Positions 1 through 21,717 of a stretch of DNA of 21,717 nt are shown one piece after another. Location: the NCBI GenBank assembly GCA_048882325.1, contig JBHLRS010000046.1, positions 4,068 to 25,784 of the forward strand. The letters run 5' to 3'. Source of the stretch: Candidatus Thorarchaeota archaeon. Lineage in GTDB: Archaea; Asgardarchaeota; Thorarchaeia; Thorarchaeales; Thorarchaeaceae. Numbering within the stretch: position 1 is the first letter of the stretch; each line of letters begins with the position of its first letter. A program made the position numbers and the translations under genes. The notes beneath the pieces are model-generated. The model was not told the origin of the DNA and did no database searches. It worked only from the letters and a program-made list of their open reading frames with translations.

Positions 1-1
1 A

Positions 2-793
2 TCTGTTAGATTGTCCGAAGTAGTACGTGAAAGCAATCATGCAAATACTATCATCTTTGATATCAATGGTTCCGGTCAGAGTTTTGCACCAGGTCAGTTT
101 CTCATGATCTGGGTCCCAGGAGTCGATGAGATTCCAATGAGTATCTCACTCTGGAAACCTCCTAAAATGGGAGTCACTGTGCTCCCTGTCGGTGAAGCGA
201 CTAATGCACTGGCTTCACTTCGACCAGGGAACTGGATTGGCATCAGAGGACCATTTGGGTCATCATTCACACTTGAGTCTAAGAGCACGCTGGTCGTGGG
301 GGGTGGAGTTGGAATGGCGCCACTGAGACCCTTGGTCTACTCACTCCTTGAGATAGGCGCAGATGTGACCTTGTTGATTGCTGCTAAAACTAAAAACGAA
401 CTCATCTACTACGGGGAGTTCTCTCAGACAGAGGGTGACAGATTGAGTGTCAATGTTTCAACCGATGACGGCTCAGAGGGTTTCAAAGGACTGGCAACTA
501 AGGCAGCGAGTGAAATTTTGATGAAGAGTGACTTTGACACGCTGTATACCTGCGGTCCTGAACTGATGATATATGGTCTCTATAATCTGGTCAAAGACAA
601 GAAGATGGTCTTTCAAGCATCTCTTGAACGCTTCATGAAGTGTGGTTGTGGCATCTGTGGGACCTGTGCACTGGACCCAACTGGGTCGCTTGTCTGTGTG
701 GATGGACCGATATATTCAGGAGACCAGCTGTCGAGAACAACAGAATTTGGGAAATACCACAGAGATGCAATGGGTTTGAAGAAGAAGTTTTGA
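2..793 (+). CDS. pyrK: Dihydroorotate dehydrogenase electron transfer subunit (FAD/NAD-binding, [2Fe-2S]); probably 5'-truncated by the window edge
   Basis: Motifs PGQFLMIWVPG, RGPFG, GGGVGMAP, TDDGS, CGPELM and the cluster motif SLERFMKCGCGICGTC...VCVDGP. The frame is open back to position 2, so the TTG at 11 may not be the true start. Confidence 0.88.
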   Translation, partial: SVRLSEVVRESNHANTIIFDINGSGQSFAPGQFLMIWVPGVDEIPMSISLWKPPKMGVTVLPVGEATNALASLRPGNWIGIRGPFGSSFTLESKSTLVVGGGVGMAPLRPLVYSLLEIGADVTLLIAAKTKNELIYYGEFSQTEGDRLSVNVSTDDGSEGFKGLATKAASEILMKSDFDTLYTCGPELMIYGLYNLVKDKKMVFQASLERFMKCGCGICGTCALDPTGSLVCVDGPIYSGDQLSRTTEFGKYHRDAMGLKKKF

Positions 794-795
794 TA

Positions 796-828
796 CTGAA
801 GCACAGGTCTGATATGACCTGCACTCAG
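796..828 (-). terminator. Stem-loop between convergent pyrK and rps30e (rps30e 3' hairpin)
   Basis: Minus strand CUGA-GUGCAGGUC-AUAUCA-GACCUGUGC-U-UCAG, about 13 bp. G-U pairs favour the minus strand. No clear U-tract. Confidence 0.4.
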
Positions 829-837
829 ATGATCGGA

Positions 838-999
838 TTACTTGCGAACTCCGATAGTTTGGCCTTTGACGAATCGCTTTACGTAGTTCCTCTTGTTACG
901 GACACGAGGAATAGGTGTGTGTCTCTCACGACCCTGAACTTTGGGTGTGGATTCACGAACCTTACCGGCCTTTGTGAGTGAACCGTGTGAACCAGGCAT
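838..999 (-). CDS. rps30e: 30S ribosomal protein S30e (eS30), 53 aa
   Basis: [21 protein letters not shown]...[13 protein letters not shown] is the eS30 signature. The true start is the ATG at 999 with GAGGT upstream, not 1113 as in the ORF track. No ubiquitin-like fusion. Confidence 0.95.
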
Positions 1000-1100
1000 C
1001 TTGTTTACCTCTGCTGGTTGGTCCGAATTGTTCTCATAAAAAGATATCCAATTGACACACTGATGTACGACCTTAATAGCGTCAGTCGATACCGGACTAC

Positions 1101-1679
1101 ATGACCCAGCCACGGCTGCGCTTACTGTCGACGCCTTCCCACATCGAAGACCACACCCCTCTTTATGTCGATGTCGATAGTGCGCGGCTGTGGAATCTTA
1201 TTGAGGATGAGACAGTCCACTTGGTCCTCAGAAGACCTGCATTATTAGAACTGGCTCGCAGACATGACGACCTGTTAATGGACTATTGTGAGGGGCTTTT
1301 GGGTTCTGAGGACTATGAGGATTGGCTCATGGGTATAGACCTTCTTGTAGCGCTAGGAAACCCCGACGCAGTCGATCGGTTGATTCTTGTCTATGCCCAA
1401 TCACTCCATGATGAGAGAAGGCATGTCCTGTGCAAGGTTGCACGAATCTTAACAGCCGAGCATGTGAAACCATTCAGTATCATGGTACGTGATATAGCCT
1501 GTCCAGGGGAATTGGATGTCACTGGTTGGACAAAGACTGCTGTATCAACTCTAAAGGATGTCTGCAGACGTTTTGGTATCGAAACATATGGAGAAGGTGA
1601 ATGTTTGACCTCATCAGGACCTTCGGATGTTGTTGACGTACTTGGCATTGATGAGATTAGTCAGATATCAGACAAATGA
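1101..1679 (+). CDS. Hypothetical protein with a HEAT/PBS-lyase-like helical repeat
   Basis: 192-aa ORF divergent from rps30e. The segment [25 protein letters not shown]...[12 protein letters not shown] resembles a HEAT repeat pattern. Confidence 0.6.
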
Positions 1680-1864
1680 TAGAAGCAGGTGCCAGTGTCA
1701 ATTCATCAAAATCTGTTCTTTGAATGCTAAATAAAGAACCCTGAAAATACAATGTACTGTCAGAATGAATGACGAATTTTATCCGTTCCGGATGGTCTAG
1801 ATTAGCTCATTGTGGATTTCATGTGGGTTATACTTCTGTCACTGATAAGTAATCAGTGATTGCA

Positions 1865-2008
1865 ATGAGACAAGGCCGACAAGAGATCGATTCAAACACT
1901 TGGATTAAAACACTGAGACCGGGTCCATCAGAAACTGACCCAGAGCCTTGGATCATGACATTGCGACCGGGCCCATCAGAAACTGATCCAGAACCTTGGA
2001 ATCACTGA
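1865..2008 (+). CDS. Unannotated 47-aa repeat peptide MRQGRQEIDSNTWIK-TLRPGPSETDPEPWIM-TLRPGPSETDPEPWNH
   Basis: 48-nt period repeat. Copies at 1910-1951 and 1958-1999 differ at 5 positions, all synonymous in this frame. ATG at 1865 is preceded by GTGAT, an SD-like element with spacing similar to the map gene at 6805. Stop is TGA at 2006-2008. Confidence 0.85.
   Translation: MRQGRQEIDSNTWIKTLRPGPSETDPEPWIMTLRPGPSETDPEPWNH
1910..1999 (+). repeat. Direct repeat, 2 x 42 nt at a 48-nt period (coding), with a degenerate third copy at about 1865-1909
   Basis: ACACTGAGACCGGGTCCATCAGAAACTGACCCAGAGCCTTGG versus ACATTGCGACCGGGCCCATCAGAAACTGATCCAGAACCTTGG. Confidence 0.95.
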
Positions 2009-2048
2009 GTCAATGATTATCCTGCAAAGATTCCATGAATGAACACTT

Positions 2049-2081
2049 GTCCCACTGATGGGACGATTGTAACCTATTTTT
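2049..2081 (+). terminator. Possible terminator after the peptide gene
   Basis: GTCCCA-CTGA-TGGGAC hairpin followed by a T-run (CTATTTTT). Confidence 0.4.
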
Positions 2082-2182
2082 GAGTTGTAATCAATTACGT
2101 TCTTCAATCAATTGATTTGATTAAGGACAAGTCTAAAATGTAGTAACAGAAATTGAATCGACATTACTCAGGCGAATCTCTG

Positions 2183-4192
2183 ATGGCTTCTTCTCTTACG
2201 CTCTCAGTACGGGTTTGGACAACATTGGAAGAGTTTGAGGTAGGTGTCATCAACTATGCAAGGGATGGTGTTACAATAGAATTAGAATCTGGTGCAATCA
2301 TCTCTGATAAGACCTCTAGCAAAGCAACTTTTGAGGTGAGTAATCAGATTTCCCTCGCCAAGAGTGGCCAAAGTGTCGTTGAGCCAATGAGATCAAGGCT
2401 CGAAATACAATTGAAACCTATCTTGGTTATTCGTCATCCTTATACAAACCTTGGGGGTCAAGTCATTGAGGATATATTTCCACCCTCAACTTCAGGGTTC
2501 TATGGCAGACTGTTGAATGGAGAGAACGAGTCCCTCTTTTTTATTCAGCAGGTGAAGAATAGCAAACAGTTTTGGTTGACAATAACGGATCCACTCACTT
2601 CAAGAATCTTCGAAACACAAGTAATTCAACCATATGAAGCAGAGGCTCTTTCATTAGTAGACGATTATAGACTCAAGCGAATTCAATCGAGCAAAGTGGT
2701 TGAAACGGATGAAGATGTCTTGGATATACTAGACTCTCCAGCTCCATCGTGGCAAGAGCTTTCCAAGCTTGTTGAAGATGTTTCGATTCCTAATTTGCAA
2801 ATGGGAGATACAATGAGGGACACACTTACACACATTGTTCCGACTTCATTTCCAGATCAAATCCGAGAGGAACTAATGGCATTCCTTGCATATGTTATCC
2901 AAAGGAAACTTCCTGAGGAAGACCCTTTGGCATACATGGCAAGGTTCTCTTCAACGGCCATACTAGAAAGTCTTGTGACCGGACACCTGATGCATCTGAT
3001 TGACAAGACAGAGTGGCCATCTTACGTGAAACTCATGATTCTAGCTGCCAGAGGTCAACTTGAAGCCCCGAAAAGAGCTGTTTCGGATTCGATTCTAAGT
3101 GAGCCTTGGCAGGTGTATATCCACAAATGTGTAGAGCTGCTTCCTAGTTGGCTGAATATTGCAGTGGATTCCGTAAAAAGCCTGAATGAATCAGGTCGAG
3201 TGGTATTGGGTCTGCCGACCACGAAGAGTGCCGCTAGAAAGAGTAGGGCTCATTGGAAGAAACGGTTTGCAGAGATTTCCTATGACTTGATGGTAAGAGG
3301 ATACATTGAAGCATCGGCTCTGGGTTTGGTTGAGCTTGTCTATCTTGGTTCAGCCTACAGATGGCCACATAGACATATGAAGTTCATAACTCGACTGGGA
3401 GCTTCAAGTGAGAACCCACCACATCTACAAGTAATGCTCATGCCTCTCAATGCAGCAGAACGGGTCCGAAGAGCGCTTCCAAGTGTTATGAGCGTATCTT
3501 GGTCAGCAAGAACTTTGAATTTGGATTTAATTGATAAACAGTCAAACACTTGGGCAATACCGGTCCAACAGATTGTTGATTCGCTTGAGAAGAAAAGCAC
3601 GATTAGAAAATTGATGAACCGGTATGGGGGGAAAGAAGTTTCTGAAACATATTCAATGTCGTATACTGATTCCAAGATTGCTGATCTCTTCTCTGAAGGT
3701 GTCTTTCTGACATCCTTTGAAGAACCGGACTTCTTTAGTGACTTAGGTTTGGACAAAAGAAAGGTACGCAGACAATTGAAGAATCTAATTAAACGCAAAG
3801 TCATCAATCTGAAATACGAATTGTTTGATCCTAACTTAGCAACCATGGCTTTGATTTTGCAGGGGAAGAGTGAAACCGTCACTTCTGTCGTAGCTGAATT
3901 CCTGAGAAGTACACCCACAACATATGCTAGATTGGATAAGATGGGGGAGAGCGGAGTTTTGCTCTCAAGACTCACGGAGGAATCAGTTCATTCTATCGCT
4001 TCACAATTGACCTCACGGTCAATCGACCATGAAGTGACAATTCGTTGTATGCGACCAACCACATTTCGGGGCTACACATCAAATCTATACCAAAGGCTGT
4101 GGAAACCCAATGGAATATGGGACGATGATGTGAGTGCATTTCTCTCGCAGGCTCGTTCTAAGCGTAAGGAACTGTCAAAGAGTAATGCTTAA
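2183..4192 (+). CDS. Large hypothetical protein (669 aa) with a C-terminal Lrp/AsnC-like winged-helix and RAM-like region
   Basis: Long ORF; ATG 2183 preferred over TTG 2153. DSKIADLFSEG...FSDLGLDKRKVRRQLKNLIKRKVINLKY fits a wHTH, followed by an alternating beta/alpha segment. The N-terminal ~490 aa are not recognised. Confidence 0.6.
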   Translation: MASSLTLSVRVWTTLEEFEVGVINYARDGVTIELESGAIISDKTSSKATFEVSNQISLAKSGQSVVEPMRSRLEIQLKPILVIRHPYTNLGGQVIEDIFPPSTSGFYGRLLNGENESLFFIQQVKNSKQFWLTITDPLTSRIFETQVIQPYEAEALSLVDDYRLKRIQSSKVVETDEDVLDILDSPAPSWQELSKLVEDVSIPNLQMGDTMRDTLTHIVPTSFPDQIREELMAFLAYVIQRKLPEEDPLAYMARFSSTAILESLVTGHLMHLIDKTEWPSYVKLMILAARGQLEAPKRAVSDSILSEPWQVYIHKCVELLPSWLNIAVDSVKSLNESGRVVLGLPTTKSAARKSRAHWKKRFAEISYDLMVRGYIEASALGLVELVYLGSAYRWPHRHMKFITRLGASSENPPHLQVMLMPLNAAERVRRALPSVMSVSWSARTLNLDLIDKQSNTWAIPVQQIVDSLEKKSTIRKLMNRYGGKEVSETYSMSYTDSKIADLFSEGVFLTSFEEPDFFSDLGLDKRKVRRQLKNLIKRKVINLKYELFDPNLATMALILQGKSETVTSVVAEFLRSTPTTYARLDKMGESGVLLSRLTEESVHSIASQLTSRSIDHEVTIRCMRPTTFRGYTSNLYQRLWKPNGIWDDDVSAFLSQARSKRKELSKSNA

Positions 4193-4220
4193 AACCAAAC
4201 GTGGAAAACGAGCGACTTGA

Positions 4221-4334
4221 TGGCGGCCATAGGTTCCCGGGTACACCTGAACTCGGCCGAACTCAGAAGTTAAGCCGGGAATCGTTTGGGCAGATGTGCG
4301 CTGCGCGAGCGCGTGACAGGGCCCAAAGCTGCCA
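4221..4334 (+). rRNA. rrf: 5S rRNA (unlinked to 16S/23S)
   Basis: Helix I TGGCGGC/GCTGCCA, CCATAG, helix II GGTTCCCGG/CCGGGAATC, conserved CCGAACTCAGAAGTTAAGC, helix TTTGGGC/GCCCAAA, about 114 nt. Followed by a pyrimidine tract; TATA-like CTTAAAA at about 4188-4194. Confidence 0.93.
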
Positions 4335-4423
4335 CATTTTCCTTCTTCTTGATTCATGATAATACGAAAATGTAGAGATAGAAGTCATTAAAAGAACAAC
4401 GAACGAGGTCGAGACTGATTTAG

Positions 4424-5542
4424 ATGCAGATAGGCGAACCAAACGAATTCAGCTGGATTATCAATCTAGCATTCTTCGCGTTCATCATGATCTTCAGCCT
4501 CTATGGGGCGAGGTTTCAGATGTGGCAGTGGTTGAAGCAGATTGAAACTGGCTTACATGAGTTAAAGCGGATGTTCATTGAGTCACGTCAGACAGCCATT
4601 GATACATTCAAGGAATTTGGTAAGTCCGAGGAAGAAGTAGCAAAGGACTTGGATCGGTGGATGGATTATTTCACAATCATGCCAGTTGATTTGGATCCAG
4701 CAGGCATCTTGAAGCGATTGGATCACCTTCTAGACGAACGTAGAGACCGCTTCCAAGAATTTGTGGCTGAGTTGGCCCCTGAGTCAGGAGAGAGTACAGT
4801 TCAGAATCTAGAGAACACACTTGAGGTCACTCAGGTACTTGGACTCATCTTCAGGGTGGTCAGACACTTCTACCTTCTAGGGAAGAAGACTGGCAGCCAG
4901 ATCATGATAATGCAGATTCAGATGCAAATGCCCGATCTTCTCAGGCTGGCTAAGGCATACTTTGATGCACTTGGTGCCTTTGCAGACGGTAAACCAATTG
5001 GGGATGGAATCGGACCCTTGGTCATTACTAAATTTGCGAGAGAATATGGTGGTACTTCTGAGAATTACAACCACGAGATCTCACGCGAAGTTGGTTACTA
5101 CAAAGTTGAAGCTGAAGGAAGAACAGTCTATGCTCTCAGGGCCACTGGTCCTGGCGGCACTGTGGGAAAACCAGGCCTTGCAGTGAAAAAGCTGGCAGAT
5201 AAGATTGGTAAGAATGTGACACGAATTATCACGATAGATGCTGCATTAAAACTCGAGGGCGAGGAACTCGGAAGAGTGTCTGAAGGCACCGGAGCAGCTA
5301 TAGGCGACTTGGGACCCGAAAAGCATGCAATGGAACAGACCGCCACCGAACGTGGGATTGGTATAGAGGCCATTGTCATCAAACAGGATGAAGCGGCAGC
5401 TGTTGGTGTTATGGATAAACGAATCCTAGATTCGGTCCCAGAGGTCATCGAGCGAATAAAGACAGCAATCCTCAAGCGCACAAAACCCGGTGATAGCGTG
5501 ATTCTTGCAGGGATTGGAAACACTATGGGAATCGGCTTGTGA
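4424..5542 (+). CDS. DUF1512 family membrane-anchored protein
   Basis: N-terminal TM helix; motifs IMPVDLDPAGIL, PIGDGIGP, GPGGTVGKPG, IITIDAALKLEGE, GIGNTMGI. Confidence 0.85.
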   Translation: MQIGEPNEFSWIINLAFFAFIMIFSLYGARFQMWQWLKQIETGLHELKRMFIESRQTAIDTFKEFGKSEEEVAKDLDRWMDYFTIMPVDLDPAGILKRLDHLLDERRDRFQEFVAELAPESGESTVQNLENTLEVTQVLGLIFRVVRHFYLLGKKTGSQIMIMQIQMQMPDLLRLAKAYFDALGAFADGKPIGDGIGPLVITKFAREYGGTSENYNHEISREVGYYKVEAEGRTVYALRATGPGGTVGKPGLAVKKLADKIGKNVTRIITIDAALKLEGEELGRVSEGTGAAIGDLGPEKHAMEQTATERGIGIEAIVIKQDEAAAVGVMDKRILDSVPEVIERIKTAILKRTKPGDSVILAGIGNTMGIGL

Positions 5543-5552
5543 GGTGAATGTT

Positions 5553-5909
5553 GTGGGAATAGTTAGTAGAATTCTAGGACTAGTATTTGCTGCAGCAGGA
5601 TTCCTAATCTTATGGTTGACCTGGGGAACACCCGGTCAGTTCATCTGGTCCTTCGTCGGGATGTTCGTCATGGCCATGGGTTTCACATTATTGACTGCAG
5701 GACGGCAACAGAAAGAGGCGAAACCTCCGCCACCAACAGTCACGGAAATCAGATGTGACAGTTGTGACTTCAAGGAGATTCGAGATTTCCAGAAGGGTGA
5801 TTATGTATTAAAACCTGTAGAGGCGTCTTGTCCTAAGTGTCAGAGTTCCATGACCATTGAAGGCGTCTATATTGTGAGAGAAGAACCCGAGGACAAGGAT
5901 AAGATCTAG
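5553..5909 (+). CDS. Small membrane protein with two TM helices and a C-terminal zinc ribbon (CDSC...CPKC)
   Basis: GAGGTGA SD at 5541-5547 places the start at GTG 5553. Two hydrophobic segments, a Pro run and two CxxC pairs; coupled to DUF1512. Confidence 0.8.
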   Translation: MGIVSRILGLVFAAAGFLILWLTWGTPGQFIWSFVGMFVMAMGFTLLTAGRQQKEAKPPPPTVTEIRCDSCDFKEIRDFQKGDYVLKPVEASCPKCQSSMTIEGVYIVREEPEDKDKI

Positions 5910-6805
5910 TCCTTTTGGGTTAAGACTATGGGACCGTCCTCAGAGATGTAGACTGTGTGTTCAGTCTGACTCACGGGACGCCCCTTCTTCTCTATCTGCA
6001 TTGGATACCCGCGGATTGCTTTTGCTTTTAGTAGAGCCTTGATCTCCTCAATCAAATCTACATCTTTGGATTTTGTACCTATCCAACGAGATGCAAATGG
6101 GAGCGGACCATACCTTTCGCGAAGGTAAAGTCGAAGTTTTTCAGCTGTACCTTCCAGTGGTTCATCAACACCAGTATTTGAGAAGATGTACACGTATTCA
6201 CTATCAATTACTGTCCCAGTCCCGGTTGTCGCAAACGGTTCTATCGCATAATATTCTCCCACTTCAACGGTGCCAATTCCTTTCTTCTTCACATTTGGAA
6301 CTATTTTCCCTGCATGGAGTCTGTACTTCTTGATATTGTGACCCGATAGGTTCTTGATAGGTCTGAGTCCATACTCTTTGATTACTTTCTCAATAGTATG
6401 TCCAATATCTCCCAGTTCTGCACCTGGTCTCATCAGGTCAATTGCATCGGACAATGCATCTTCAGTGGCGATTACAAACCCCTCAAGTGTGCCATCGAGA
6501 TCAATGGTTCGTGCCGTATCTGTGATGTAACCATCAACATGAACTCCCACATCCAGTTTCACCAGTCCAAATTCAGGAATCTCACTCTTATCACCCCTGG
6601 GAGAGGTACTATGAGCTGCAATGTGATTGATTGAAACATTGAGGGGAAAGGCAGGAGTCCCTCCGTATTCCTTGATCTTGTTCTCAGCCAGAGCACAAAT
6701 CTTGATTATTCTCTTACCAGGTTCTATCTCATCACAAATCTCATCTAACACACGTGCTGCAATCTTCCCTGAACTAATTGCTGAGGGGTTTGGACCAGCA
6801 GACAC
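5906..6805 (-). CDS. map: Methionine aminopeptidase type II, copy 1
   Basis: AAH, KLDVGVHVDGYITDTA, SGH, LHAG, AIEPF, QTEHT: all five metal ligands present, plus the type II helical insert. AGGTGAT SD before the GTG. Confidence 0.93.
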   Translation of the reverse strand: MSAGPNPSAISSGKIAARVLDEICDEIEPGKRIIKICALAENKIKEYGGTPAFPLNVSINHIAAHSTSPRGDKSEIPEFGLVKLDVGVHVDGYITDTARTIDLDGTLEGFVIATEDALSDAIDLMRPGAELGDIGHTIEKVIKEYGLRPIKNLSGHNIKKYRLHAGKIVPNVKKKGIGTVEVGEYYAIEPFATTGTGTVIDSEYVYIFSNTGVDEPLEGTAEKLRLYLRERYGPLPFASRWIGTKSKDVDLIEEIKALLKAKAIRGYPMQIEKKGRPVSQTEHTVYISEDGPIVLTQKD

Positions 6806-6866
6806 TCAATCACCTTGTTGAGAGTGGAGGATAATGCACTCTTAAGCGGTTCCATGCCTGCTAGAC

Positions 6867-7778
6867 TTATTCATCGTCACGTCTAGTGGACACAATTGCA
6901 CCTGTTTTCCCGACAAAGATACTGTGCTCAAACTGTGAGACCATACCGTTCTTACCCTCGTACAGAACAGCATATCCATGGATGGCTCCTGCACGCTCGA
7001 GATTCTTAATTGCAGCAGTCACATCAATAGCTCCACTCTTTGAATGGAGCCATCTTCCAGCCCAGGGAAGACTTCCAAATCGCTGACGTGCAGCATTACG
7101 AACCCTGAGAGTTGTCTTGTCGAGTTTCTTCTTGCTCCTCAAGTCGTTTGAGAAGATATAGGCGTGGGGACCACTCTTTATCGTACCATTACCATCGGTG
7201 GCGAAGGGTTCTATGGCGAAGGTCTCTCCAAGACGCATTTTCGCGGTTAGTTTCATTCCAACATTTGGAACGTTCTTTCCAGCATGGAGGTTCCATGGTT
7301 TCAGCTGATGTCCCGAGAGTTGATGGATTGGTTTGAGACCATGCTGCTTTATCGTTCGCTCGACTGATTTCCCAACCTCTCCCAGAGAAACATCCGGTGT
7401 GACAGTTTCAATTGCGGATTCCAGGGCCGCTCGGGCCGCCTCAACGAACTTCTCGTAAGACCCGTCCAGGTCAACGGTGAGTGCAGTGTCAGAGAGGTGT
7501 CCATTCACATGGGCACCTACATCAATCTTCACGAGGCCCCTGTCTGGAAATGTCTTGATGTCAGCGTGGGGGCTTGTATAGTGTGCAGCCTCATCATTGA
7601 TTGATATATTGCATGGAAAGGCGACTCCAGTGGCACCAGATTCTAGAATCTTCTTCTCAGCTAGTTGACAGATCTTTAGTACTTTGACCCCTGGACGTAC
7701 CATCGGAGTAACAAAGCTCAATGCACGTGCAGCGATTCTCCCTGCTTTCATAAAATCTGGATGAGGCTTGGGGTCCAT
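6867..7778 (-). CDS. map: Methionine aminopeptidase type II, copy 2
   Basis: AFPCNIS, AAHYT, KIDVGAHVNGHLSDTA, SGH, LHAG, AIEPF, QFEHS. Confidence 0.93.
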   Translation of the reverse strand: MDPKPHPDFMKAGRIAARALSFVTPMVRPGVKVLKICQLAEKKILESGATGVAFPCNISINDEAAHYTSPHADIKTFPDRGLVKIDVGAHVNGHLSDTALTVDLDGSYEKFVEAARAALESAIETVTPDVSLGEVGKSVERTIKQHGLKPIHQLSGHQLKPWNLHAGKNVPNVGMKLTAKMRLGETFAIEPFATDGNGTIKSGPHAYIFSNDLRSKKKLDKTTLRVRNAARQRFGSLPWAGRWLHSKSGAIDVTAAIKNLERAGAIHGYAVLYEGKNGMVSQFEHSIFVGKTGAIVSTRRDDE

Positions 7779-7902
7779 GAATTATCACTGTCTTTTCGTC
7801 AACGATGAGATGTATTAACTTTCAGATTGGGCAGGATTATTGTTCTTAATGACAAAACATAGAAGTAAGAGGTCATGAATTCTGATTGAGAGAAACTAAA
7901 CC

Positions 7903-8571
7903 ATGAAAGTCACATATCTTGGTCATGCAGCATTCAAAATTGAAGAGGATGGGAAGATTGTCTATGTAGACCCATGGCTCAGTGGTCCGACATCACCAAT
8001 TACGGTTGATGATGTCAACAAGGCGGATATTGTGCTTGTCACGCACGATCATGGAGACCATGGCTATGCAGAGGCTCTTGGAATCTGCAAGAATACAGGA
8101 GCCACGTTTGTTGCCATAAATGAATTAGCCCATAAGGCTGGGTCTCAAGGTGTTAAGGAAATTCACACGCTGAATATTGGAGGAAGTGTGAATATCGGTG
8201 GCGTGGTCGTGACTCTTGTTCAAGCATTCCACTCATCAGGCGTCGGAGCACCAACAGGCTTCATTGTCCGGTTCCCAAGCAGCTCGTTCTATCATCCGGG
8301 AGATACTGGAGTGTTTGCTTCAATGCAGCTACTCGGAGAGCTATATCCAATCGACATGTTTTTCGCTCCAATCGGTTCTTATTTTGTCATGGATGTACAC
8401 CAAGCAGCTCTAGCAACGAAACTAGTAAAACCAAGTCACGTCATTCCTATGCATTATGACACATTTCCGGTCATAGAAGCAAATCCTGAGAAGTTCAAGG
8501 CACTTGTGTCTGAAACAAGTCCGGACACGAACGTGATTATTCTCAAACCGGGAGAAGAAACAGAGATATGA
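7903..8571 (+). CDS. Metallo-beta-lactamase-fold metal-dependent hydrolase (UPF0173-like)
   Basis: YLGHA, VDPW, THDHGDH, AFHSS, YHPGDT, IPMHYDTFP. Confidence 0.9.
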   Translation: MKVTYLGHAAFKIEEDGKIVYVDPWLSGPTSPITVDDVNKADIVLVTHDHGDHGYAEALGICKNTGATFVAINELAHKAGSQGVKEIHTLNIGGSVNIGGVVVTLVQAFHSSGVGAPTGFIVRFPSSSFYHPGDTGVFASMQLLGELYPIDMFFAPIGSYFVMDVHQAALATKLVKPSHVIPMHYDTFPVIEANPEKFKALVSETSPDTNVIILKPGEETEI

Positions 8572-8584
8572 GGGTGTAGAGTGC

Positions 8585-9835
8585 TTAGACCGGGCCAGAA
8601 TTTTCGTAGTCAGAGCTAGTTGGAAGTCTAATAATGAATTGAGTTTCAGGTGTGTCGGAGAGCTCTATTGTGCCCCCATGCGATTCGATAATCACTTTTG
8701 AAAGATAGAGACCGATTCCTTTGTCTTGATGTTCAGAGTCTGGCGCCTTCTTGAATAGAGTCTCTCTCTTTTCAGGTGGGATTCCTGGACCATTATCTGT
8801 AATTACAATGTGATAATGATGGTCGTCAACAGAGATATTGACATGTACAACTGGATAATCCCCAGCATGTTGAGAGGCGTTTCGGAAGATATTCGTCCAT
8901 ACCAATGGTAAGAGTCTACTTGGTATGATTTTCTCTCTTTCAGCCTCATTTGACCAAGAAACCTCAATACTTAGATTGCCGTGAGCTCTCTCACTTTCAA
9001 AAGCGACCTTCTGGATGTTCTCTATCAGGTTTACACTTGGTTGTTCAATGGCAAGTTTGAAGACATGAAGCAGTTTCTGCATTCTTACCCCCATATTCAG
9101 AGATTGATCAAGGTTTTCATCTACTTTCTCGGTATTCACAGAGAGAAGCAATTTGGACAGCTCTACAGAATTAATTATGGCCTGAAGATCATTTGATAGA
9201 TCATGTCTAAGAAGTCTGGTATAAATCTCAAGTTCTCTCTTTTGAGTTTCCAGCTCAGCAGATTGGTTTTTTACCTCAATCACGTACGAGTCTATCATTC
9301 GTGTGGCAAAAATGACTAGTGCAGATAGAATTACAATGGAAAGCAGATGGCTATCATATTCACTGAAAGGGATACTCCGAATGAAACTAACAAAAAAGAT
9401 CATAATTGACGATATAATTGTGGTTTGAATCAAGATTACTCTTTCATCAGCAAATAATGCTCCAGCACCTAAAGCAACAATAATCCAAGGCATTAATCGC
9501 GAAATATCTTGGGGAGCCCAATCTGTCACAGAGAACCAAATTACGATTGGTAAGAATGTAATCAATGAGAGTGTAATTACTAAAGTGATCTTATAGTAAT
9601 GGGTTCTAGACATCAGATAGATTGAGAATATCAATAGATTAACGACGAGTATTAGTGGTTCTATATTACTCAATAAGTCACCAAAAAGAATCGTCAGAGT
9701 AGCAAATGGGCTCACTGCTAGAAGAAATGCTGAGAGTTGACTAGCTAATTGACGATTTCTGTTTCCTGTTATTCCCGGGTCAGGTTCAACTAGAATATTG
9801 TATATCCTTTGCAATGTAGAATAATGAGTTCTCAT
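8585..9835 (-). CDS. Membrane-bound sensor histidine kinase
   Basis: About 6 TM segments, a coiled coil, H-box LRHDLSNDL, N-box NIFRNASQHA, G1 DNGPGIP, G2 GIGLYLSK. Start is ATG 9835 or TTG 9865; TATA-like TTTTAAAA near 9880. Confidence 0.9.
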   Translation of the reverse strand: MRTHYSTLQRIYNILVEPDPGITGNRNRQLASQLSAFLLAVSPFATLTILFGDLLSNIEPLILVVNLLIFSIYLMSRTHYYKITLVITLSLITFLPIVIWFSVTDWAPQDISRLMPWIIVALGAGALFADERVILIQTTIISSIMIFFVSFIRSIPFSEYDSHLLSIVILSALVIFATRMIDSYVIEVKNQSAELETQKRELEIYTRLLRHDLSNDLQAIINSVELSKLLLSVNTEKVDENLDQSLNMGVRMQKLLHVFKLAIEQPSVNLIENIQKVAFESERAHGNLSIEVSWSNEAEREKIIPSRLLPLVWTNIFRNASQHAGDYPVVHVNISVDDHHYHIVITDNGPGIPPEKRETLFKKAPDSEHQDKGIGLYLSKVIIESHGGTIELSDTPETQFIIRLPTSSDYENSGPV

Positions 9836-9932
9836 ACGCAAGAGGTCCGTAATTTTAGAAGGCAAGAAAGACTGGCATTTTTAAAATAAATTGGTCCAAA
9901 TCAAATGCCATAGAATTCCAAGTTAAGAAGGT

Positions 9933-10231
9933 GGTCGATGCCTGTATCCCTTCACACTAACTCCCAGAATCATAGCATCAGATATTGCATCTGGCTCCAC
10001 TGAGTTGTCTCGTGTCAGGTAGAGTGACATCGACCGGCCCGCCAATGTACGAAACCGGGGTGACCCGCTTTTCATCTAAAGGACAAACATCCCCATCAAG
10101 CGAGTCCGTTAGGGCTCGTCCTATTGGTGTTTGGCAGGCATTTGTTCAGGATGTGACCCGTCCTATGCGCAACACCTCATTGGCAAAGCCTCAGCGCGCC
10201 CTCGTGAACGGGACTTGATACTCCTGAACAA
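9933..10231 (-). ncRNA. Candidate multi-hairpin K-turn RNA (H/ACA-like)
   Basis: Four stem-loops whose G-U wobbles mostly require the minus strand. Three carry tandem GA/AG K-turn or K-loop motifs and are followed by ACA, AGA and ACA. No credible ORF here. Folded by eye. Confidence 0.6.
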
Positions 10232-10409
10232 GAGCGTCTTGATTTCTTATGTTATTAGGATTTTCACATGGCGCGATTCATGTCAGTTGGTCTGAGAGAG
10301 AGAAGCATCCAGACACAGACTATTTGGTGGTAGCGACATCTTCAAATACGCTGGGGAAACAGCCCCCATGTACAGCACAGGAGACCTAGAGTCATTCCGT
10401 GCTTTGCAA

Positions 10410-10535
10410 ATCATCATATCATCATATCACAGCGCCACGCGACCCCGGCTCTAGACCAATAACACGAGTCGGTGAGAGCACTGCGCAAAGTCTTAGGACG
10501 ATTATCATTCACAGGATTATCATCACGATTATCAT
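10410..10535 (+). repeat. Short repeats upstream of dnaG: ATCATCAT x2 + ATCAC (10410-10430) and GATTATCAT x3 (10500, 10515, 10527)
   Basis: Read directly from the sequence. Confidence 0.85.
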
Positions 10536-10686
10536 AGCATATGTTCGGGCACCGGTTAGAGTAGAATCTCACAGGTTTGATTCCGATCACAGTCTAGATG
10601 CATAGGCAGGTCCGCGACACAACGCAGGCAGAAACACCTCGGTTTAGAGGGCGAGGGTACGTGGTAGCATACCATAGGAGACGTGT

Positions 10687-11979
10687 ATAGAAATAGGAAC
10701 AGACTTCGACCAGAGTGCAGCCAAGTATGTCATCCGCGCACGAATTGAGATTGACGGCGTGGTTGATAAGCCGGATGTCGTTGGAGCGATATTTGGTCAG
10801 ACAGAGGGGCTGTTAGGAGAAGATCTCGATCTTAGAGAGCTTCAGCGTACTGGTCGTATAGGTAGAATTCAGATTGTGATAAGGTCAGAGGGCGGAAACA
10901 GTACTGGAGAGGTTGTAATTCCAGTTTCACTGAATAAAACTGCAACAGCTATTCTTGCAGCATCATTAGAAACAGTTGACCGTGTTGGTCCATGCACCGC
11001 TAAGGTGACCCTCGAAAAACTTGAGGACATTAGGGGTGCGAAAAGACGAAAAGTGGTCAGTAGAGCAATCAGCATCCTGAAAGGGTGGGAAGAGGACATC
11101 TCACCTGGCACAGATGAGATCAAGACTGCGGTCACCAAGGGAAGTAAGGTCTCTGTTTCAAAATATGGTCCTGATGGACTACCAGCAGGTCCAGGACTCA
11201 ATGGCAGTTCTGAGATTATAATCGTAGAAGGAAGAGCTGACGTAATCAACCTCATAAAATGTGGAATAACAAACACAGTTGCAGTTGAGGGAACTCACGT
11301 TCCCAAGAGCATTGTGGACCTCACAAAAAAGAGAGGCAAGAAAATAATTGCCTTTCTTGATGGAGACCGTGGCGGGGACCTCATCCTTAGGGAGCTGATG
11401 CAGGTGGCAAAAGTCCACTATATAGCACGGGCACCAGAAGGAAAAGAAGTGGAGGATCTCACACGAAGAGAAGTCACAAAAGCTCTCCAGACACAAATTC
11501 CAGCTGATCAAGCACTCGCTCTAGTGAAGGATAGGAAAGCAACTCCAAGCAAGAAGAAACGATCCACAAAGAAAACCACACGCACACGAAGGGGAGCCCA
11601 GCCAACGGATGATTTTGGCGAAGCCAAACCAATCGAGGACCGTCGAACCGCCAGACGAAGACCTGCAACAAGAAGGATACCTGTGACAGTGGATGAAGCC
11701 TATGTGGCAAAGATAGGAGACATCAAGGAGTCCTTCAAGGCACTCTTGTTTGGTAAGGACAAGAAAGTCATTGTAGAATGTGGGGTGGCTGAACTGGCGA
11801 AGACGCTCGAAAACCAAGAAGTGGTACCAACCATAGTTTTTGATGGTGTCATCACCCAAAGGCTTGTGGACATCGCCAGCAAAAAGAACACTCAGTTAAT
11901 GATTGGAGCTGCTGTTGCAGATATTGAGAACAAGCCAAGTAGCCTGAAGCTTGTGACCTTTGACGACCTTGGTCATTAG
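10687..11979 (+). CDS. dnaG: Archaeal DnaG (TOPRIM, exosome-associated); probable ATA start at 10687 or 10693
   Basis: AKYVIRARIEIDGVVDKPDVVGAIFGQTEGLLG, IIVEGRADV, AFLDGDRGG, FDGVITQRL. The conserved N-terminus extends upstream of GTG 10759; in-frame TAG at 10675; AGGAG at 10676-10680. Confidence 0.93.
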   Translation: MEIGTDFDQSAAKYVIRARIEIDGVVDKPDVVGAIFGQTEGLLGEDLDLRELQRTGRIGRIQIVIRSEGGNSTGEVVIPVSLNKTATAILAASLETVDRVGPCTAKVTLEKLEDIRGAKRRKVVSRAISILKGWEEDISPGTDEIKTAVTKGSKVSVSKYGPDGLPAGPGLNGSSEIIIVEGRADVINLIKCGITNTVAVEGTHVPKSIVDLTKKRGKKIIAFLDGDRGGDLILRELMQVAKVHYIARAPEGKEVEDLTRREVTKALQTQIPADQALALVKDRKATPSKKKRSTKKTTRTRRGAQPTDDFGEAKPIEDRRTARRRPATRRIPVTVDEAYVAKIGDIKESFKALLFGKDKKVIVECGVAELAKTLENQEVVPTIVFDGVITQRLVDIASKKNTQLMIGAAVADIENKPSSLKLVTFDDLGH

Positions 11980-11993
11980 AATAGAAAACTAAA

Positions 11994-12028
11994 GGCCTTG
12001 GGATATCCCAAGGCCAATTCTCTTTTTT
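11994..12028 (+). terminator. Perfect 22-bp palindrome plus T-tract after dnaG
   Basis: GGCCTTGGGATATCCCAAGGCC (11994-12015) followed by TCTCTTTTTT. Confidence 0.7.
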
Positions 12029-12097
12029 CTGGATTGATGAGTCAAGTAATACTCACAATTATCTCACTGCACCCATGATTCATCATACCCAGTAGAC

Positions 12098-13549
12098 ATG
12101 AGGTTCTTGAACGTGACATCAATCTTGGATGGGTTGCAAACAACGGAACAGGTAGAAATTTCCAAAGATCCATTCCAGAGGATTGTTGGACAGGACCATG
12201 CTGTATCCCTAGTCAAATCTGCGGTGAAACAGCGAAGACATGTTCTTCTCTGTGGTGTACCCGGAATAGGCAAATCAATGCTAGCAAAAGCCGCTTACAC
12301 ACTACTAGAACCGCCAAAGGAAGAGATTCGTCTCAGATACAACCGATCTGACCCTGACCGACCTGAAGTAATTGTCACCCGCCCACAGTATCCAATACAA
12401 GGGAATGAACCAGAGAACAAGATCCTGAATGAGCTCTATGTAACACCTGACAGACTCCCACTTGATGTATCCATCAAAATGGGATTCCGGTGTCCCTCTT
12501 GTGGTCATATATCTACACCTGAAGCGAGTGTGTGTGTCAATTGTGAGTCCGAGAAACGTTTTGATTGGGCCCAGGGTGAATCGTATCATGGACTATTCAG
12601 GATGCTTGATGTTGTCAGAGAACCGGCTCTAGCAACTCTGACTACTCTTGAGGAGATAAATAATGAAACATTTCATGTCATGTATGAACGGGTCGAGTCT
12701 GGCGAAATTAGGGTGACACAGCGTAGAATATCATCTGACGAAGAAAGCCGTATGGAGGATCAGAATCATCAGGAACGAGTTCTAATTCCCCTGAAAGCAA
12801 GTCGCTTCATCAGAGTGAGTGGTGCAAGTCCGGTAGAACTCCTTGGGGATGTCAAGCACGATCCTTATGGTAGCGCAGAATCGCTTGGGCTTGCGGCGCA
12901 TCAAAGAGTGGTCCCAGGTGCGATGCATGAGGCACATGAGGGAATTCTGTACATAGATGAGATTGCGGCACTCGGAAACTATCAGGGCCATTTACTAACT
13001 GCAATGCAGGATAAGGTGTACTCAATTTCAGGTCATAATCCCCTGAGCTCAGGTGCAGCTGTCCGTGTCAATGATGTTCCTTGTGATTTCGTGCTATTTG
13101 CTTCATGCAACATTGAGAATCTAAAGAACATCCTACCACCTCTTAGGTCAAGGATACGTGGGTATGGGTACGAGATCATGCTTGATTCGTGGATCCTTAA
13201 GAGTCAGGATATCGCGAATGACCTTGTACGGTTCATCTCCCAGACTGTAGAGGAGGACGGGAAGATACCTCATCTCACAGTGAAGGCCGTTGAACGTGTT
13301 CTTGAGGTTTCTGAAGAGTTGGCTCTTCGGTTGGATGGTCGGAAAGACGCCTATACACTCCGTCTACGTGAGCTTGGTGGATTGATTAGAATCGCTGGTG
13401 ACCTGGCCGTGAGAGATGCAAGCGACCTCGTTCTGCAGGGTCATGTGCAACAAGCGGAAGTATTGAGTAGAGGTATCGATGAAAGTAATCCTCAGTTCAT
13501 GGAGCACAGGACTCCAGAATCCTCGATTAGCAGAGACTATTTCTTCTGA
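12098..13549 (+). CDS. LonB-related AAA+ ATPase lacking the protease domain, with a zinc-ribbon insert
   Basis: IVGQDHAV, Walker A GVPGIGKS, LLGDVKHDPY, RVVPGAMHEAHEG, Walker B ILYIDE, VPCDF, PLRSRIRGYGYE, LRLRELGGLIR. The protein ends soon after the AAA lid. Exact start uncertain. Confidence 0.85.
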   Translation: MRFLNVTSILDGLQTTEQVEISKDPFQRIVGQDHAVSLVKSAVKQRRHVLLCGVPGIGKSMLAKAAYTLLEPPKEEIRLRYNRSDPDRPEVIVTRPQYPIQGNEPENKILNELYVTPDRLPLDVSIKMGFRCPSCGHISTPEASVCVNCESEKRFDWAQGESYHGLFRMLDVVREPALATLTTLEEINNETFHVMYERVESGEIRVTQRRISSDEESRMEDQNHQERVLIPLKASRFIRVSGASPVELLGDVKHDPYGSAESLGLAAHQRVVPGAMHEAHEGILYIDEIAALGNYQGHLLTAMQDKVYSISGHNPLSSGAAVRVNDVPCDFVLFASCNIENLKNILPPLRSRIRGYGYEIMLDSWILKSQDIANDLVRFISQTVEEDGKIPHLTVKAVERVLEVSEELALRLDGRKDAYTLRLRELGGLIRIAGDLAVRDASDLVLQGHVQQAEVLSRGIDESNPQFMEHRTPESSISRDYFF

Positions 13550-13575
13550 TGAGGAGAGCTACCGGAGGTGACTAC

Positions 13576-14664
13576 GTGAAGATTGTAAAGCGGGTCCTCA
13601 AGGAAGGTAAGATTGTTCTGAAAATCGAAACATTAGACGATCTCTGGCACCTCTACAATACAGTAGGACCCAGTGACGTCATCATTTCCAAAACATCTCG
13701 ACGTGTCAGAGTTGGAGATGAGGAAAGTCGAAAATCTGAGAGCGTCAGGAAGACTATGGTTTTACAGCTAAAGGTGGAGGATGTATCATTTCATAACTTC
13801 TCGAATAGAGTTCGGATAAAGGGAGTGATTATGGAGGGACCTAGAGACCTTGTCAACATTGGGTCATATCATACTATCAATGTAGAAACAGGAGACACTG
13901 TGACCATTATCAAAGAACACTGGCCAAAATTCGTACTTGACAGGCTCAAGGAAGCGGAGAAAGCGCAGCTCCGACCTAGATGTCTTATTGTCACAATTGA
14001 GGATGGTACTGCAGAACTGTTCTTGGCTGCAGATTCGGGAATACAGGAAGCTGTTCGGGTTCGGATGAGCATCTCGAGAAAGAGAGGCGACCAGAAGTCA
14101 TATGATGCGACAATGAAGGATTTCTTTGCAGACACGCTTCTCGCAATACGGTCTCAGCTTGAACAGCATGAGTTTGGACTGATAGTTATAGCGGGCCCTG
14201 GGTTTGTAAAGGACCACTTCAGAGATCATCTGATGGCAGCAAAGATTAAGGATTTACCACCAGTGGTGGTTGAGAGCACTAACTCCATTGGGATTCCTGG
14301 TGCGAAAGAGATACTCTTTCGAGGAGTCATCTCTACGGCAGTGACTGAGCTGAAGGTTGAAACTGAAACAAGACTTGTTGAGTCACTCATTGAGCATATT
14401 TCCAAGGATGACGGTCTCGGAGCATATGGGAATGATGAAGTTTCCAATGCGGTGCAATACGGAGCAGTAGAAGACCTTCTCATCACAGATAAGAAACTCA
14501 GAGAGGGGGCAGATGAGGAGCGGCGTTGGATGGACTCTCTGATTAGAAACACTGAGAAGACGAGGGGAGCATTCCATATTGTTTCAACAGACCACCCAGC
14601 AGGGGATCAGCTCCAACGTCTGGGAGGTATTGGAGCCATTCTACGCTTCAAAATCGCGCATTAA
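13576..14664 (+). CDS. pelA: mRNA surveillance / ribosome rescue protein Pelota
   Basis: ETLDDLWHLY, RVRIKG, GSYHT, AGPGFVK, AYG...YGAVEDLL, QLQRLGGIGAILRF. GGAGGTGA SD at 13564-13571 gives a GTG start at 13576. Confidence 0.95.
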   Translation: MKIVKRVLKEGKIVLKIETLDDLWHLYNTVGPSDVIISKTSRRVRVGDEESRKSESVRKTMVLQLKVEDVSFHNFSNRVRIKGVIMEGPRDLVNIGSYHTINVETGDTVTIIKEHWPKFVLDRLKEAEKAQLRPRCLIVTIEDGTAELFLAADSGIQEAVRVRMSISRKRGDQKSYDATMKDFFADTLLAIRSQLEQHEFGLIVIAGPGFVKDHFRDHLMAAKIKDLPPVVVESTNSIGIPGAKEILFRGVISTAVTELKVETETRLVESLIEHISKDDGLGAYGNDEVSNAVQYGAVEDLLITDKKLREGADEERRWMDSLIRNTEKTRGAFHIVSTDHPAGDQLQRLGGIGAILRFKIAH

Positions 14665-15780
14665 TCAGAATGGATCAAACATTGTCTGAAGCCTGTCCCA
14701 TGTAGGATATTCATACGCGATGCCAACCTCTAAGTTCTTGATATCGGCCAGCTTGTCTTTGAGCTGGTCTGAGATCTCTTCGATGACCCAGGGGGCAACC
14801 TCCACTCTCCACCTTGTTTCATCAATGTTCATGAGATCGTCTGGCACATCAAAATGGTTCTGTAGAACAGTGTGTATCGTCGCGAGTTGTTCATTGTCGA
14901 GATTCGCACCATGAACAGCCCTAATCACGCCGAGTATCAGGAGAGGGTCTTGGTCATCCCGTTCCTCGAAACTCCTAATCGTCTGCTCAAGCCTACGCTC
15001 AAGCCTTCGCCTCATCTGGACAGCATCCTTGAACCGCGCTGAGCAAAAGTGAACCGAGAGGGTTTGAAGCCCATCTTTGGCCCACACTAGGACATCCTTT
15101 GCAGTGGATGCACTACCCTCGATGCTGGCGCTCTCTAGACTTGTGAGTCGCATACCCATTGACACCAGCTTGTCAAAGTTTGTTTCGCTGGCTTCTAGCT
15201 CATTGATATTGAGAAAAGAAACCCCTATCTCCTCCGCCCTCTTTGCGAGCTCCTTTAGGTCGTCCTGCTTTCCTGGGATTGTAGGCACCTCGATACCGAC
15301 ATTCAAACCGCTTGCCACTGCTCGTTCAATTCCAGACCAATCAGCAGTCTGAGGATGAAATCGAATCTCATCAAGTCCTGCCTCTCTCAGACTAGTCAGC
15401 ACCTCCTGACTGACATCTGTTTGGCTTGTATAGAGATGCAGGTGAAAACTTGGTCCATACTCTTCCTTTAGAAGACGGATGTATTTCAGAGTGCGGTCCA
15501 AGTCACAGAGGGGATCTCCACCACTGATTCCAGCACCTTCTCCCTGAATTGCTCGAGCCTCAAACAGAATATCGGAGTTATCAGTCACAGGCATCTCATC
15601 AGCGAATACGACATCTTTGCCAGACTTATCCTGCGACAGTGGACAGTAGTAGCAAGCACTATCACAAAGACCTGTCACAAATAGTACCATCTTGGATCCT
15701 TTAGTACAGTAATTACAACCAAGCGGTAGATTTCCGACGAGGAGTGATTCACCTTCCAACTCTCTGATCTCTCTTTTCAT
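14665..15780 (-). CDS. Uncharacterised radical SAM protein (COG2108-like)
   Basis: GCNYCTKGSKMVLFVTGLCDSACYYCPLS (CxxxCxxC), GISGGDP, HLHLYT, GLDEIRFH, NINELE, C-terminal EYPTWD. Confidence 0.85.
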   Translation of the reverse strand: MKREIRELEGESLLVGNLPLGCNYCTKGSKMVLFVTGLCDSACYYCPLSQDKSGKDVVFADEMPVTDNSDILFEARAIQGEGAGISGGDPLCDLDRTLKYIRLLKEEYGPSFHLHLYTSQTDVSQEVLTSLREAGLDEIRFHPQTADWSGIERAVASGLNVGIEVPTIPGKQDDLKELAKRAEEIGVSFLNINELEASETNFDKLVSMGMRLTSLESASIEGSASTAKDVLVWAKDGLQTLSVHFCSARFKDAVQMRRRLERRLEQTIRSFEERDDQDPLLILGVIRAVHGANLDNEQLATIHTVLQNHFDVPDDLMNIDETRWRVEVAPWVIEEISDQLKDKLADIKNLEVGIAYEYPTWDRLQTMFDPF

Positions 15781-15783
15781 TTC

Positions 15784-16485
15784 TCATCCACCTCTTCGCT
15801 TTATTGTTCTACGTAGTGCAGGGTCACTGTCTTTGAGGTCTTTGGCAACGGCCTCAAAGCTCTCGTCAGCATTCAGTGTTCTGGTCAGATAGACTCCAGT
15901 CCTTCCAACACTGTCGCGTCTTGTCAGAACCCTGACTCGTTCCTCTGCGATGCCAATGCTCACATCTAGTCTCTTTGCAACTTCCTGTTCATGACCTATC
16001 GCACCCTGTTCAATATGACCGGTCATGGTTGGTTCAATGAAAACCAGACGCTTGTCTACACCGGGTACTCTCGTGTTGTCCTTCAGACCAAATGCATCAA
16101 TTAGACCACCCCATCGATAGAACTCTTCCTCTCTTGGCCTGAGTTTGAACATTGGAAAAGTCACGACAACGTCGTCGGGTAGGTAAATGTGCCCCTTGAG
16201 GACCATAGAAGGTGTAGCTTGGACAAGCTCCCTCTTGAGGGGAGTTCCCAATGCAAGCTCAATTCGATAGCTGGACACTGGACGTAAAACGATGATGTCG
16301 ATGTCCGAGGATTTTGATATGTCACCACGTGCAACTGAGCCATAGACAAATGGCTTGAGTCCAATTGCTTCAAGTTCGTGAATTGTTTCAGTTGCAATGT
16401 TTCTGAGTGTTTCCAGATGGTCCCAGTGTTCCTGCTCATAAATGACCTCCTGTGGCTCATGCATGACTTCGGGCTTTTTTGCCAC
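15784..16485 (-). CDS. Predicted pol-beta-family nucleotidyltransferase (COG2413-like)
   Basis: YGSVARGD...SDIDI, LVQATP, RVPGVDKRL, ERVRVLTRRDSVGRTG. Confidence 0.85.
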   Translation of the reverse strand: MAKKPEVMHEPQEVIYEQEHWDHLETLRNIATETIHELEAIGLKPFVYGSVARGDISKSSDIDIIVLRPVSSYRIELALGTPLKRELVQATPSMVLKGHIYLPDDVVVTFPMFKLRPREEEFYRWGGLIDAFGLKDNTRVPGVDKRLVFIEPTMTGHIEQGAIGHEQEVAKRLDVSIGIAEERVRVLTRRDSVGRTGVYLTRTLNADESFEAVAKDLKDSDPALRRTIKRRGG

Positions 16486-16492
16486 TCACGAG

Positions 16493-17419
16493 TCACCTCT
16501 TGATTTCGTCGAGCATCTTGCATGCCTTGCAGATGGATGATGACGAGGGAGTATTGCATTTTTCACATCGCTGCAGGGTCCATTCAGAGGGACTGTTCAA
16601 AAACGCCTCAGTCATGTCTTCTGCTGATCTTAAGATAGCTAACAATGTGCCAGGTCGCTTATGCTCCATGTCATTCAGAAATACCCTCAGGTCGTTTCGA
16701 TATGCTTCGCCTGCATATGGGCAGGGAACATCATGATAGACCAGATTCATGTGATGCGAGTATGCGACGATGTCCCTCTCTGATATCTCTGTGAGTGGTT
16801 TGATTCGTGGAACCAAACCTTCAATGGATCTACTCCGAGGGACATTTGTTCGTGCTATTCGCCGACTGTCTCCACGCATGACATTCATCAGCACAGTCTG
16901 AGCCTCATCATCGAGGTTGTGACCCGTCGCGATGACATCCGCTTTCAATCGCTCTGCAGCATCATTCATTGCTCGCCGACGGAGGACTCCGCAGTAAGAG
17001 CATGCCCCCAGAGATGTGTCAGTACGCATCTTCACAAGCTCATCCAGTGAGTATCCAAAGAGGCTCTTGAAAGAGATGATCTCAAGAGGAAGACTGAGTG
17101 ATTTTGTAAGCTGTTTTGCAGCCTCGAGCGCTTTGTCCCTATATCCAGTGATTCCCTCATCAATTATCACTGGAATGAGTTTCGACTTGGGAAAGTTACT
17201 CTCTATATTGTGTAGGATGTGGAGTAGGACTGCACTATCTTTTCCACCGGAGATTGCTACAGCTATCCTATCATCCTCTAACAACATCTTCTGGCGATTG
17301 ATTGTCCGGCGAACCCTATCTGTTGTTGTCTGGGCAAGGCATGACTGGCATAGACGTTCAGCTGTGTACCTACGCAGATATACTGCAGGGTTGCCACACT
17401 TTGAACATCCTGACTGCAT
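16493..17419 (-). CDS. ncsA: tRNA 2-thiolation protein, NcsA/TtuA/Ctu1 family
   Basis: N-terminal CSKC...CQSC, PP-loop SGGKDS, CSYCGVLRR, ATGHNLDDEAQ, CPY, C-terminal CEKC...CKAC. Confidence 0.9.
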   Translation of the reverse strand: MQSGCSKCGNPAVYLRRYTAERLCQSCLAQTTTDRVRRTINRQKMLLEDDRIAVAISGGKDSAVLLHILHNIESNFPKSKLIPVIIDEGITGYRDKALEAAKQLTKSLSLPLEIISFKSLFGYSLDELVKMRTDTSLGACSYCGVLRRRAMNDAAERLKADVIATGHNLDDEAQTVLMNVMRGDSRRIARTNVPRSRSIEGLVPRIKPLTEISERDIVAYSHHMNLVYHDVPCPYAGEAYRNDLRVFLNDMEHKRPGTLLAILRSAEDMTEAFLNSPSEWTLQRCEKCNTPSSSSICKACKMLDEIKR

Positions 17420-17517
17420 CTTAGCGACTCCACGTCGCCAATGTCACTGGATACCAAGTTAAAGCTATTTACACGCACAATTTGGTCGTTAGGAATGAGT
17501 GGAAAGGAAGGCTTCAC

Positions 17518-17940
17518 TCATTTCGTCTTCTTTACTTCCGGTTTCTCCTTCTCTTTCAAGTCATCCACAATTTGGACACGTCTAAGTTGGAGTGCAGCTT
17601 TGCTTGTTCGAAAGTTAGCTGCAGACATGATATCATCGACTGTCTTATACCACTCAGCAGGAGAGAGCACGCTGTGAATCTCCTTGAACGTGTCACTCAG
17701 CCGCTCAACACGAGCTAAACACTCGACTCGATCTTCAGAGAGTCGTTGTTCATCAAAGTATAGGAGAGCGTGGCCCTTGAGGGCCTCCCAATCAATATCT
17801 CCATTTGACTGAAGTAATAACCTCACTTTCTCGAGGGGCTCTTTCCAAGAACTAGGTATGAACATTGTAAGGTAGTCTGTAAGTGCTTTCCTAGCTTTTT
17901 CACGCACTTCTTGCTTAGTACCAATCTGATGGGTCATCAT
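17518..17940 (-). CDS. Hypothetical alpha-helical protein (140 aa)
   Basis: Clean ORF co-oriented with both neighbours, with amphipathic helices; no recognised motif. Confidence 0.75.
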   Translation of the reverse strand: MMTHQIGTKQEVREKARKALTDYLTMFIPSSWKEPLEKVRLLLQSNGDIDWEALKGHALLYFDEQRLSEDRVECLARVERLSDTFKEIHSVLSPAEWYKTVDDIMSAANFRTSKAALQLRRVQIVDDLKEKEKPEVKKTK

Positions 17941-18003
17941 CTTTCATCGGACTATCATGCAATATCATGCCTTTTTAGGTCCCACAGAACCGAATAATGG
18001 TGT

Positions 18004-19173
18004 TCAGAACAGTGCTTTGCCGGTGATGAAGCTCAGAATGATGCTCAAGAGAACGATTGCAATAGCAGCTATTCGTACTGGCCACATGATGTACTTGATC
18101 TTCTTCTCTTCCTTGATAACAAGACTCAGACCGTTTGATAACAGCTTGTCGCCATCAAACACGGGGATGGGCAAGAGGTTGAACAGTGCAATGGACATCA
18201 GGATTACGAAAGTCCACTGGATGATGTATTGAAGATGGACCGCAAACATGGGTGTAAAGACAACATTCCATCCGGGTTTTGGTTCCCAATAGTCGGCCCC
18301 GGATATTCCCATGTATCCCTTGGTTTCGTTTTGCACACTTGGCGCCAGTATTATGATTGCACTGCCACCATTCTTTGTATGTATAGTGAGTTCAGAGCCT
18401 GCTGTTGCATCATCCATGAATCTTACGACAGCTGTCCAGTTGGCTATCTCTGTGTCGTTGAGTCCTATGATGACATCCCCAACGTCGAGAGCAGCAGCGG
18501 CAGGACTACCAGGCTGCAAGTTGAATATGTATGCACCATTAGGTGGATAGTATCCAATCGACATCAATGGGTAGAAGTTTGCTAGAATGATAAGAAACAC
18601 AAAGCCCCAAGCTAGGTTAGCGAACGAGCCAGCAGCCAGCATACGCATGCGTGCCTGTGGTGTGGTCTTGTTCTCAAACTCCTCCTCGTCCGGTTCTACA
18701 AAGCCACCGAACAGCACCAAGAAGGCCAACAGTCCTGAGCTCTTGATGGTTATGTCATCCTTGGAGGCTGCGAGTCCATGAGCAAACTCATGGGTGAGCA
18801 GTGTGACAGCCAAGCCAATCAGCATATAGACCAGAGGAAGACCGGAGATAGTGATACCGGGGATTATTGGTACAACACCTCCTGCAGCAGTAGGTTGCAC
18901 AAAGAACTTGATCAGGTTGTCACCAAACAGCCAGAAGCTAAATAACATTCCACCAAAACCCACAACTATACCGATATTGAAGAAAACACGTGGAAACTTC
19001 TTTCCCATCCGGGTGAGAAAAGCATTCAGTCGTTCTGTGCGCCACATGATGAAGAAGGGAAACCCGGCGTCTATGCCCCTCTCACTCAGTTTCTCAACGC
19101 CAATTATCTGCGCGACAGCGTAGATCACAAGCCAGATGATTCCTATGATTCCAAAAACTTGAACCGGATCCAT
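18004..19173 (-). CDS. Site-2 protease (M50) with a PDZ domain
   Basis: HEFAH zinc motif, GGFVEPDE, AAGSFAN, PDZ-like GSPAAAALDVGDVIIGLN, FNLLPIPVFDG. Confidence 0.93.
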   Translation of the reverse strand: MDPVQVFGIIGIIWLVIYAVAQIIGVEKLSERGIDAGFPFFIMWRTERLNAFLTRMGKKFPRVFFNIGIVVGFGGMLFSFWLFGDNLIKFFVQPTAAGGVVPIIPGITISGLPLVYMLIGLAVTLLTHEFAHGLAASKDDITIKSSGLLAFLVLFGGFVEPDEEEFENKTTPQARMRMLAAGSFANLAWGFVFLIILANFYPLMSIGYYPPNGAYIFNLQPGSPAAAALDVGDVIIGLNDTEIANWTAVVRFMDDATAGSELTIHTKNGGSAIIILAPSVQNETKGYMGISGADYWEPKPGWNVVFTPMFAVHLQYIIQWTFVILMSIALFNLLPIPVFDGDKLLSNGLSLVIKEEKKIKYIMWPVRIAAIAIVLLSIILSFITGKALF

Positions 19174-19372
19174 TGACAGTCAATCCTCAGCGTGGGTGGG
19201 TGCAGTGATTGGTACGAGTTATAATGATTATGTACGCGGTATTTGTCCTAAGAACCGCCTATATCACACCCAAGCAGGAGGTCCGACCACAATCCTCATA
19301 AAGTGAGGGAATTTGGCTACCGCTGGTGTCCGAAGGACCCATTACCACTAATCCAGGTAGGCGAAGCGATAA

Positions 19373-19756
19373 TTGCCGTTCAAACTTGTGATATCAGACC
19401 CAGAAACTGGAAAAGCCATCCAGTATGAATTAGATGACGTCAAGACAAATGCTCTCGTTGGAAGGACAGTTGGCGAGATTGTCGAAGGAGATGTATTAGG
19501 ACTGCCCGGATACAAGTTGAAGATCACAGGCGGTAGTGACAGGTCTGGTTTTGCAATTCGACCTGATGTTCATGGTAGTGGTAAGAAACGTGTTCTGATA
19601 CATGGTGCTCCTGGCTTCAGGCCAAAGAGGAAGGGGATAGCTAAACGAAAGACCGTCCGTGGGAGAGAACTGAGCGCCGATATATCCCAGGTAAACATGC
19701 GGGTTGAAGAGAAGGGTGGTACACCCCTCGAAGAGCTTGTAATGAAGGCGGCATAG
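19373..19756 (+). CDS. rps6e: 30S ribosomal protein S6e
   Basis: FKLVISDPETG, LKITGGSDRSGF, RKTVRG, QVN; typical position upstream of aIF2gamma. Confidence 0.95.
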   Translation: MPFKLVISDPETGKAIQYELDDVKTNALVGRTVGEIVEGDVLGLPGYKLKITGGSDRSGFAIRPDVHGSGKKRVLIHGAPGFRPKRKGIAKRKTVRGRELSADISQVNMRVEEKGGTPLEELVMKAA

Positions 19757-19869
19757 ATCTAATCTCTACTCGATCATTGTAATGCTCTTAGTTCGAACCA
19801 TATACTTCATATGGGCAACGGGAAGACACAGACTAACGCCCACACAGAACAGTCGGAAGTGAAGACTAG

Positions 19870-21111
19870 GTGACCAGAAAATACGAAGGACAATCTGAGA
19901 TTAGCATTGGAACGTTGGGGCATGTCGACCATGGCAAGACCACACTTGTTTCCTATCTGACAGGAGAGTGGACTGATCGTCATTCAGACGAAATCAGACG
20001 TGGTATTTCCATCAGACTGGGGTATGCTGCAACTGTTCTTATGAAGTGCAAAAGTTGTCCTGAACCGGAAGCCTATACTACTTCACATTTGGCAAAGGAT
20101 GGCAAGTGTGGAAAATGTGGGGGAGATCTAGAGATTCTTCGAGAGATCTCCTTTGTTGACAGTCCTGGTCACGAATCACTCATGGCAACCTGCCTGAGTG
20201 GAGCTAGCCTCATGGATGGGGCAATTCTTGTTATTGCAGCTAATGAACCCTGTCCAATGCCTCAGACTTCTGAGCATCTTCATGCCTTGGAGATAGTTGG
20301 CGTGAAGAACATCATAATTGTGCAGAACAAAATCGAGCTCGTGAGTAAAGAGCAGGCTAAAGAGCACTATGAGCAGATTAAAGCGTTTGTGAAAGGGACA
20401 GCAGCGGAAGACGCACCTATAGTACCAGTTTCGGCAATCTTCGGAGCAAACGCGGACCTGCTTATTCAGACAATTCAGGAAGTGATTCCAACTCCTGAAC
20501 GAGATGATGATACTCAGCCCAAGATGTTTGTCGCTAGGTCTTTTGATATCAACCGGCCCGGAACGTTGCCGATGGAAATGCAAGGCGGTGTTGTTGGCGG
20601 TTCCATTGTCCAAGGAAAACTAAGTGTTGGTGATGAGATTGAGATTGCACCCGGAGCGAAGGGGGAGAAAGGATTCAAACCAATCAAGGCGAAGGTTGTG
20701 AGTCTCTTATCGGGTAGTGGAAACTCGCTACAAGAAGCGTATCCTGGAGGGCTGATCGGCGTTGGAACTGGACTGGACCCCGCATCAACTCGAGCTGACA
20801 GATTAGTTGGGAATGTTGTTGGTAGAGCGGGCAAGATACCAAAGATCCATGACAAGCTCATGCTGACACCTATTCTCATGCAGAGAGTGGTCGGAACTGA
20901 ATCAAAGAAGGAAGTGGAAAACCTCAGATTGAATGAGCCCATGATGCTAGTGGTTGGAACTGCGCCAACAGTGGGTGTAATCACCAGACTGCATGGGGAT
21001 GAGATAGAACTCACTCTCAAGCGCCCAGTAGTCGCAGAGAGAGGACAAAGGATTGCAATTGGCCGCAGAGTCGAAAACAAGTGGCGATTGATTGGTTATG
21101 CTGAGATTTAA
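19870..21111 (+). CDS. eif2g: Translation initiation factor aIF2 gamma subunit
   Basis: GHVDHGKTT, RGISIRLGYA, zinc knuckle, DSPGHE, QNKIE, RSFDINRPG, WRLIG. Confidence 0.97.
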   Translation: MTRKYEGQSEISIGTLGHVDHGKTTLVSYLTGEWTDRHSDEIRRGISIRLGYAATVLMKCKSCPEPEAYTTSHLAKDGKCGKCGGDLEILREISFVDSPGHESLMATCLSGASLMDGAILVIAANEPCPMPQTSEHLHALEIVGVKNIIIVQNKIELVSKEQAKEHYEQIKAFVKGTAAEDAPIVPVSAIFGANADLLIQTIQEVIPTPERDDDTQPKMFVARSFDINRPGTLPMEMQGGVVGGSIVQGKLSVGDEIEIAPGAKGEKGFKPIKAKVVSLLSGSGNSLQEAYPGGLIGVGTGLDPASTRADRLVGNVVGRAGKIPKIHDKLMLTPILMQRVVGTESKKEVENLRLNEPMMLVVGTAPTVGVITRLHGDEIELTLKRPVVAERGQRIAIGRRVENKWRLIGYAEI

Positions 21112-21156
21112 AGCACAATCCGCAATAGGAACCATCACCTCAAACAGGTGAACACT

Positions 21157-21561
21157 TTGCCACTTCAGGTTATTCTTGATACGAACTTCTTGACGGTCCC
21201 AGTGCAGTTTGGGGTAGATGTTTTTGATGAGGCAGAAAGAGTGCTTGAACGGAGCGTTGAGTTCGTACTCCTGCAGTCTGTCATCGACGAGATTAAATCA
21301 AAGATTGAGAGAGCTCGAAAGACTGAGAGTCGAATGTTCAATGTCGCATTAGATTTGTCCAAGAGGTGTAGAGTGGTTACGGTTGATCAACCTTTGAGAG
21401 ACCTCAAGGTGGATGACCAGCTCTTGGAGCATGCCACATCCGTTGGAGGTGTGTTGGCCACAAATGATCGGGAGCTCAGAGACAAGGCATTAGAACGTGG
21501 TATACCGGTCCTTATGCTTCGAGGTAAGAAACACCTAGAACTCCAAGGTACTATTTTTTGA
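21157..21561 (+). CDS. PIN-domain nuclease, Fcf1/Utp24-like
   Basis: VILDTNFL, VIDE, VDD, LATNDRELR. AGGTGA at 21146-21151 favours TTG 21157 over GTG 21148. Typical context between aIF2gamma and rpoE'. Confidence 0.88.
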   Translation: MPLQVILDTNFLTVPVQFGVDVFDEAERVLERSVEFVLLQSVIDEIKSKIERARKTESRMFNVALDLSKRCRVVTVDQPLRDLKVDDQLLEHATSVGGVLATNDRELRDKALERGIPVLMLRGKKHLELQGTIF

Positions 21562-21691
21562 GACCGTGTCACAACGTTTTTATGTTTTACAAAGCGAGTC
21601 TGCGCTGAGCCGTCGGGTTCAGACCTCGGGTTAGTGCTCGAGTCTGATTGTTCTGATAAGAATTGTCCTGCTAGGCAAGGAGCGTCAATAG

Positions 21692-21717
21692 TTGTACAGT
21701 ATAGTGACAGTAAAAGA
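21692..21717 (+). CDS. rpoE1: Probable 5' end of RNA polymerase subunit E' (Rpo7), truncated by the window edge
   Basis: AAGGAG upstream of TTG; reads MYSIVTVK(D/E), matching the usual MYxxxxxxD start. The gene order S6e-aIF2g-PIN-rpoE' is common in archaea. Only 8 codons are visible. Confidence 0.6.

Follow-up and report, generated by a model that had tools for sequence, protein, structure and literature searches.

In the RRNPPA cassettes of Bacillota and phages (Rap/Phr, PlcR/PapR, Rgg/SHP, ComR/ComS, AimR/AimP), a tiny, usually unannotated open reading frame (ORF) adjoins the gene of a cytoplasmic regulator, the active information lies at the C-terminal end of the peptide, and peptide and receptor diversify quickly between close relatives; all three features recur at the locus described here. 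Multi-copy precursors, such as those of cyanobactins and fungal dikaritins (both multi-core RiPPs) and of the yeast alpha-factor type, share with this locus tandem identical cores, short linkers and strict purifying selection on each core. Leaderless communication peptides (RopB/SIP; PMC10518010) carry no secretion or processing signals, which is also the case here.

The peptide ORF and its repeat units

We analyzed a window of 21,717 nucleotides from a Candidatus Thorarchaeota genome, in which a 47-aa peptide ORF, MRQGRQEIDSNTWIK-TLRPGPSETDPEPWIM-TLRPGPSETDPEPWNH*, runs on the forward strand from an ATG at 1865 to a TGA ending at 2008 and consists of three 48-nt units. Tandem Repeats Finder returned a period of 48 with 2.1 copies and 85% matches at 1899-2000. 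Tandem-repeat and unit comparison defined unit 2 as L-RPGPSETDPEPW-IM-T (1913-1960, forward strand) and unit 3 as L-RPGPSETDPEPW-NH-stop (1961-2008, forward strand). Between the two TLRPGPSETDPEPW units, 5 sites in 14 codons vary, each synonymously (CTG/TTG, AGA/CGA, GGT/GGC, GAC/GAT, GAG/GAA); the initial annotation had given the same period and the same five sites. Because 26% of single-base changes in the repeat stretch are synonymous, five out of five corresponds to P ~0.0012 for one frame, and to P ~0.007 when six frames are allowed for. Units 2 and 3 differ by 1 residue in the ORF frame, whereas the other five frames give 4-7 differences in 15 residues. Unit 1 (1865-1912, forward strand) is degenerate, with all four Pro codons replaced and the ancestral Shine-Dalgarno (SD) and ATG-AGA-C start context kept. 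When placed in register (1865 / 1913 / 1961), it is identical to units 2 and 3 at 27-28 of 45 nt, a level reached by 0 of 50,000 shuffles, which bears out the earlier proposal that the N-terminal segment is a diverged third unit.

Each 48-nt unit corresponds, codon for codon and from start to stop, to a complete 16-codon micro-gene of the closest relatives (e.g., MRPSPQESDPEPWNR and MRPGPQESDPEPWNR). Unit 3 aligns in this manner with MRPSPQESDPEPWNR* of G005 and keeps the ancestral end E-P-W-N-x-TGA; the former start codon is now Leu (CTG/TTG) in units 2 and 3, and the former stop is now Thr (ACA) in units 1 and 2. In the window genome an ancestral 16-codon gene has thus undergone in-frame triplication, leaving one degenerate N-terminal unit and two identical units, and the 47-aa form is specific to this lineage. 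The 47-aa ORF was absent from a collection of 5.8 billion proteins and was therefore called by no gene caller, and on the contigs examined neither it nor its 12-17-codon orthologues had been called. The peptide had no match in Pfam or NCBIfam, and a search for homologous proteins returned no match and no longer homologous protein. On sequence grounds we regard the 47-codon repeat frame as a genuine gene that has escaped annotation.

The micro-gene family and its repeat arrays

The ancestral unit of the family is a micro-gene of 12-17 codons with the pattern M-[RK]-P-x(5-9)-P-E-P-W-(0-3 aa)-stop, and its commonest form encodes a single peptide of 12-15 residues without a leader. In the window the peptide ORF is followed ~175 nt downstream by a gene that we call dn and is preceded by one that we call up. 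A same-strand micro-ORF was found upstream of dn in 63 of 73 loci (29/29 A-type loci and 31/41 further dn-family loci; further metagenome contigs that were checked all carry one, representing 3 distinct peptides), against a chance expectation of ~0.004 per locus. The motif patterns used detected no such ORF in 10 of the 73 loci, mostly from distant genera. The micro-ORF travels with dn and not with up, being present in 0 of 14 loci that have up without dn.

Quantification of codon usage over 71 motif instances revealed that variation is confined to third codon positions: Trp is encoded by TGG in 71/71, Pro by CCT (34), CCA (16), CCC (12) or CCG (9), and Glu by GAA (36) or GAG (25), with TAA (20), TGA (13) and TAG (11) as stops. 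Length differences among the micro-ORFs are of whole codons. An invariant TGG next to four Pro codons, both Glu codons and three stops indicates selection on the peptide and not on RNA, and because of this wobble we dropped a C/D-box reading of GTGATGA...CTGA. It is very improbable that the locus holds no functional gene at all and is instead a decaying tandem repeat left open by chance, an RNA that is structured or C/D-box-like, or a piece of some longer gene. Weak snoRNA-like rows in Rfam (the only rows for 1600-2300, all sub-threshold), a GTGATGA upstream of some orthologues that resembles a C box, and the fact that the C11 and C69 paralogue ORFs have their final 75 nt in common could be cited for such a reading, but it is at odds with the three-base periodic wobble, the use of all three stops and the codon-sized indels over the 71 instances, with an ORF that is intact in 63 loci, and with the lack of a longer homologous protein or of any Rfam match at threshold (the whole window, searched at the gathering threshold, gave only 5S rRNA). 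Frameshifts, stops or a loss of synonymous bias in orthologues, or descent from a longer protein, had been named beforehand as observations that would speak against the peptide; none was seen, and the claim that the peptide is the conserved entity, which had been based on a single repeat pair, is now supported on >60 loci.

Repeat arrays of 2-4 units with short linkers arose independently in at least 6 lineages. In 10 loci (at least 6 independent expansions) the units are identical at the protein level, with 1-8 synonymous (as many as 8 in 30 nt) and 0 nonsynonymous differences per 27-42 nt. Orthologous arrays change in parallel in every unit, as in VPTGRPPEPW x2 vs. TPTDKPPEPW x2 and in KPFTPPPEPW x3 vs. 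KPFTPPPEPF x3; in some lineages Trp has been exchanged for Phe in all repeats at once, and arrays of the Phe type lie dispersed over the dn tree. The repeat units behave as equivalent, selected units. Old gene conversion could account for part of the parallel change, and at one locus (L084) two of three units differ by only 1 nt. With respect to covariation between peptide and receptor, one dn column (window residue 613) has Ser in each of the three Phe-type lineages; this is not significant, since Ser is also found in the Trp-type dn of the window and ~20% of random triples give such a column.

The functional unit appears to be a short linear motif whose last residues are [E/D]-P-[W/F], mostly P-E-P-W, at most 3 residues away from the C-terminus. 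By sequence inspection the peptides are hydrophilic and without a signal sequence. Literature searches found no published description of them, and they constitute a previously undescribed family of hydrophilic, proline-rich, acidic Thorarchaeota peptides.

Expression signals and the dn protein

A T-rich TATA-like box, GAATTTTATCC (1774-1784, forward strand), is located ~90 nt before the peptide ATG and is a putative promoter of the micro-gene; it resembles boxes upstream of the tRNA genes of the window genome, and a T-rich block occupies the same alignment position in 18 orthologous upstream regions. An SD-like GTGAT (1856-1860, forward strand) lies 4 nt before the ATG, at a place where GTGA is invariant and GTGAT or GGTGA usual in orthologues. 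SD-like motifs precede 24% of the long ORFs of the window genome, compared to a background of 7.6%, with a peak at -11 to -14. A hairpin that would sequester the SD was considered and rejected: it is strong in the window (1839-1859) but is not enriched in 18 orthologues (mean pairing 0.64, compared to 0.63 in shuffles). Behind the ORF, a hairpin followed by T5 (2043-2081, forward strand; core GTCCCA-CTGA-TGGGAC at 2049-2064, T5 at 2077-2081; -13.4 kcal/mol in RNAfold) resembles a terminator and would end the micro-gene. A hairpin with a run of T5-T9 is present behind the micro-ORF in 35 of 56 loci examined, with stems of differing sequence, and its distance from the stop is 47-89 nt in 34 of the 35 (183 nt in one outlier).

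Next to dn, a conserved box, ACAAGTCTAAAATG (2127-2140, forward strand), lies 51 nt before the dn ATG and is a putative BRE/TATA promoter of dn. CAAyTCTAAAATGG was found at -50 to -53 in 15 of 28 A-type loci tabulated, and a 16th A-type locus (L053) has CTTAAAAT at -43; the box is similar to the tRNA promoter boxes of the window genome (AAnTCTTTAAA). It is followed by an SD-like AGGCG (2170-2174, forward strand) 8 nt before the dn ATG, where orthologues have AGGGGA or AGGTG. TATA-like boxes located after the micro-gene terminator and before dn are conserved in both paralogue groups. These promoter and terminator assignments are putative; taken together, the signals suggest that the micro-gene and dn are separate transcription units and that the micro-gene is translated and independently transcribed.

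Leader peptides of the trpL type, TnaC and the PPW pause in the upstream conserved coding region of AZIN1 (PMC8705083) resemble the micro-gene in that they combine a short ORF, a conserved terminal Pro/Trp, a hairpin with a T-run and a gene on the same strand. We consider it unlikely that the peptide acts in cis in this way, with a ribosome stall at its Pro-rich P-E-P-W end controlling termination at the hairpin and T-run and read-through into dn, and the proposal that such a stall would serve to monitor the supply of Pro or Trp, or the activity of aIF5A, like trpL, TnaC or AZIN1 PPW, is unlikely to the same degree. The same-strand order of a 12-17-codon ORF, a hairpin with T5-T9 47-89 nt after it and dn another ~80-100 nt on would equally suit a classical attenuator. 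PP(P)-x-E-P-W occurs in many units, the degenerate unit 1 lacks all four prolines, and PPW is a documented pause motif that depends on polyamine/eIF5A and is a leading stall site without EF-P (PMC8705083). Against this, in both paralogue groups conserved TATA-like, promoter-like boxes come after the terminator and ahead of dn, and a paralogous peptide gene of 36 aa exists in an extra, stand-alone copy (C69) that has no dn behind it and precedes an unrelated nucleotidyltransferase gene. In addition, single-unit A-type peptides mostly lack Pro-Pro, and repeats that co-vary, with array-wide Trp to Phe and other parallel swaps, would be unexpected if a conserved ribosome tunnel were the reader. 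The gap between stop and hairpin varies from 1 to 57 nt, so that only at some loci would a ribosome halted at the stop extend as far as the hairpin.

The dn gene (2183-4192, forward strand) encodes a protein of 669 aa that belongs to a Thorarchaeota-restricted family of ~670-aa proteins with at least 131 clusters. We placed its start at ATG 2183 because G005 has a stop upstream; the in-frame TGA noted for some dn matches precedes the true start and does not interrupt the gene. In its AF2 model (pLDDT 90, pTM 0.86) the C-terminal half (322-662) is double Lrp/AsnC-like (wHTH + RAM, twice), and NirDL (4ch7) matches these residues at Z 11.1 over 269 residues (Foldseek E 2e-5). ESM Atlas neighbors of dn carry HTH_AsnC/HTH_24. 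In Pfam there was no hit for dn at E <= 0.01 (only TFIIE_alpha and HTH_36 at E 0.09-0.18) and no match to the Lrp/AsnC sequence models PF13404, PF13412 and PF01037, and the dn profile matched only NirDL (E 0.15) among PDB sequences. The fold match without a match to a sequence model indicates that dn is Lrp-like in fold and not a member of the family at the sequence level. dn is probably DNA-binding, which is not assured as the closest solved structure to its C-terminal half, NirDL, is an enzyme and not a regulator. Residues 1-368 gave a best Z of 4.7 and no Foldseek match at E <= 0.001, which is no evidence of a new fold. dn evolves fast, with 40-47% identity within a genus compared to ~75% for up. 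The up gene (1101-1679, forward strand; 192 aa) has no family match and is genomically linked to dn in both paralogous modules; neither dn nor up had a match in Pfam, NCBIfam or PADLOC. The gene next to the module encodes DUF1512.

A scan of dn, up, the DUF1512 neighbor and the paralogue dn for radical-SAM, YcaO, ATP-grasp, LanM, P450, peptidase and transporter domains found none, and the earlier remark that no ATP-grasp or other maturase is adjacent holds among the immediate neighbors scanned. It is doubtful, and to our mind quite improbable, that the peptide is the precursor of a modified or exported product, be it a RiPP with several cores or a secreted signal, with cleavage behind every P-W unit. 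Arrays of 2-4 identical, strictly conserved cores with a degenerate or longer N-terminal part as a possible leader would suit such a precursor, and the N-terminal 368 residues of dn, which match no solved fold clearly, could be an unknown enzyme; a scheme in which the maturase is this half of dn, or a gene elsewhere, and the winged helix of dn serves as recognition element is as doubtful as the precursor itself. Unlike multi-copy precursors, however, the locus has no recognizable maturase, protease or transporter nearby, the commonest form of the peptide is single-unit and leaderless, and the peptides are hydrophilic and without a signal sequence. The suggestion of a graspetide or cross-linked RiPP found nothing in its support beyond the repeated cores.

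A candidate peptide-and-partner module

The peptide is quite possibly an independently transcribed, trans-acting ligand or modulator of dn, and this is the reading that we tentatively favor. On this reading the peptide, acting in trans, would be cognate to the protein whose gene lies ~175 nt downstream. All repeat units would dock alike on one dn pocket, so that an array of 2-4 would either bind multivalently or, once cleaved, supply several copies of one peptide. Binding to dn and a regulatory outcome are both presumed in this scheme, whose overall logic would be that of a cassette of a peptide and a cytoplasmic receptor, and peptide and dn together look like an undescribed peptide-and-partner module. 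Complex prediction for dn (alignment A2) with the 47-aa peptide returned no answer (score 0.00), which is evidence neither way. Among the alternatives offered by the initial annotation, a multivalent docking motif fits the data best, with a ribosome-pausing leader as a rival.

In eukaryotes, [DE]P[FW] motifs such as the DPF/DPW repeats of Eps15 and epsin dock on the appendage domains of AP-2. These proteins share with the peptides repeated acidic-Pro-aromatic motifs, a disordered proline-rich chain and the interchangeability of Trp and Phe, but here the motif is a free-standing micro-peptide and not part of a large scaffold, and nothing like an appendage domain was identified as a partner; the likeness could be due to chance. 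It is rather unlikely that the partner of the peptide is a protein other than dn, such that dn would be the local transcription factor of the micro-gene and [E/D]P[W/F] would dock elsewhere in a DPF/DPW-like manner. It is common for a regulator to adjoin the genes it controls, the peptide gene comes with a promoter-like box and a terminator of its own and also occurs in a stand-alone copy, and the up family, given its linkage to both paralogous modules, is another candidate for the partner. On the other hand, the variable part of the peptide and dn are both fast-evolving while their linkage is kept family-wide and in both paralogues, and a generic cellular partner would be expected to keep the peptide sequence more constant.

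The micro-gene was missed by gene callers, yet a whole Asgard family conserves it and few short sequences in these genomes are under selection as strong, and synonymous-only divergence between tandem units is a usable signal for hidden micro-genes. With dn as the favored partner, a 12-15-residue synthetic peptide and a single soluble protein make a testable pair, through which one can ask whether peptide ligands or linear-motif docking control Lrp-type regulators, otherwise known to sense amino acids, in the closest archaeal relatives of eukaryotes. Nature already offers variants for experiments on specificity (Trp vs. Phe arrays) and valency (1 to 4 units). A Thorarchaeota-wide peptide signaling or regulatory system, in which a dedicated Lrp-fold receptor would read free-standing micro-peptides of eukaryote-like [E/D]P[W/F] motifs, peptide codes and receptors would co-diversify from species to species and arrays would bind multivalently, is conceivable, though we lean against it. 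The signaling reading, if true, would have no described counterpart in Archaea, and, should the peptides leave the cell, it would mark the first case of peptide-based communication between cells among the archaeal relatives of eukaryotes.

Compared to known systems, the dn segment 322-662 can be superposed on almost all of NirDL, which is built of two fused wHTH + RAM modules and belongs with AhbAB to the Lrp-derived siroheme decarboxylase (NirDL/AhbAB). Unlike Lrp/AsnC proteins and NirDL, dn has ~320 extra N-terminal residues without an assigned fold, and the known ligands of the Lrp/AsnC family are amino acids or tetrapyrroles, not peptides. RRNPPA receptors have a TPR domain, whereas dn combines a double Lrp/AsnC-like fold with this N-terminal half; among RRNPPA structures the dn model matched only Rgg2, at Z 3.8 over 65 residues, which is within noise. 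The Thorarchaeota peptides also differ from those of RRNPPA cassettes in being acidic and proline-rich instead of hydrophobic, in their often repeated units, and in being archaeal. What the two share is a small ORF that is conserved as a pair with an adjacent gene, here dn in 63 of 73 loci.

The peptide gene and its three units

The short unannotated gene upstream of dn (2183–4192), which codes for a 669-aa protein, spans 1865–2008 on the plus strand of the window (ATG at 1865, TGA at 2006–2008) and gives the 47-aa product MRQGRQEIDSNTWIK TLRPGPSETDPEPWIM TLRPGPSETDPEPWNH. The sequence reading in the initial annotation was confirmed here, as was the 48-nt repeat period, which Tandem Repeats Finder places across 1899–2000. 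Comparison of the 14-codon cores of units 2 and 3 revealed five differing positions, all synonymous as had been claimed; synonymous changes make up 26% of the possible single-base changes in the cores (P of five out of five ~0.0012 for one frame), and in the five other frames the repeat copies differ at 4–7 of 15 residues. The N-terminal segment, proposed to be a diverged third unit, indeed matches the other two units at 27–28 of 45 bases in register (1865, 1913, 1961), a level reached in none of 50,000 shuffles. Since three units lie in register, the ORF consists of exactly three 48-nt units.

In the closest relatives (dn 66–70% identical), the micro-gene is a single unit of 16 codons with the stop, that is 48 nt (MRPSPQESDPEPWNR in genome G005, MRPGPQESDPEPWNR and MRPSPQPADPEPWSC, each followed by its stop), and each window unit matches one whole relative micro-gene, codon for codon. 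Units 2 and 3 now have CTG or TTG in place of the ATG, and units 1 and 2 have ACA in place of the stop. Unit 1 retains the ancestral SD and ATG-AGA-C context, with four of four Pro codons replaced, and unit 3 retains the ancestral end E-P-W-N-x-TGA. Among the loci examined, the 47-aa form occurs in the window's own genome only.

Linkage to dn and selection on the peptide

The window is part of contig C46 of a 3.6-Mb genome, and every public relative of its proteins carries the label Candidatus Thorarchaeota. In 13 of 13 genus relatives that keep dn together with up, the gene for a 192-aa protein (window 1101–1679), the spacer between them holds a micro-ORF of 12–15 codons that follows M-[RTKI]-P-x(5-9)-[P/x]-E-P-W-(0-2 residues)-stop. 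The micro-ORF was found when dn loci were followed and in 0 of 14 loci with up but no dn behind it; thus it travels with dn, not with up. This linkage is family-wide: all 29 A-type loci (the dn group of the window) with upstream sequence carry the micro-ORF, ending about 70–330 nt before the dn start. At the second dn paralogue (B-type), present in most genomes and on contig C11 of the own genome, the peptide has 36–45 residues and ends P-x-E-P-W, and versions from more distant genera end G-P-W, T-P-W, E-P-F or D-P-F. Including extra metagenome contigs, where gene callers missed it, the micro-ORF is present at 63 of 73 distinct loci; the whole own genome holds 42 ORFs of ≤60 residues ending [ED]PW-x(0-2)-stop, or ~0.004 expected by chance per 600-nt upstream region. 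Within the window's taxonomic family, dn is present in 74 of 85 genomes; of 314 other genomes sampled across the phylum, only 1 has it. Separately, up, which is without family match, has an own-genome paralogue (G000:C11:86201-86668), and in most genus genomes every up paralogue adjoins its matching dn paralogue or lies 8–10 kb off; up may be a third component of the module, or an old segmental duplication may be the source.

Codon usage was counted over 71 motif instances. Trp is TGG in 71 of 71, the preceding Pro is CCT (34), CCA (16), CCC (12) or CCG (9), Glu is GAA (36) or GAG (25), and the stop is TAA (20), TGA (13) or TAG (11). Orthologous micro-genes differ in length by whole codons, and a GTGAT/GGTGA element lies 4–9 nt ahead of the ATG; such SD-like motifs, at the same spacing, precede 24% of long ORFs in the own genome versus a 7.6% internal background. 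Rfam has no family at or above threshold for the micro-gene region. Together, codon wobble, whole-codon indels, the SD-like element and the lack of an Rfam family are the signature of a translated sequence under strong selection as a peptide. A chance ORF, or an RNA rather than a peptide gene, is effectively excluded.

Repeat arrays in other lineages

At least six lineages acquired arrays independently, and their unit sequences are unrelated. KPFTPPPEPW, KPFTPPPEPF and APPLSPTIPDDPF are present in three copies; VPTGRPPEPW, TPTDKPPEPW, PPTKPPTEPW, PQEPPVEPW, DPKSPPNEPW and FDPGDPDDEPW in two; and PDLPDPLPW alternates with PETPEPVTPW, four units in all. Within each array the units are protein-identical with 1–8 synonymous site differences per 27–42 nt, approaching saturation in the array at locus L092. 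Old gene conversion could contribute to this identity, and recent homogenisation is ruled out in most arrays because of the synonymous divergence between units. Orthologous arrays shift in concert, V/G/R giving way to T/D/K in both units and Trp to Phe in three of three, and arrays of the Phe type lie scattered across the dn tree. Protein identity and concerted changes imply that units of one array behave as equivalent elements; all of them, as their sequences suggest, must fit one common, species-specific reader.

The initial annotation had interpreted the repeats as a peptide under selection that resembles RiPP or signalling-peptide precursors, with a ribosome-pausing leader or a docking motif as alternatives. 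The first part stands, given the codon wobble. Arrays would suit a precursor of a RiPP or of an exported signal, but neither maturase nor transporter is visible among the immediate neighbours, and such a product seems quite improbable.

Layout of the locus, dn and known systems

A T-rich box common to orthologues lies ~90 nt ahead of the peptide ATG (1774–1784, plus strand). A hairpin followed by T5–T9 occurs 3' of the peptide gene in 35 of 56 loci, with differing stem sequences; the T-run starts 47–89 nt past the stop in 34 of these and at 183 nt in one outlier (window: hairpin core 2049–2064, T5 run 2077–2081, plus strand). In 15 of 28 A-type loci tabulated, the box CAAyTCTAAAATGG (window 2127–2140, plus strand) stands at −50 to −53 relative to the dn ATG, and in a sixteenth (L053, CTTAAAAT) at −43; its B-type counterpart is GATACAWATAG-like. 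Both resemble boxes 30–35 nt 5' of own-genome tRNA genes, and an SD-like AGGGG/AGGTG follows the promoter-like box before dn. On sequence grounds, the peptide gene and dn would be separate transcription units. The listed dn start is TTG 2153; in the closest relative a stop codon interrupts the matching stretch and dn begins at an ATG aligned with 2183, and TTG 2153 is probably not used.

A perfect 8-bp inverted repeat, TCACTGAT-AAGTA-ATCAGTGA (1839–1859, plus strand), would sequester the peptide-gene SD; the SD pairing probability of 0.99 is matched by 2 of 60 shuffles, with no enrichment across 18 orthologues. A 5S rRNA gene (4219–4337, plus strand; Rfam 66.5 bits) starts 27 nt past the dn stop and is followed by a DUF1512 gene (4424–5542), the dn-to-DUF1512 order being kept on metagenome contigs. 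In the own genome (G000, 93% complete) aragorn finds only 13 tRNA genes, including tRNA-SeC on contig C26; many of its tRNAs are probably intron-bearing or unassembled.

The 36-aa peptide gene has an additional copy on contig C69, where a nucleotidyltransferase/DUF4037 gene rather than dn comes next. This short contig (L041) holds two tandem micro-ORFs, at 1203–1244 (13 codons, MTRDPNSPPAEPW and stop) and 1554–1664 (this additional copy of the 36-aa paralogue peptide). Over their final 75 nt the C69 and C11 36-aa ORFs are identical, and over the upstream 180 nt only about 70% identical, which points to gene conversion or nucleotide-level constraint. An attenuator or arrest peptide would fit the geometry upstream of dn, and PPW has precedent in pausing or arrest (PMC8705083), but it sits badly with the promoter-like boxes before dn, with the stand-alone peptide gene on C69 and with the Trp/Phe co-variation of repeats, and is on balance unlikely.

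No model in Pfam, NCBIfam or PADLOC matches up or dn. The confident AlphaFold2 model of dn (44-sequence alignment; pLDDT 90, pTM 0.86) has an Lrp-like fold: residues 322–662 superpose on NirDL, a siroheme decarboxylase made of two fused Lrp/AsnC-like modules, over nearly its full length (Z 11.1, 269 residues; next unrelated matches ≤7.5; Foldseek E 2e-5). Residues 1–368 modelled alone (pLDDT 89) gave no clear structural match (best Z 4.7). In the ESM Atlas, the closest clusters consist of archaeal proteins that carry HTH_AsnC/HTH_24 domains, many of which come from Thorarchaeota, and all 131 database relatives are called 'hypothetical protein' except one 'MarR family regulator'. Thus dn resembles the Lrp/AsnC family in fold but fails its sequence models. 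It evolves fast, with 40–47% identity within the genus versus about 75% for up.

We tentatively favor a mechanism in which the peptide would be made as a free cytoplasmic chain, disordered, acidic and Pro-rich, whose [E/D]P[W/F] end may dock onto dn and alter its activity, with unit arrays raising valency or dose. That the peptide is genuine and its partner is a protein other than dn seems unlikely.

Our literature search found no paper describing these peptides, and the micro-gene belongs to a peptide family that is new, lacks annotation and has a conserved Lrp-like partner; how the pair would work is directly testable. Nearest in logic are RRNPPA cassettes, especially leaderless communication peptides, which are encoded by ultrasmall ORFs adjoining the receptor gene (PMC10518010). 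However, the receptor fold there is TPR, whereas dn is Lrp-like, and the Thorarchaeota peptides differ in being acidic and proline-rich; the module is not a member of the RRNPPA group.

Follow-up and report, generated by a model that had tools for sequence, protein, structure and literature searches.

The closest described systems to the locus reported here are box H/ACA guide RNAs from other archaea. Their productive folds follow a 10/5/9 or 10/6/9 geometry (PMC4652768). In solved H/ACA RNPs, the distal G:A pair of the K-turn lies 9-10 nt from the pocket (PMC7075261). The top of the pocket, or the target uridine, is separated from the ANA box by 14-15 nt (PMC2377435); with an ACA box, values of 17 and 19 nt are tolerated as well (PMC2377435, PMC7075261). 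Pab40, Pf7, Pho40 and Afu4 (HgcG, RF00064), found in Archaeoglobus and the Thermococcales, combine three motifs in one molecule of about 230-300 nt, like the Asgard RNA described below; every motif has its own ANA box and its own K-turn or K-loop. Motif 1 of Pab40 guides position 2588 of P. abyssi, motif 2 of Pf7/Afu4 was assigned to position 2678 and motif 3 guides position 2016 in stem-loop 69; the sites of the E. coli enzymes RluE, RluC and RluB correspond to P. abyssi 2549, 2672 and 2697 (PMC2377435). In H. volcanii, the 5′ unit of sR-h45 (SL1) makes Psi2605, the third U of GGGUUUA, at 15 nt from its ACA, and the 3′ unit (SL2) makes both Psi1940 and Psi1942 (E. coli 1915 and 1917), leaving UNUN unpaired, at distances of 17 and 19 nt (PMC7075261). 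The eukaryotic snR191/U19 RNAs guide both conserved pseudouridines of helix 69 (PMC7075261), with a hairpin-hinge-hairpin-tail organization, one hairpin per uridine, and neither K-turn nor clamp helix.

The window analyzed in this work (the whole stretch of 21,717 nt from a Candidatus Thorarchaeota archaeon) carries a real and conserved RNA gene, which very probably specifies a three-unit box H/ACA guide RNA for 23S rRNA pseudouridylation, the Asgard counterpart of Pab40/Pf7/Afu4. The three units, named A, B and C from 5′ to 3′, would be included in a transcript of about 305 nt read from the minus strand (approximately 10233-9926). The gene is located within an 890-bp gap devoid of ORFs, between a histidine kinase gene (8585-9865, minus strand), which lies 60 nt downstream of the RNA on the same strand, and dnaG (10759-11979, plus strand). 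In every Thorarchaeota locus compared, the RNA segment is found upstream of dnaG. The kinase gene is not a conserved neighbour and, since similarity to the relatives stops sharply at 9926-9930, it lies outside the conserved unit. The RNA segment itself is present in one copy per genome, with 79-94% identity in 22 of the 24 congeneric genomes.

A TATA-like box, CCUAAUAAC (10251-10259, minus strand), precedes the first nucleotide of the unit A clamp by about 20 nt. It is nearly invariant in the 44 loci, is followed by a spacer of fixed length and variable sequence, and is retained even in lineages that have lost the inner part of unit A. It is a putative archaeal promoter, from which the RNA gene would be transcribed on its own; given its distance from the unit A clamp, transcription would start near 10233. 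At the other end, the T-rich tail ACCUUCUUAACUU (9920-9932, minus strand) follows the last helix in all aligned loci and sequence identity is lost there; it is the likely place of termination.

The minus strand orientation put forward in the initial annotation is well founded. G-U pairs that are invariant or nearly so (for example, in 44 of 44 and in 40 of 44 sequences) would be C-A mismatches on the plus strand and therefore designate the minus strand as the RNA strand. Furthermore, the minus strand folds better (-116.4 kcal/mol, z = -3.15) than the plus strand (-104.3 kcal/mol, z = -2.1). A hand-curated structure of 80 pairs was evaluated on an alignment of 44 Thorarchaeota sequences. Covariation among the loci upstream of dnaG in relatives, a check suggested along with the initial annotation, is strong: 91.4% of the cells are paired, compared to 33-43% when the partners are slid by 1-3 columns, and 47 pairs change on both sides, a number reached by none of 500 shuffles. 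Every helix of units A and C covaries, and both hairpins have the shape drawn from the sequence alone (outer stem, inner stem and apical K-turn for A; outer stem and K-turn for C).

The middle arm had to be redrawn. It had been described as a hairpin AGGACGAGC/GUUUGUCCU with a K-loop CGGA...UGAUG, followed by AGAUGA, read as an ANANNA (H) box, and by a small hairpin CCGG.../...CCGG. The first of these hairpins is 69.5% paired, shows no double change and does no better than shuffles; AGAUGA is actually the bulged K-turn strand of the middle arm, inside CAGAUGAA; and the small hairpin does not covary and clashes with two helices that are 97-98% paired. The arm that takes their place is made of a 9-bp outer helix, a 5-bp stem, a stem of 7-9 bp, a K-turn and a small apical hairpin; its clamp, its stems and its small apical hairpin covary.

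The three arms share a common plan. Outermost is the clamp, of 9-10 bp; a linker that varies leads on the 5′ side to the lower stem, the internal loop comes next, and the upper stem ends in a K-turn, with the apical hairpin as its C-stem. The lower stem, the internal-loop pocket and the upper stem that characterize an H/ACA hairpin are therefore present in all three units. In each of them, the tandem GA of the K-turn and the U that ends the bulge are invariant or nearly so, and an ANA box lies directly 3′ of the lower stem, the clamp strand following at once. The position of ACA right before the 3′ strand of the outer stem, already noticed for A and C (10154-10152 and 9945-9943), thus extends to all three arms. 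The box is ACA in 36/36, 41/43 and 42/44 sequences for A, B and C, respectively, the remaining ones having AUA or AGA. The spacing between the GA of the K-turn and ACA is 22 nt in A (all 36 sequences having the unit), 23 nt in B (41/43) and 24 nt in C (42/44). A spacing kept this constant in three arms that are otherwise unrelated indicates that they share a protein complex. It should also be emphasized that a covarying clamp closes each unit, which puts ACA within an asymmetric internal loop instead of a free tail. These helices are present across the phylum. Only 2 nt (10141-10140) separate the clamp of A from that of B, and only 1 nt (10036) separates that of B from that of C. The lower stems of B and C are short (5 bp and 3 bp, the latter possibly extended by an invariant CAC/GUG).

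All three units show a two-part complementarity of the pocket to 23S rRNA, flanking a uridine that would lie at 15 nt from ACA for A, 14 nt for B (15 nt in other Asgard families) and both 17 and 19 nt for C. The targets were read from the rRNAs of congeneric genomes, the assembly of the window's own genome containing neither 16S nor 23S rRNA. The distances were counted directly on the sequences, and the E. coli numbering of the targets results from our own mapping.

Unit A (10142-10231, minus strand) is delimited by covariation in all its helices and by the spacing from GA to ACA. It consists of the clamp (10231-10222/10151-10142), a lower stem (10212-10206/10163-10157), the 5′ guide ACGAGG (10205-10200), the upper stem with its K-turn (10199-10169; GA 10192-10191, bulge AAU 10181-10179, GA 10178-10177), the 3′ guide GCAUA (10168-10164) and ACA (10154-10152). 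The K-turn reads CUGA / GGC-UUU-GCC / AAU-GA. The upper stem measures 9/10 nt and the 3′ guide 5 nt, the lower stem has 7 bp plus 2 nt, and 14 nt separate the upper stem from ACA. Unit A thus agrees with all the published geometry rules given above and matches the productive 10/5/9 fold (PMC4652768). Its predicted target in 23S rRNA, UGC-U-U-CCUCG, occurs once and is flanked by pairing with GCA and CGAGG, which leaves exactly two bases unpaired (the canonical UN) and places the target U at ACA + 15. The most likely target is thus U2496 (E. coli), in the peptidyl-transferase ring, mapped through the adjacent CCUCGAUGUCGG. The 3′ guide forms only 3 bp in the window's genus and 4-5 bp in others. 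In some species of this genus, the inner part of unit A has been lost and a short hairpin is left after the TATA box, indicating that this unit is dispensable. Helix 42 of 16S rRNA was also considered as a target of hairpin A and was rejected: Thorarchaeota 16S rRNA has ACCCGCGUGAAC there instead of the sequence assumed, and GUUC, which is part of the guide, is variable and takes part in pairing inside the RNA itself.

Unit B (10037-10139, minus strand), delimited by covariation and by its own spacing from GA to ACA, comprises the clamp (10139-10131/10045-10037), a lower stem (10119-10115/10053-10049), a 5′ guide with AACGG (10114-10107), the upper stem (10106-10098/10070-10062), the K-turn (GA 10097-10096, bulge GAU 10076-10074, GA 10073-10072), whose 5′ strand is UGA, the apical hairpin (10093-10080), the 3′ guide ACCCCGGU (10061-10054) and ACA (10048-10046), which the 3′ strand of the clamp follows at once. 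Its upper stem is 11-12 nt long, compared to the usual 9-10 nt, unless the two lowest pairs open, so that the K-turn distance is borderline. From the upper stem to ACA, there are 13 nt in the window's family and 14 nt in other Asgard families. In the window's family, U2585/U2586 in GGGUUUAG is flanked by two pairings, ACCC with GGGU and AACGG with CCGUU. In other Asgard families, the 3′ guide AACCCAG is a perfect 7-bp match to CUGGGUU, and GACGG or GAUGG pairs with CCGUC. One A of the 3′ guide is missing in the window's family, and the target there lies at ACA + 14; elsewhere, it lies at ACA + 15, on the third U (E. coli 2586). U2585/U2586 is therefore the most likely predicted target of unit B. 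A site located after the sarcin-ricin loop, GGUG-UA-UCCGUUG, was an early top match of this unit and was discarded, as it is absent from the 23S rRNA of a close relative.

Unit C (9933-10035, minus strand), recognized by covariation, by its spacing from GA to ACA and by guides antisense to helix 69, includes the clamp (10035-10026/9942-9933), the lower stem (10019-10017/9950-9948), a 5′ guide containing GAGAC (10016-10005), the upper stem (10004-10000/9967-9963), the K-turn (GA 9997-9996, bulge UAU 9974-9972, GA 9971-9970; UGGA / GC...GC / UAU-GA), the apical hairpin (9995-9975), a 3′ guide containing GUUAGU (9962-9951) and ACA (9945-9943). The upper stem measures 9 nt, followed by 17 nt to ACA; like that of unit A, it is within the published range. 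GUUAGU pairs with ACUAAC, which immediately precedes the uridine of the helix 69 loop corresponding to E. coli U1915, and GAGAC pairs with GUCUC, which is the 3′ strand of helix 69, UAUG(A) staying unpaired. The most likely predicted target is U1915, at ACA + 17, and U1917 in the same loop, at ACA + 19, is probably a second one. A helix GAC/GUU proposed by RNAalifold inside this unit is not kept outside the family, where C changes to G; its bases are now read as guide.

A two-part target scan with free pocket borders gave only matches at chance level. In a bounded scan, scores at least as high as the observed ones were obtained in 84, 26 and 21 of 100 shuffled-rRNA controls for A, B and C, respectively, and, with such a flexible model, the complementarity in a single genome is thus not significant. 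Therefore, the case for these targets rests on guide-target co-variation and on their identity with known sites. From one Asgard family to another, guides and predicted targets do vary in concert. In helix 69, the 3′ strand is GUCUC in the six genomes of the window's family that were checked and CUCUC in all seven from other families; the guide is GAGAC opposite GUCUC and GAGAG opposite CUCUC, with the exception of one genome of the window's family (G091), where GGGA keeps a wobble pairing. Across families, the partner of the unit C guide within the RNA stays G while the guide changes. In the peptidyl-transferase region, most members of the window's family have CCGUU and the guide AACGG (AAUGG in G091). 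The single member that keeps CCGUC (G083) has the guide GACGG, and other families have GACGG or GAUGG; the exception is G051, with AACGG opposite CCGUC. These comparisons were drawn up with crude patterns and the entries were checked against the sequences. The changes correspond to few events, and each co-variation may represent only one or two of them, but all fall exactly on the predicted pairs.

Two rRNA genes of relatives have unusual structures. In a genome of the same order (L139, G025:C23), the part of the 23S rRNA gene located just 5′ of UUAAGGUAGCC (helix 69 region) is replaced by an unrelated sequence, and in a congeneric genome (G014:C73:13812-16104), the 16S rRNA match is 2.3 kb long instead of 1.5 kb. 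In both cases, the rRNA gene looks as if it contained an intron or an insertion.

A covariance model built from units B and C retrieved full-length single-copy homologs in the 26 genomes of the family and also homologs in 12 other Asgard families. Unit A lies upstream in most of the non-Thorarchaeota homologs examined, with CGAGG and GCAAR. In a complete Asgard genome from another family (L121, G066:C1:1838640-1841850), the homologous RNA, also with three units, is on the same strand as the 23S rRNA gene and begins some 150 nt past the 3′ end of the latter, behind an A/T-rich spacer.

Units A, B and C and motifs 1, 2 and 3 of Pab40/Pf7/Afu4 have equivalent sites (2496, 2586 and helix 69) in the same order, the correspondence of 2588 with 2496 and of 2678 with 2586 relying on an offset of 92 nt in domain V, which we deduced from the Pab35 sites (PMC2377435). 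The unit A site was predicted ahead of this comparison and coincides with that of motif 1. The Asgard RNA differs from Pab40 in that a clamp of 9-10 bp closes each unit, leaving ACA in an internal loop; the lack of clamps in Pab40 is taken from the published descriptors, where ACA flanks helix H1. Unlike Pab40, it also has linkers of only 1-2 nt and a unit C with a large loop and 17/19 spacing. Units B and C likewise correspond to SL1 and SL2 of sR-h45, with which they share order, sites and distances (15 and 17/19, B being at 14 in the window's family). However, sR-h45 has only two units, with a 56-nt spacer between them that possibly forms a pseudoknot, and an H-box-like AUAGCU. The Asgard RNA has one unit more, a single nucleotide joins its units B and C, and clamps close the units.

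Despite this resemblance, HgcG (RF00064, gathering score 77 bits) gave no match at E ≤ 10, either in the region or anywhere else in the genome, and an Rfam search at E ≤ 10 over 9600-10900 gave none either. With the Rfam gathering thresholds, the window yields only a stand-alone 5S rRNA gene (4219-4337, plus strand, 66.5 bits). Neither RNase P RNA nor SRP RNA (RF00373, RF01857), the families that the initial annotation had set against its own reading, matches the window; in this genome, they are found on contigs C3 (164.6 bits) and C25, respectively. The genome also carries the genes encoding Cbf5 (431 bits) and Nop10 (69.5 bits). On contig C3 (141896-143245), the RNase P RNA gene (141896-142234, minus strand) is located 55 nt downstream of cbf5 (142289-143245, minus strand).

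Taken as a whole, the anatomy of the units, their spacing, their 23S rRNA targets and the presence of cbf5 and nop10 support the proposal, already made from the sequence alone, of a multi-hairpin H/ACA-like RNA with clamps enclosing ACA. The K-turn of each unit would bind L7Ae, while its lower stem and ACA box would be the binding site of Cbf5, Nop10 and Gar1. Both strands of the internal loop would pair with the 23S rRNA sequences that flank a uridine, and Cbf5 would isomerise this uridine to pseudouridine. The molecule is thus of a known kind, and what is new is the clamp helix around each hairpin. An ACA enclosed by a helix, where the PUA domain of Cbf5 would have to bind it, is absent from the published H/ACA descriptors consulted for comparison, and this speaks against the guide reading. 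The clamps may make up for the shortness of the lower stems in B and C, or they may stack on one another as a single scaffold. A further proposal is an Asgard-wide H/ACA architecture, in which stacked clamps would hold three Cbf5 modules for a coordinated action on nascent domains IV and V of 23S rRNA, or in which the clamps would act as a switch opening for the loading of Cbf5; we regard it as speculative and rather doubtful.

The best surviving alternative to a modification guide, although an improbable one, is that an H/ACA-type RNP binds the same regions of 23S rRNA as a folding or assembly chaperone and forms no pseudouridine. The eukaryotic snR30/U17 is an H/ACA-type chaperone of this sort. 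Units B and C leave 4-5 target bases unpaired, compared to the canonical two, the clamps and very short linkers suggest one rigid particle, and the proximity of the gene to the 23S rRNA gene in the complete Asgard genome mentioned above would also suit such a role. However, H. volcanii does form pseudouridines with the same atypical pairing and 17/19 spacing (PMC7075261), each of the three sites is in other archaea an H/ACA site, either experimentally modified or proposed (PMC2377435), and unit A is fully canonical.

Still less probable is a new class of L7Ae-bound structural RNA that would work without Cbf5, its ACA motifs and rRNA complementarity being coincidental. Such a class, the second option of the initial annotation, would account for the lack of Rfam match, for an ACA located in an internal loop rather than in a free tail and for a complementarity that is not significant by itself in one genome. 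It would leave unexplained why the ruler from GA to ACA is fixed in three otherwise unrelated arms, why the three targets are those of Pab40 motifs 1-3 in the same order and why guide and target co-vary, and it is not needed. A cis-acting leader of the histidine kinase gene (same strand) or of dnaG (other strand) has hardly any probability: the kinase ORF does begin 60 nt past the RNA, and the long gap preceding dnaG, in which the RNA is found, is conserved, but conservation stops at 9926, the kinase gene is not a conserved neighbour, the RNA is antisense to the direction of dnaG and other Asgard families show other contexts, such as the vicinity of 23S rRNA.

Asgard archaea are the closest archaeal relatives of eukaryotes. 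With the H/ACA guide reading, this work gives a predicted function to a conserved and unannotated non-coding gene that current Rfam models miss across these archaea. The trio of guided sites, in helix 69 and the peptidyl-transferase centre, would be common to Euryarchaeota and Asgard archaea, which suggests an old and stable guide RNA. Apart from its clamps, the RNA appears to be an ordinary member of a well-studied system; the helices enclosing the ACA boxes are a testable structural departure from the textbook H/ACA RNP.

Besides the RNA gene, conservation across Thorarchaeota also extends to the rest of the gap before dnaG (10260-10670). Its plus strand contains three copies of GATTATCAT, at about 10501-10545. 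The minus strand shows an invariant UAUUUGAAGNUGUCG at 10348-10334 and a run GUGAUAUGAUGAUAUGAUGAUUUGC at 10430-10406, followed by two small covarying hairpins. Consensus folding of this segment is weak on either strand (-20.7 versus -17.3 kcal/mol for its best part). It could contain regulatory DNA sites, a dnaG leader or another small RNA. Identity is still 0.8-0.9 in 10670-10760, upstream of the GTG at 10759 that was taken as the start of dnaG.
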